Source of the DNA: an uncultured Chthoniobacter sp.
GTDB lineage: Bacteria > Verrucomicrobiota > Verrucomicrobiia > Chthoniobacterales > UBA6821
Direction of reading: 5' to 3'
Length of the DNA: 64,000 nucleotides
Assembly: GCA_964402065.1 (NCBI GenBank)
Contig: CAYOAN010000007.1
Span: 21,174-85,173, forward strand
Positions 1 to 64,000 of the stretch are shown in pieces. The stretch's first letter is position 1; each line of letters begins with the position of its first letter. The translations under genes and the position numbers were made by a program. The notes under the pieces are model-generated. The model was not told where the DNA came from, made no database searches, and saw only the letters and a list, made by a program, of their open reading frames with translations.

Positions 1-40
1 CTTTTTCAATTTAATACACGATAAGACCAAAGCACGTTGG

Positions 41-1045
41 CTATAAAAGCAACTCCGCTATTTGCACCGCATTGAGCGCCGCTCCCTTGAGAAGCTGATC
101 CCCACAAACCCAAAGAACAAGAGCATTTGGGAGAGCCGTATCAATTCGCAGCCTACCAACATGACACTGATCGAGACCTTGTACTGCTAGCGGCATGGGA
201 TAAAGTGCCTGGGTCGGCTCATCGATAAGGTCAACTCCAGGAGCAGCCATCAAAATATCCTGAGCTCTCTCAATCGAAACTGATTTTTCAAACTCTGCAT
301 GCAGCGCAATGGAATGAGCACGATACACAGGAACACGCACACAAGTGACAGAAGTTTGCAACTTGGGAAGATGAAGAATTTTACGGCTCTCATTTTGAAA
401 CTTCATCTCCTCCTTCGTATAACCACTCTCTAAAAAGCTATCGACATGAGGCAAAAGATTAAAAGCAATCTGATGAGGGTAGACTTCTTTTGGTACAAGC
501 TCACCTCGAGAAAGGCTTTCTACCTGACTACGGAGTTCTTCAACAGCACGCGCTCCCGTCCCTGAAACAGCCTGATATGTTGAGGCAATCACGCGCTTTA
601 AGCTGAAATGCTGATGCAAAGGAGCCAGGGCCATGAGCGCAATGGCCGTCGAGCAATTTGGATTAGCAATAATTCCACAATGATTTTTTATATCAGCAGG
701 GTTAATCTCCGGAATAACAAGAGGCACTTGATCATCCATGCGAAAAACTGATGAGTTATCGATCACAACAGCTCCAGCACGCACCGCATGTGGTGCAAAC
801 TTTTTTGAAACCTCTCCCCCTGCACTAAAAAAAACAATATCAATTCCTTTAAAACTTCCCTCCTCTAACACGTCCACTGGAATTTTTTCACCTCGAAAAC
901 TCAGTGAGACGCCAGCTGAACGAGGCGATGCAAGCAAGCGCAGCGAGGCAACTGGAAAACTGCGACGTTCTAATACGCGCAGCAATTGCTCACCGACAGC
1001 TCCAGTTGCGCCAACGATGGCAATTTTTTTAGAAAAAGGTTTCAT
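41..1045 (-). CDS. asd: Aspartate-semialdehyde dehydrogenase
   Basis: N-terminal GATGAVG NAD-binding motif, IANPNCST catalytic Cys motif, STYQAVSGTG, WVCGDQLLKGAALNAVQIAE C-terminus. Confidence 0.97.
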   Translation of the reverse strand: MKPFSKKIAIVGATGAVGEQLLRVLERRSFPVASLRLLASPRSAGVSLSFRGEKIPVDVLEEGSFKGIDIVFFSAGGEVSKKFAPHAVRAGAVVIDNSSVFRMDDQVPLVIPEINPADIKNHCGIIANPNCSTAIALMALAPLHQHFSLKRVIASTYQAVSGTGARAVEELRSQVESLSRGELVPKEVYPHQIAFNLLPHVDSFLESGYTKEEMKFQNESRKILHLPKLQTSVTCVRVPVYRAHSIALHAEFEKSVSIERAQDILMAAPGVDLIDEPTQALYPMPLAVQGLDQCHVGRLRIDTALPNALVLWVCGDQLLKGAALNAVQIAELLL

Positions 1046-1257
1046 GAAACGGGAAAAGAAAAAATTAAACAGAAAGTTTTCAAGGCTGCAACCCTACTCC
1101 AACAAATTATGCAATGTCCTAGCAATGTCGTCGTTTAAAAACAATACTGCTTATAACAAAAGAAAGGATGACCTTTCTAAGGCAAATGACTTGTGCTTAT
1201 GCTCTATGCTTGCCTCCTAAAATTCTTGAACCCTTACTATTTCTCTCTTCTACTTTT

Positions 1258-1773
1258 ATGGTGACTGTTGTTACTTCAAGCCCTCTTAAAAAACGACCTC
1301 CAGCTTCGTTATGCTACCTTAAAATTTCCATCGCCACTCAAACCTTAGAGCTTTTTGAGCAGAGAGACGATGAAGCAGCTACTAGCCTGGCACGCTATCC
1401 TATCTCCAGCTCTAAGTTTGGATTAGGAACAGAACCTGGCACTAACAAGACTCCGCTCGGAAATTTTTTCATCGCAGAAAAAATTGGTGATGATCAGCCA
1501 GAATGGATGATTTTTAAATCGAGAAAACCAACAGGAGAAATTGCTACCTTTGGAGGCGACTTAGACCAGGTCCTCACCCGCATCCTCTGGCTCAGCGGAC
1601 TCGACCCTGACAATCAAAACACCCATGACCGCTACATCTACATCCATGGCACCAATCAAGAAAACCTCATCGGAACCCCTGCTAGCCACGGCTGTATTCG
1701 GATGCTTAACGCTGATATGGTTGCATTATTTGATCAAGTAGCAGTCGAAGATCATGTGGAGATTGTTATTTGA
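1258..1773 (+). CDS. L,D-transpeptidase (YkuD family)
   Basis: YIYIHGT...GTPASHGCIRM catalytic motif; ATG at 1258 preferred over the ORF-track start at 1168. Confidence 0.85.
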   Translation: MVTVVTSSPLKKRPPASLCYLKISIATQTLELFEQRDDEAATSLARYPISSSKFGLGTEPGTNKTPLGNFFIAEKIGDDQPEWMIFKSRKPTGEIATFGGDLDQVLTRILWLSGLDPDNQNTHDRYIYIHGTNQENLIGTPASHGCIRMLNADMVALFDQVAVEDHVEIVI

Positions 1774-1776
1774 ACC

Positions 1777-4700
1777 CTAGCCCTTGCACTCTGTTTGCTG
1801 TTGCCGCATACTTTGTTTCTTTTGTTTTTCCATTTTTTTCTCCAAGGAAAGCCTTTTTGCTTCCTCAAGCAGTTTTTCAGTTTCTTCTGTGTCAATTTTT
1901 TCTTTTGTTTTTAGGCAAGTTGGCTCTTTACTCAGTGCTCTTGCTAAATCGAGACGGCCTGACGCGACAGCAATTGTAGGATCTTCTTTATTAGCCGTCT
2001 CTTCAAGATGCTCCACGATTTTTTGAGGTGAAAGATTATTGAACTTTCTCATGACCCATGCAGCTGCTGCTGCCACTTGAGGTGCTGCCATCGAAGTACC
2101 AGCGAGTTCCCGATAAACTGCATCTCCCGCAAATGAAGCTGAAATAATTCCTTTCCCTGGTGCTGCTATTTGAATACTTTGTTTTCCGTAATAAGAAAAG
2201 TTGGCCAGATTTCCTTTTGGATTAGTGGCTGCCACAGCAATACCATTAGGCAATGAAAAGCTTGCTGGATAAGAAGGCCAATCATCTTTATTACGTTTCT
2301 CTGTGCCCTGCCCTTTTCTCAAATTGCCAGCTGCCATCACAGCAAGAACGGGAGGAGCAAATTGTTGAGGATCATAAGAACTCCATTCACCTTGCCCTTC
2401 TTTTCTTAAAATTTCATACGGATTGCTTAAAGCTTGCTTCAAACTTTCCAAATTTTTTTGTGAAAGCTCTCCCTCGTCATCACGACTGCCACCCCAACTG
2501 CAATTGATAATTCTTGCTCCTTGTTCACGTGCATATCGTAAGCACTCGAGAGTGCGATCTACGAAACCTTCTGTTTGACCTGGCTCCATATTTTTACAAA
2601 TAAGAAGTGCTGCAATATCGCGCACGCTAGCAATGCCACGGATAGTTGCTCGCGTGATCTCATTGAGTTCAAAAACAGTAGGTTCCTGTTCAGAGTTTTT
2701 CTTTTTCTTTACCTCAACTTCTTCGACCTCATGCGGAAGACCAACGATAATTCCTGCAACATGAGTTCCATGCCCCGTATTATCTCGAGGTAAACCCCTA
2801 TAATCAGGATGAATCGCACAAGCATTGTATCCGTAAGAAACTTCCTCATCCTCATCTTCTTCAACGACAATTTTATTTTCAAAAGCTTGGTGACTTTCTC
2901 TAATTCCGCTATCTACAACACCAATACGAATAGGTGTTCCTTCTGCCACAATGGGCTCTTCTGTATTGAATAAAGTGTCAGGAGGATTGACTCCAAATAA
3001 GGAGTGTAAATACCAGGGTTGTGTTATTTCTGTTCTTGCTGTTTCAGAAATTTTAGAAGAGGCAAGTTCTATGAGAGTAGAAGGATAACAATCAGCAGCT
3101 AAGTTTTTTTCTTCAATCGCTTTTTTTATTTGATCAAATAACGTTAGTAGAGGGGGCTGATCCGCAGCAGCCAGAGCAGAAGCAGCGCTCTTAAAGTTAA
3201 GTCGATAGAGGTATTGTTCTGGCGCAACTGATTCTAGTGTCAAATGATTGTTCGGAAAATCTTCTTTTAAGCTTTCTAAAAGGGTAGCTCTTTGAATGCT
3301 TGAATTCAATTTGACCATCAAATATTCAGCTGCCATTTTGATTTCCCGAAGAATCTCTCCGTTGGCAGCCGTTGTTCTTTCAATTCTCAACAGCGGCCCG
3401 ACAAATCTTCTTTTATAAATCAAACTGATTTTTTTTGTGCTATCAGATTGTACTTCTTCTCGTGATTCGAGGTAGCTTGATGCTTCGGTTGAATAATCTC
3501 TCTTCCATGCGGCCATTGCGCTTTCTAAAGAACTAAGATGTTGTCGCGCGCTTTCATTCCGCGCCTCAAGAGCGAAAATCTTTTGCTCAAAATTTTTAAC
3601 TGTTGCCTCATCTCCTTGTCCATAGGCTTCTTGAACCTTTCCAAGATGGTTTTGAATAACTTTCAGCCTTCTCGCAATGGCATCCCACGTCTCGCCAATC
3701 TCATTTCTCTCCTCTTGATCTGCTAAACGACGGCATTCCACAGCCTCCTCTATATTTTTCTTCAGTTCTTTCTTTTTACTCAAGAGCTCCAATTCCAATT
3801 CAATTTGATTCAGCTTCGCCTCCCAATCTCTTACACTCTGCTTGAGTCTTGGCTTAATTCTCATTCCCAAACGTCGGATTTTCCCTCCGACAGCATCTCT
3901 CAGTCTTGTGTAAAACATTTCTGTTTCACTCCAAATTTGAACAGCTTCTTCTGCTATCCTAATAGCATTATGGTAATGTTGACATGATTCAGGAATTCTT
4001 GCTTGAGCATAAGACTGGTCTGCATAAGAGCACCAACGTGCAGCAATATCCTCCCATTTTCTTTTGATTGTATTGCGAAAGTTTGTTTTCTTTCTTTCTA
4101 ATTCTTCGATAAACTCAGAATTCAATTCCACTTCACCTTTAGCTTGTTGAAGGAGGGTCCGTATTTTCTTTCGTATCTCCTGTTGGTGTGCTTGTGTTAC
4201 ACTCAGTTGGCTATCAATTAGCGACGAAGAAACATGAGAAGTTGCTAAAAAAGTTTCCAGCCTGTCTTTTAACGAGTTTGACATGAAAGAACTGGAGGCT
4301 GTCACAGCTGAAGCAGCGCTCATACCGACGACTCCTCCCCCAGGAGGAGCAGTTAAAGCATCAGCCAACTTCAAAGAAGCCATTGGTTTTATAATGCTAC
4401 TAACCGAGGAAGCCACACTACTATTATCATCCTCATCAGTAGTTAGTCCAATTTCACGCTTTTCAATCTCATCTTGAAGTTTTGAAAAAAGGTCATCCCA
4501 GCCCAGCCATATTTCACGACACTTACTTACAAGACTTCTTAATTTTTGATCTTCCTCTAGTGAGGATCGCTCTCCGCTCTCTAGGCTTGTTCTCAAGAGA
4601 TCTGTTCCATTTTTTTTCTGTTTAACCCAATAGTGAATTTGCTCCTCTACTTTAAGAGACTCTATCCTCAAGCTTTCGTTATCAAGAGACTCAACGTTGA

Positions 4701-5037
4701 CAGTACTAAGAACAGCCTTTAACTCCTCTGATGCTTGGTTAATAAATAAAAAACTTCTATCAAGTTTATCAGCAGAGAAGCTTAAATCTTCCCTTCCACT
4801 CATCATATCGCCTCGCTCCTCGTTACTAGAAAAATCTTCTGTTACATCATCAGTCAGTCTTCTTCCTTGGTTCTCTAGATCTTCTGCTACGAGCCTTTTT
4901 GCTTCCTGTTCTTCAATCTGCGCTTTCTCACTTCCTTTTCCTTTCCACAGTGGCTTCGGAGGCATAGCCTGCAACGAAGCCAGAGGGGCTCCCCAAAAAA
5001 TTGCCATGAGGAAAGAAAGAAAGAATTTATTTTTCAT
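1777..5037 (-). CDS. Secreted S8 subtilase with a long acidic/coiled-coil N-terminal extension
   Basis: Signal peptide MKNKFFLSFLMAIFWGAPLASLQA; catalytic triad GVVDSG / HGTHVAG / GTSMAAP and oxyanion AAGN in the C-terminal third. Confidence 0.87.
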   Translation of the reverse strand: MKNKFFLSFLMAIFWGAPLASLQAMPPKPLWKGKGSEKAQIEEQEAKRLVAEDLENQGRRLTDDVTEDFSSNEERGDMMSGREDLSFSADKLDRSFLFINQASEELKAVLSTVNVESLDNESLRIESLKVEEQIHYWVKQKKNGTDLLRTSLESGERSSLEEDQKLRSLVSKCREIWLGWDDLFSKLQDEIEKREIGLTTDEDDNSSVASSVSSIIKPMASLKLADALTAPPGGGVVGMSAASAVTASSSFMSNSLKDRLETFLATSHVSSSLIDSQLSVTQAHQQEIRKKIRTLLQQAKGEVELNSEFIEELERKKTNFRNTIKRKWEDIAARWCSYADQSYAQARIPESCQHYHNAIRIAEEAVQIWSETEMFYTRLRDAVGGKIRRLGMRIKPRLKQSVRDWEAKLNQIELELELLSKKKELKKNIEEAVECRRLADQEERNEIGETWDAIARRLKVIQNHLGKVQEAYGQGDEATVKNFEQKIFALEARNESARQHLSSLESAMAAWKRDYSTEASSYLESREEVQSDSTKKISLIYKRRFVGPLLRIERTTAANGEILREIKMAAEYLMVKLNSSIQRATLLESLKEDFPNNHLTLESVAPEQYLYRLNFKSAASALAAADQPPLLTLFDQIKKAIEEKNLAADCYPSTLIELASSKISETARTEITQPWYLHSLFGVNPPDTLFNTEEPIVAEGTPIRIGVVDSGIRESHQAFENKIVVEEDEDEEVSYGYNACAIHPDYRGLPRDNTGHGTHVAGIIVGLPHEVEEVEVKKKKNSEQEPTVFELNEITRATIRGIASVRDIAALLICKNMEPGQTEGFVDRTLECLRYAREQGARIINCSWGGSRDDEGELSQKNLESLKQALSNPYEILRKEGQGEWSSYDPQQFAPPVLAVMAAGNLRKGQGTEKRNKDDWPSYPASFSLPNGIAVAATNPKGNLANFSYYGKQSIQIAAPGKGIISASFAGDAVYRELAGTSMAAPQVAAAAAWVMRKFNNLSPQKIVEHLEETANKEDPTIAVASGRLDLARALSKEPTCLKTKEKIDTEETEKLLEEAKRLSLEKKMEKQKKQSMRQQQTECKG

Positions 5038-5178
5038 CGCTGAAAAATAGATGTTCTTAAAAAAATTTGAAGCGTGAATTGTTAAATTTTTTCAAATTTC
5101 TTTTTTACTCTTATCAAAACTCCCTCTACAGTGAAGTCACATTAAGCAACCTGCTTTTGAAAGGAGGCGAAATTATTT

Positions 5179-5295
5179 ATGAAAATCACCAAAATCGTTG
5201 CAGCTATCATCCTTCTTGGAACAGCTGCTGTTACACTTGGCGCATGTTGTCACAAACAAGCTCCAGCTCCAGCAACAACTGGTCGCTGCAAGTAA
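5179..5295 (+). CDS. 38-aa small lipoprotein, not in the ORF track
   Basis: AAGGAGG Shine-Dalgarno at 5161-5167; MKITKIVAAIILLGTAAVTLGACCHKQAPAPATTGRCK with basic N-region, hydrophobic core and LGAC lipobox; followed by a terminator. Confidence 0.7.
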   Translation: MKITKIVAAIILLGTAAVTLGACCHKQAPAPATTGRCK

Positions 5296-5324
5296 AACAC
5301 TCTTAACCGAGTGTGATCACTTGT

Positions 5325-5364
5325 GAAGGTCGAATTACTTTTGTAATTCGGCCTTCTTTTTTTT
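5325..5364 (+). terminator. Rho-independent terminator between convergent genes
   Basis: GAAGGTCGAATTAC-TTTT-GTAATTCGGCCTTC stem (one G-U pair) followed by T8. Confidence 0.8.
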
Positions 5365-6124
5365 AGAGGCCTGTTGGATGGTCGATAAAAGACCATGGCA
5401 ACTTAAACTCCTCTTCTAATACGCCTCCTAGCGCCTTTACTCCAAAAGTTTCTGTCGCATAGTGTCCCGCATAGATTAAGTTGATCCCAAGTTCCTCTGC
5501 CATCGTGTAACTCCAGTGAGGTCCTTCACCAGTCACAAATGTATCAACGCCTTCCTGTGCTGCAGCAGCAACCTCACTCCCAGCACCCCCTGTTACAACA
5601 AGCACCTTATGCACTGTTTCAGAACCACCAGGAGCAAGGTGAACTTTTCCTGCAACAGCATTACTCACCAACTCTAAAAAAGGAGCACGCAAGATGGGTT
5701 TGCAAGTTCCTTTAAGCCCAATGAACTCACCTTGCATTTTCAAAGCGGGAGTCAGTTTTTGAATTCCAAGTTTTTGAGCAAGAATCAAATTATTGCCAAC
5801 TCTTGGATGCCGATCGAGTGGTAAGTGTGAACTATAAATAGCAAGGCCATGCTCGATGGCTAATTTTAATTTTTGATAATAGGCTCCTGTAATAGGCTGC
5901 AAGCCGCTCCAAAAGAGCCCATGATGGACAATCAAAAGATCTGCCTCAACTTCAATTGCCTGTTCAATGGTAGATAAGCAAGCATCTACAGCAACAGCAA
6001 CACGTTTGACTTCTCCCCCATTAGCAAGCTGTAGCCCATTGTGTGCCTGAGGATAGTCACGCACTTCGGTGGTTGATAGCAATTGATCGAGATAATTGAC
6101 GATAGTAAAAAGTTGCATCAGCAA
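5363..6124 (-). CDS. Nif3-like dinuclear metal-centre protein (YbgI/DUF34 family)
   Basis: NGLQ, VAVAVDA, LLIVHHGLFW, HLPLDRHP, FVTGEG, GHYATETFGVKAL motifs. Confidence 0.93.
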   Translation of the reverse strand: MLMQLFTIVNYLDQLLSTTEVRDYPQAHNGLQLANGGEVKRVAVAVDACLSTIEQAIEVEADLLIVHHGLFWSGLQPITGAYYQKLKLAIEHGLAIYSSHLPLDRHPRVGNNLILAQKLGIQKLTPALKMQGEFIGLKGTCKPILRAPFLELVSNAVAGKVHLAPGGSETVHKVLVVTGGAGSEVAAAAQEGVDTFVTGEGPHWSYTMAEELGINLIYAGHYATETFGVKALGGVLEEEFKLPWSFIDHPTGL

Positions 6125-6208
6125 AGGTTATAGCTTCGATATTACAGGTTACAGGAAAAAAAATTCTTCACACTTTACTCACGACTCGTGACTCATTACT
6201 TTATTGAG

Positions 6209-7327
6209 ATGTTACGCGCTGGAATTGTTGGACTCCCTAATGTCGGAAAATCAACCCTCTTCAATGCACTCACTCGGAGTCGCAAGGCAGAGGCTGCTAA
6301 TTTTCCATTTTGTACTATTGAACCTAATGTTGGCATGGTCACCGTGCCAGATGCACGATTAGCTCGGTTAGCTGAGCTTGTGAATTCGCAAAAAATTATT
6401 CCTGCAGCGATTGAAGTCGTTGACATCGCAGGCCTCGTTAAAGGTGCGAGTGAAGGAGAAGGCCTCGGAAACCAATTTTTAGGCCACATCCGTGAGGTTG
6501 ATGCGATTATTCAAGTTGTCCGCTGTTTTGATAACGAAAACATTCATCACGTTGCCGGCAACATTGACCCGATTCGTGATATTGAAATCATTAATACCGA
6601 ATTAATCCTTGCTGATATTGCCGCTGTTCAAAAAAGAATCGAACGCCAAGCTAAGGCCGCTCGCACCGGAGATAAAACAGCGAAAGCAGAAATTGCGCTT
6701 GGTGAAAAATTACTTCCTCACCTTAACAATGGTGCACCAGCATCCACGATTGAGCTTTCAGCAGATGAACAGAAAATTTTATCAACCTTTCACCTCTTGA
6801 GTGCAAAGCCAGTGCTTTTCGCAGCGAACGTCGAAGAGCAAGATCTCTCACACCTCAATGATGAAAATCGACCCGCGATCAAGTCGGTGCGTGCTGTCGA
6901 AGAATACGCTAAAGCTCATTTTGGGACTTCTACGGTTGTCATCAGCGCTCAAATTGAAAGTGAGCTCGCTGAGCTTTCACCCGAAGATGCAGCGGAATAT
7001 CTAGCTGGACTTGGCTTAAGCGACAGTGGCGTTGGTCTCCTTATTCGCAAGGCTTACGAACTCCTCGGGCTCCGGACCTATTTTACTTATGGTCCTAAAG
7101 AGACTCGTGCTTGGACGATCCATGCTGGCGACAAGGCTCCTGCAGCCGCTGGCGTTATTCATAGCGATTTCGAACGCGGATTTATCGCTGCAGAAACCAT
7201 GGCTTATGATGATCTCAATGCACTCGGTTCTGCCGCAAAATGCCGTGAAGCAGGCAAGCTCCGCATTGAAGGAAAAGAGTACGAAGTGAAAGATGGAGAT
7301 GTATTAGAATTTCGGTTTAACGTTTGA
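6209..7327 (+). CDS. ychF: Redox-regulated ATPase YchF
   Basis: [39 protein letters not shown]-terminal TGS domain ending [18 protein letters not shown]. Confidence 0.97.
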
Positions 7328-7339
7328 GGATAGGCATCA

Positions 7340-7457
7340 AATTCTACCACTGCTTTGAATAACTGTGTTGCTGCGGTGCTTTCCGCTTCACGTATTAATA
7401 TATGCTCAGCGTCTGCGCTCCTCGACTCCTTGTTCTTCTTTCCAGCAGCGAATTGCT
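7340..7457 (-). mobile_element. Degenerate member of the RPE-like palindromic MITE family
   Basis: Reverse strand reads GAGGAGCGCAGACGCTGAGCATATATTAATACGTGAAGCGGAAAGCACCGCAG, resembling the core of the 54104/58391/63681 elements; termini are poorly defined. Confidence 0.45.
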
Positions 7458-7580
7458 AAAGCAGGTTTCAATTTAACATCTCACTCTTCATCCACCTCAG
7501 CAAATCGCCAATACAGGGTTTGCCATCATCCAATATTTTTTTCCTGTAACCTGCAACCTGTAATCTGTAACCTGGCGAAC

Positions 7581-8660
7581 ATGCTTGCTCCCTATGCTCA
7601 ATGTTCATCGGAATCACTCGGTCGTTTGATCTCTGAACCGGAACACTCTTTCCGGAATTGTTTCCAGCGAGATCGAGATCGGATTGTTCATAGCACAGCT
7701 TTCCGTCGTCTTGATGGGAAGACTCAAGTTTTTCTCAATGGCAAAGGTGACTACTATCGCACACGACTCACGCACACCATTGAAGTTGCGTCTATCAGCC
7801 GTACGATTGCACGGGCACTAGGGCTCAACGAAGATTTAGTTGAAGCGATCGCCCTAGCTCATGATCTAGGGCATCCTCCTTCGGGACACACAGGAGAAGA
7901 GATATTAAACGAACTGATGCATGCTCACGGTGGATTTGATCATAACGAACATAGCCTGCGTGTTGTCGAAACTCTTGAAGAAAGCTACCCTCAGCACCCT
8001 GGCCTTAATCTTTCCTACGAAGTTTTAGAAGGACTCCGAAAACATCACCCTCATTTTCAACTACCTCAAGGAAATATTGTTCCCTCTCCTTCGTTGGAAG
8101 CCCAAGTCGCTAACATCGCTGATTCGATTGCCTACAATAATCACGACTTGGACGACGGCTTAGAATCTGGATTACTGGACCCTGACGATCTTGATCAACT
8201 TGCTGTCTGGAAACGGGCTCAACAGCACGCTTTCGAAGAGCTTGGCTCCAAAACTGAAAATCGTGCCTTTCTTCGACGCTGCTTCATGAACCATCAAGTG
8301 GCAGCCCTTATTGCTAATAGCCGTGCCGCTATTGAGGCCGCAGGAGTTGATGCTGTAGAAAAAGTAAGGCTCTATCCAAAAACACTCATTATTTTTAGCC
8401 AAAGCGACCAAGAGGAAAATCAGGAGCTCCGTCATTTTCTTGCGCAGCATTTAGAAAAACACCCTACAATCGCAACAGCCCACCAGGAAGCTTGTCATAA
8501 AATTGAATTTCTTTTTCAACATTATCTCGATCATCCTAAACATCTCGGACATCGCTATTTCAACCGCATTGAGGCAGATGGAAAGCACCGCACTGTTTGC
8601 GATTACATTGCTGGCATGACTGATCGTTATGTGAACCTCCATTATCAGGCTTTGCAATAG
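7581..8660 (+). CDS. dgt: dNTP triphosphohydrolase (dGTPase, HD family)
   Basis: FQRDRDRIVHSTAFRRLDGKTQVF, RTRLTHTIEV, LAHDLGHPP.GH.GE, DYIAGMTD; ATG 7581 preferred. Confidence 0.9.
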   Translation: MLAPYAQCSSESLGRLISEPEHSFRNCFQRDRDRIVHSTAFRRLDGKTQVFLNGKGDYYRTRLTHTIEVASISRTIARALGLNEDLVEAIALAHDLGHPPSGHTGEEILNELMHAHGGFDHNEHSLRVVETLEESYPQHPGLNLSYEVLEGLRKHHPHFQLPQGNIVPSPSLEAQVANIADSIAYNNHDLDDGLESGLLDPDDLDQLAVWKRAQQHAFEELGSKTENRAFLRRCFMNHQVAALIANSRAAIEAAGVDAVEKVRLYPKTLIIFSQSDQEENQELRHFLAQHLEKHPTIATAHQEACHKIEFLFQHYLDHPKHLGHRYFNRIEADGKHRTVCDYIAGMTDRYVNLHYQALQ

Positions 8661-8719
8661 AGCCCAAAAATAATGTTTTACTCTCTCAGCACCTGCACGT
8701 TTATCCTTTATTTTTTGTA

Positions 8720-9097
8720 ATGAAAAACCATTTGACCTCTCTTCTTGCTTTGGCCTTGCTTTCGTTAGTCTTTGGCTGTGCTGGTCCTATTAATCGAGCA
8801 ATCATTCATGGCTCTACAGAAGATGACTTAGTAAAGGCAGGTTTCAAATCGATTCCTGTTACTGAAGGTCAAGAAAACAGCCTTCAAGGCTTTCCTCAGG
8901 GCAAAGTGACTTCTTTGCAACGTCACGGAATCATTTACTATGTCTACCCTGATCTCCAACATAACCGCATCTTAATGGGCGGAGAAGAAGCTTACGCACG
9001 CTATCACCAACTTGTCGCCCATCAGCTTACTCCCGTCACCAGACCAAGCGGACAACTAGATCGAGACTGGGTTTCCTCCGGTGTTTGGAATAACTAA
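8720..9097 (+). CDS. Hypothetical lipoprotein
   Basis: Signal II MKNHLTSLLALALLSLVFGC; compact 125-aa ORF co-oriented with its neighbours. Confidence 0.7.
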   Translation: MKNHLTSLLALALLSLVFGCAGPINRAIIHGSTEDDLVKAGFKSIPVTEGQENSLQGFPQGKVTSLQRHGIIYYVYPDLQHNRILMGGEEAYARYHQLVAHQLTPVTRPSGQLDRDWVSSGVWNN

Positions 9098-9163
9098 GCA
9101 GAGTATTTCAAAAGCACGTAATTATGCTTTCCTAATTTTTAATTACCTATTACGTTTGCGCTC

Positions 9164-9547
9164 ATGACTACTAAGAAACAAGCTTCTGCTAAAAAAACTT
9201 CACAGCCTAAAAAAATAGCTACTAAAAAGCCTGTGGCTAAAAAAACTGCACCTAAAGCAAAAAAGCCAGTTACTAAAAAGCCTGTAGCTAAAGCAAAGAA
9301 GCCAGTCGCTAAAAAAATTTCAGTCCAACATTTTGAAGATGTCCTCACTAAAGAAGCTTTGAAGCTTGTTGATCAGGCCGCAACCATTCTTCGTACTGGC
9401 ATTAAAACTTCTCAAAAAAGCACAAGTAAAGCTCGCGAAGCTACTCATAAAAAGGCACACGGGCTCTTAGGAAAAGCAACCCGTCATCTTGATGATGCCC
9501 TCAAGAGTGGCTCCTCTTTCTTAAACAAAGCTATCAATAAGCTTTAA
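9164..9547 (+). CDS. Histone H1-like Lys/Ala/Pro-rich nucleoid protein
   Basis: N-terminal KKPVAKK / KKPVTKK / KKPVAK repeats followed by a helical C-terminal half. Confidence 0.65.
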   Translation: MTTKKQASAKKTSQPKKIATKKPVAKKTAPKAKKPVTKKPVAKAKKPVAKKISVQHFEDVLTKEALKLVDQAATILRTGIKTSQKSTSKAREATHKKAHGLLGKATRHLDDALKSGSSFLNKAINKL

Positions 9548-9565
9548 GGCAAGATTTCTCTTTGC

Positions 9566-10585
9566 ATGACGATCAAAGAAGTACGAGCAGCAACGGGTAA
9601 TGGTGCTGCTTGCGAGGCAACTGTTGCTGCTCAAGCTGAGGCCGTCATTCGCAAAGAAACAGCCGCAGGAAAACCTTATTACGAGTTATTACTAAGGGAT
9701 GCTACAGGCACTTTAATGCTGCGTGCTTGGAACGACCGCCCTTCCTTTACTGCGTGCCAAGAAATCGCGTCGGGATCCTTTGTGAAAGCTTCAGGAACTT
9801 TTGTACAAGGTTCCTTCGGACTTGATGCTGCTAACTGGAATCTTGAGCTCCTCTTAGAAGCAGAAATCACATCGCTCTTAGAAGGTTCACCCGAACAGCA
9901 AGCAGCTCATGAAGCTGCCTACCAAGTGATTCTCACAGGGATCGCTCAACTTCAAGATCCAAGGCTTCAGCAACTCTGCGAGAAATTTTTAAATCAATAT
10001 GGCTCCCGCTTTCGCCGTGCAGCTGCCGCTCGCAACAACCACCATGCGCGACGTGGCGGCCTCCTTGATCATACAGCACGCATGATGCAGTCAGCCCAGG
10101 CATTGCTGCCAGTTTACTCTAACCTTAACGCTGATCTCTTAATTGCAGGTATTCTTTTCCATGATGTAGGAAAACTTTGGGAAACATGCCCACCTGCTCA
10201 AGGTTTTGGAATTTCTCCCGACTTGCGCGGAGAATTAATGGGACATCTCTCCATTGGTATTGAAATCGTCAATTCATTATGGCGAGAACTTCCCAAACAA
10301 GGCTGGGATCAACTAGAACCAAACTCTGAAGAAGTGCGCCTTCATTTACTCCATCTTATTGCGGCTCATCACGGCCAACTCGAATTTGGATCCCCGGTAT
10401 TGCCAAAAACGCCAGAAGCTATTGCACTTCATCTCATCGACAATATGGATGCACGCTTGGAAATGTTTGAGGAGGCCTACGCAAAAAATCAAGAAACCTC
10501 ATCAGGAATTTTTGAATGGTCAAGACCTCTCGGCGTTGCTCCGATTGCTCCTTTAAAAAGATGTTACAGTCTTGAAAATGGCTAG
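9566..10585 (+). CDS. OB-fold + HD-domain 3'-5' exoribonuclease (YhaM/Cbf1 family)
   Basis: N-terminal OB-like region, AAARNNHHARRGGLLDHT, ILFHDVGK, GELMGH, HLIAAHHGQLEFGSPVLPKTPEA, IDNMDAR. Confidence 0.87.
   Translation: MTIKEVRAATGNGAACEATVAAQAEAVIRKETAAGKPYYELLLRDATGTLMLRAWNDRPSFTACQEIASGSFVKASGTFVQGSFGLDAANWNLELLLEAEITSLLEGSPEQQAAHEAAYQVILTGIAQLQDPRLQQLCEKFLNQYGSRFRRAAAARNNHHARRGGLLDHTARMMQSAQALLPVYSNLNADLLIAGILFHDVGKLWETCPPAQGFGISPDLRGELMGHLSIGIEIVNSLWRELPKQGWDQLEPNSEEVRLHLLHLIAAHHGQLEFGSPVLPKTPEAIALHLIDNMDARLEMFEEAYAKNQETSSGIFEWSRPLGVAPIAPLKRCYSLENG
10496..10559 (+). repeat. 64-bp direct repeat, copy 1 (left boundary of the FGE islet)
   Basis: 61/64 identical to 14449-14512; encodes the YhaM C-terminus on the + strand. 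Confidence 0.95.
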
Positions 10586-10939
10586 CCCGAATCTTGTTAC
10601 CAAGAAAATTATAAAGTCTGATGAGGCTGAGCTGGCGTAGCAGTTTGATGTGATCTCCCCCTCCTCTTTTCTTACCCTGCTCAACTCAACGTTTCTTTGT
10701 TTTGCCTCAACTATTCTTCCCTTGTCCGCTCGCCTTATCTAGTGAGAAAGCTCTTATACCATCTTTATGAATGAGCAGGACTATGAGCAGCAAGAAGTTT
10801 GGTGTGTGACAAGACCATCAGCGGTCAACAAGAACGGGGCCGATGGTCCAAATAAGGAAAGAAGGCTGGTATTAAACAAAAAGTGCAAGCGTATAGCGTA
10901 CCCTTATTGATTTGCTACGCTATAAGTAAAAAACTAATG

Positions 10940-10981
10940 GACTGGCACCAAAATACGCAATATCAGGGACTGACCCCTATT
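10940..10981. repeat. 42-bp REP-like element, copy 1
   Basis: GACTGGCACCAAAATACGCAATATCAGGGACTGACCCCTATT, identical to 58565-58606. Confidence 0.9.
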
Positions 10982-10989
10982 TTTTTAGG

Positions 10990-13900
10990 CTAAAGCATTA
11001 GTGGTATTGCGGGCAAAACGTATCGAAAGATACTATCAATTAACATTCCAATACCAATTCTAGGGTCGTTGTTTAAATTTGGTGATTCTAATTCGTAAGA
11101 TAGCACTTCATAGCCAGCAACCATTAACCCTAATGGAATAATAATTGCTGCCGCTGGTGATGCAAAAAACCCTACTGCAGCTGACTCAGCTGTTAAAGCA
11201 GATGCTGCGGCTGCTGCAGAAGCATCTGCGGCTGCTAGCTGACTCTCAGCTACAGCAAAAAGTTCTCCCTCCCCCATTGAGCTTAAATTTGGCAATTGTG
11301 TTGTCATCCTTGGCAAAGCTTGTGAGGTCGTTGCTTCTGCAGTTGGTATTACTCCCCCCCTCTCTCTTATGTAATTACTTAGCCACCCCCTACAAAACAG
11401 CCAGTAGCTTTGCATGCTACGCATATCACGATCAGCTGCTTGCAATACTGGTAATCTTCTACTTTGTATAGGTGAAAATAAAAAATCATAGATAGTTTTT
11501 ATCCATCCCGAAAACCATTCGCCTGCTTGCAGACCGAAGCAATTTGTTATTTTTTGAAAGATGTTAGAGAAGAGCGCTCCTAAAAAGTAAGTGAGAGAAT
11601 TATATATGTTTGCCAAGACCTCTCCGACGCTAACTCCTATTGTGTAGTATATGAAATTAAAAAACCATTCCCCTGTATTTGAAATAATTTTGGATGGAGT
11701 TTCTTTAAGATCATTCCAAATGGTATTTCCTGCGAACTCTATTGTTTTATAAAATGACTGTGCAAAGCTTGGCACTTGTAGTGCAGCTGGCTCCACATTG
11801 TAAACAACTCGGAAACCTAGTACACTATTAGCTTCTGTAGGTTCTTCAACAAAGAAGCGTGAGTAGCGCAGGTCTTCGTAGCCTTGCGATGCCCAAGAAC
11901 CACCACGAACAACAATCTTATCACTAGCACTAGCTGAAAGAGTGAGTGTCCATTGATTCACGTTCCCTGCCATATCATAAAGACCATAAGCGCTCTTTGT
12001 GCTTTCAAAAGTTCCAACGGGAGTCACGTAAGGCGCTGTCAATGTTGCAAAGCTTCGCCCTGTACAATAGTTAGCTGAATTAGTTGAAGTTTTATCGATA
12101 AGATTATTGTTAGGAACTTGATACGATCCAGTCCCAAAGGCTGCATAAAAGCCAGCGACCCCTAGTTGAGGCGGTTGGTAATAGGCTGCCTTGTACCATT
12201 GATCTTCTGTTGGAAGAAGCCACTTTGGATTATTTGTTGAAACTGTGAATACACCTGCCTCATCCGAGTTAAAAGACCCACTCTCTGTTACCCCAATAGT
12301 TTCATCTCCAAGAGGCTGGTCATTTTCTAGCCAATTACAAAATCTTAGTGCTGAAAACCAATTAACATAAGTGATTGGAAACTTTTCTCTGCCTGGCCAA
12401 GGAAAATAGCTAAATCCAACATTCGTATTTCCATAGCGCATAATGCAAGCAACATTAGTGTCTGAGGTCATCTCAGACTGATAGAGATGATGAGGATCTG
12501 AATGAGCGGCAACTGCATTTAAGAAGGCACAATATTGCTCTGCTGTAACATCATATTTTGAAATTTGATATCCCTTGGCAACCGATCCGCAGCTAATTGA
12601 ATCTGGTGACTTGTCTATGGGATTATTAGGATCTCGGATAGGAACCAGATCTTTCATGAGGTCGATATGAGTAACAATGGAAGAAGATGGTCTATTGCAA
12701 ACTACACGAAAGCCAATCAGCGGGCTTGCAGCTCCGGTACTAATGAGGTGAGCTTTTGAGCTTAGGTCATCACTACTCTCTGAGTTCCATGCCCCACCTT
12801 TGATAATGATATTATTTCCTGTTGCATCAAAGGTAGAAGTCCATTGACTAACCTCTCCTGCCATATCGTAAGCGCCCCAGGGACTCCGCGAATTACTGAA
12901 TGAGCCAACAGGCGTAATGCGAGGTTGTTTAAGAGTCGTGAATGATCCATGGAAACAATAATTAGCGCCGTTAACAGCAGTAGCCTCTGCCCATTGATTT
13001 TCTGGAGGGTTCATGCTTCCCGTCCCAAAGGCGCAATAGCTTCCAGGAATTTTATTATCACCTGCCGGCTGATAATAGGCTGCCTTATGCCACTGATCAT
13101 CTGTTGGCAAGGACCAGAGTGCTTCAGGTGAAAGGTTAGCCATGTTATTAGTAAAGGTGCTAGCACTAGCAAGATCATAGGAACCCTTTTCTGTTGCAGT
13201 GTCAGGTAGCCCCTCAGTTGGCTGTCCATTTTCTAGCCAGTTACAAAACCTTAATGCAGCATACCAACTGACATAAGTAATCGGAAATTTTTCTCGATCC
13301 TTTATTGTTGTATACGTATACCCACTAGCAGCATCGCCAGATCGCACAATGCAAGCAACATCAAGATCTGAGGACATATTTGTATTATAAAGTAAGTGAG
13401 GATCACTCTTCTTTGCTACGGCATTGAGGAAAGCACAGTACTCCTCAGCAGTGACATCATAAGCTCCAATTTGATAAGGCATTGCAACAGAGCCCGCTCC
13501 TGTAGCACTACCGAGAGGAGCATGGTTTTTTGCTACTCCAGAAGTATCAGGAGGGTTGTTAGGTGCTCCTACCTCAACAAGCCTAATATTAATTTGACTC
13601 GTGTTACTACTCGGTCCAACACCCCCCATGACTAGCGTGCTGTTTAAAAAGGAATTGTTAAAACTACTTTCGCGAAACGTTGAATGATACACCCCGTTCA
13701 GTGAGGAACAATTTCCCAAGCTACTATCGCCATTTAAAGTAGTTTCAGCGGGAGCAAGAGAAGTTCTGCTCTGATTATGAGTATCTGTTAAAGAAGGATT
13801 AAAAGTCGACGTCGCCATACAAAAACCAACATGTTCAAACGCAAGATAAGGATCATTATTTTGGACACTACTCTCTTGTCCGGTTGTATCGACAAGATAT

Positions 13901-14358
13901 TTTTCAGGGAGAAAAAAAGTTGCTCCAGGAACTAAAAAAAACCGAGAAACCTCAGCTCCTTGATCCAGTGCCGTTAAATCATAGGCCCCGGCCTCTGTTG
14001 TTTTGCTGTCCTGAAGACCGACCGGACCGTGCTGCGATTTCCAATTGCAATAGCGGATAGCTGAAAGTTGAGAAACATAGGTGATTGGAAGGGTTGCTTT
14101 CAACGGATTACAACTGTAGGAATAGTTCCCCGGATCGCCACTACGAGTAATAATGATCCCACTTTCTCCATTTTCTCCCATTTTAGGGTTATAAACCCCA
14201 TAAGTATCTGTTTTAGCAATGCAGTTTAAAAACTCAGTATACTCTGAAACCCTAATAATCGAAGTGCACTCAGAAGAACCAACTTGCTGGGAAAAAAGAG
14301 AACTCGCACAAAGCAATACTATACTAAAAAAAATTAAGATCTTTCGAAACCTAGTCAT
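10990..14358 (-). CDS. Secreted protein with three tandem FGE-sulfatase (SUMF1/EgtB/PvdO-like, C-type-lectin fold) modules and a hydrophobic C-terminal extension
   Basis: Signal peptide; repeated YDVTAE(E/Q)YCAFLNAVA, FPITYV(S/N)W, LPT(D/E)DQW(H/Y)KAAYY, YDMAG(E/N)V(S/N)QW, GG(A/S)W, GFRVV; the first module is degenerate. Confidence 0.85.
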   Translation of the reverse strand: MTRFRKILIFFSIVLLCASSLFSQQVGSSECTSIIRVSEYTEFLNCIAKTDTYGVYNPKMGENGESGIIITRSGDPGNYSYSCNPLKATLPITYVSQLSAIRYCNWKSQHGPVGLQDSKTTEAGAYDLTALDQGAEVSRFFLVPGATFFLPEKYLVDTTGQESSVQNNDPYLAFEHVGFCMATSTFNPSLTDTHNQSRTSLAPAETTLNGDSSLGNCSSLNGVYHSTFRESSFNNSFLNSTLVMGGVGPSSNTSQINIRLVEVGAPNNPPDTSGVAKNHAPLGSATGAGSVAMPYQIGAYDVTAEEYCAFLNAVAKKSDPHLLYNTNMSSDLDVACIVRSGDAASGYTYTTIKDREKFPITYVSWYAALRFCNWLENGQPTEGLPDTATEKGSYDLASASTFTNNMANLSPEALWSLPTDDQWHKAAYYQPAGDNKIPGSYCAFGTGSMNPPENQWAEATAVNGANYCFHGSFTTLKQPRITPVGSFSNSRSPWGAYDMAGEVSQWTSTFDATGNNIIIKGGAWNSESSDDLSSKAHLISTGAASPLIGFRVVCNRPSSSIVTHIDLMKDLVPIRDPNNPIDKSPDSISCGSVAKGYQISKYDVTAEQYCAFLNAVAAHSDPHHLYQSEMTSDTNVACIMRYGNTNVGFSYFPWPGREKFPITYVNWFSALRFCNWLENDQPLGDETIGVTESGSFNSDEAGVFTVSTNNPKWLLPTEDQWYKAAYYQPPQLGVAGFYAAFGTGSYQVPNNNLIDKTSTNSANYCTGRSFATLTAPYVTPVGTFESTKSAYGLYDMAGNVNQWTLTLSASASDKIVVRGGSWASQGYEDLRYSRFFVEEPTEANSVLGFRVVYNVEPAALQVPSFAQSFYKTIEFAGNTIWNDLKETPSKIISNTGEWFFNFIYYTIGVSVGEVLANIYNSLTYFLGALFSNIFQKITNCFGLQAGEWFSGWIKTIYDFLFSPIQSRRLPVLQAADRDMRSMQSYWLFCRGWLSNYIRERGGVIPTAEATTSQALPRMTTQLPNLSSMGEGELFAVAESQLAAADASAAAAASALTAESAAVGFFASPAAAIIIPLGLMVAGYEVLSYELESPNLNNDPRIGIGMLIDSIFRYVLPAIPLML

Positions 14359-14441
14359 CGGGAGGAAATGTTAAGGATATAAAAATTGATACTTTGATCT
14401 GAACTTCACAAAGGTAATAACAATTCTTTAAACTTCAAATT

Positions 14442-15362
14442 TTAAAATACCTCACCAGGAATTTTTGAATGGTCACGACCTTTCGGCGTTGCTCCGATTG
14501 CTCCTTTAAAAAAATATTGTGCCGCGAACAATAGTGTTAGATAAACTCTCCAACGGCTTATTTTCAACCTCTCTACATTGGGATGTTTTTTGAGTAATGC
14601 CAATGTTTGTTGCCCTAGAAGAAGAGGCAATGCAAAAGCAGCTTTCATTCGGCCCGGATTCAAAGCATTCACATAAATCCTTCCCTGCTGTAAGTATTTA
14701 TTAGCTTGCGTGTGATAAAACGCCTTTTCTTTTTCTAAAAAATAAAAGCGCTCTTGCCGCTGGTCGTGAGAAAAATCGCGCAAGAGGTTCACAAGTTGTA
14801 ATCCCTTTCCATAATCGACGGCTAAGTTTTCCAGCATTTTCAAAGAAGTTATAGCAAAATTTGGAAAAGCTTCATGCGCCAATCGCGTCAAAAATTCTCC
14901 CACCGAGCCTGCCACCAAATACAAATATTTTTCTAATTCATCTGCCGAAAAATTTTTCCGTTCTTGCTGATATCGAAGATCCATTAGCTGACCTTCTAAA
15001 ATTTTTTCCCAGACCTCGTTGATACAAGCAACTTCAAAAGCACTATATTTCTCACTTTGGAGCAATGCTAACATTTCAGGAAGTTGTTCTATTAATTGTT
15101 GCTCTTGTTGAGAAAAATTTTTCCACTGTTCGCTTTTTTTCCAAAGCAACAAGCCCTCTGCCTTTCCTTTCGCAACCGACTTCAACAAGGTCAAAGTTTT
15201 TTCTCGCTCAGAAAAAGAGATTTTTCCCTCGTCAGCAATGGTGTCAGAGGCACGCGCCAAGAGATATGCTAGTGCTACCGGTTCGCAAATTTTTGAAGGA
15301 AGCAACCAAACCGTCAGATAAAAAGAACGCGCCACACTTTTTAATAATGGAAAAACTCTCAT
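14442..15362 (-). CDS. Squalene/phytoene synthase family protein
   Basis: LLKSVARSFYLT, AYLLARASDTIADE, YLYLVAGSVGEF, GKGLQLVNLLRD. Confidence 0.85.
   Translation of the reverse strand: MRVFPLLKSVARSFYLTVWLLPSKICEPVALAYLLARASDTIADEGKISFSEREKTLTLLKSVAKGKAEGLLLWKKSEQWKNFSQQEQQLIEQLPEMLALLQSEKYSAFEVACINEVWEKILEGQLMDLRYQQERKNFSADELEKYLYLVAGSVGEFLTRLAHEAFPNFAITSLKMLENLAVDYGKGLQLVNLLRDFSHDQRQERFYFLEKEKAFYHTQANKYLQQGRIYVNALNPGRMKAAFALPLLLGQQTLALLKKHPNVERLKISRWRVYLTLLFAAQYFFKGAIGATPKGRDHSKIPGEVF
14449..14512 (+). repeat. 64-bp direct repeat, copy 2 (right boundary of the FGE islet)
   Basis: 61/64 identical to 10496-10559; encodes the synthase C-terminus on the - strand. Confidence 0.95.
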
Positions 15363-16489
15363 GGTAGCTTCACACGAATTGTTTGCATGTTTTTTGCACT
15401 TCCAATTCCTGCTGCTTTGGCTGCCTGAATGTGATCAGCAAGGCCTTCTATTTTGGGCAAATTAACGTTTTGTCGCTCTTGATTGATCAAGATGAGAGCT
15501 GTGGCATCAAGAGCCACCGGATCTCGAGAAGCCAAAAGCATTCCGTAAGGGACAACATGCAATGGGTCCGATTGAGGGCCGCCAGCATATTGTAGCATCA
15601 GCCCATCCATAATGTTCATGATGACCTTGGAGCGAATTAGATCCGTTTGATAGATGTCCCCAGCATAGGGACTTCCAAAATAAGGAGCCTTCACAAAACG
15701 TCTCCAATTATCAATCACACCAAGGCTCATGTTAATAAGCGCTCCATTGATACCCGCATACCAACTGTCACAGAGAGATGGTACGTTAATGATCTTATCA
15801 ACCTGCTGCGTCACAAATAAAGCGTAGTGACTCTCATTGCTATATTGTTCTTGTCGTATGAGCGATTCTTGAAATGAACTTGGCTTTTCTTTGAATGCAA
15901 AGTCTCCATAGACCAATTGGCCAATTAATGGATGAGCAAATACTTTTTCAGGATCATATCCACTTCCATATTCCATCCATCGCAATTGAAGTCCTGGACG
16001 TTTCGTAAAACCGGTTTTCTCTAAATCTTGACGTCGTCGATCAGCAATGAAGATATGATTTCGCTCCACACCAGCTTCCAAAAGCTGCTCAACAAGCGCT
16101 TCCACAAGCTTCGGATGCGTTCCTCCTAACACTCCAGGCTCAGTGGCTATCTTGATTCCAACACGATCTCCATCTTTGCCCACTTTCAACAACGACTGCC
16201 ATCCCTTTTTTACATCGGGTTGATGTGTGGCTGCACAAACAAGTAAACTAAGCATTGAATGCACCAAGTGAGAATCAATCTTCAGCTGTGACGAGACAAC
16301 ATGCCCACTGGAAATAAAAAAAACCTGTGATTTTGAAATTGGAGTGGGGCCCGCTTCTGGCGAGGCTGCTTGCAGTTCAGCATTAGGCTCCGTTATTGGA
16401 GAAGGAACTGAAATTCTTGGCTGAGGCAGAGGAGTTGAGAAAAGCCTTCCACAACAAAATAAAGCTCCACCGAGTAATAATAATCTCAT
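15359..16489 (-). CDS. DUF362-like domain protein with N-terminal signal
   Basis: [50 protein letters not shown] pattern. Confidence 0.65.
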
Positions 16490-17169
16490 TGCTTAGAGCT
16501 AGTTTCTTCAACCTCACTCTTATTTTCTGCCTCTTGATAAAAGAGTTTCCCAATTTTAATTTTCTCTCGTCCGCGCGAAACACGCCAGCGATTGGTATCG
16601 CGCAGCGAATAAACACAACCACAATATTCTTGCTGATAAAATTCTTCTCGCTTAGAAATTTCCAACATCCGTCCAGATCCGCCTCCCTTGCGCCAATTGA
16701 AGGTCCAATAGATCAGTCCTGGATAATGAGAAGCAGCGCGGAGACCACTCTCATTAATTTGATTCATGTCTTTCCAACGAGAAATCCCAAGGCAACTGGT
16801 CATCACGGGAAAGCCTTTTTCATGAGCATGGAGCGCTGTTCGTTCAAATCGCATGTCAAAACACATCGAGCAACGCCGTCCCCTCTCCGGTTCAAATTCC
16901 ATTCCCTTCGCACGGGCAAACCAGTTGTCAGTATCATAGTCGGCATCGACAAAAGGAATATGATGCTTCTCAGCAAAGCGAATATTTTCTTCCTTCCTTA
17001 ATTCATATTCTTGACGTGGATGAATGTTAGGATTGTAGAAAAAAATTTCGATCTCAATTCCCGAAGCCAACATCGCCTCAATGACCTCACCAGAACAAGG
17101 TGCACAACAGGAATGAAGCATAACGCGCTTGTGGCCATCAGGTGGGAGATTTTGAATACGTTCAGTCAT
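16486..17169 (-). CDS. queH: Epoxyqueuosine reductase QueH
   Basis: [44 protein letters not shown]. Confidence 0.9.
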
Positions 17170-17188
17170 TATAGAAAAAGAAGACAAT

Positions 17189-17258
17189 TAACCACAAAGA
17201 ACACAAATAACACAAAGAATTAAATTTCTTTTTTGGAGCCTTCTGTCTCCTTGCGATA
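17189..17258. repeat. Short ACCACAAAGAACACAAA-type intergenic repeat/hairpin
   Basis: AACCACAAAGAACACAAATAACACAAAG arm with a degenerate complementary arm; a related element lies at 31048-31118. Confidence 0.4.
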
Positions 17259-17269
17259 AATTCTCTTTT

Positions 17270-17842
17270 TTATTTTTTGGCAAATACCATCACTCTTTCT
17301 TGAGCATCAAGCTCTCGCCAGGTTCCAACAGGCAACTCTCCTAATTCAAAGTTTCCAATTTTAATCCTTATTAACCTCAGCGTTGGATGTCCGATGCTAG
17401 CCGTCATCCGACGGACTTGGCGGTTTTTCCCCTCGATGAGTTCTAGTTCAATCCAACAATCAGGCACTGTTTTTCTCACTCGGATAGGAGGATTACGCGG
17501 AGAAATCACCGGCTGCGGATCAAGAATGCAGGCCCTCGCAGGAAGCGCGCGGTAATTTTCAATCATCATTCCACCTCGTTCAATTTTTCCTAACGCTTCC
17601 TTAGAAGGAATGCCCTCGACTTGTGCCCAATAAGAACGGCGATGAGCTTGTTTTGGATCAAGCAAACGTGTGTTGAGCCCTGCCTCATCGCTCAAGAGCA
17701 AGAGCCCCTCCGAATCAGCATCCAAGCGGCCCAATGGGTAGACATTTTTTGGAAAACCAAAGTCTGCCAGCGTTCGATTAGAAGAACCATCTGGCGTGAA
17801 TTGAGAAAGGCAACCGTAGGGTTTGTGAAAAGCTAAAAGCAT
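17270..17842 (-). CDS. rRNA pseudouridine synthase (RsuA/RluE family)
   Basis: FHKPYG, YPLGRLDADSEGLLLL, EGKNRQVRRMTASIGHPTLRLIR. Confidence 0.93.
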   Translation of the reverse strand: MLLAFHKPYGCLSQFTPDGSSNRTLADFGFPKNVYPLGRLDADSEGLLLLSDEAGLNTRLLDPKQAHRRSYWAQVEGIPSKEALGKIERGGMMIENYRALPARACILDPQPVISPRNPPIRVRKTVPDCWIELELIEGKNRQVRRMTASIGHPTLRLIRIKIGNFELGELPVGTWRELDAQERVMVFAKK

Positions 17843-18291
17843 AATGAAGACTCCAGGAAAGAGGATCTCTGTTTCCTACTAATTACAAAAGCAGCCAAGA
17901 GCAACAGTCCTCCAAAAATTAAGGACTTCCGTGAACAACGATCCGCTAAAAAACCTGCTACAAAGAAACCGCACGCATAGATCCACATGAAAGGAGAACC
18001 AATCAATCTCAGTTGCAACTTTGAAAAACCAAGCTCCCTAGACAACAGAGGAAAAATGGAAAAAATAATTTGTCGATCTGCATAGTTAAACATTTTCATT
18101 TCATAAGCGGACCCACATCCAGGAATGAGCACCCTTCCCACTGGTTTTATCAAACTTAAAACATCATTGAATATAGCAGGAATTCCATAAGTTTCCCATG
18201 GACGGTTCCCCGCTTGATAGCGCTCTTCCCAAAACAAATGGTTCGCAGGATCAGTAATAGATTTCACCTTTAGAAACCCCAACTGTATCAT
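17833..18291 (-). pseudogene. Chimeric remnant: thiopurine-methyltransferase-like N-terminus fused in frame to an MFS transporter fragment
   Basis: FWEERY...PWE...RVLIPGCGSAYE followed at about 18090 by FNYADRQIIFSIFP...GFLADRCSRKSLIFGGL; both parts are truncated. Confidence 0.7.
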
Positions 18292-18376
18292 ACACGATAA
18301 AATTGACTACGATTATTGCGACAGAGGTTGACATTCCGGCCGATTCTGACGATATTGTCTCCCCTTTTTTAATTTT

Positions 18377-20197
18377 ATGGAAAACATTCGCAACATCGCC
18401 ATCATTGCTCACGTTGATCATGGCAAGACCACTCTCGTTGATCAGCTGCTCAAGCAAGCTGGAACCTTTCGCGCTAACGAAGCCAAAGCTTCCGAAGAAC
18501 GCATCATGGACTCCATGGATCTAGAACGCGAAAAAGGAATCACAATCAAAGCTAAAAATGCAGCTTTCGATTGGAAAGAATATCACGTTAATATCGTCGA
18601 CACTCCGGGGCACGCTGACTTCGGTGGTGAGGTTGAGCGGATCATGAAGATGGTTGATGGTGTTCTCCTCGTCGTTGATGCTCACGATGGACCTCAAGCA
18701 CAAACAAAATTTGTTTTGAAAAAAGCACTCGCTAATGGTGCAAAGCCGATTGTTGTCATCAATAAAATCGATCGTGAGAATGCCCGCCCTCACAAAGTCC
18801 TCGACATGGTTTTTGAACTTTTCTTGGAACTTGGAGCTAATGATCAGCAGCTTGATTTCCCTGTTGTTTATGCAAGTGCAAAACAAGGGTTCGCGAAAAA
18901 TGAAGTCGATCAAGAAAGCAACACGATGGAGCCTCTCTATGAGGCCATTGTAAAGCATATTCCACCGCCGCCAAAACCAGATGTCGACTATTTTCAAATG
19001 CTCGTCTCTAACCTTGACTATAGCGACTACTTAGGCCGTATCGCCTATGGACGCATCATTAGTGGAACCGTCAAAGTCGGCAGTACCATTGTTTGCATTC
19101 ACAAAGATGGCAAACGTGAAAAGAAAAATGTAACCGCTCTCTTTGGTCATCGCGGTCTTGCTAAAATTGAAGTTCAACAAGCCTCTGCAGGTGACATCGT
19201 CGGTCTCTCTGGATTTGAAGATGTTTTCATTGGAGAAACATTGACAGACAGTGAAGAGCGTCCTGCTCTCACCTTCGTCGACATCGACCCTCCAACGATC
19301 ACCATGAAAATTTGCATTAACGATGGACCTCTCGCTGGTCGCGAAGGAAAATTGTTAACTGCACGCCAAGTCAGTGAGCGCCTCATTCGTGAAACAAGAA
19401 CAAACGTTTCCATTGAAGTTAATGACACCGACACAGCTGGTCACTTCCAAATCAAAGCTCGTGGTGAAATGCAAATTGCTATCATCGTTGAACAGATGCG
19501 CCGCGAAGGATTTGAAATTCTTGTTTCCAGACCAGAGGTTATTTTCCAGCGCGATGAGCAAGGCAACCTGCTCGAGCCAATGGAAAATGTCTACGTTGAT
19601 GTTCCTAAAGATAATCTTGGCGACATTCTTCAAAGTCTTGCTGGACGCAAAGCTGAGATCATTAACATGGATCACCAAGCTAATAGTGTAACTGTTGAAG
19701 CTGTTGTTCCAACTCGGGGCCTCATTGGTTTTGAAACAGATCTCGTTAATGCGACAAAAGGTCATGGCATCATGTCTCACCTTTTTAAAGAGTACTCTTC
19801 TTACAAAGGAGAAATTCCAACACGTAACAATGGTGTTTTGATTTCTATGGAAAGTGGCACAAGCATGGCTTATGCACTTGATATGATCCAAGAACGCGGC
19901 CGTCTTTTTATTGGGCCTCAAGAAGAAATTTATGTTGGAATGATCATCGGCGAAAATGCTCGTCCAGACGATATGCCAGTCAATCCCTGCAAGGCAAAAA
20001 AATTGACTAACATGCGAAGCACAGGCGATGGAAAAGGAATTTCTTTAACGCCACCGCTCAAAATGAGCTTGGAACGTTGTTTGGAATACATTGCAAATGA
20101 CGAGTACGTTGAAATCACACCCCTCAACCTTCGTCTTCGCAAGAAGATTCTTGATGCCACTGCGCGCAAACGAGCAAGCAGTACACCAACAGCCTAG
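18377..20197 (+). CDS. typA: Translational GTPase TypA/BipA
   Basis: [65 protein letters not shown]. Confidence 0.98.
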
Positions 20198-20289
20198 TAA
20201 GTTCTCAGTTGATAGTTGAAGTTTAAGTTTATAAACTCTATCCCAGTTTCCAACTTTTACTTCAACTCAACTTGTAACTTAAATTTTTT

Positions 20290-21021
20290 ATGGGACGTCA
20301 ATGGCTTTTAGCAAAACGAGAGGTCTCCTCTCTTAAAAAATCAAAAGCAACCGGAAAATTTGTTCGCGAAATCACGATTTCAGCACGCCAAGGAGGGGCT
20401 GATCCAACCGGGAACAGCCGTCTTGCAGCGGCTATTGAAAAAGCAAAACGCGAAAGCGTCTCTCGTGATGTTATTGAGCGAGCCATTGCCAAGGGCTCTG
20501 GAACAGGAGGAGAAAAAACTTCTCTCGAACATATTTTATTTGAAGGTTATGCTCCTCACAAAGTTCCACTTATTGCGGAAGTTTTCACCGACAATAACAA
20601 TCGGACAGCGCCTGAAATTCGAGTCCTCTTTCGTCAAGGACAACTGGGCGCACCAGGAAGCAATAAATTTCTTTTTGATCATGTTGGACTTGTTGAAGCT
20701 TATACGACCAACCTAGAAACTGATGCAGAGGAAGCTGCCATCGAAGCTGGAGCTAATGAAGTTGAATCACTCACACATGAGCAGAACGATGACATTCCGA
20801 CTGAAACATTAGGCGCACGTTTCATCACTGAGCGAACAGCGACCCATGCTGTTTCACAATGGCTTTCCGAGAATGGCTGGACCGTCGTTACCAGTGAAAT
20901 TGGCTACGTTGCTAAAAACTTTCCAGCATTGCCAGAAGAACAGATGGCTGAAGTTCATGCCTTTCTTCAAACCCTGGAAGAACATGATGATGTCCATCGT
21001 GTCTGGGCTGCAGTCAAATAG
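20290..21021 (+). CDS. yebC: YebC/PmpR family protein
   Basis: MGRQW, GGADPTGNSRL..AIEKAK, FEGYAP, TDNNNRTAPEIR, LEEHDDVHRVW. Confidence 0.93.
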   Translation: MGRQWLLAKREVSSLKKSKATGKFVREITISARQGGADPTGNSRLAAAIEKAKRESVSRDVIERAIAKGSGTGGEKTSLEHILFEGYAPHKVPLIAEVFTDNNNRTAPEIRVLFRQGQLGAPGSNKFLFDHVGLVEAYTTNLETDAEEAAIEAGANEVESLTHEQNDDIPTETLGARFITERTATHAVSQWLSENGWTVVTSEIGYVAKNFPALPEEQMAEVHAFLQTLEEHDDVHRVWAAVK

Positions 21022-21193
21022 CAGCACTTCAGCTTGAAGGTTGTAGAAAATTTTACTTAGAGAGTAAAAACATTTGAACGCAACTTCTTTTTTGCTGTCA
21101 AACTTAATAAGACTAACGGGAATTTTGATTGCTCCCATACCTAAAAAAACAGGGTGGAACAATAGTTGTGATTATTAGTCGATTTGAAATTCT

Positions 21194-21793
21194 ATGAACA
21201 AAACTTTTCCAACCTTTTTGACAGCAGCTCTTCTTGCTATTTATCCCTTGCTAGGACAATCGGCAGTGGACAACCAGCCCTCGAAAAAAGAGGTGAAGGT
21301 CACCTCTTATCGTGACTTTCGAGTCCTCCGTGGCTGGACAACCACTGTAGATATAGAAATTCTATCAATTGATGAAGAAGATCATGAAATTACAACAGAG
21401 CCTCTCCTTCTACAGCTTCCCACTTCCTACACTCACTATCCCACTCAAGTTGACTTACTAGTTCATCATACCATCAAACACTCGCCTCCTTTTTTTGATA
21501 CTTTACTTAACTTTTCACTCATTAATATAAAAGAGATTGATAAATCTGTTATCACTTTTGGCAAGGGAATAGCACTACCAGACCCAGACCCTCTCTTTCC
21601 TTTCGCCCCCCTTCCACCACCAAATAATGGGCCAATCGTTATTGTTGCTCATGGAATAGGAACAACAATTTTAGACTTCTCTTATACAAAGGTTATAGAA
21701 GGGCACTACCAAGACTGGTTCAACTGGACGTGGATCCCTGAACAGAAAATCACTACTATCGTCCATGTCCCAGTTCAGGTTGTCGATCCTTAA
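21194..21793 (+). CDS. Hypothetical secreted beta-rich protein
   Basis: Signal peptide MNKTFPTFLTAALLAIYPLLGQSA; alternating beta-strand pattern; ends IVHVPVQVVDP. Confidence 0.7.
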   Translation: MNKTFPTFLTAALLAIYPLLGQSAVDNQPSKKEVKVTSYRDFRVLRGWTTTVDIEILSIDEEDHEITTEPLLLQLPTSYTHYPTQVDLLVHHTIKHSPPFFDTLLNFSLINIKEIDKSVITFGKGIALPDPDPLFPFAPLPPPNNGPIVIVAHGIGTTILDFSYTKVIEGHYQDWFNWTWIPEQKITTIVHVPVQVVDP

Positions 21794-21797
21794 CAAC

Positions 21798-21813
21798 GGG
21801 GTCAGCCCGATAT
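21798..21813. repeat. Degenerate partial copy of the 42-bp REP-like element
   Basis: GGGGTCAGCCCGATAT versus GGGGTCAGTCCCTGATAT; 4 nt after the stop codon of 21194-21793. Confidence 0.4.
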
Positions 21814-21892
21814 CCAAGTTCAATAACATACCTAAAAAAACAGCGCTTTTAACATACGAGGAACGATTCTTTCTTTGTTAAAAAAAAAGTTT

Positions 21893-22548
21893 ATGAATTT
21901 ATTTCGACCGTTTCCAACCGCTGCCTGCATTCTTCTTTTAGGCACCCTCTTCATTGCTTTCCCAAGCAGAGCATTAAGTTCCGAAATCCCTGAGATCCAA
22001 CAAGAGTATCAAGTTTCAAGAGACACGGGACTTTATAAAAATCTACCTGTAGAACAAGGTGGCGGGTTGATCTTATTGGCTCCGTGAATCCAGATGATCC
22101 TTCTATCGACCGATCTTCTCTCTGTGAAGTTGATACGGTTGAGGTGGCGTTGGATCAACATAAAATGAATTCACTTTTTTATTCGGATACAATATTCCGA
22201 TTACCAACTCCCATTGACATTGTTCATGTTAATAACATCGATCACCTTTTGGACTTATCAGTAACCGGCCCTAACCCTACGAATAAAAGAACCTCTCATT
22301 TTTCTTATGAACATATTATTGCCGTAGCAGATCAAGATGTTCAGGAAGATTTTTTTAAACAAGTTCCCCTAGCCTATGCTTCCAAAACCGTCTTCCTTCT
22401 ACCACACCAAGGAAGCGCTATCCTTAGTTATCGATTATCTTTGCAACGAACCTACATCGACTATTCCAAAGGGTATAAGGAAAAAAAATCGAAAATAGTT
22501 AATATGATCGTGGAGGTTCCGGTCAACATTATGAGCAACTGTTTATAG
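21893..22548 (+). pseudogene. Probable split paralogue of 21194-21793 (ORFs 21893-22087 and 22084-22548)
   Basis: First ORF is little more than a signal peptide; second lacks a signal, overlaps it by GTGA and ends MIVEVPVNIM like the upstream gene. Confidence 0.5.
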
Positions 22549-24246
22549 TCCTCCATGCCGCCAAATTGAGATGGCAAGGCGCAGACACATGTAGAGTCCA
22601 AAAATAAATCCAACAAGACCGAGAACAGGAACACCAAAAACATGTGGCGGAATTCTGGAATGAATTAAAATGGAAGAAGCAATTAAAACAGAAGAGGCCA
22701 AGAGAGCATTGGCTAAACGATTAAAAACGGAATCGAGCGTTTGACGAAGAGGCTCTATTCCCTCTGGCGCGATGCGGTGTTCCAATGGAAGCGAGAGTTG
22801 CCCTTTCTTAAGGCGTGTGTATAAGAGTCTCAAGTCGTGAGGTAGGTCATCGAGAAAATCAACCGTCTCTGTCGCCATGCGAGTAATAATTTTTAAGATT
22901 CTCCGCGGTTGATAACGCTCTGAAATTAATTCCATCGCATACGGTTTTCCAAGAACAATAAAATTCAAATTAGGGTCCAACTCGCGCCCAATGGCTTCCA
23001 CCTGAGTTAACGCTTTAATCCCCAAATAAAAATTTGCTTTCATGCGAAGCCTATTTATTCGAAGCATCCCTAACAATCGATTGAGAACTTCTCCGACATT
23101 AATGTCACGTAACGATTCTGCCACATGTTCATTCGCAAATTCTTCAACTTGAGATAAAAAATAAACAGAATCATCTACACTTCCCTCCTCCGACATATCA
23201 AGAATAGCACGCATCACCTGCCGATGATTTTTTTTAGCAAGCCCTGTAATGAGACCTGCAATACTACGTCGAAACTGAAAACTAAACCTTCCCATCATTC
23301 CATAATCAAAGAGTCCAATGACCCCTCCTGCTAAGACGAGCATATTTCCTGGATGAGGGTCTGCATGGAAAAAGCCATACTTAAAAATCTGTTGGTAAAT
23401 TAAATCTGTTACGCTTACAGCAAGTTTTTCAGGGTCGATATGATGTTTTATCAAACTTTTCCGATCTGTGATTTTTATTCCTTCCATGAATTGCATTGTT
23501 AAAACGCAATTGCTAGAAGCTTCACGATAGATGACAGGAACGGCAATATTATGATTGCCTTCAAACTGCTTTGCAAAGCGTTCTGCGTTTAAGGCTTCAT
23601 GCATAAAATTGAGTTCACGTTTTAATGTTTCTGAAAATTCAGAAACGACTTTTTGCGGACTCAGGCTTTGAATTTCTGGAACATGATTTTCTAAAAAAGA
23701 GGCTAGGTCTACTAAGATCGATAAATCTTGGTTGATGACTTCTTCAATATTGGGACGTTGAACTTTAACTGCTACCCGCGTTCCGTTGTGCAACACAGCT
23801 TCGTGCACTTGCGCAATAGAAGCCGAACCGCACGGTATCTCTTCAAATGATTTAAAAATTTTTTTTACAGGGTGGCCCAACGACTCCCTGATGATTTGAT
23901 AAACCTGCTTTATTGGAAAGGGTGGAACATGATCCTGAAGTTTGCAAAGTTCTTCGTAAAATTCATCGTCAATTAAATCGCGACGGGAGCTGAGGATTTG
24001 ACCAAATTTAATGAACGTTGGCCCTAGCTCTTCGAGAGCAAGCCTCATACGAACGGCTAGAGGTTTAGAGAGCAGTCCTGTTTCATGCGTGGTGATAGTA
24101 ACATTTTCAAAACCGAGTAAATGCTCCAGCGCTACTAACTTTAAAACATCTGCAAAGCCGTACTTAAAAAGAATGTTGAGAATTTCTCGATAACGTGGGA
24201 GATGGCTCGCAAAAGTAACGGCTGAACGGAAGCTTTGAAAAAACAT
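22543..24246 (-). CDS. UbiB/ABC1 (AarF) family atypical kinase
   Basis: LEELGPTFIKFGQILSSRRDL, GSASIAQVHEA, VAVKVQRP, FFHADPHPGN, LFDYGMMG. Confidence 0.9.
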   Translation of the reverse strand: MFFQSFRSAVTFASHLPRYREILNILFKYGFADVLKLVALEHLLGFENVTITTHETGLLSKPLAVRMRLALEELGPTFIKFGQILSSRRDLIDDEFYEELCKLQDHVPPFPIKQVYQIIRESLGHPVKKIFKSFEEIPCGSASIAQVHEAVLHNGTRVAVKVQRPNIEEVINQDLSILVDLASFLENHVPEIQSLSPQKVVSEFSETLKRELNFMHEALNAERFAKQFEGNHNIAVPVIYREASSNCVLTMQFMEGIKITDRKSLIKHHIDPEKLAVSVTDLIYQQIFKYGFFHADPHPGNMLVLAGGVIGLFDYGMMGRFSFQFRRSIAGLITGLAKKNHRQVMRAILDMSEEGSVDDSVYFLSQVEEFANEHVAESLRDINVGEVLNRLLGMLRINRLRMKANFYLGIKALTQVEAIGRELDPNLNFIVLGKPYAMELISERYQPRRILKIITRMATETVDFLDDLPHDLRLLYTRLKKGQLSLPLEHRIAPEGIEPLRQTLDSVFNRLANALLASSVLIASSILIHSRIPPHVFGVPVLGLVGFIFGLYMCLRLAISIWRHGGL

Positions 24247-24292
24247 GTTTTCAAAACTAACGCTTCGGAAAGAGCTTTACAAATTTTTTATA

Positions 24293-24451
24293 TACCGATG
24301 AGGAATGCTTGTTCTAAAAAAATAAACAGGAGTTTTTGTTCAGGAAAGGCACTACGAGCAAGACGCTATGCGACCATGGCGTAAGCGAGAACAACACAGC
24401 CAGAGGCAAAAACAACCAATCGAAATTTCTAAAAATCATCCCTCATCGGTA
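24293..24451. mobile_element. 159-bp MITE-like element with a distinct terminal inverted repeat
   Basis: TACCGATGAGGAATG at 24293 and CATCCCTCATCGGTA at 24437 (14/15 inverted match); no ORF. Confidence 0.7.
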
Positions 24452-24587
24452 CATCATTAGCCCCATAGCAAACTGAGCCTAGGAAGTTTTTTTGTTTCCC
24501 TCTCACTGACTCTCGTCTTGTCACCCCAAGCAGATTAGTCTTATCCTTAGCGGTCGCTCATTTTAAAACATCAACGGAGAGAAAATT

Positions 24588-25982
24588 ATGCAACTTTCAA
24601 ATAAAAAAACACTGACGGTTTTTGGGTTGGTCATGATGAACGTTATCGCTATCGATAGTCTTCGAACACTGCCAATGAGCGCAGAATATGGCCTCTCCCT
24701 CATTTTTTATTACATCGCTGCGGCGGCTCTCTTCTTTTTTCCGGTAGCACTTGTCTCTGCGGAGTTGGCCACAGGATGGCCAGAGACTGGCGGTATTTAC
24801 GTTTGGGTTCGTGAAGCTTTTGGCGAACAATGGGGATTTTTAACGATCTGGTTGCAATGGTTCTATAATATCTGCTGGTATCCAACAATCATGTCTTTTA
24901 TCGGTGCGACAGTGGCTTACTGCATTGATCCTTCGTTAGTGAATAACAAGGTCTACATGATTGCTGTTGTCTTTATACTTTTTTGGGGAGCGACTCTCTT
25001 GAATTTTTTTGGCATGAGAGCTTCGCATTTTATGAACACCATTTCTGCAATCATAGGAACACTGCTCCCTATGCTTCTAATCATTATTCTAAGCCTTATT
25101 TGGGTCTATCAAGGGAAGCCATTAAGTATTCAATTTCATTGGCATTCCTTTTTTCCTGATATTAGCAACATTAACAATATGGTCCTGCTCACGGCTGTGC
25201 TTTATGGGCTTGTTGGCATCGAGATGTCCGCCTCTCATGCAGGTGATGTTGAAAATCCTCAGCATAATTATCCGAAAGCCATTTTTTGGTCAGCCCTCTT
25301 AATTTTGGCCTCACTGGTTGGAGCCAGTTTGGCCATTGCCCTCGTGGTACCTCAAAAAGAACTTAATATCGTTGCTGGCCTATTACAGGCTTTTGAAGTT
25401 TTCTTCAAAGCTTTCCATATGAGCTGGGCAATGCCTCTTCTCGCATTTGCCATTGTGATCGGTTCTATTGGGTGCGTGGGAGCTTGGATTTTAGGGCCTA
25501 GCAAAGGGCTCCTTATCGCTTGCCATGATGGCTGCTTGCCACTTCGATTAGGAACAAAAAATCGACATGGTGTTCCTGTAACGATTCTTTTGCTGCAAGG
25601 AATCATCTTCACCATTTTATGTGGTACTTTTATTTTGATGCCAACGGTTACGAGTAGCTTTTGGGTTTTAAGCAATATTACCGCAATCTTGTCACTACTT
25701 GTTTATATTGCGATGTTCATGGCTGTTATTAAACTGCGCTATAAACACCCGAAAGTTCATCGTGCTTTCCGCATCCCAGGAGGCACAATAGGATTATGGT
25801 GCGTCTGCCTCCTCGGCTTATCCAGCTGCCTCTTTACTATTATCATTGGGTTTTTACCTCCAACTCAGGTCGCTGTTGGCAACGTTCACACTTATGAGTT
25901 GATCATGGCACTTGGAGTTATCGTGAGTTGCATTGTTCCTTTTGGAATTTATATGTTTCGCAGAAAACTTGATCAACAATAA
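24588..25982 (+). CDS. APC-family amino acid permease (GadC-like)
   Basis: FFFPVALVSAELATGWPETGGIYVWVREAFG, GIEMSASHAGDVENPQHNYPKA, about 12 TM segments. Confidence 0.9.
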   Translation: MQLSNKKTLTVFGLVMMNVIAIDSLRTLPMSAEYGLSLIFYYIAAAALFFFPVALVSAELATGWPETGGIYVWVREAFGEQWGFLTIWLQWFYNICWYPTIMSFIGATVAYCIDPSLVNNKVYMIAVVFILFWGATLLNFFGMRASHFMNTISAIIGTLLPMLLIIILSLIWVYQGKPLSIQFHWHSFFPDISNINNMVLLTAVLYGLVGIEMSASHAGDVENPQHNYPKAIFWSALLILASLVGASLAIALVVPQKELNIVAGLLQAFEVFFKAFHMSWAMPLLAFAIVIGSIGCVGAWILGPSKGLLIACHDGCLPLRLGTKNRHGVPVTILLLQGIIFTILCGTFILMPTVTSSFWVLSNITAILSLLVYIAMFMAVIKLRYKHPKVHRAFRIPGGTIGLWCVCLLGLSSCLFTIIIGFLPPTQVAVGNVHTYELIMALGVIVSCIVPFGIYMFRRKLDQQ

Positions 25983-26162
25983 GAAAATAAAAGACAATAC
26001 TCGTTTAAGATAGAAACCAAAATGCTATCACCAAGATGCCACAAGGCATCTCAACAAACTTCATCCCTACAAGCAGCCCCCGCTAGTCCAAATAATGAAT
26101 AGAAACGATGTCATCAATTTCCTTAGAGAATTTTCTATGCCTCATCGTAATTGCAACGCCTC

Positions 26163-27617
26163 ATGAACACTATCCTCAAAAAACTCCAACAAAAAGCATC
26201 TTACTTCATTATCGCGATGATCATGTGGGAGTTTTTTGCTTTCTATGGTTTAAAATCAATTCTTATTCTTTTTTTAACAAGTTGTTTGCATTTGTCAGAC
26301 GGTGCAGCCTATCAGCTTTTCGGAAGTTTTATCTCTCTTGTCTTTATCACTCCTATTTTAGGAGGGTGGCTGGCTGATCGTTATTGTGGCTACCGTCATG
26401 CTACTGCTGTCGGTTGTCTTCTCATTATTGCCGGCAGCTTTATCTTGGCTGAATTTCCACAGAATATTTTTATTGGACTAGCTCTGCTTGCAATGGGAAT
26501 AGGCTTCTTTAAAAGCAATGCCGTCTGCATGATTAGCAACTGTTACATTAATGATCCTGTGGGTGCAACCTCCGCTTTTTCTCTTTATTACGTCAGTGGA
26601 AATTTAGGATCGATTCTCTCAAATATTGGCTGCCCCTACATTGCAGAGCATATCAGCTGGAAGATGGGATTCATGATTGCCTCTTTTGGAATGCTACTAG
26701 GGTTGCTTATGCTTCTTCTCTCAAAGCCCTATTTTTCTTGGGAAGGAAAAACGGAAAAAATGAAACGATGGCACAACTTTTCTTTCTCCCAACAATTTTT
26801 GCTTACAACAAGTATCCTTCTAGCCGTTTTTCTTCCGATCTACTTAATTTTACAGCATGACTTGGTGGGCTATCTTTTAGGCGTTGCTGTCATTGCTGCT
26901 TTCTTTATCTTTCTAAAAATTTATCGCCAAGCAGATCCTACACGGAAAAAACTATTATTGCTGATGCTGTTGCTAACTTGCTTTGCAACCTCTTTTTGGG
27001 TTTTTAGCAATCAAGTTTATAGCTCTTATCCTCTCTTTATTGCGCGCTACGTTAATCGTTCTATTTTTGGATTTGTCATTCCAACAGGAATGTACCAATC
27101 ACTGAACCCCATCTCCATTCTCATTTCTGGCATAATCATGACGTTTGTCTGGCGCTGGCTTGAACGTCGTCACATACGACCTCAGCCCGATACAAAAATA
27201 AGCGCAGCCCTCCTGCTATTAGTTCTTGGTTTTTTGGCTATCACCTATGCAACAACGTTGGCTGAAAGTCAGGTTCCAATTCCGATGTTACTTCCCGTAC
27301 TCAGCATTTTATGTTTAGGAATCGCCGAAATTTTTATTGATCCTGTCTTACTCGCAGCCATGGGAGAAGCCGCTCCTCGTAACACCGAAGGCCGCCTTGT
27401 TGCTATTTACTATCTTTTCATTGGAGCAATTGGAAACTATGTCTCAATCTGGGTTGCAAAATTAACCGTTGATCCAACGACAAAAAAAGCCTCAGCGAGT
27501 AGTTTTCATGCAGCTTATTTACAAGCAACGACCATTGCTGTTGTGCTCTTGCTTCTCCTTTTTGCTCGCATTTGCTGGAGAAAATATTCTGAGCGACGTA
27601 ACATGTTAGCAGTGTAA
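26163..27617 (+). CDS. Proton-dependent oligopeptide transporter (POT/PTR family)
   Basis: MWEFFAFYG (degenerate ExxERFxYYG), [32 protein letters not shown]. Confidence 0.85.
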
Positions 27618-27667
27618 CTGCTAACTTTGTCACGAGTAACATTTTATCCTTCAACCGTTATTTGACT

Positions 27668-29335
27668 ATGTCACATCTCAAAGATCCCTCACGTATTATT
27701 CGCGCTGCACATGGCACCCAACTCTCTGCAAAAAGTTGGCTCACAGAAGCACCTCTCCGAATGCTCATGAATAATCTTGATCCCGAAGTTGCAGAGCGTC
27801 CTGAGGAGCTCGTTGTTTATGGAGGCATTGGAAGAGCTGCTCGCAACTGGGAATGCTACGACAAGATCGTTGAAACCTTAAAAAAATTAGAAGCTGATGA
27901 AACTTTATTAATCCAATCAGGAAAGCCAGTGGCTGTTTTCAAAACTCATGCTGATGCTCCGCGTGTTCTTCTTGCTAATTCCAATCTCGTTCCACATTGG
28001 GCAACTTGGGAGCATTTTCATAAACTCGATAAACTTGGCTTGATGATGTATGGCCAGATGACGGCAGGTTCCTGGATTTATATTGGAAGCCAAGGCATTG
28101 TCCAGGGAACCTATGAAACCTTTGTTGAAGCTGGGAAAAAACATTACGGTGGTAACCTGGCTGGAAAATGGATTTTAACTGGAGGACTTGGTGGCATGGG
28201 AGGCGCTCAAACACTCGCTGGAACAATGGCTGGCGCTTGTGTCTTAGCAGTAGAATGCGATCCAACCCGTATTCAAAAAAGGCTCTCCACAAAATATGTT
28301 GATTACTCAGCTACTAATCTCGACGAAGCTTTGCAACTCATTGAACAAGCTTGTCGCGACAAAAAAGCAATCTCAGTTGCGCTTCTCGGCAATGCTGCTG
28401 AGGTTCTTCCTGAACTGGTAAAACGTGGAGTAAAACCTGACATGGTCACCGATCAAACTAGTGCACACGACCCGCTTCATGGCTATTTGCCAATTGGTTG
28501 GACAATGGAAGAAGCCCGCGAACGCCGTATTTCAGAACCTTCCGCGGTAATTCATGCAGCCAAACATTCCATGGCTGTTCACGTCAAAGCGATGCTTGCT
28601 TTCCACGAACAAGGAATTCCAACATTTGATTATGGCAACAATATTCGCCAAGAGGCCTTCCATGAAGGAGTAAAAAATGCATTTGATTTTCCAGGCTTTG
28701 TTCCAGCTTATATCCGACCCCTATTCTGCGAAGGTGTAGGCCCATTCCGCTGGGTTGCTCTCTCCGGAGATCCCGAAGATATTTATAAAACCGATGCTAA
28801 AGTCAAAGAGTTAATTCCCAATGATCCTCACCTGCATCACTGGCTTGATATGGCGCGTGAGCGCATTCAGTTTCAGGGATTACCAGCCCGTATCTGCTGG
28901 GTTGGCTTGAAAGACAGGGCACGCCTCGGTGTTGCTTTTAACAAAATGGTTGCAAGCGGAGAACTCAAAGCCCCCATTGTCATCGGGCGTGATCATTTAG
29001 ATTCCGGCTCTGTTGCAAGTCCTAATCGCGAAACAGAAGCGATGAAAGATGGTAGCGATGCGATCTCCGACTGGCCACTTCTCAATGCTCTTCTCAACTG
29101 TGCCAGCGGAGCAACATGGGTCAGCCTCCACCATGGCGGTGGTGTTGGCATGGGCTTCTCACAACATTCAGGTGTTGTCATTGTTGCTGATGGGACTGAC
29201 GCTGCAGAAAAGCGATTGTCTCGCGTCCTATGGAATGATCCAGGAACTGGCGTTATGCGTCATGCCGATGCAGGTTACCCAGAAGCGATTGAGTGTGCGA
29301 AAGAAAATGCTCTTAATCTTCCAATGATAAAATAG
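27668..29335 (+). CDS. hutU: Urocanate hydratase
   Basis: [73 protein letters not shown]. Confidence 0.98.
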
Positions 29336-29496
29336 TCTAAAAAAATAGTGCCCATAAAGCAGACACCAGTCTCTTCATAGTGAAGGAAAGCTACTTTAGC
29401 AGAAGAAAAACTCTACTAACCCACACCACCAGCATTCTTACGAATGTTTGAATGACGTTTAGTTGTATTATTAATCAGCATTACATATTAAATCTT

Positions 29497-31038
29497 ATGC
29501 AAAAAAAAATCTCCATTACCCCTGCTGGACTTTCTCTTACTGAGCTCCGTACTATTTACGAAACTCACCCTGCCTTAGAAGTCGCTCCGTCACTTAAAGC
29601 TGCGATTGAAAAATCAGCAATGGTTGTCACTCAAGCGATGCAAGAAGGCCGCGTGGTCTACGGCATTAACACAGGATTTGGTGCTCTTGCTACAACGCTT
29701 ATTGAACCGGACAAGCTCGCAGAACTACAGCTCAACATCATCCGTTCTCACAAAGCAGGTGTTGGAAAATATCTTGATGAAAACATCTCTCGCCTCATTC
29801 TTGCTATTAAGATTGTAGGACTATCGATGGGATACTCTGGAGTTCGTTGGATCTTAGTTGAAAAATTACTCGCACTTTACAATGCCGGCTACTTTCCATG
29901 CATGCACTCTAAAGGTTCCGTAGGAGCTTCTGGTGATTTGGCTCCACTTGCCGACTTAGCTGGCGTCCTTATTGGTGAAGGTGATGCTTGGCATGAAGGA
30001 AAATTGATCCCAGCCAAAGAAGTTTTAAAACAACTTGGCTGGAAGCCCTATGAACTTGGCCCTAAAGAGGGGCTCTCGCTTATCAACGGAACTCAAGTCT
30101 CAACAGGATTAGCTCTTGCAGCATTGTTCAAGGCGGAACGCCTTTTTGGTGCTGCTCTTGCTTCCGGCATGCTCAGCTTGGAAGCAGCTAAAGGTTCTCA
30201 TTCCCCTTTTCATCCAGAAATCCAACGCTTGCGCCGTCAAAAAGGTCAACAGCTAGTTGCAAACTGGTATCGTGAGCTTTTAGAAAAAAGCCCCCTTCAC
30301 GCTAGTCGCTCATCAACAGCTAAAGTACAAGATCCCTATTGCCTCCGCTGCCAGCCTGTTGTTATGGGCGCTTGCCTTGATCAACTACAACATGCTGCAG
30401 AAATTTTATGCCTCGAAGCAAGCGGTGTGACCGATAATCCTTTTGTTATCGCTGAAACAGGCGATGTCATCAGCGGTGGCAACTTCCATGCAGAGCCTGT
30501 CGCTTTTGCAGCTGACAACATTGCACTAGCAATCGCTGAAATAGCTTCCATGGCTGAACGCCGGATAGCACTGCTAATGGACATTCATTTTAGCGGACTC
30601 CCTGCTTTCCTTGTTGAAAAAAGCGGGCTCCATTCTGGACTCATGATCGCTCATGTAACCGCAGCAGCAATGGTCAGCGAAAATAAATCACTCGCTCATC
30701 CGAGCAGCGTCGATTCTATTCCGACTTCTGCCAACCAAGAGGATCACGTCAGCATGGCCACCTATGGCGCACGCCGCCTTCACGACATGCTTGAAAATGC
30801 AGGATATGTCATCGGCATTGAACTCCTCTCTTCCATCCGCGGCCTCGCCTTCCATCACCCTTGCAAAACAAGCCCGGCACTAGAACAAATCGCAGAACCC
30901 CTTCGAAACCTCATTCAGCTTGATAGTTCTGATCACGTCTTATCACCCGAGATCGAAGCGTTGCAGCAAGCAGCATTGCAAGGAAAAGTAGCAACGATCA
31001 TTTTAGAAACGGAATCCATTCCATGTTTTAAAATTTAA
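29497..31038 (+). CDS. hutH: Histidine ammonia-lyase
   Basis: VYGINTGFG, GSVGASGDLAPLA (MIO tripeptide ASG), KEGLSLINGTQ, QDPYCLRC, GGNFHAEP, ANQEDHVSM. Confidence 0.97.
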   Translation: MQKKISITPAGLSLTELRTIYETHPALEVAPSLKAAIEKSAMVVTQAMQEGRVVYGINTGFGALATTLIEPDKLAELQLNIIRSHKAGVGKYLDENISRLILAIKIVGLSMGYSGVRWILVEKLLALYNAGYFPCMHSKGSVGASGDLAPLADLAGVLIGEGDAWHEGKLIPAKEVLKQLGWKPYELGPKEGLSLINGTQVSTGLALAALFKAERLFGAALASGMLSLEAAKGSHSPFHPEIQRLRRQKGQQLVANWYRELLEKSPLHASRSSTAKVQDPYCLRCQPVVMGACLDQLQHAAEILCLEASGVTDNPFVIAETGDVISGGNFHAEPVAFAADNIALAIAEIASMAERRIALLMDIHFSGLPAFLVEKSGLHSGLMIAHVTAAAMVSENKSLAHPSSVDSIPTSANQEDHVSMATYGARRLHDMLENAGYVIGIELLSSIRGLAFHHPCKTSPALEQIAEPLRNLIQLDSSDHVLSPEIEALQQAALQGKVATIILETESIPCFKI

Positions 31039-31047
31039 GAACCACTC

Positions 31048-31118
31048 AACCGCAAAGACCTCAAGAAAGAAAAATAACTTTTCTTCAACGTTTTTTTGCG
31101 CTCTTTGTGTTCTTTGTG
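31048..31118. repeat. CGCAAAGAC/CTTTGTGTTCTTTGTG-type intergenic hairpin repeat
   Basis: AACCGCAAAGACCTCAAG ... TTTGCGCTCTTTGTGTTCTTTGTG; related to 17189-17258. Confidence 0.4.
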
Positions 31119-31134
31119 AGCATCTTCTATCCCT

Positions 31135-32109
31135 GTGAATTTCAAAAATTACCAACCGCTAACTTCCTCTTCATGGAACGGACGTGATGACGAGCCTCAC
31201 GCTCGTTTGTTTCAGCATATTCAGTTGCTAAGCTTGTGCGAACTCCCCACCTCATTTTCTGAAAAAAGTTTAGTGCTTCTCGGCTTTGCTTGTGAAGAAG
31301 GAGTCAAACGCAATCTTGGGCGATTAGGTGCAAAACAAGGTCCAGAGCACCTTCGAAAGGCATTGGCCAATCTTCCACTCTCCCTCAACCAGCCATGTCA
31401 CATTTGGGACGCAGGAACAATTTTTTGCGACAATGATGACTTAGAAAAAGCACAACTTCATTTAGGAAAAGCTGTCGCTGCTTTACGGGAAAGAGGTGCC
31501 TTTGTCATTGTATTGGGAGGTGGCCACGAAGTTGCTTGGGGAAATTTTCAAGGAATTGCAGCAAGCTTACCCAAGAAAAAAAATAGCATCAGCATTTTAA
31601 ATTTTGATGCTCATTTTGACCTTCGCCCTCTCCTGCCGGACGACAAAGGCTCTTCTGGCACCTCCTTCTTGCAAATTCAGGGACATTGCAAAAAAGAAAA
31701 CATCGCCTCCTCCTACGCTTGCTTTGGGCTTCAGCCTTTTGGAAATACCAAATCACTTTTTGAAACAGCTCAATCAATCAACGCCACACATTGCTTAGCA
31801 GAAACAATGATCCACCATCCTGAACTTGCTCATGAAGCCCTCGGAACATGGCTTGCTTCGGCTCAGCAAATTCACCTCACTCTCTGCCTCGATGTTTTTT
31901 CCGCCGCGCACGCTCCTGGCGTGAGCGCTCCTCAAGCACTTGGTATGAGCCCTCACGAGCTCCTTCCTTTTTTTCGACAAGCTCTTGAAAGCGGTAAAGT
32001 GATCGGCTTTGACATCGCTGAGCTGAATCCGACTTACGATCGCGACGAGCAGACGGCAAAGCTCGCTGCACATTTTGTTAGAGAAGTCATTAAAACCTAT
32101 GTGGCATAA
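31135..32109 (+). CDS. hutG: Formimidoylglutamase (arginase family)
   Basis: GFACEEGVKRNLGRLGAKQGP, LGGGHEVAWG, NFDAHFDLR, CLDVFSAAHAPGVSAP, DIAELNP. Confidence 0.95.
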   Translation: MNFKNYQPLTSSSWNGRDDEPHARLFQHIQLLSLCELPTSFSEKSLVLLGFACEEGVKRNLGRLGAKQGPEHLRKALANLPLSLNQPCHIWDAGTIFCDNDDLEKAQLHLGKAVAALRERGAFVIVLGGGHEVAWGNFQGIAASLPKKKNSISILNFDAHFDLRPLLPDDKGSSGTSFLQIQGHCKKENIASSYACFGLQPFGNTKSLFETAQSINATHCLAETMIHHPELAHEALGTWLASAQQIHLTLCLDVFSAAHAPGVSAPQALGMSPHELLPFFRQALESGKVIGFDIAELNPTYDRDEQTAKLAAHFVREVIKTYVA

Positions 32110-33337
32110 ACTTTTCATCAACCTCCACGCGGCCACCATGGCTGATTCAAGCGTTCCCTATGGTGCCATCTACAATGCTGCGATTGCAGTAAAAAATGGA
32201 AAAATTACCTGGATTGGAAAACAAAGCGAATTACCAGCTCCACCAGAAAAATGTGCACAAGAAATCATCGATGCAAAAGGAAATTGGGTCACACCTGGTT
32301 TTATCGACTGCCACACACATTTAGTCTTTGGAGGGCAACGTGCTGATGAATTTTCACGCAAGTTACAAGGAGAGTCATATGAATCAATCTTAGCTTCCGG
32401 CGGCGGTATTTTATCAAGCGTGAGAGCCACTCGTGAAGCCTCCTTTGAAGAGCTTCTTGAGAACGCCCTTGAGCGTGCAACCTATGCAATGAGCCAAGGG
32501 GTTACGGCGCTTGAAATCAAATCGGGCTATGGGCTTGATGAAGCAAGCGAGCTAAAAATTTTACGCGTCATCCAACGCCTTCGCGAGCTTCTTCCCATCA
32601 CAATTAAGGCTACCTGTCTTGCAGCTCACGTCGTCCCACCAGAATATCGCGAACACCGCGCTGACTATGTCACTTGGATTTGTAAACAACTGTTGCCACA
32701 ACTCAAAAAAGAAAACCTCGCCAGCGCCGTAGATGTCTTCTGCGAAAAAATTGCCTTCACACTCGCAGAGACAGAGGAAATTTTTCAAGCAGCTCAAGCA
32801 CTCGGCTTTGCTCTTAAAATCCATGCCGAACAACTCTCTGCCATGCATGGAAGCCTGCTCGCAGCACGTTACCAGGCCCTCTCTGCCGATCATTTGGAAT
32901 ATTTAATGGAGTCCGATATCATTGCAATGAAGGCTTCAGGAACCGTAGCAACCTTGCTTCCAGGAGCTTTCTATTTTTTAAGAGAAAAACAGATTCCACC
33001 ACTCGAGTTACTGCGACAGCATCAAGTTCCGATCGCCTTAGCCACTGATTTTAATCCTGGCACCTCTCCGATTAACTCTCTTTCGACAATTATGAATCTT
33101 GCTTGCATCTTGTGGCATCTCACACCGGAAGAAGCACTCCGAGGTGTCACCCTTCACGCAGCTCAAGCACTCGGCCTACAAGCCACTCACGGATCTCTCG
33201 AAGTTGGAAAAAATGCCGACCTGGCTTTTTGGGACATCGAAACACCAGCTGAACTAGCTTACTACCTACATGGCCGTATTTGTAGTAATTTAGTTGTTCA
33301 TGGAAAGTCGACTCCACTTTCTGATAAGAAATTTTAA
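32099..33337 (+). CDS. hutI: Imidazolonepropionase
   Basis: TPGFIDCHTHLVFGG.RADEF, EIKSGYGL, VDVFCEKIAF, KIHAEQL, SADHLE, ATDFNPGTSP. Confidence 0.96.
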   Translation: MWHKLFINLHAATMADSSVPYGAIYNAAIAVKNGKITWIGKQSELPAPPEKCAQEIIDAKGNWVTPGFIDCHTHLVFGGQRADEFSRKLQGESYESILASGGGILSSVRATREASFEELLENALERATYAMSQGVTALEIKSGYGLDEASELKILRVIQRLRELLPITIKATCLAAHVVPPEYREHRADYVTWICKQLLPQLKKENLASAVDVFCEKIAFTLAETEEIFQAAQALGFALKIHAEQLSAMHGSLLAARYQALSADHLEYLMESDIIAMKASGTVATLLPGAFYFLREKQIPPLELLRQHQVPIALATDFNPGTSPINSLSTIMNLACILWHLTPEEALRGVTLHAAQALGLQATHGSLEVGKNADLAFWDIETPAELAYYLHGRICSNLVVHGKSTPLSDKKF

Positions 33338-33368
33338 ACAAAAAGTCACTAGAGCTTGTCTAATAGAT

Positions 33369-33941
33369 ATGAAATTTTTTCCCTTTTCTTTTCTGATCAT
33401 TGCAATGTTCCTAACAAGTTATTCGTTTTCACAAAGCAACCTTGTCACTCCAAACAACTCGAATAACCTCTCTGCTACAGATCTTTCTTTTGATACAATA
33501 CCTCTCCAAAATCATGAACTCACTCTCCCAACGATGAATTATTTCGTGAGTGATTATACAAACTATATAATTCCAATGAAGGTAGGAGAGGAACTAGAAA
33601 TCAGTGTGAACAATCCTAATCAAACTTACCATTCTGGAGATTTAAAAAAGTATGAAGGTCCTATTAAAATTGATAATTATGGCTTTTATGACTTAAGTCA
33701 TACTCTCCAAACTGCTATCTACCCTGATTCTTGGAATCCCTGGAATCATACTGTTTGTATTGAAGAAGAATATAATCTGAATCAAGAAACAGGCGATCCT
33801 CTCCTCTACCACTTTAAAGCAATTCGCCCAGGAAAGTCTTATATCTATTTTGGAACGCTCAAGACATGTCACTATAAGTACGTCACGAGTTACAGTCTTA
33901 ATTGGATGGAGCCGATGGTAACTGTTGAGGTTTCTGAATAA
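33369..33941 (+). CDS. Hypothetical secreted beta-rich protein, possibly chagasin/Ig-like
   Basis: Signal peptide; MKVGEELEISV and YHFKAIRPGKSYIYF segments. Confidence 0.6.
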   Translation: MKFFPFSFLIIAMFLTSYSFSQSNLVTPNNSNNLSATDLSFDTIPLQNHELTLPTMNYFVSDYTNYIIPMKVGEELEISVNNPNQTYHSGDLKKYEGPIKIDNYGFYDLSHTLQTAIYPDSWNPWNHTVCIEEEYNLNQETGDPLLYHFKAIRPGKSYIYFGTLKTCHYKYVTSYSLNWMEPMVTVEVSE

Positions 33942-33945
33942 AAAT

Positions 33946-34695
33946 CTATCCAACAACCTCACTCAACTCTGCAATCATATACTCTCGATTGAGTGTTGCG
34001 ATGACAGAAGCAGAGATACCAGCGGGACAGACTGCTTCGCAAGCGTAGTAGTTAGAGCAATTGCCAAATCCTTCTGCATCCATAGCTCTTACCATATTGA
34101 GCGCACGCTCCTTCCTCTCTGGTTGGCCTTGAGGCAAACTTGCCAAATGAGTCACCTTAGCTCCAACAAAAAGCATCGCTGAACTATTTGGACAAGCTGC
34201 AGCACAAGCTCCACAACCAATACAGGCAGCAGCATCCATCGCATGATCGGCATCACGTTTTGGAATTAAAGTTGTACTTGCATCAGGAGCTCCTCCCGTA
34301 TGCTCCGTGATAAAACCACCTGCTTGAATGATTCGATCATAAGCTTTGCGGTTAGTCACAAGATCTTTGACAATAGGAAACGAGCTAGCACGGTAAGGTT
34401 CAACTGTAATCGTTTCTCCCTCTTGAAAACTACGCATGTAAACCTGGCATGCAGCACCACGGCCTGGACCTTGAGGAGCACCATTAATCACCATACTGCA
34501 AGTACCACATATTCCTTCACGACAATCAGACTCGAAAGCAACGGGTTCTTTTTGTTGCTCAGTTAAGCGTGTATTAACAATATCGAGCATTTCTAAAAAA
34601 GAAGCATCAGCAGGAATGTCATGCGCTGTAACCTCTTCAAAACGGCCTGCTGCCTTGTTATTGTCTTGTTTCCAAATACGGAGATGAAAATTCAT
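33946..34695 (-). CDS. sdhB: Succinate dehydrogenase/fumarate reductase Fe-S subunit
   Basis: DCREGICGTC, CIGCGACAAAC, GFGNCSNYYACEAVCP. Confidence 0.96.
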   Translation of the reverse strand: MNFHLRIWKQDNNKAAGRFEEVTAHDIPADASFLEMLDIVNTRLTEQQKEPVAFESDCREGICGTCSMVINGAPQGPGRGAACQVYMRSFQEGETITVEPYRASSFPIVKDLVTNRKAYDRIIQAGGFITEHTGGAPDASTTLIPKRDADHAMDAAACIGCGACAAACPNSSAMLFVGAKVTHLASLPQGQPERKERALNMVRAMDAEGFGNCSNYYACEAVCPAGISASVIATLNREYMIAELSEVVG

Positions 34696-34703
34696 AATCT
34701 GAC

Positions 34704-36623
34704 TTAATTTTTGTAATTCCTAGTCGCAGGATGAACAAACTCATAATTCAAAGCTTCCTTAATTAAGGTTGGTTCTTTCCCCTCACCTTGATATTGCCAA
34801 GCATGAACACAATTAAAGAGTTCATCGTTACGCAGCGCTTCTCCGTCTGGCAATTGATACTCAACACGGAAATGTCCACCACATGATTCTTCACGAGTGA
34901 GAGCATCCCGACAAAGAAGTTCAGCTAATTCAAAAAAATCAGCAACACGACCAGCCGTTTCTAGTGCTTGATTGAAAGCGTCTCCAGATCCAGGAATACA
35001 AACCTCCTTCCAAAAACGTTCCCGCATTTTTGGAATTTCAGTCAAAGCCTCTTGCAGACTCTCACGACTTCGAGCCATACCACATTTTTCCCAAAGTAGA
35101 GCCCCTAATTCACGATGAAAGCGCTCTGAAGAGACAGTCCCACGAACTTCTAACAAACGATTAAGACGAGCACGAACGGCCGTTTCAGCTTCTTCAAATT
35201 CAGGCGCATCTGTTGTTACTTTGTTTCCAAACTGCGTTGAGAGATATTCTCCGAGGGTATAAGGAACAATGAAGTACCCATCGGCAAGGCCTTGCATCAG
35301 GGCACTTGCCCCTAAGCGATTGGCTCCATGGTCCGAAAAATTGGCCTCTCCCAGAACATAAAGCCCAGGAAGATTGCTCATCAAATGGTAATCAACCCAC
35401 AAGCCACCCATCGTATAATGCAACGCTGGAAAAATGCGCATTGGCCGTTCGTAGGCATTTTCACCAGTGATGTTTTCATACATCTCAAAAAGATTTCCAT
35501 ATCGCTCTTCAACTACTTTTTTTCCAAGACGCTCAATTGCATCTTTGAAATCAAGATAGACGCCAAGGCCACCAGGGCCGACACCACGTCCTTCATCACA
35601 AACTTCTTTTGCACTTCGTGAAGAAATATCACGTGGAGCGAGGTTCCCATAGGCAGGATACTTACGCTCTAAATAATAATCGCGCTCATCCTCAGGAATG
35701 TCTTGAGGAGCACGTTGATCTCCTTTTTTCTTTGGAACCCAAACACGACCATCGTTCCGAAGTGATTCAGACATCAGCGTCAACTTTGATTGATAATCAC
35801 CGGCAACAGGAATGCACGTTGGGTGAATCTGCGTGTAGCATGGATTCGCAAAAAGTGCTCCACGTTTATGGGCTCGCCAAATTGCCGTAGCATTACAGCC
35901 GCGTGCATTTGTTGAAAGGTAATAGACATTGCTGTAACCACCTGTTGCCAACATGACAGTATCGGCCGCATGACGTGTTATTTCACCGGTAAGAAGATTG
36001 CGTACAATGATTCCTTTTGCATGTCCATTGACAACGACAAGATCAAGCATCTCACTGTGAGTATGCATTGTTACGCGGCCACTTTTAATTTGATGACTCA
36101 GTGAAGCATAGGCGCCAAGAAGAAGTTGCTGCCCTGTCTGACCACGAGCGTAGAAGGTACGAGAGACTTGAGCTCCACCAAAAGAGCGATTCGCAAGCTG
36201 ACCACCATACTCGCGTGCAAAAGGAACTCCTTGTGCTACGCACTGGTCAATAATATTACGAGAGACCTCAGCAAGCCGATGAACATTGGCTTCACGAGCA
36301 CGGAAATCCCCACCCTTGAGCGTGTCATAAAAAAGACGCCAGACACTATCACCATCGTTTTGATAATTTTTTGCGGCATTGATACCGCCTTGTGCAGCAA
36401 TACTGTGAGCACGACGTGGAGAATCTTGAAAACAGAAACAATCTACGTTATACCCTTGCTCTGCCAGTGTCGCCGCTGCTGAAGCTCCTGCTAATCCTGA
36501 TCCAACAACGATCACACGAAATTTTCTTTTATTTGCAGGATTCACTAACTTGGCATGCTCTTTAAAATGCTGCCATTTTTTTTCGAGAGGACCTGCTGGA
36601 ATTTTTGGATCTAATGCTATCAT
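34704..36623 (-). CDS. sdhA: Succinate dehydrogenase/fumarate reductase flavoprotein subunit
   Basis: [25 protein letters not shown] (covalent FAD His), [29 protein letters not shown]. Confidence 0.97.
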
Positions 36624-37309
36624 GTCAAAAATTTAAAAAAGATTGCTACTGGAATTGAGGCGTAGCCTAAGAAAAAAGCCCATGCGATAATTTTTCCTGC
36701 ACATTCAAAACGAGGGCGCAGCTTTTTGCTGGTAAGACCGAGTGTTTGAAAAAGACTTGCAATCCCATGGCTCAAGTGAAGCGCCAAGAAACCAACACTT
36801 AGAAAATAAAACCCTGAAACCCAAGGAGTCTGAAAACCACTCACAAGCATTCGATAAACATCATGGCGACCAGCGGTATCGATCCATTCTTTGGATTCAG
36901 GATTCACCCATTCCCATGTAAATTGAGCAAGGTGAAAAAGGACAAATCCAAAAACAACCAAACCGGAAAGTCTCATTGTACGGGCATAAATCGTTGTTTC
37001 AAGCGATTGTGAAATCGCATATTTTTGAGGTTGAGTCTTTTTATTTTCGCGCCAGAGAAGCATTGTAAAATAGACATGCAAGCCAGCTGCAACAATCAAT
37101 CCCAACCGTGCTATCCATAACAATTTTCCCAAGTGATGAAGATTGGCAGCATAACCATTTACCGCGTCGGGCCCTAAAAAAATCGAGAGATTTCCAAGGA
37201 GGTGAATAGTAATAAACCCAATGAGCGCAAGGCCTGTAATAGCAACAATCCATTTGCGCCCAATCGAAGATGTCAAAAAAGAAGATCGTGAACTCATGAA
37301 AAACAGCAT
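36620..37309 (-). CDS. sdhC: Succinate dehydrogenase cytochrome b subunit
   Basis: SSIGRK...AITG, His ligands in IHLLGN, LHVY, FHLAQF, LHLSHG; first gene of the sdhCAB operon. Confidence 0.92.
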
Positions 37310-37397
37310 TTCGTTATAACAGCATCATCTAGCAAAAACAAGTAAGAAGAGATTAAGTCTTTGATTCACTCACTGGAGTTAGACTCTCTTTTTATTC

Positions 37398-38015
37398 TCA
37401 CTCTGCAATAGTCACCGGTGTTTTTAAGGGAGTTCTTTCATAAAAAAGTTTTGCCATTGCTTCCGGCATCCGAATACAACCATGAGAAGCCGGATAGCCA
37501 GGAAGGTAACCAGCATGGAATCCAACCTTGTCAGTAATCGGCATAAAATAGCGCATTGGTGCTCCTTCATAATGCGTTCCACTCGGCGCCGAATCAGTTC
37601 GTGAACAAATTCCTTCACGCACAATCCTCCCACCAGGATCAACAAAGTTCCCATAAATTGTTGAAGCGTGATTTTGCTCTTTTCCCATAATGGTGAAGGA
37701 CCCAAGAGGCGTCCAACCTGGGCGCTTTCCCGAGGAAATAGGGCTCTCAATTCCAAGTTGAGTTCCTACATAAAAAAACGCTTTTTGTTGTGCTAGTGAG
37801 ACGTAAATAGAAATTGGCTCATGATTAGGATTCGTCAAAACCTTTGAAAAAAATTTCCCCCCATCTTGAACTTGAATTAAATCAGAAGCACGAAAGAGGG
37901 AGAGAATTTTCGGCCCACTTCTTTCTGCACCATGCAGCGATGCGATCAAGGTAACAAAACAAAGAACGCCATAAGAAGCAAGAGCACCAGCAAGAACTCT
38001 AAAAAATTTTTCCAT
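37398..38015 (-). CDS. L,D-transpeptidase (YkuD family)
   Basis: ISIYVSLAQQKA, ISSGK, GFHAGYLPGYPASHGCIRMP. Confidence 0.88.
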   Translation of the reverse strand: MEKFFRVLAGALASYGVLCFVTLIASLHGAERSGPKILSLFRASDLIQVQDGGKFFSKVLTNPNHEPISIYVSLAQQKAFFYVGTQLGIESPISSGKRPGWTPLGSFTIMGKEQNHASTIYGNFVDPGGRIVREGICSRTDSAPSGTHYEGAPMRYFMPITDKVGFHAGYLPGYPASHGCIRMPEAMAKLFYERTPLKTPVTIAE

Positions 38016-38119
38016 GCGCCCCCCAATCTATCAAAGAGACCTACCCACGTAAAGAAGAGGCTCCTCATCAAAAGAAGTGAACACTTCAAACCATGATATC
38101 CCCTTCCCATTTAAGAAAC

Positions 38120-39442
38120 TCAGTTCTTATCCTCAGGCACTGAACAGGCATACAATGAGTAAATAAAGAGCCCACAAGCAGCAAGAAACGCAACAGAAAA
38201 GAAAATACTTTTATTGTCTAAATAGCAAAGCGAACAACCAGCCTCGTTACCAAGTTTTACGAGGTGATCATTAGGGCAATTCTGGCTCTGGCTAGCAAAT
38301 TGCTGCTGCCACTTATTAAAGGAAGCCAGGAAATGCTGAGGATCTTTATCAAATACGCCTTGCCGATATTGCTGCACCAACCAAAGCAATTTTCTGTTTT
38401 TTTCTAAACAAATATTTGTTCCACTTTGTAATTCTTGCTGAATTTCTTGAATGATTTGAAACAGCAAATACTCTCCTTTGTTCTCATCTTCCGTCATATC
38501 TTTCAGATCTTTTAGTACGTTCAAAAAGAAAGAAAGCGTAACAAGTTGTTGATCTATTAAAATAGACTCTGGCTCATCTTCATCATCAGACAGATCTTGT
38601 TCCTCCTTTTTCTTAGAGGGATTAAAATGCTGAGCTAAGCGATCTAATTTGAGCGCTATCTCGTGGTAATAAAGCGCTTCATCAGGATAATTAAATTTTA
38701 AGAATGCTAGCGCTGCTACTTCTTTTTCTTTGAAAGCCTGATAATACTCTTGATCAGCAGCTAGCTCCGTCATTTGCCTTTTCTGCCAAAAAGGCTCTTC
38801 TTTCAAAAAATAAGAATCTACTCCTGCATTGATACATTGAGCTTTTTCAACCGAAAGACTAGGTATCATAATAACACTCATCTCTTCTCCTGAATTCAGG
38901 GAAGAGTATTTAGCCCTTAACCTATTGATGACCTCGATCATTTTCTTCAAAAATAGACATTGCCGTAACTTCCGTTGCTCTACTTCTTCAGCGATCTGGC
39001 TGACAGGTACTTCCTCTTTTGAAGAAAACTGTACTTTCCTGATTGTTCTTTGCTCCTTTTCTGGAAGGATCGGCATCTCTCTCTGCTTTATTATTTCGAT
39101 AGCAGCAAGCTGTTTCGAAAACTGCTCATGATCTTTATCAAGAAGTGATAAAAAATCTTCGCGCTCACTAGGCCCCTCTTTCAATGTAGAAGGTTGTTGC
39201 TCTAACCTAGTGGCGAGGGCTCCTCTTTGTTGAAGGCTAGAGTCATCGGTCAAAGAATCTTGGTCAGCATCACGCCTCCCTTGCGAACGTGCACCGTTAT
39301 TATGAAAGATGGGGTCTTCTCCTCTAAACTCTCCTGCGTTCCACAACTCCCCTTCCACAGCAGGGATTCCAAATAAGTGAACCGATAAAAGTGAGAGATA
39401 AAAGCAACTGGTTAAAATTAAACGAAGGGGGACGTTGTTCAT
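38120..39442 (-). CDS. Hypothetical protein with N-terminal signal and C-terminal TM helix
   Basis: Signal LILTSCFYLSLLSVHLFG; charged helical core; C-terminal SIFFSVAFLAACGLFIYSLY. Confidence 0.75.
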   Translation of the reverse strand: MNNVPLRLILTSCFYLSLLSVHLFGIPAVEGELWNAGEFRGEDPIFHNNGARSQGRRDADQDSLTDDSSLQQRGALATRLEQQPSTLKEGPSEREDFLSLLDKDHEQFSKQLAAIEIIKQREMPILPEKEQRTIRKVQFSSKEEVPVSQIAEEVEQRKLRQCLFLKKMIEVINRLRAKYSSLNSGEEMSVIMIPSLSVEKAQCINAGVDSYFLKEEPFWQKRQMTELAADQEYYQAFKEKEVAALAFLKFNYPDEALYYHEIALKLDRLAQHFNPSKKKEEQDLSDDEDEPESILIDQQLVTLSFFLNVLKDLKDMTEDENKGEYLLFQIIQEIQQELQSGTNICLEKNRKLLWLVQQYRQGVFDKDPQHFLASFNKWQQQFASQSQNCPNDHLVKLGNEAGCSLCYLDNKSIFFSVAFLAACGLFIYSLYACSVPEDKN

Positions 39443-39725
39443 CTGCTTTGGATGTTAAAGCGATATGCACTACTTAGTTTGGAAATCACTATTAACAGAA
39501 GCATTTTTTTCTCTAGCTTTTAAAAAACGCTCCAGGATGCCCCTACAGCCTTGTTTTAAGAAGAAATGCTCTACTTATACCTGGAAAATGTTTTTTAGAA
39601 TTTCAGTTGAATTTTATTGAAAACCAACATGTTATCATAATTTATTCAACCAACTCAACAAGCTCCTTACCATTTCTTCTCTATAGAAAGGAGCTTGATG
39701 AACCTCATAAAGAGAGCCTTAAAAC

Positions 39726-41144
39726 CTAAGAGGCGCTCTTTGTCTGCAATGAGTGAAGATAGATCTCATAAGCCACAGCTGCTACTAAAGCCACGAGAGA
39801 AACTGTTGAAGTAGCTTTGAAGAATGGGTTGTTATGCATTGAGTGTAATGTATCAATCGCTTCTCTTGTAGGCTGTTGTTGTAACAAGCTAGCTATCATA
39901 TCTGCGCTAGTAGTGGATCCTGGTTGTCCTGGTTGGTCTTGCGGTATAACTTCTTCGATGACCGGTGCGCTGCTTCCACTTCCTTGATTTGCATTCATCT
40001 CTTCACCTTGAAGCCGAAGACGAGCTGTACTACTTGCCACTATGCTGGATTGGTCATCATCCTTACTTTCAGCACCGTTTTCTGAATTCTTAATGAAAGA
40101 AGTAAGTTTATCTAATATGTCGATAGCGCGTTCTTGAGTCAGCTCCGGTTTAGGACCGTCCTTATCCGGTATCAGCGCACGGCTAATATTAAAAAATAAA
40201 CCATAATCAAAATTCCATGTATTATTATTCTCCACCGTCTCTTGGCCATTATTCTCACGCTCCAACGTGCCACTCTGATCGATTTTCACACTTAGCGCTT
40301 GCCCTAGATCTTGAGTGTAGCCTTCTGCTTGCTTTTTGAAAGAAGAGTACTCGCTATATTTTTCATTTAAATATTCTCCTACTATAACCAGTTTTGTAAT
40401 ATTATCTTGTTGGAGATGCTGATTCTGAAGTTTAAGAACGCTAATCAAAGCGGCTGTATCATTCCTCAGTTTTTTGATAGCCTGCACTTCTGACTCACTT
40501 ATTTCATCTGTAGGGTTGTCTACTAGTTGTTTTTTACGACTCTTTATACCAGTGCCACCGACACTTTCTAGTACTGCTTTGATTGCGGTACCCCTGTTAT
40601 TTTCTGTTCCTTTATCGATATTTTCTTCAGGATTATCTATTACATGAGTGGAAGTGGATCGATCGACAGGAGAGACTCCGTAGGTATACGGAACTTCATT
40701 ATCAGTATTATCAGGTGTTACTATTTCTGTGATTTCGTTTACTCTATCTTGTGCTTGTGGTGCTCCGACACTTTCTGCTGCTGCTGTGATTGCGCGATCG
40801 CTTTTGTTTTTTCGTCGACTGCTATTGAAAATTGACCGTTCTCCTGATTGCCTTGGAGTCGTTAATCCACTACCATTTACTATCCCCGCTTTTGGTATAT
40901 AAGCACCTCTTGTTTTATTCTCGTTAGAATCAGGAGCTGGAGATGGGGTCGCTATTCCAAGATTCGAACTTGTGCCTTCTCCCGGCGTGCCTTTTCGCGG
41001 CGTGCCTTTTCCCGGCGTGCCTTTTCCCGGCGTGCCTTTTCCCGGCGTGCCTTTTCCCGGGATAGCAAACGAAGAAACAGGAGATGCTAAGATTAAACAG
41101 ACTGTTGTCAAAATTGGAAGGGCACGTGGTAAGAAGTTTTTCAT
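39726..41144 (-). CDS. Tandem-array member 3: secreted protein with PGKGT repeats and a TM+YEIYLHSLQTKS tail
   Basis: 472-aa ORF; signal peptide; ends VSLVALVAAVAYEIYLHSLQTKSAS. Confidence 0.8.
   Translation of the reverse strand: MKNFLPRALPILTTVCLILASPVSSFAIPGKGTPGKGTPGKGTPGKGTPRKGTPGEGTSSNLGIATPSPAPDSNENKTRGAYIPKAGIVNGSGLTTPRQSGERSIFNSSRRKNKSDRAITAAAESVGAPQAQDRVNEITEIVTPDNTDNEVPYTYGVSPVDRSTSTHVIDNPEENIDKGTENNRGTAIKAVLESVGGTGIKSRKKQLVDNPTDEISESEVQAIKKLRNDTAALISVLKLQNQHLQQDNITKLVIVGEYLNEKYSEYSSFKKQAEGYTQDLGQALSVKIDQSGTLERENNGQETVENNNTWNFDYGLFFNISRALIPDKDGPKPELTQERAIDILDKLTSFIKNSENGAESKDDDQSSIVASSTARLRLQGEEMNANQGSGSSAPVIEEVIPQDQPGQPGSTTSADMIASLLQQQPTREAIDTLHSMHNNPFFKATSTVSLVALVAAVAYEIYLHSLQTKSAS
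39736..39801. repeat. Conserved 3' gene-end repeat, copy in member 3
   Basis: CTCTTTGTCTGCAATGAGTGAAGATAGATCTC (32 bp) is identical in all three members, with further partial identity to 39801. Confidence 0.9.
40971..41060 (-). repeat. Six tandem 15-bp units encoding PGKGT x4, PRKGT, PGEGT
   Basis: CGTGCCTTTTCCCGG unit; four perfect and two variant copies, in frame just after the signal peptide. Confidence 0.95.
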
Positions 41145-41173
41145 AGAATAGGAATGGATATGATAATGTTGTT

Positions 41174-41243
41174 TTTTGTTTTAAAAAGCTAAAAGGTACT
41201 CTTTGTCTGCAATGAGTGAAGATAGATCTCGTAAGCAATGGCT
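41174..41243. repeat. Conserved 3' gene-end repeat, copy in member 2
   Basis: 70 bp identical to 41964-42033, including 15 nt beyond the stop codon. Confidence 0.95.
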
Positions 41244-41947
41244 ACTATCACAGCCACGAGAGAAGCTGCCGAAGTAACCCTCAGGAATGCCGAGGCAAAC
41301 ATTGATTGTGGTGTAGCAACAGCTCCTTGAGCTCTTGGTTCCCGGGGATTCTGCTCAAAAGCATTCTGCTTTTCAAGAACTTGTTGAGGTATCTTTCCTG
41401 GGCTTGCTGAGCTAGTTATTACTTTATCAGGACTTTTGTTCCCTTGGGGACTTGGTTCTCTAACTACAGACTGTGCTGCTGCTTCCATAGCAGATATCTT
41501 GTTAGCTGATTTAATTGCTGCTGCTATAGCTGTTTCATCATTAGGTTCCATAGGAACATCTTCAGTGGAATCAATAGAGGAACTATCTGGGTCTTGCATT
41601 TCGCTTGTTTCAGGATTGGTAGCAATTAGTACCGAGCGGTAGCTGGACGTTAGACTGTTATTACTCCTCTCGTCAGGTTTACTGAAAGGTGTTACTAGCT
41701 GTAAACTCATTCTACCCTGTGAAGGACTACTAGAGTCAGGCCCAAAATCACTAAATACTCTCTGGCGTTGCTCTAATCCACCTTCTAAACCTGTTCTGGT
41801 GTCAGTGTTCCTTTTTTCATTACCCAACATACCAAATAAAGAAATAGGAGATACTAAGATCAAACAGACTGTTGCTAAAAGAGGAAAAGAACGCGTGAAG
41901 AAACTTGTTATAACAGAGCAGAGATTATGATAATAAGGAGCGATCAT
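41189..41947 (-). CDS. Tandem-array member 2: secreted S/P-rich protein with a TM+YEIYLHSLQTKSTF tail
   Basis: ATG at 41947 preceded by AAGGA; signal FFTRSFPLLATVCLILVSPISLFG; low-complexity core. Confidence 0.8.
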   Translation of the reverse strand: MIAPYYHNLCSVITSFFTRSFPLLATVCLILVSPISLFGMLGNEKRNTDTRTGLEGGLEQRQRVFSDFGPDSSSPSQGRMSLQLVTPFSKPDERSNNSLTSSYRSVLIATNPETSEMQDPDSSSIDSTEDVPMEPNDETAIAAAIKSANKISAMEAAAQSVVREPSPQGNKSPDKVITSSASPGKIPQQVLEKQNAFEQNPREPRAQGAVATPQSMFASAFLRVTSAASLVAVIVAIAYEIYLHSLQTKSTF

Positions 41948-41963
41948 GATAATCCTTATTTTA

Positions 41964-42033
41964 TTTTGTTTTAAAAAGCTAAAAGGTACTCTTTGTCTGC
42001 AATGAGTGAAGATAGATCTCGTAAGCAATGGCT
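41964..42033. repeat. Conserved 3' gene-end repeat, copy in member 1
   Basis: 70 bp identical to 41174-41243. Confidence 0.95.
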
Positions 42034-43520
42034 GCTACTACAGCCACTGAAAACATCAAAGCTGGGCGCACAAACGTGCTCCTCAGACTGCTGTTAGGCA
42101 TTACTGCACTGTCAAACTCCGACTCATTGTCTGAAAAAGTATTAGTATCAAAGCTAGAGCGAGATCCTGAGTCACCACTCACAGACTCGTCCTTAATATG
42201 AGAATTAAAATGACGAGTTTTGAGTTCTTTAAAGCCATCAGTAACTGGAGATGGTTGTACTTGGTTTGCACTGATCCCTTCCCTCAGATTGGATACTTGT
42301 TGAGAGCCCGAACAAAGGCTGACCCAAGCAGCTTTCTTAAACTGCCCTTCAAGCTGTTTTGGGATCATCCCACTCTCTTGGTTACCTTTCTTCTCGAGAA
42401 GAGAAGGACCCGTTGGAGAAGCAGCGAGCCTATGCAAACTGCCTTTCGCACAATGTTTTTCTAGATCAACGGCTTCTCCTCCTATACCACGAGGCGTAGA
42501 AGTTGGCGAAGGAGATACTATATTACTCCACCATCCTTTCATTTGGTTTACATGTGTTGACACATCAGATTTTCTTCTTCCAAGAGAATTAAGAGTACCT
42601 ACAGCTAGGTTTTCAGGACTATCATCAGTAGGACAGGAGCTGAGCGCTGAAGCAGAAACAGGTGTCTTAGGTGAAGGCGTATTGTCTTTCCCTGCCCCTA
42701 GCACCAATGTTTCTGTACTTTTGTAGCCTTCTAAATCAGTTTCATTAAAATTGAGAATCTGGGTCTCTGTTTCATAGGGGTTCGGAACAAATGACTCGTT
42801 ATTGCTACCTTTCTCACAAGAAAGAATGTCACTGCTACGGTGATAGGCATTAGTTATTTTGTTTATGAATTGTTCTGCTTTTTGCAAGTTCTGCAGGTCA
42901 TCACTACTGTGATCAGCTTTATCTTTTATTTTTTTTGCAAGATACACTTCTTTTTTTATTGCCTTGTAAGTTTTTACGTCATAGTCAAAAGGTATCATAT
43001 TTTGATCAAAATGATCATTCTCTACCGGTAATTCAGCTTCAATAAAAGAGAGCTGTGAATCAATATCCTGATCTGCGCTCTCTTCCTTTAAAGAAGAGTC
43101 TGTTTGATATTTTTCATAGATTTTTTTTTCAAGAGCCAAGGCCCCTTCTACCACTGTTTTCATTGCAATCTCTACGTCTGATTTCGTCGTAGGCTTTATA
43201 CTCTTTTGAAGTTTTTCCCACTTTGGAAGATTGCGTTGAAGGTCCTCAATAAATTCTGTCAATGAGGCATCACTCACCGGTTGGCCATCGCTGCTTCTAT
43301 TAATTTCGGGCGTTGATGGCAACTCACCTATTGAAGGCAGTCGTATTTGAGCTTCGGTGCCTTTTATTACTGTTTGATCAGCCTTGCGAAAACTCTCGCT
43401 CACTCTATTTACTCCCTTTTGTTCTAATATCCTACCTGGCATACCAAACGAAGAATCAGAACACACTAAGACCAAAAAGAGCAATTTTAATACGGAAGCG
43501 CGCATAAAAAAATATTTCAT
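41979..43520 (-). CDS. Tandem-array member 1: secreted protein with a TM+YEIYLHSLQTKSTF tail
   Basis: 513-aa ORF; signal MKYFFMRASVLKLLFLVLVCSDSSFG; ends FSVAVVAAIAYEIYLHSLQTKSTF. Confidence 0.8.
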   Translation of the reverse strand: MKYFFMRASVLKLLFLVLVCSDSSFGMPGRILEQKGVNRVSESFRKADQTVIKGTEAQIRLPSIGELPSTPEINRSSDGQPVSDASLTEFIEDLQRNLPKWEKLQKSIKPTTKSDVEIAMKTVVEGALALEKKIYEKYQTDSSLKEESADQDIDSQLSFIEAELPVENDHFDQNMIPFDYDVKTYKAIKKEVYLAKKIKDKADHSSDDLQNLQKAEQFINKITNAYHRSSDILSCEKGSNNESFVPNPYETETQILNFNETDLEGYKSTETLVLGAGKDNTPSPKTPVSASALSSCPTDDSPENLAVGTLNSLGRRKSDVSTHVNQMKGWWSNIVSPSPTSTPRGIGGEAVDLEKHCAKGSLHRLAASPTGPSLLEKKGNQESGMIPKQLEGQFKKAAWVSLCSGSQQVSNLREGISANQVQPSPVTDGFKELKTRHFNSHIKDESVSGDSGSRSSFDTNTFSDNESEFDSAVMPNSSLRSTFVRPALMFSVAVVAAIAYEIYLHSLQTKSTF

Positions 43521-43550
43521 TGAAACAAGGGAGGATTCTTGTGCTTTTTT

Positions 43551-44600
43551 TTAATATTTTGGCGGGATCCTTTTTCGGAGCGAGCTCAACATCCGAGCGG
43601 CATAACGAGCGGATCCTAAGAGAGCAGCATCATCATTCAGAACAACGCTTAATGGCATTGTTTCTAAAAGGGGTCTCATTCTTCCTTTGTTTAAAAAGGA
43701 TTCTAAAAAGAGAGGGCGCTGTAGGTATTCTAAAATTTGTGGCGGAATCCCACCCGCTAAAAAGACACCACCGGTCGCCATGGTTTTAAGAGCAAGGTTA
43801 CCAGCTTCTGAACCCAAAATGCGGGTGAAAATATCCATCGTATCACGACAGAGACGGCAGGAGCCATCGCGGGAATGTTGATCAATGATAGCATTGACAT
43901 CTCCCTTGCTCATCTTGGCCGCAACAGATGGTTTTTCTTTTCCTCGTCCTGTATCACGTAGAAAGCGATAAATATTAATGATTCCCATGCCTGCAACAAC
44001 GCGTTCAAAGCTCACGCGTCCAAATTCTTTGTGTAAGAAATCGAGCAAGGCTAGCTGAACATCATCTGTCGGTGCAAAATCAGTATGCCCTCCTTCACTT
44101 GCCCATGGTAAATGGACTTGTCGCTCTGCATCCCAGAAAAGACCTGCCTCTCCCAAACCAGTTCCCGGCGCAATCACACATTGATTTCCAGCGCGAGATC
44201 CGGCTCCTGCTTGTAATAAAAGAAAATCGCTGTGCCTTAATTCCCCAATTCCAAAAGCGGTTGCTTCGAGATCATTGAGAATAGCCACACGTGGAATTCC
44301 AATAAGGCCTGGCAATGCGCTCGCATCAATCATCCAATTGAGATTAGTAGCATGAACAACACCTGCAATGTTAGGGCCAGGAACACCAAAACAGGCAGTT
44401 ACAATGGTTCCTGGAATTTCTTCTTTATCCAAAAACGATTTTACTGCTTGGTGAAAGGAATTAAAACTTGCACTCGGCAACCGGTCAGAGCGAAGCCGCT
44501 TTAACGTACCACGACGACCATCCATTACACGAAATAAGGCGACTCTAAAGTTGGTTGCTCCGAGATCTCCAGCAAGAATAAGTTTATGACTTTTAGACAT
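43551..44600 (-). CDS. glk: Glucokinase
   Basis: LAGDLGATN, ACFGVPGP, ILNDLEATAFG, IAPGTGLGEA, SEGGHTDFAP, GGVFLAGGI. Confidence 0.93.
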   Translation of the reverse strand: MSKSHKLILAGDLGATNFRVALFRVMDGRRGTLKRLRSDRLPSASFNSFHQAVKSFLDKEEIPGTIVTACFGVPGPNIAGVVHATNLNWMIDASALPGLIGIPRVAILNDLEATAFGIGELRHSDFLLLQAGAGSRAGNQCVIAPGTGLGEAGLFWDAERQVHLPWASEGGHTDFAPTDDVQLALLDFLHKEFGRVSFERVVAGMGIINIYRFLRDTGRGKEKPSVAAKMSKGDVNAIIDQHSRDGSCRLCRDTMDIFTRILGSEAGNLALKTMATGGVFLAGGIPPQILEYLQRPLFLESFLNKGRMRPLLETMPLSVVLNDDAALLGSARYAARMLSSLRKRIPPKY

Positions 44601-44865
44601 AGAATAAAAAGAACCTCGAGAGGCTAGAGGAAAGAAAAGGGTGTGGCAAGTCAGACTTTGCTATAGTGCATTAATTTAATAAGAGCACTTTAGAAGCTCC
44701 CCCTTTTTTTAAGAAACGTCCGACAGTCTGGGCTGATGGTAGCAAGCCAAATACGACAAGCCTGCACCATGCCCTTATCCATTTAATACGCTGTAATGCA
44801 AACGGTGAGCGGATAGCCTTAATAAAAAACGCAAGCTTATGTCAGGTCTTTTTCAACTTAAGCGA

Positions 44866-45897
44866 CTATACCTTCATGCGAAGTTGCGTGGCAATGCGTT
44901 GAATTTCAGTAACAGCTTTACTGGAAGAAGAACGATCAATGAGCAATGGTTTACCCTCATCTCCCGAACGGCCTATAGATGGGTCAATGGGAATTTCTCC
45001 AAGTAATGGAACCCCCAACCGTTCTGCCTCGCTAGCTCCTCCTCCTGCTCCAAAAATAACATGACGCTTTCCATCCTCAGGAGAAATAAAGTAGCTCATG
45101 TTTTCCACAATACCTAAAATTGGAACATCGGTTTTTTGAAACATGGAGGCCGCTTTGCGCACATCGAGCAACGCTACCTCTTGCGGTGTGGTCACTAAAA
45201 TTGCGCCGCTCAGAGGTATTGTCTGTACGATCGTTAATTGAATATCGCCAGTCCCGGGAGGAAGATCCAAAATCAAATAATCAAGTTCACCCCAAACAAC
45301 TTGTCGCAAAAATTGTTGTGTGTACCGTGTCACCATAGGCCCACGCAGCACGGCCGGAGCATCTTCTTCTAGCAATAACCCCATCGACATCAGCTTGAGA
45401 CCATGCCGTTCAACGGGAAGAATCTGATCTTGTTCATTCGCTCTCGGGCGTTCCTTGGCGCCACACATCAAGGCAACACTGGGACCGTAGAGATCACAGT
45501 CACAGAGCCCAACACTGGCCCCGGTTTGTTGCAAGGCAACAGCAAGATTGACAGCAACTGTAGATTTACCGACCCCTCCCTTTCCACTTGCCACAGCAAT
45601 GATATGTCGAACACCTGTTAAAGGCATCGGTCCAGTCGCAGGAGCGGCCACAGGTGCTTGAACATCGACGAGCACTACGACGTTACCAACACCAGAAACA
45701 GCACGAAGTGCTTTTTCAATATCAGCCCGTAATATTGATGGGATCTTGCTATCAGTCGTCGAGAGGACGAGCTGAACTTTGACATCAGCACCATCAACAG
45801 CGACTTCTTTAACTAAACCAAATGATAAAATATCGCGGCGAAAACCTGGATAAGAAACGCTGCTCAGCGCAGCGCGGAGTTGTTCTTCGGTGAACAT
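44866..45897 (-). CDS. mrp: Mrp/NBP35 (ApbC) Fe-S cluster carrier ATPase
   Basis: VASGKGGVGKSTVAVNLA, DCDLYGPS, LDLPPGTGDIQLT, VTTPQEVA, GIVENMS. Confidence 0.94.
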   Translation of the reverse strand: MFTEEQLRAALSSVSYPGFRRDILSFGLVKEVAVDGADVKVQLVLSTTDSKIPSILRADIEKALRAVSGVGNVVVLVDVQAPVAAPATGPMPLTGVRHIIAVASGKGGVGKSTVAVNLAVALQQTGASVGLCDCDLYGPSVALMCGAKERPRANEQDQILPVERHGLKLMSMGLLLEEDAPAVLRGPMVTRYTQQFLRQVVWGELDYLILDLPPGTGDIQLTIVQTIPLSGAILVTTPQEVALLDVRKAASMFQKTDVPILGIVENMSYFISPEDGKRHVIFGAGGGASEAERLGVPLLGEIPIDPSIGRSGDEGKPLLIDRSSSSKAVTEIQRIATQLRMKV

Positions 45898-45934
45898 GAG
45901 AGATACCTTTTCAGAAATTGTTTCTAGGTATGGG

Positions 45935-46008
45935 TGGCTGCCCCGCATGGACTCGAACCATGAATAATGCCTCCAAAGGGCACTGTGTTACCATTACACC
46001 ACAGGGCA
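45935..46008 (-). tRNA. tRNA-Gln (TTG)
   Basis: TGCCCTGTGGTGTAATGGTAACACAGTGCCCTTTGGAGGCATTATTCATGGTTCGAGTCCATGCGGGGCAGCCA; anticodon stem GTGCC/GGCAT; CCA encoded. Confidence 0.96.
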
Positions 46009-46111
46009 AGAAGGGAATAGTTGTAATCTTGAAATCGCAAAGAGGCAATTCCTTTTTCAAAAAATTTGAAATACTTAGAAAAAAACCGTATCTTCTCCCC
46101 CTTCCATAGGC

Positions 46112-47422
46112 ATGAATCTTTCCACAAAATTTTCGCAACAGCAGCTTCTCTCGCCGCAGATGCAACAAGGTTTGCAGTTGCTACAGGCCCCTATGATGCA
46201 GTTGCGTCAGCTCGTAAGCCAAGAACTCATTGCAAATCCTATGTTGGAAGAAGAATTTTTGCAGGAAGCACCTCCAGGGTTAGCCACGGAGTTGTCCTTT
46301 ACAGAAAACTCCCTCGAGGCAGAAGATCGGCGACGTTATTTTTTAGAATCGCAGAAGTCTGTTGAAACATTAGCCGAAGCTCTATTGGCTCAAAGCGCTG
46401 GTTTTTCAAAAAAAGAACTGCTCATTGTTGAGCATATTATTGGGAATCTCAATACTGACGGCTATCTCTCCGCAAGCAATGCTGAGATCGCACTGGCATT
46501 AGGAACCAATGAGCAAGAGGTTGAAGCTGTTGTTACAAAAATCCAGCAACTTGATCCCCCTGGCGTTGCTGCCCGCGATCTCAAAGAATGTCTTTTGTTA
46601 CAACTGGAGAGAAAAGGAAAAGGCAATAGCATCGCTAGCAGAATTGTAAAACATTATCTCTCCGAATTAGGCCGTCATCATTATGAGGAAATTGCAGCGG
46701 CACTTCGCGTCTCAGTAGAAGAAATTCTTCAAGCCCACAAACTCATTGCCTCGTTAGAACCTCATCCTGGGAGGGCCTACGGGCCTTTGGAAAACCCAGA
46801 GGTCATTCCTGATGTTATTGTTCTTGCCGAAGGAGAAGACTTCATCGTTCGCGCTAACGAAGAAGCTTTGCCTCGCCTGCGTCTTAATGATCACTACAAA
46901 GAGATTCTGTCTACGGAAGTAGAGAACCAGGAACTGCATCACTACCTTCGAGAAAAAATTCGCCATGGCAAACAGTTCCTCTCCCATCTCGACCAACGTC
47001 AAAAAACACTACTTGCCGTCAGTCGTGAGATCGTAAGACGGCAGCATTCTTTTTTCCACACAGGACAACTTACTCCCCTCACCATGGCAGAAGTTGCTGC
47101 GACCTTAAATCTTCACCCTGCAACGATCAGCCGAACGGTTTCTGGAAAATATATGGAAACACCTCGTGGCCTCTTGTCTTGGAAATATTTTTTTACAACA
47201 GCTCTTGAAAAAGAAGATGGAGCCTCAATTAGCAACGAGACCATTAAACAAGCCTTACAACAACTGATTGATCAAGAAAACAAACAAGATCCTCTCAGCG
47301 ATCAACAAATTGTCGACCAGCTCACGGCCCAAGGAATCTCTGTTGCAAGGCGAACAATTGCCAACTACCGCGATCAATTAAAAATTCTTCCAAAGAAATT
47401 GAGAAAACAGAGAACCGCATGA
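46112..47422 (+). CDS. rpoN: RNA polymerase sigma-54 factor
   Basis: QQQLLSPQMQQGLQLLQ region I, DPPGVAARDLKECLLLQL, HPATISR, RpoN box VARRTIANYR. Confidence 0.95.
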   Translation: MNLSTKFSQQQLLSPQMQQGLQLLQAPMMQLRQLVSQELIANPMLEEEFLQEAPPGLATELSFTENSLEAEDRRRYFLESQKSVETLAEALLAQSAGFSKKELLIVEHIIGNLNTDGYLSASNAEIALALGTNEQEVEAVVTKIQQLDPPGVAARDLKECLLLQLERKGKGNSIASRIVKHYLSELGRHHYEEIAAALRVSVEEILQAHKLIASLEPHPGRAYGPLENPEVIPDVIVLAEGEDFIVRANEEALPRLRLNDHYKEILSTEVENQELHHYLREKIRHGKQFLSHLDQRQKTLLAVSREIVRRQHSFFHTGQLTPLTMAEVAATLNLHPATISRTVSGKYMETPRGLLSWKYFFTTALEKEDGASISNETIKQALQQLIDQENKQDPLSDQQIVDQLTAQGISVARRTIANYRDQLKILPKKLRKQRTA

Positions 47423-47572
47423 AAAATGCAAATGAATTTTCATTGAAAAATTTAGCTGTTTTAGCAAGAAGAGTCTGTCAAAATGCGCTGCTCTGCAGAC
47501 TTAGAAAAAAGAACTAAGAGCTCCGTGCCTCAGTCCTACGCTGCAGCAATACCATTTTCAAAGCCCCTTCCC

Positions 47573-48820
47573 ATGTCTATTAAAATCCGCAATCGATTAA
47601 TCGCCCTCAGTTGCTTCCTTCTTTTTGTTGCTATTGGTACGACCTATTTTTGGAGCGGCGACACACAAAAACCTTTTGCAGTCATTCTTTTTGTAGGCGA
47701 TGGGATGTCCCCAAGCATCCTTACAGCAACACGCCTTTACGATGGAGGAGCGGATAATCGTTTGGCACTCGAAGAGTTTCCTAACTTAGCCCTCACGCGA
47801 ACTTACGGAAATGATTTTGCGGTCCCTGATACGGCTTCTGCAGCCACTGCCCTAGCGACTGGCGAGCGAGTGAATCATCAAAGTTTAGCAATTGACATCA
47901 ATGGAAAACCGCTCGTGAGTCTTATCGAAGAAGCAGCTTCTAAAAATCGTGCTGTTGGCCTTCTTTCCACAGGTTCACTTACCGGCGAATCAGCTGCAGC
48001 TTTTTTTGCAAAGTCTCCTACCCCCCAAGATCAAGAAGCGATAGCAGCTCAACTCATGACGCATGCTCCTATTGATTTACTCATTGGTGGTGGACGAAAA
48101 TATTTTTCTTCTCATATTGAAAAAAAGACTCCCTCTTCCGAACCATCAACATTAGAACAACTCGGCACCAAAGGATATAGCATCGCAAAAAATGTCGAAG
48201 AATGGAACGCTCTCCCAATTTGGAAATCTTCTCCCATCGTGGCCCTTTTTGCAGAAGAAGATTTTTCATTTTATGATCCATCTAAAGCGGAGCCACTTCA
48301 GCCTTCTCTCGCTGATCTCGTTAAACAATCGATCCAACGATTGCAACATTCCCGACACGGTTATCTTCTTATCGTTGACGATGCTCTCATTGCCAAGGCA
48401 GAGGGACTCAATAAAGGAGAACAACTGTTTCATGAAATCCTTCAATTTGACCAAGCCATCGCTACAGCCCGTCAATATGCGGGTCCTAACGCTCTCGTTG
48501 TTATTGCTGGAAAACAAAATCTCGGAGGCTTGCGCATGAATGGAACCTTTTTCCGAAATGACAAAGGAGTAGCAGTCCTTGGCTCCAATACTCAAGGAGC
48601 TCCGACACTCACTTGGTCTTCAGGTCCCGGCCATAATGTTCCTTCTGATACCAATAAAGAAAACAATAGCATCCTTGCAGAACCTAGCGCGTTCAATACT
48701 CCTACTGCACTCGGCATTGCAGCTGACACGGTTACTCTTGGAATCGGACCAGGTTCAGAGCAGATCCATGGCTTTATTGATCTCACAACCGTGCATGACA
48801 TTATTAAAAAGGCATTGTAA
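47573..48820 (+). CDS. Alkaline phosphatase-fold protein with a degenerate active site
   Basis: FVGDGMS, VPDTASAATALATG, IDLLIGGG, GPGSEQIHG; several Zn ligands appear to be replaced. Confidence 0.8.
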   Translation: MSIKIRNRLIALSCFLLFVAIGTTYFWSGDTQKPFAVILFVGDGMSPSILTATRLYDGGADNRLALEEFPNLALTRTYGNDFAVPDTASAATALATGERVNHQSLAIDINGKPLVSLIEEAASKNRAVGLLSTGSLTGESAAAFFAKSPTPQDQEAIAAQLMTHAPIDLLIGGGRKYFSSHIEKKTPSSEPSTLEQLGTKGYSIAKNVEEWNALPIWKSSPIVALFAEEDFSFYDPSKAEPLQPSLADLVKQSIQRLQHSRHGYLLIVDDALIAKAEGLNKGEQLFHEILQFDQAIATARQYAGPNALVVIAGKQNLGGLRMNGTFFRNDKGVAVLGSNTQGAPTLTWSSGPGHNVPSDTNKENNSILAEPSAFNTPTALGIAADTVTLGIGPGSEQIHGFIDLTTVHDIIKKAL

Positions 48821-48938
48821 CCTTTTACCTCCACTCCCTGCGGCATCTCGTCTTAGCTTTCAATAGAAGCTAATGTAAGATAGTCAATCTTCTTTTCTAG
48901 TTGCTTTGCTCAAGCAATAAGACAGACAATCCCTCTCT

Positions 48939-49163
48939 ATGAGAAAAACCATCTTCTTATTGCTTCCTGCCCTCCTCTTGACATCGTCAGCTTTGGCAGA
49001 GCCTCCACCGCATCCTGGTCCTCACTCTCAAAATTCCAGAATTGTTAAAATAGCAGGCCTTCGAGAAGCGAAAGCAGCAGCAAGAGCAGATGCTCGAATC
49101 AAGTGGCCTGAAAACTCTCACGCCTCAAATAAAATAGCAGCTAAAAAAATACCTCCACAATAA
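48939..49163 (+). CDS. Small secreted basic protein
   Basis: Signal MRKTIFLLLPALLLTSSALA; 74 aa. Confidence 0.6.
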   Translation: MRKTIFLLLPALLLTSSALAEPPPHPGPHSQNSRIVKIAGLREAKAAARADARIKWPENSHASNKIAAKKIPPQ

Positions 49164-49344
49164 CTCAGCCATAAACTCAGCAATCATAAGCCATCTTCCT
49201 TGATAAAGAAAAACACGTTTGAACGCCAAGTGGCACATGCTGCTAGAGAATCAAAATAGAGCCTAACTGCACATTAAAAATAAATAGCAACAGACGCTAA
49301 AAATTTGACGTGCCTTATTTATCAACTTTATGCTGAGAAGCCTT

Positions 49345-49665
49345 ATGAAAAAAAATATCCTACTCTTACTTCCTTTCACCTTTGCAACATTCTCTGCACT
49401 AGAAGCAGCTTCTTCAGCGCCTAATGTTGCCCCTCATCCTGAAGCCGCTCATCAACAAGAAGTCCATCCAGTTGCCCCCAAAGCCACTGGCCGAGCAAAG
49501 GAAATTGCTAAAGTTGCAGTTGAGCAAAAAGCTTATAAAAAAAATCCACAAGGAGTTGTAGCACTCGAACAGCTGCCACCTCAGGTTAAAATGAATGCCA
49601 AAGTAAAGGCTCAACAACAAGCACAAACTACTGCTCAAATGCTTAAACAACAGGGAGGGAAGTAG
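49345..49665 (+). CDS. Small secreted basic protein
   Basis: Signal MKKNILLLLPFTFATFSALEA; K/A/Q-rich mature part. Confidence 0.65.
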   Translation: MKKNILLLLPFTFATFSALEAASSAPNVAPHPEAAHQQEVHPVAPKATGRAKEIAKVAVEQKAYKKNPQGVVALEQLPPQVKMNAKVKAQQQAQTTAQMLKQQGGK

Positions 49666-49818
49666 AATAGAGAAACAATAAGTTTCTTCATAACTTATTG
49701 AATTTTAGCAGGAACTTTTTAGTTGCAACTACGGCTCCTTCTCTTTTTGCATACTTACCTTGCACAATGAAAGTCGTAATCACAACGTGCTCTATAAAAC
49801 AGCAAGCGCCGTTTTTTT

Positions 49819-50666
49819 CTAACGGCCAAGTAACCTAGAACGTTTTATGTCAATCGGAATGATCATCAAATGACCTTGAGAAGCTTCAAGCATGATATTG
49901 TTGTAAGGTAGCTCAAAATGAGAATGGTTGAAGGGAGCAGTATTTGTCGTATGAAGAACAGGCTCCAGTTGATGGCGAGCAACGCTCTTATATCCCATTT
50001 CTAGAAGATTAATAAGACTCCGTGTTAGCAGTAAGAGAGAGCTCGTTTTGGCATTCAGGATTTTCTTTGAGCCAGCGGAGCATTTGCTGAGCTTGATCCC
50101 ATGTTCTAACATAGGCCTCTTCATGAAAGTGGGCTAACTGAACAAGTTTTGCTGGATCTTTTTCAGGGATGCTTTTGAGGCGTTTCAATTCCTGACAGAT
50201 CTCTTCTCTTCTTTGTAAGTTTTCTGAATGCTCACTCTCATCATCTGCTTGACGCAAACTATTCAATTCTTCCTGAAGCGTTCTCTTCTTTGCTGAAATC
50301 TCAGGGTTGCTGTTAGCAACAGCTTTGATTTGATTCTTAAGACTCTGCTGGATGCGTGCAAAACCGACTGAATAACCATCCATCTCCTTCTGGCCTGGTA
50401 GCGGCCCGCTGCAATCATCAACCTCCTCTTGCTCTTCATGAGGGGATTCCAAGGAAATTTCACCTAATTTAAACATGATTCTGCGTGCAGGATCTTTTTT
50501 CTGCTCTTCTGCCGAAAAGCTTGTTTTTCCTTCTGACCGATCTTCATCACTCGATAAACTCCCTCTGGCAGTACCGATAACAGAATGAGCTACTTTCTCC
50601 AACTCGACAGGGGTGCATCTTGCAGAGCAGAAAAAAAGAGAACCCTAGAAAAATATATTTTTTCAT
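49819..50666 (-). pseudogene. Frameshifted secreted hypothetical protein
   Basis: ATG 50666 (MKKYIFLGFSFF) is out of frame with ORF 50009-50602 by one base at a T7 run (50631-50637); a further segment continues in another frame to 49819. Confidence 0.55.
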
Positions 50667-50945
50667 CCCCCTTAATCTAAAGCAGGTTACTTCATAGAGC
50701 TAGAGCCTTTCGCTGCTAATTAGAAGGAGAAGACGGTCCTTCCCGTTATATTTTTAAAAAAACGTGCTTAATGGATCTTATGCTATCTGAAGTTAGCGTC
50801 AGATCTGAAAACACCGCTCTAAGCAAAAAGAGCAAGTTTATGAGATGCCCTTCTTTTGAACAAGCTCCAGACTATGCTCAGTAGGATAAGAAACGAGCGT
50901 CGCAATAGCACCTTGTTTCTTTTTAACGATCTTCTGCCTTAGGAA

Positions 50946-53900
50946 TTAATTAATTAACTTCTCAAGCGTTGCATCAGGAGGAGCTCCTAGTGAGATTGCT
51001 TTTTTGTAATGGGTTTTTGCCATTTCCTTGGCCGGAGGTTTTCCCGTTGCATAAATAACCGCAAGATTAAAATGAGCATCAGCATAATTAGGATGAATCT
51101 CAATTGATTTCAAGATTTCGCTCTCACCCGCTTTACTCTTGCCTGAAGCCGCTAAGACAATACCAAGATAGTTGTGGGCTGTGAAATCTTGATCATTGAT
51201 TGCCACGGCTTGACGTAACACTTTTTCAGCATCATCAAAACGTTCTTGACGATAATTCACAATGCCAAGAGTCGTGAAAGCAAATGATTTTTTGGGATCT
51301 TCAGCACATGCTTTTTTTAAGGTATTCTCGGCCTCCGACATTTTTCCAAGCTGAAATTCAACAACTCCAAGATTAGAGAGTGTCATGTAATCATTGGGCG
51401 AGGCACTTAAGGCATCTTGAAAACTTTTTTCTGCCTCAGCATAATTTTGATGTTCAAATTGCTCCTTAGCTTTATTGATTGCAGAGCGATACTTTTCCTG
51501 ACTAACAGCGGGCTCTTTTGTACTCTCTTTGCCCTCTTCCTTCTTGAGCTCGGTGGGAACATTTGTTCCAGCCATATTGTTATTGCCAAGCGTTGCAGCA
51601 GCTACTGCATTTGTTTCAAGAGAAGTCACAGGTACATTAGTTGAGGTAGCATGCTTCTCATTTTTGGAAGTTTCAACAGCAACTATTAACTTATCCTCAT
51701 CCTGCTCTGTGTCGGATGAAAGTGGTAGTTTGTCTTTAAAAAGAGCCCTCTCCTCTGGCGTAAGCCTCACAGGTCTTGCTAATTTTCGAAGTTGTTGAGA
51801 AAGCGTATCCGATTTCACTTTCAGCTTTTCTAAATCTTCTACAATGAGCTTGTGAATTTGTTGCCTCTTAGCTTCCGCTTTGAGCTCACGAAGGACAATA
51901 CTTTTTAGCAATTCATTTTCAGCAATGACTTTTTCTTGGCCAGTTTCTGATTGGCCTTTTTTCTGAAGTGCTGCCATCTCTTCATTTTTTTGATCGAGCT
52001 GCTTTTTCAACTCATTATAATGATCATCTTTTGTTTTTATTTCTTGTTGAATACTAGTCAGCTGTTGTTGTGCTACCTGAAGTTCTTTTTGAAATTTTCC
52101 AGCCTCCTCACGAGCCACGGCCAATTCTTTTTCCTTTTCTTGCAAGGAATGATCTCGTTCAGGCCCTGTTTTTTCCAATGCCGCCATCTTTTTTTCTGAA
52201 GTTTCTAACTGCTCCTTAGCAGCCTGTAGTGCTGATTGAGATTGCTGGAGTTTTTTTTGAAGAGCAGCAATCTCTGGCGTTGATTGAGCGTCCAACGATT
52301 TGAGTTTTTCAGTGGTAGCTACCAACTGTTTTTCTAACTCCCCTTTTTTTAACTCCATGCTTTGTCGTTCCATCACAGCAACACGGAATTTTTCCTCCAG
52401 TTCAACTAAGGCTTGCTTCTGAATTGTTGCAGCTTCCATTTCGGCTGTCTGAGCATCTGAAAGTTGTTTTGTATTTTTTTCTAATTCTTGAGTCAAACCC
52501 TTCACCTGTTGTTGCAACATTGTTGTATCAGCCCCAGCTTTTTTTAAAGCAGCAACCTCTGCTGTTGCTTGTTTCAATCGAGCTTCCATCGAAGTGCGAT
52601 TCTCATTCAAAACTTCTTGGTCTGCTTCCGAAGTTGCTAACTTTTTTTGCAAATCATCGATGAGCTTCTTTTGGGAAGCTTCTAACTTTTTATTAGCTTC
52701 TTGGGTATCAGCTAACATTTTTTCCTTAGCAACTCCCTCGGTAGTCAACGCTGCTAACCGTGTTTTCAAAGCATCCATCTCTGCATTCTTCTGCTGCGCT
52801 TCAGCCAAAGATTGATTGGTCTTTTGAAGTTGCTGCTGCAGCCCCATTACTTGACTTTGTAGGCCTTCCAAGTCATGTCCTTTTTTCTCGGCTAAAGCTA
52901 AAGAATCGCTTACCTGCTTCACTTGCTGTGCAAGAGTAGCGCTCTCTGCGTGAGCCTGATCGCGCTCTCGTTGAGCTGTAGTTAACTGTTCGTGCAATGC
53001 TGCAGCGGCATTTTTTTCAGCATTTACTTCAATTTGAAGTTGCTCTAAGCGACTTTTATTATTGATAGCCATCGCTAAAGAATTAGTAGCCTGTTGGAGG
53101 TTCTGCTGTAGATTATTATTTTCTTCCAAGATAACTTCTTTATCAGCTGAAAGAGCTGCTACTTTTCCTTCCAGTTGATCTAACGATTTTTTTAAAACGG
53201 CTTCTCGTTGCAAGTTTCCAACACGATTTTTTTCAAGATCATTTTTTAAATCAACTAACTGTCGTTCGGTTCTTGCTAGTTGCGCCTTTGTTTCTACGAG
53301 AGAAACTTTTGACTGATCGAGCTCGGAAGTTTTATCAAGGATGTCATTATGAGCCTTTTCTAGTTCTGCTTCTGTCCGTTTCAGCTGTTTTTGAAGTTGC
53401 ACTAGTTCTTTACTTGGAGCATTCCTTGTTGCTGGAGGAATGATTGAAAGTGTTGGAATATCACTTGTTCTTTTTGAAGCTGATTGAGAAGCAGGCTCTA
53501 TCCCTTCTGTGTCAGGCGGTACAGAACGTGAAGCAAGAGGCTCTTCTGCTGAGGGCGATTCAAAACTGTAGCGAACGCTTTCTCTATTACTTTCTACATA
53601 ACGTGGCTCTTGACGTCCCCCGTCATCTGAAGAACGAGCCCCTTCGCTGCTCGCCTCTGAAGAAGAAGGGGGAGCAGAACTCTCATTATCATCAAAAGAA
53701 CGCCGACCACCATTGTAAGTGGATGGCGCGGCCGAACCTGATGTAGTATTGATCCGTGCAAGATTATTTCTAATTTTGCTGAGTCGGTACTCAACAATTG
53801 GTTTTTGCCAATTTGGATAGTTGTTACTGATATCAATTAAATGATTTTCAGCATATCGATATTTTGAAACGGCCTCTTCCTTTCGTCCTGCTTGATCAAG

Positions 53901-54017
53901 GCGCTCTGCTTCTTTAAAACTGCGGTAAGCTGCAACAAACTCTTCAGAAGGATCATTAGTGGTTGCCGCCCCTAGTGAGCCAACAAGAAAAAGCAGCAAA
54001 AGAACTCTTAAAAGCAT
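50946..54017 (-). CDS. Secreted long coiled-coil protein with C-terminal TPRs
   Basis: Signal peptide; about 550-aa heptad-rich core; TPRs such as AEKSFQDALSASPNDYMTLSNLGVV and YADAHFNLAVIY. Confidence 0.85.
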   Translation of the reverse strand: MLLRVLLLLFLVGSLGAATTNDPSEEFVAAYRSFKEAERLDQAGRKEEAVSKYRYAENHLIDISNNYPNWQKPIVEYRLSKIRNNLARINTTSGSAAPSTYNGGRRSFDDNESSAPPSSSEASSEGARSSDDGGRQEPRYVESNRESVRYSFESPSAEEPLASRSVPPDTEGIEPASQSASKRTSDIPTLSIIPPATRNAPSKELVQLQKQLKRTEAELEKAHNDILDKTSELDQSKVSLVETKAQLARTERQLVDLKNDLEKNRVGNLQREAVLKKSLDQLEGKVAALSADKEVILEENNNLQQNLQQATNSLAMAINNKSRLEQLQIEVNAEKNAAAALHEQLTTAQRERDQAHAESATLAQQVKQVSDSLALAEKKGHDLEGLQSQVMGLQQQLQKTNQSLAEAQQKNAEMDALKTRLAALTTEGVAKEKMLADTQEANKKLEASQKKLIDDLQKKLATSEADQEVLNENRTSMEARLKQATAEVAALKKAGADTTMLQQQVKGLTQELEKNTKQLSDAQTAEMEAATIQKQALVELEEKFRVAVMERQSMELKKGELEKQLVATTEKLKSLDAQSTPEIAALQKKLQQSQSALQAAKEQLETSEKKMAALEKTGPERDHSLQEKEKELAVAREEAGKFQKELQVAQQQLTSIQQEIKTKDDHYNELKKQLDQKNEEMAALQKKGQSETGQEKVIAENELLKSIVLRELKAEAKRQQIHKLIVEDLEKLKVKSDTLSQQLRKLARPVRLTPEERALFKDKLPLSSDTEQDEDKLIVAVETSKNEKHATSTNVPVTSLETNAVAAATLGNNNMAGTNVPTELKKEEGKESTKEPAVSQEKYRSAINKAKEQFEHQNYAEAEKSFQDALSASPNDYMTLSNLGVVEFQLGKMSEAENTLKKACAEDPKKSFAFTTLGIVNYRQERFDDAEKVLRQAVAINDQDFTAHNYLGIVLAASGKSKAGESEILKSIEIHPNYADAHFNLAVIYATGKPPAKEMAKTHYKKAISLGAPPDATLEKLIN

Positions 54018-54103
54018 TCGCCTACTCTAATCTATCCCATTTTTAAGTGTAAACTCTCTATTTGTGTTTTTTGTTATATTTAAACCCAATATCTCAGTAG
54101 GTC

Positions 54104-54246
54104 CTAGAGCGTTTTAAAAAATATCATAGCCGATGTAGTGCCAGAAATGAGGAGAGCAGAAACGCAGTGTATATCTCATACCCGAGGCTTCAAGCACCGG
54201 AATGACGCCGCCATTACGCGGCTATCGAATTTGTTAATATGCTGTA
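54104..54246 (+). mobile_element. RPE-like palindromic MITE, copy A
   Basis: CTAGAGCGTTTTAAAAA left end; conserved GAAACGCAGTGTATATCTCATAC core; 143 bp. Confidence 0.85.
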
Positions 54247-54370
54247 AGCTCCAACCCTACTCGATCTTGTCCGCACCACGGCGTGCTGTGCCTGACGGCA
54301 AATCACAGTGACATAGCTGACGTAAAAAATTTTTTGGAAAAAGCTTTGTTCGCAAAAAAATATTATTATA

Positions 54371-54385
54371 ATTCCATATCTTGTA
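54371..54385. promoter_or_regulatory. Possible NrdR box
   Basis: ATTCCATATCTTGTA upstream of nrdB partly matches acaCwAtATaTwGtg; single imperfect copy. Confidence 0.3.
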
Positions 54386-54417
54386 TATTTTCTTTAAATC
54401 TTAACCAAATAACTACT

Positions 54418-55479
54418 ATGTCTTGTTGCAATATTTCTGACACTCCCGCTCAAATGCACGATCTTTCCAAGCGGATTAATCCAGAAGAGAAGCGATTGGT
54501 CAATTGTAAGCAAGTTGATGTGAATCAGTTGATGCCTCTTAAATACCAATGGTCATGGGAATACTACTTAAAAGGCTGTGCAAACCATTGGATGCCGAAT
54601 GAAGTCCCTATGCAAAGTGACATTGAGCTTTGGAAGTCCAATCGCCTTACTAAAGAAGAGCGCCATGTCATTATGCGCAACCTTGGTTTTTTTAGCACAG
54701 CTGAAAGCCTTGTCGGCAATAATATCGTCTTAGCAATCTTCAAGCACATCACCAATCCGGAAGCACGACAATATCTGCTTCGTCAGGCTTTCGAAGAAGC
54801 GATTCATACTCATACTTTCCAATACATTGTTGAAAGCCTCTCGCTGGATCAGCGTGAAGTCTTTAACATGTACCACGAAGTCAATTCGATTAATAACAAA
54901 GATCACTTCGAAATGAAGCTCACTGCTGAGATTATGCAAGATGGCTTCTCCACCGAGACGCCAGAAGGCCTGAGAACCTTTCTAAAAAACCTTGTCGGGT
55001 TCTACGTGATCATGGAAGGAATCTTTTTTTATAGCGGTTTTGTCATGCTACTGAGTTTTAAACGCCAAAATAAAATGATCGGAATTGGACAACAATTCGA
55101 ATACATCATGCGAGATGAATCGATTCATTTGAATTTTGGAATTGATCTCATCAATGGCATTCGCGAGGAAAATCCTGGTGTCTGGACGCCTCAGCTCGAA
55201 AAAGAAGTCCGTGATATGATTCTACAGGCTGTAGAATTAGAAGTCGCCTATGCAGAAGACTGCATGCCACGCGGTATCCTTGGTCTCAATGCCGCACTCT
55301 TCCGTGACTATGTACAATACATCGCCGACCGCCGTTTGGATCGACTTAATATGACAGCTCAATTTGGCAGTAAAAATCCCTTCCCTTGGATGAGTGAAGT
55401 TACAGACCTTTCTAAAGAACAAAACTTTTTTGAACGCAAGGTGACTGAATATCAAAAAGCTGCATCGTTGGAATGGTAA
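54418..55479 (+). CDS. nrdB: Ribonucleotide reductase beta subunit, class Ic (R2c) signature
   Basis: [56 protein letters not shown]. Confidence 0.95.
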
Positions 55480-55503
55480 TGGGAAGATAAGAAATTCAAG
55501 ATG

Positions 55504-55540
55504 GATGTTAGGGAATATTAGCCCTAACATCGCTTTTTTT
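55504..55540 (+). terminator. Rho-independent terminator of nrdB
   Basis: GATGTTAGGG-N8-CCCTAACATC perfect 10-bp stem followed by GC and T7. Confidence 0.85.
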
Positions 55541-55543
55541 CAT

Positions 55544-55673
55544 CTAGAGCATGTTAACAAATTCTATAGCCGCGTATTGCGCGCTTGAAGCCTCGCGTAT
55601 GAGATATACACTGCGTTTCTGGGCTCTTCGTTCCTGGTACTACATCGGCTATCATATTTTTTAAAACGCTCTA
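55544..55673 (-). mobile_element. RPE-like palindromic MITE, copy D (inverted, internal deletion)
   Basis: Reverse complement of copies A/B/C with a short internal deletion; ends TTTTTTAAAACGCTCTA. Confidence 0.85.
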
Positions 55674-55690
55674 TCTTCTGAAATTTGCCA

Positions 55691-55894
55691 ATGCCCTTGA
55701 CCTCATCTACCATCTCCCATCAGAGCATGCTTTCACCTTATCAAAGCTTCCTTGAAGAGCGTGATGAGATTTTGCGCCACAAATGGCTTGAAAGTGAAAA
55801 AGCAGGCCGTGATATTGGCTTTGAAAAAGCTCTCTTTGATTGGGCTACAAATCACCAAACTCTTTGGAAAGAAACACACAAACTTCATGAATAA
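55691..55894 (+). CDS. Small conserved hypothetical protein (DUF4032-like)
   Basis: FLEERDEILRHKWLESEKAGRDIGFEKALFDW; overlaps the pyrC start. Confidence 0.7.
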   Translation: MPLTSSTISHQSMLSPYQSFLEERDEILRHKWLESEKAGRDIGFEKALFDWATNHQTLWKETHKLHE

Positions 55895-57161
55895 TCTCAC
55901 TATTAAAAACGGCCGTGTTATCGATCCCTCTAATAACATTGATGAAGTTCGGGACCTTTTTGTCATCGCAGGAAAAATTGCTGACAAACCTGCTCCCATA
56001 GCTGACGTTATTGATGCAACAGGCCTCATTGTGGCTCCTGGTTTGATTGATATTCATGTTCACCTTCGCGAACCTGGCCAAGAACATAAAGAGACCATTG
56101 CCACGGGAACACGTGCTGCTGCGGCTGGGGGCTTTACGACTGTTGTTGCCATGCCCAACACGACCCCACCAACCGACACAGCTGAACGCTTGGCATGGGT
56201 TTTAGAACAAGCAAAAAAAACAGGCTTGGTTCACGTTTTATCAACGGGTGCCTTAACCACAAATCTCGCTGGTGAAGAACTTGCTCCCATCGAGGCCTTA
56301 GCTTCAGCAGGAGCGATTGCATTGACCGACGATGGTCACTGTGTTCAAAACCTTAAACTAATGCGCGAAGTGGTTCTTTTAGCAAAAAAAGTTGGCCTGC
56401 CCATCATGGATCATTGCCAAGAAGCCTCGCTTACAAAGGGCAGCATCATGCACGAAGGTGAATGGAGTAACCGCCTGGAGTTAACAGGATGGCCCTCTCT
56501 CGCTGAAGAAATCATCGTTGCGCGAAACATCATGCTTGCTGAAGAGAGCAACCATCCCATTCATTGTCAGCACATCAGCTCTGGAACAAGCGTCCGCCTC
56601 ATTCGTGAAGCGCGGACGCGTGGAGTGCCTATCACCGGAGAAGCCTCCCCTCACCATATCACCTTAACTGATGAAATGCTGAAAGAGGGAGATGCTAACT
56701 TCAAAGTAAATCCTCCTCTCCGCACTCAAGAAGACATTAGCGCAATTATCGATGGAATTGCTGATGGAACCATCACTATTTTAGCAAGCGACCATGCCCC
56801 CCATGCTGCGAATGAAAAACAACTGCCACTCGATCGTGCTCCTTTTGGAATGCTAGGGCTCGAAACAGAACTTGCTGTTTTTTTAACGACATTAGTTCAT
56901 CAGCAACATGTTCTCTCCTTTTCCAAACTCATTGAAATGTTAACAATCAATCCAGCTCGATTACTTGGCATTAACGCTGGAACATTGACACCAGGCTCTT
57001 CTGCAGACATCACCCTCATCGATCCTAGTCTTGAATGGACTTATGATCGAGAAACCTCTGCCTCTCTCTCTCGAAACACCCCATATCACGGACATCACTT
57101 CAAAGGGCGTGCAGTAAGGACGATTGTTGATGGCCAAACCGTTTGGCAATTGAACAGCTAA
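55887..57161 (+). CDS. pyrC: Dihydroorotase
   Basis: PGLIDIHVHLREPG, AGGFTTVVAMPNT, IHCQHIS, KVNPPLR, SDHAPH. Confidence 0.95.
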   Translation: MNNLTIKNGRVIDPSNNIDEVRDLFVIAGKIADKPAPIADVIDATGLIVAPGLIDIHVHLREPGQEHKETIATGTRAAAAGGFTTVVAMPNTTPPTDTAERLAWVLEQAKKTGLVHVLSTGALTTNLAGEELAPIEALASAGAIALTDDGHCVQNLKLMREVVLLAKKVGLPIMDHCQEASLTKGSIMHEGEWSNRLELTGWPSLAEEIIVARNIMLAEESNHPIHCQHISSGTSVRLIREARTRGVPITGEASPHHITLTDEMLKEGDANFKVNPPLRTQEDISAIIDGIADGTITILASDHAPHAANEKQLPLDRAPFGMLGLETELAVFLTTLVHQQHVLSFSKLIEMLTINPARLLGINAGTLTPGSSADITLIDPSLEWTYDRETSASLSRNTPYHGHHFKGRAVRTIVDGQTVWQLNS

Positions 57162-57202
57162 TGTTTTTCTTTCGAGTTTCTTTCAACTATTTATTTTAAT
57201 TT

Positions 57203-58348
57203 ATGTCTTCTTGTTACCAACTTCTAAAAAAAGACCCCACCAGTCGTGCACGAGCTGGCGTTGTGCAAACGCGACGCGGCATCATTGAAACGCCCATTTT
57301 TATGCCCGTTGGAACACAAGCCACTGTTAAAGCGGTCTCTCCCGACGAACTCTATGCACTCGGCGCTCAAATTATTCTTGGCAACACTTACCATCTGCAT
57401 GTACGACCTGGAGAAGAGCTCATTAAGGACCTCGGAGGCCTGCATCATTTCATGCAATGGAATCGTTCGATTCTTACTGACAGTGGTGGGTTCCAAGTTT
57501 TTTCGTTAGCACGCCTTCGAAAGATCACGGAAGAGGGCGTCCATTTTCAAAACCATCTAGATGGAACACCAACCTTCATTAGCCCAGAAGTTTCGATGAA
57601 AATTCAGCACCATCTTGGTTCTGATATTGTCATGGCTTTTGATGAATGCCCTCCCTACCCCTGCTCTCATGAAGCCATGAAGACAAGCTTGGAAAGAACG
57701 TTACGCTGGGCTAAACGATGCAAAGAATATTGGAATTGCCAATCAGAATTTCCTAATCAGGATAGACCGCCTCTCGTTTTTGGGATTGTCCAAGGCGGAT
57801 CACATGATGACTTGAGAAAAGTGTCAGCAGAAGCATTGGTAAACATTGGCTTTGATGGTTACGCGGTTGGTGGCGTTAGCGTAGGCGAGCCTGAACCTGA
57901 AATGATGCAAGCCATTGATGCCTCCGTCCCTTATCTTCCAGAAGATGCTCCGCGTTATGCCATGGGCTTGGGAACACCTCCACAAATGGTTGAAATGGTT
58001 GCTCGCGGCATTGACATGTTTGATTGCGTCTTGCCAACACGCCTGGCGCGCAATGGCACCGCCTTTACGAAACAGGGTACGCTCAACTTGAAAAATGCTC
58101 CTTACGCGCGTGACACCGCTCCAATTGAAGAGGGATGCACTTGTCCAGCCTGCCAGAAATTCACCCGCGCTTACCTGCGCCACCTTGTGAAAGCCGAAGA
58201 AATTTTTGGGCTCCGCTTGATCTCACTCCACAATTTACATTTTTATCTCAACCTCATGCGTCAAACGCGCGAGGCAATCTTGGAAGGAAGATTTGAACAA
58301 TTTCGAAGAGAATTTGTCAGCGGTTACGTTACTCATCAGAGCCAATAA
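57203..58348 (+). CDS. tgt: tRNA-guanine transglycosylase
   Basis: TPIFMPVGT, ILGNTYHL, LTDSGGFQVFSL, GIVQGG, GIDMFDCVLPTR, CTCPAC...HNL Zn site. Confidence 0.98.
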   Translation: MSSCYQLLKKDPTSRARAGVVQTRRGIIETPIFMPVGTQATVKAVSPDELYALGAQIILGNTYHLHVRPGEELIKDLGGLHHFMQWNRSILTDSGGFQVFSLARLRKITEEGVHFQNHLDGTPTFISPEVSMKIQHHLGSDIVMAFDECPPYPCSHEAMKTSLERTLRWAKRCKEYWNCQSEFPNQDRPPLVFGIVQGGSHDDLRKVSAEALVNIGFDGYAVGGVSVGEPEPEMMQAIDASVPYLPEDAPRYAMGLGTPPQMVEMVARGIDMFDCVLPTRLARNGTAFTKQGTLNLKNAPYARDTAPIEEGCTCPACQKFTRAYLRHLVKAEEIFGLRLISLHNLHFYLNLMRQTREAILEGRFEQFRREFVSGYVTHQSQ

Positions 58349-58362
58349 AAATCTTTTTACAA

Positions 58363-58533
58363 CTAGAGCGTCTTAAAAGCCGATGACGTACTAGAGCGTT
58401 TTAAAAAATATGATAGCCGATGTAGTGCCAGGAACGAGGCGCATAGAAACGCAGTGTATATCTCATACTCGAGGCTTCAAGCACCGGAGTGACGCCGCCA
58501 TTACGCGGCTATAGAATTTTTTAAAATGCTCAG
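58363..58533 (+). mobile_element. RPE-like palindromic MITE, copy B (58391-58533), preceded by a truncated left-end duplicate (58363-58385)
   Basis: CTAGAGCGTTTTAAAAAA ... TTTTTTAAAATGCTCAG termini; upstream CTAGAGCGTCTTAAAAGCCGATG stub. Confidence 0.88.
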
Positions 58534-58564
58534 AGCTACTCTTGGATGAGCATCCAATATCATA

Positions 58565-58606
58565 GACTGGCACCAAAATACGCAATATCAGGGACTGACC
58601 CCTATT
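58565..58606. repeat. 42-bp REP-like element, copy 2
   Basis: Identical to 10940-10981; abuts the stop codon of 58605-59435. Confidence 0.9.
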
Positions 58607-59435
58607 ACCACCAGCTCTTATTCTGTTGTGCTAACTTCTCTTTAAGTTGCTTTGCTCCGGCTGCCCAATCACTTGCAGCGTTTTTTAATTGCTCTGTTTG
58701 TTGAGCGGTTGCTGTAAGTTTTTTCCCTCGTTGTTGTAAATTTTGGTTTGTTTGATTGAGGGATTCTTTCGTTGTCGCAGAAGGTGTTTTTTGGCCCACA
58801 AACAAAGATTCTCTTCCAATATCAGAATTCCGATTAGGACTTTGAGTTTTCTCTCTATCCACACCGCCTGTCGTATTCCCAATCATGCTTCTCATGAAAC
58901 CAGTAACGCCTCCATTATCTTGGTAGTCCTTATTTGCATTAAGTGCAGTTTCGTTATTGGTATTTACTGCATCCAACTCATTACCTAGAGCTGTGTTTGT
59001 TTTATTTTGTGGTGCGTTGGGGCTAGTAGAAAATTCACTATACGTTTTACGAGCACTTTGAACTTTATCAGCCCCATTGTTTGGCAAAGAAGCGTTTCTA
59101 ACATTTTGTTGAAACTGAGTTGTATTAGCATTTGCTTGATTATTTGCTCTATCAGCCCAACTTATTTTGGCACCTGACAGAGAAGTTTTAGATTCCTTAG
59201 AAGAATTGCTAAAGAGCCCACTAAAAAAATCGCTGATTGACTGAGTCCACGTTTTCTTTTGAGCAGATTGTTGCTGGCTGGCCTCTTTGGAAGAAAATGA
59301 AAAAAGAGCAAAGAAACTACCCAACAGACCGCTAGCTTTTGAAGGTGTTTCAGTTGACCTTGGGGAATTATTGCTTATGTCAGTTAGACGAACAGATTCA
59401 AGCTCTGATGGTTGATAGTTGGTATTTACGTTCAT
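58605..59435 (-). CDS. Putative type III-secreted effector with a C-terminal R-SNARE (tomosyn/VAMP-like) motif
   Basis: S/T/N-rich N-terminus with no Sec signal; C-terminal LQQRGKKL..TAQQTEQLKNAASDWAAGAKQLKEK...WW; cognate chaperone gene adjacent. Confidence 0.75.
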   Translation of the reverse strand: MNVNTNYQPSELESVRLTDISNNSPRSTETPSKASGLLGSFFALFSFSSKEASQQQSAQKKTWTQSISDFFSGLFSNSSKESKTSLSGAKISWADRANNQANANTTQFQQNVRNASLPNNGADKVQSARKTYSEFSTSPNAPQNKTNTALGNELDAVNTNNETALNANKDYQDNGGVTGFMRSMIGNTTGGVDREKTQSPNRNSDIGRESLFVGQKTPSATTKESLNQTNQNLQQRGKKLTATAQQTEQLKNAASDWAAGAKQLKEKLAQQNKSWW

Positions 59436-59490
59436 ACTCCTAAATTAAAAAAGTCCTAGCCTTAAAAAATGATATTTTTACTGTTGTTTT

Positions 59491-64000: not shown

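What the first reader, a model, noticed from the sequence alone, without database searches (positions are those of the whole stretch)
10496..14512. 3.9-kb islet bounded by a 64-bp direct repeat that codes for two different genes on opposite strands
Seen: 10496-10559 and 14449-14512 match at 61/64 nt (offset 3953). The left copy encodes the YhaM-like C-terminus on + (SSGIFEWSRPLGVAPIAPL). The right copy encodes the squalene/phytoene synthase C-terminus on - (KGAIGATPKGRDHSKIPGE). Between them lie only the 1122-aa FGE gene and ~430 bp of non-coding DNA; there is no integrase or transposase. Inference: the two convergent genes originally overlapped at their 3' ends, and the insertion duplicated the overlap so that both stayed intact. 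The repeat is too long for a transposase TSD and looks more like attL/attR or recombinational capture. It could allow excision of the islet as a circle.
Basis: partly seen in the sequence, partly recalled or inferred. Interest (0 to 1): 0.68.

Follow-up and report, generated by a model that had tools for sequence, protein, structure and literature searches.

The report
Insertion that uncoupled two overlapping genes
In an uncultured Verrucomicrobium, a 3.9-kb piece of DNA carrying one exported-protein gene landed inside a ~105-base stretch where two facing genes overlapped on opposite strands, and 70 bases of that overlap were duplicated, so each gene kept its own working end.

Summary
The repeat is real. 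Positions 10496-10565 and 14449-14518 match at 65/70, there are only two copies in the genome, and both junctions recur in independent assemblies.

A sister lineage (L142/L143) has the empty site. It holds one copy of the sequence, and the HD (YhaM-like) gene and the squalene/phytoene-synthase-family gene (SQS) overlap tail-to-tail by 115 nt. Its SQS has the same odd tail (GRDHSKIPGEV). Joining the window's two flanks rebuilds a gap-free, collinear site with both ORFs intact and a 105-nt overlap.

The insertion is young. The two copies show 0/23 differences at shared wobble sites, against 11/23 for either copy versus the sister. All five differences between the copies change an amino acid in one or both frames. 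Four lie in the left copy (now HD only) and one in the right copy (now SQS only). Each gene's last few codons were rebuilt from insert DNA.

The cargo is a diverged member (58% identity or less to anything found) of an FGE-domain family expanded in this genus. No integrase, transposase, terminal inverted repeats, tRNA or pseudogene remnant lies in the islet. The genome has only two Xer-like recombinases, no serine recombinase and no Ku.

It is most likely a fixed insertion scar, not an active element.

The parts
9566..10585 (+). HD-domain (YhaM-like) gene, 339 aa. Conserved in 40/41 relatives through residue ~331.
10496..10565 (.). Left copy of the 70-nt duplication. It is the working 3' end of HD (conserved motif GIFEWSRPLGVAPIAPL). 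It carries 4 derived changes (10502, 10523, 10560, 10563).
10566..10585 (+). New HD tail (YSLENG plus stop) read from insert DNA. It replaces the ancestral tail CAANNSVR*.
10586..10989 (.). Non-coding spacer of the insert. It has no pseudogene remnant, tRNA or Rfam hit, and contains small dispersed repeats at ~10751-10813 and ~10878-10930.
10937..10983 (.). Half copy of a short palindromic MITE/REP-like repeat (~48 matches genome-wide) lying 6 nt past the FGE stop codon. Short-read contigs break here.
10990..14358 (-). Cargo gene FGE-i, 1122 aa. It has a signal-peptide-like N-terminus, two Pfam FGE-sulfatase domain matches (a ~0.9-kb internal DNA repeat suggests a weak third unit) and a hydrophobic C-terminal region.
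14359..14448 (-). 5' flank of FGE-i, taken as the insert's right end. It supplies the last SQS codon and the TAA stop (14442-14444). Its length, and weakly its sequence, resemble MurJ-FGE intergenic regions.
14449..14518 (.). Right copy of the duplication. It is the displaced HD C-terminal fragment, now serving only as SQS codons ~282-305 on the - strand. It carries 1 derived change (14482).
14519..14546 (+). Relic of the ancestral HD tail (CAANNSVR*), antisense to the end of the conserved SQS core. Compare L142 HD ...KKYRSAPNNVT*.
14442..15362 (-). Squalene/phytoene-synthase-family gene (SQS), 306 aa. Its 21-aa C-terminal extension is shared only with L142.

Best explanation
This is the scar of one recent insertion that is now present in every available assembly of this species. 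In the common ancestor of this species and its sister (L142), the convergent HD and SQS genes overlapped tail-to-tail by ~105-115 nt, with the third codon positions of the two genes facing each other. The SQS gene had lost its usual stop codon, so its last ~21-25 codons ran antisense through the most conserved C-terminal motif of HD. After the two lineages split, a 3.88-kb segment (10566-14448) was inserted inside that overlap. It carries one diverged FGE-domain exported-protein gene with its own 5' flank, plus 0.4 kb of repeat-littered spacer. Seventy bases of the overlap were duplicated, one copy on each side. HD kept its conserved motif in the left copy and took 6 new terminal codons from the insert. 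SQS kept its whole tail in the right copy and took its last codon and stop from the insert. Any insertion here that did not duplicate the overlap would have truncated a gene, so selection explains why such a long duplication was the event that survived. I infer that the duplication arose in place, by fill-in of widely staggered breaks or by a replication template switch out to the donor DNA and back. I also infer that no dedicated recombinase was involved. The two copies, once bound by both genes' constraints, now each serve one gene and have begun to diverge. Shown here: the anatomy, the empty site, the polarity and youth of the event, the absence of mobility genes, and reproducibility. Inferred: the molecular mechanism, the source of the cargo gene, and the role of selection.
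For: Empty site: L142 and L143 hold one copy, HD and SQS overlap by 115 nt, the SQS tail is ...GRDHSKIPGEVSEFFV* and the HD tail is ...KKYRSAPNNVT*. Joining the window's flanks gives a gap-free alignment to L142, with both ORFs intact and a 105-nt overlap. HD and SQS are adjacent with nothing between them in eight further lineages (G001, G003, G006, G009, G010, G012, L144, L146). No other genome has a second HD fragment. Age and origin: the copies differ at 0/23 shared wobble sites, while either copy differs from L142 at 11/23 (Fisher p=2e-4). Both copies therefore come from this lineage and are much younger than the split. Division of labour between the copies: the left copy has 4 derived changes, two of them radical in the SQS frame (G->D, R->L). 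The right copy has 1, which changes L->F in HD's conserved RPL motif but only R->K in SQS. No machinery: the islet has no recombinase ORF or remnant, no terminal inverted repeats and no tRNA or Rfam hit. The genome has only two ~300-aa Xer-like tyrosine recombinases, no serine recombinase and no Ku. The cargo was not copied recently from the resident paralogue. FGE-i is 58% identical or less to every homologue found, including the genome's own copy at C4. The structure is identical in assemblies from at least three projects.
Against: The mechanism is not observed directly. No donor locus for the cargo was found, so the insert's original flanks and any junction microhomology cannot be examined. 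Four derived changes in the functional left copy against one in the right is the opposite of the naive expectation for a resident versus a relic copy, though 4 vs 1 is not significant. Gene conversion between the copies could make the event look younger than it is. A decayed integrative element cannot be strictly excluded. Ku is absent, which removes classical end-joining as the route for a staggered-break model.
Confidence: 0.72

Rival explanations
1. Imported-end model. The insert arrived on DNA, taken up by transformation or as a circle, that already carried an HD 3' end. The donor would be a conspecific or very close strain in which FGE-i lies next to HD. It integrated by RecA through that homology, either as a Campbell-type single crossover or by homology-facilitated illegitimate recombination. 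The left copy is then donor DNA and the right copy is the resident original.
For: The right copy and its flank look ancestral: states matching L142 at 4 of 5 sites and a KKY... tail. The left copy carries the derived states, including a P->S change in a functional gene. A ComEC homologue is present. The anatomy matches e14/icd/icdC in E. coli, where the gene extends into the element and a C-terminal pseudogene lies at the far end (PMC13626634).
Against: The copies show zero differences at 23 wobble sites, and both share all 11 lineage-specific wobble states. The donor would have to be practically the same lineage, which only moves the origin of the duplication back one step. No genome or contig with a native HD-FGE-i adjacency was found.
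Confidence: 0.15
2. Decayed integrative element. An integrase-type island with an attP that mimics the HD 3' end, like e14 or phage 21 at icd, integrated here. It later lost its integrase and most of its genes, leaving attL, attR and one cargo gene.
For: Imperfect direct repeats flank the islet. The target gene's end is rebuilt and a displaced fragment sits at the far side. The 404-nt spacer with a half MITE could mark an internal deletion.
Against: There is no recombinase or remnant in the islet. The genome has no non-Xer tyrosine recombinase and no serine recombinase. The site is not reused in 39 relatives. The cargo is a host-type gene of a genus-specific family with host-like G+C. An attP mimic matching the host at every wobble site is unlikely.
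Confidence: 0.08
3. The islet is ancestral, and the single-copy site in L142 arose by deletion through recombination between the two copies.
For: Recombination between 70-nt repeats, with identical runs of 20 and 30 nt, would leave exactly such a site.
Against: The copies are far younger than the split between this species and L142: 0/23 against 11/23 wobble differences. Nine lineages (L142 and the eight listed under the best explanation) lack the islet and none carries two copies. It would still require an earlier duplication in an overlapping ancestor.
Confidence: 0.03
4. The SQS tail is not real coding sequence. It is an annotation or read-through artefact, so the repeat codes for only one gene.
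For: All relatives except L142 end SQS 21 residues earlier (...FLF*...LFW*). The tail is the antisense of a conserved HD motif, so its conservation between this genome and L142 needs no selection of its own.
Against: The ancestral stop is absent in both this genome and L142. The A7 run is identical in four assemblies and in L142. Since the duplication, the right copy has kept the 21-codon frame open with one conservative change, while the left copy's antisense frame took two radical changes.
Confidence: 0.2

Closest known systems
e14 / phage 21 integration into icd of E. coli (icd plus the icdC C-terminal pseudogene)
   Same: A gene's 3' end is duplicated. The working gene extends into the inserted DNA, and the displaced original C-terminal fragment lies at the far end. 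Recombination between the copies would restore a hybrid gene (PMC13626634).
   Different: There is no integrase, excisionase or phage gene here, and the insert is 3.9 kb with one host-type gene. The copies match at all wobble sites, so they were not brought in by a foreign attP mimic. The duplicated stretch also serves a second gene on the other strand.
Target-site duplications of transposable elements
   Same: Direct repeats of target sequence flank an insertion that is absent from relatives.
   Different: The duplication is 70 nt, against roughly 2-15 nt for known bacterial transposases and casposases (from my own knowledge). There are no terminal inverted repeats and no transposase.
Homology-facilitated illegitimate recombination and Campbell-type insertion
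   Same: Foreign DNA is added next to a homologous anchor without a dedicated recombinase, and this can leave a duplicated anchor.
   Different: No donor is known, and zero wobble divergence between the copies argues against a diverged donor.
Replication-based template switching (FoSTeS/MMBIR-type insertional duplication) and microhomology-mediated duplication
   Same: An insertion of remote sequence is flanked by a duplication of tens of bases, and no recombinase is needed.
   Different: This is described mainly in eukaryotes and laboratory systems (from my own knowledge). Junction microhomology cannot be assessed here without the source locus.
Long antisense (convergent) gene overlaps in bacteria
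   Same: Two ORFs share 105-115 nt on opposite strands with their wobble positions aligned. The overlap is seen intact in L142.
   Different: Here the overlap has been undone by duplication, giving before and after states in sister lineages.

Membership tests
Integrase-mediated genomic island / prophage (attL/attR) | Direct repeats flank an insert that is absent from relatives | tested here: met
Integrase-mediated genomic island / prophage (attL/attR) | A tyrosine or serine recombinase is encoded in the element, or remnants of one | tested here: not met
   The FGE gene is the only protein-coding gene between the copies. Six-frame peptides of the spacer give no Pfam hit better than E=0.1.
Integrase-mediated genomic island / prophage (attL/attR) | A suitable recombinase is available in trans | tested here: not met
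   The genome has only two ~296-306-aa Xer-like tyrosine recombinases and no PF00239 hit. The genome is 99.9% complete but lies in 14 contigs.
Integrase-mediated genomic island / prophage (attL/attR) | The same attachment site is used again in other genomes | tested here: not met
   Each of 39 relatives has one HD match. The two in G002 are halves of one gene.
Integrase-mediated genomic island / prophage (attL/attR) | Excision products exist (circle junction, empty junction) | not testable with these tools
Contigs show only the integrated form.
Transposon or insertion sequence | Short target-site duplication, terminal inverted repeats and a transposase | tested here: not met
   The duplication is 70 nt, no inverted repeat lies at the insert ends and there is no transposase ORF.
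Convergent overlapping gene pair | Both ORFs are intact across a shared stretch in a single-copy genome | tested here: met
   L142 and L143, two independent runs, are identical over the junction (-120 to +200 nt) and show a 115-nt overlap.
FGE-sulfatase (PF03781) domain proteins | The domain scores above Pfam's gathering threshold | tested here: met
   167 bits against a cut-off of 23.3, in two stretches. It falls below the cut-offs of every NCBIfam equivalog (GldK, GldJ, PvdO). Enzymatic function was not tested.
3'-5' exoribonuclease YhaM (NF010007) | The score reaches the equivalog cut-off | tested here: not met
   143.6 bits against a cut-off of 460. The HD domain is present, so 'YhaM-like' is a resemblance only.
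Squalene/phytoene synthase (PF00494) | The domain scores above the gathering threshold, and the protein can be assigned to HpnC, HpnD or SQS | tested here: inconclusive
   PF00494 scores 117 bits against a cut-off of 26. All the NCBIfam equivalogs score far below their cut-offs.

The most novel reading that the evidence does not exclude
The 21-25-residue SQS tail may be a functional peptide encoded antisense to HD's most conserved motif. In that case the insertion-plus-duplication released a real conflict between two proteins sharing the same bases. That would explain why all five differences between the copies change an amino acid while none falls on the 23 doubly silent sites. A further possibility is that the 70-nt repeats let the FGE cassette be lost and regained by RecA alone.
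Probability: 0.15. Interest if true: 0.65.

Novelty: new variant of a known kind. Interest (0 to 1): 0.48.

Why it matters
Long antisense overlaps between bacterial genes are often dismissed as annotation errors, and how they are resolved is rarely seen. Here sister lineages preserve the before state (a 115-nt overlap) and the after state (a duplicated overlap with a gene in between), and the divergence can be dated and polarised. This gives a natural test of how two proteins constrain each other when they share DNA. It also shows that a long flanking direct repeat around a single-gene islet need not mean an att site. Selection for keeping both genes intact can, by itself, favour insertions that carry unusually long target duplications.

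Tried and rejected
1. My first reading was that the SQS tail was read-through into a leftover HD fragment after the duplication, possibly from a 1-nt change or error in the A7 run. L142 refuted this: it has the same tail and the same A7 run in a single-copy site.

2. I looked for an orthologue or donor of FGE-i in 40 relatives and in the 5.8-billion-protein collection. Nothing exceeds 58% identity. The best hits (L118, L119, own C4 copy) are MurJ-linked paralogues or orthologues of the other copy.

3. The full-length tree grouped FGE-i with L118 and L119, but this came from a shared C-terminal module. The N-terminal 860 aa place FGE-i as a long branch outside the MurJ-linked clade.

4. Similarity between the FGE-i 5' flank and MurJ-FGE intergenic regions is marginal: z = 2.7, 0.4 and 3.2.

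5. The spacer shows no integrase or other pseudogene remnants and no tRNA or Rfam family.

6. A genome-wide search for sister islets with similar flanking repeats found none.

7. Searches of JGI metagenome contigs for an empty-site allele and for the islet junction both returned zero. The species is absent from that collection, so the result is uninformative.

8. Exact look-ups of HD, SQS and FGE-i recover only islet-bearing contigs.

10. The extension of the repeat to 82 nt is doubtful. It shows 5/12 mismatches, against 0/23 at wobble sites inside the core.
Full report
**Observation.** The direct repeat exists as described. Positions 10496-10559 and 14449-14512 match at 61/64, and the match continues to 10565/14518 (65/70). 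The sequence occurs exactly twice in the 1.81-Mb genome. A whole-genome self-comparison found no other low-copy 35-300-nt direct-repeat pair with kb-scale spacing outside paralogue arrays.

The left copy is the 3' end of a 339-aa HD-domain gene (9566-10585, +). The right copy is the 3' end of a 306-aa SQS_PSY-family gene (14442-15362, -). Between them lie:
- one 1122-aa gene with two FGE-sulfatase domains (10990-14358, -);
- 404 nt of non-coding DNA on its 3' side;
- 83 nt of non-coding DNA on its 5' side.

G+C content does not differ from the surroundings. The organism is an uncultured Verrucomicrobium of the Chthoniobacterales type (record titles).

**Not an artefact.** Exact-protein look-ups recovered independent assemblies from at least three projects. 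The right junction (FGE, right copy, SQS) is 100% identical in L130, L131 and L140. The left junction (HD, left copy, 384 nt of spacer) is identical in L132-L139. One low-coverage contig, L141, runs from HD across the spacer into the FGE gene. Short-read contigs break at 10937-10983, which is a half copy of a short palindromic repeat with ~48 matches genome-wide.

**The empty site.** In relatives, the HD C-terminal motif (GIFEWSRPLGVAPIAPL) is conserved to about residue 331 in 40 of 41 genomes. No other genome has a second HD fragment. HD and SQS are direct convergent neighbours in G001, G003, G006, G009, G010 and G012, and in L144 and L146. The arrangement ranges from a 432-nt spacer to a 33-nt overlap, and in all of them SQS ends ~21 residues earlier than here.

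On that basis I first read the SQS tail as read-through into a leftover HD fragment. That reading was wrong. The closest SQS relative (70% identity; its HD is 80% identical) lies on L142 and L143, two independent runs. There a single copy of the sequence sits where HD (341 aa...APLKKYRSAPNNVT*) and SQS (310 aa...YFFSGATGATASGRDHSKIPGEVSEFFV*) overlap by 115 nt.

Joining the window's flanks (up to 10565, then from 14519) gives a gap-free alignment to L142. In the joined sequence HD ends ...APLKKYCAANNSVR*, SQS ends ...GRDHSKIPGEVS*, and the overlap is 105 nt.

**What was duplicated.** The duplication covers 70 of the ~105 overlapping bases. The 28 nt at the HD-stop end (14519-14546) were not duplicated, so HD now ends with 6 insert-encoded codons (YSLENG*). 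At the other end, the last SQS codon and its stop (14442-14447) are read from insert-side sequence. In the overlap the third codon positions of the two genes face each other.

**Age and polarity.** At the 23 shared wobble sites the two copies differ at none. Either copy differs from L142 at 11 of them (Fisher p=2e-4). Both copies therefore derive from this lineage, and the duplication is much younger than the split from L142, unless gene conversion has homogenised them.

All five differences change an amino acid in at least one frame:

| Copy | Position | Effect in HD frame | Effect in SQS frame |
|---|---|---|---|
| Left | 10502 | P->S | G->D |
| Left | 10523 | silent | R->L |
| Left | 10560 | K->R | F->L |
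| Left | 10563 | Y->C | Y->H |
| Right | 14482 | L->F, in the conserved RPL motif | R->K |

Polarised with L142, four changes are derived in the left copy and one in the right copy. This is the pattern expected if each copy now answers to one gene only. The numbers are small.

**The cargo.** FGE-domain proteins are expanded in this genus, with 11-23 matches per genome against 0-2 in the neighbouring genus. FGE-i has no homologue above 58% identity in 40 relatives or in the large protein collection.

Its nearest relatives are the MurJ-linked copies: the genome's own at C4 (MurJ-FGE-aspartokinase), L118 and L119. Over the N-terminal 860 aa, FGE-i is a long branch outside that clade. Its ~260-aa C-terminal module is shared only with L118 (47% identity) and L119.

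The copies show no silent divergence while FGE-i is deeply diverged. The gene was therefore not made by a recent local duplication. It was relocated or acquired, most likely from an unsampled relative (inference).

**Mechanism.** Nothing in the islet or the genome points to a dedicated recombinase:
- no recombinase ORF or remnant in the islet;
- no terminal inverted repeats;
- no tRNA or Rfam hit;
- only two ~300-aa Xer-like tyrosine recombinases in the genome;
- no serine recombinase and no Ku.

ComEC is present. I therefore favour a one-off event independent of any dedicated recombinase, in which the target was duplicated in place by fill-in of widely staggered breaks or by a replicative template switch. 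Selection would have kept the rare outcome that left both genes intact.

There are two main rivals. The first is an imported homologous end, by Campbell-type insertion or homology-facilitated illegitimate recombination. It fits the ancestral look of the right copy, but it needs a practically conspecific donor. The second is a decayed e14-like island. It shares the anatomy of gene, element and displaced C-terminal pseudogene described for icd/icdC (PMC13626634), but it fails every machinery test.

The repeats contain identical runs of 20 and 30 nt, so RecA-mediated loss of the islet is conceivable. Scans of JGI contigs found neither junction, which shows only that the species is absent there.

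**Verdict.** The att-site and mobile-islet reading is not supported. This is a new variant of a known kind, a gene-end duplication around an insertion. It is of moderate interest as a dated before-and-after example of a long antisense gene overlap being undone.

Noticed in passing
window 10937-10983, plus ~48 other places in the genome (e.g. C1:292066-292215, C4:29126-29252, C6:153424-153549): A short repeat ending ...GGCACCAAAATACGCAATATCAGGGACTGACCCCT occurs singly or as head-to-head palindromic pairs of ~130 nt. It sits at contig ends (start of C5, end of C6) and breaks short-read assemblies. No transposase-sized full-length element was found.
   Followed up: partly
L119 (Logan SRR12900997), 1-6560: A close relative (MurJ 88% identical) has the order DUF362-SQS-MurJ-FGE-hom. 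Its SQS 3' flank is thus a second, independent rearrangement point that also brings an FGE-family gene downstream of SQS. The spacer after SQS contains a TTCTTTG(C/T)G repeat resembling part of the G009/G012 HD-SQS spacer (judged by eye).
   Followed up: partly
FGE-i residues ~860-1122 compared with P0004, P0006, P0009 and P0005: The MurJ-linked FGE orthologues carry one of two unrelated C-terminal modules, and these do not follow the N-terminal phylogeny. L118 pairs with the genome's C4 copy in the N-terminus but shares its C-terminal module with FGE-i. This suggests module swapping by recombination.
   Followed up: partly
L118 4190-4536: Between the FGE gene and aspartokinase lies a ~45-nt stretch resembling the 5' end of the homoserine dehydrogenase gene seen in L119. 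It may be a hom relic.
   Followed up: no
L035 (G008), L040 (G002), L036-L039: The gene downstream of HD differs among close relatives. In G008 it is a convergent 305-aa secreted-type ORF overlapping HD by 27 nt. In G002 the next large ORF is co-directional and was named aconitase-like only from its N-terminal sequence (no family search). G004, G005, G007 and G011 have unrelated genes there. The HD 3' flank is a synteny breakpoint in this genus.
   Followed up: partly
window ~10751-10813 and ~10878-10930: Two further small dispersed repeats (75-88% identity, 35-60 nt) recur in this genome and in G002, G003, G007 and G012. Their nature is unknown and they gave no Rfam hit.
   Followed up: no
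genome contigs C11 (6.3 kb) and C12 (4.9 kb): Their G+C content is 0.56-0.58 against 0.42-0.44 for the large contigs. They may be mis-binned contigs or foreign DNA in the MAG.
   Followed up: no
genus-wide: FGE-sulfatase-domain proteins give 11-23 matches per genome in this genus but 0-2 in the sister genus of the same family. This is a large lineage-specific expansion in ~1.2-3.4-Mb (mostly ~1.6-2.1-Mb) genomes.
   Followed up: no
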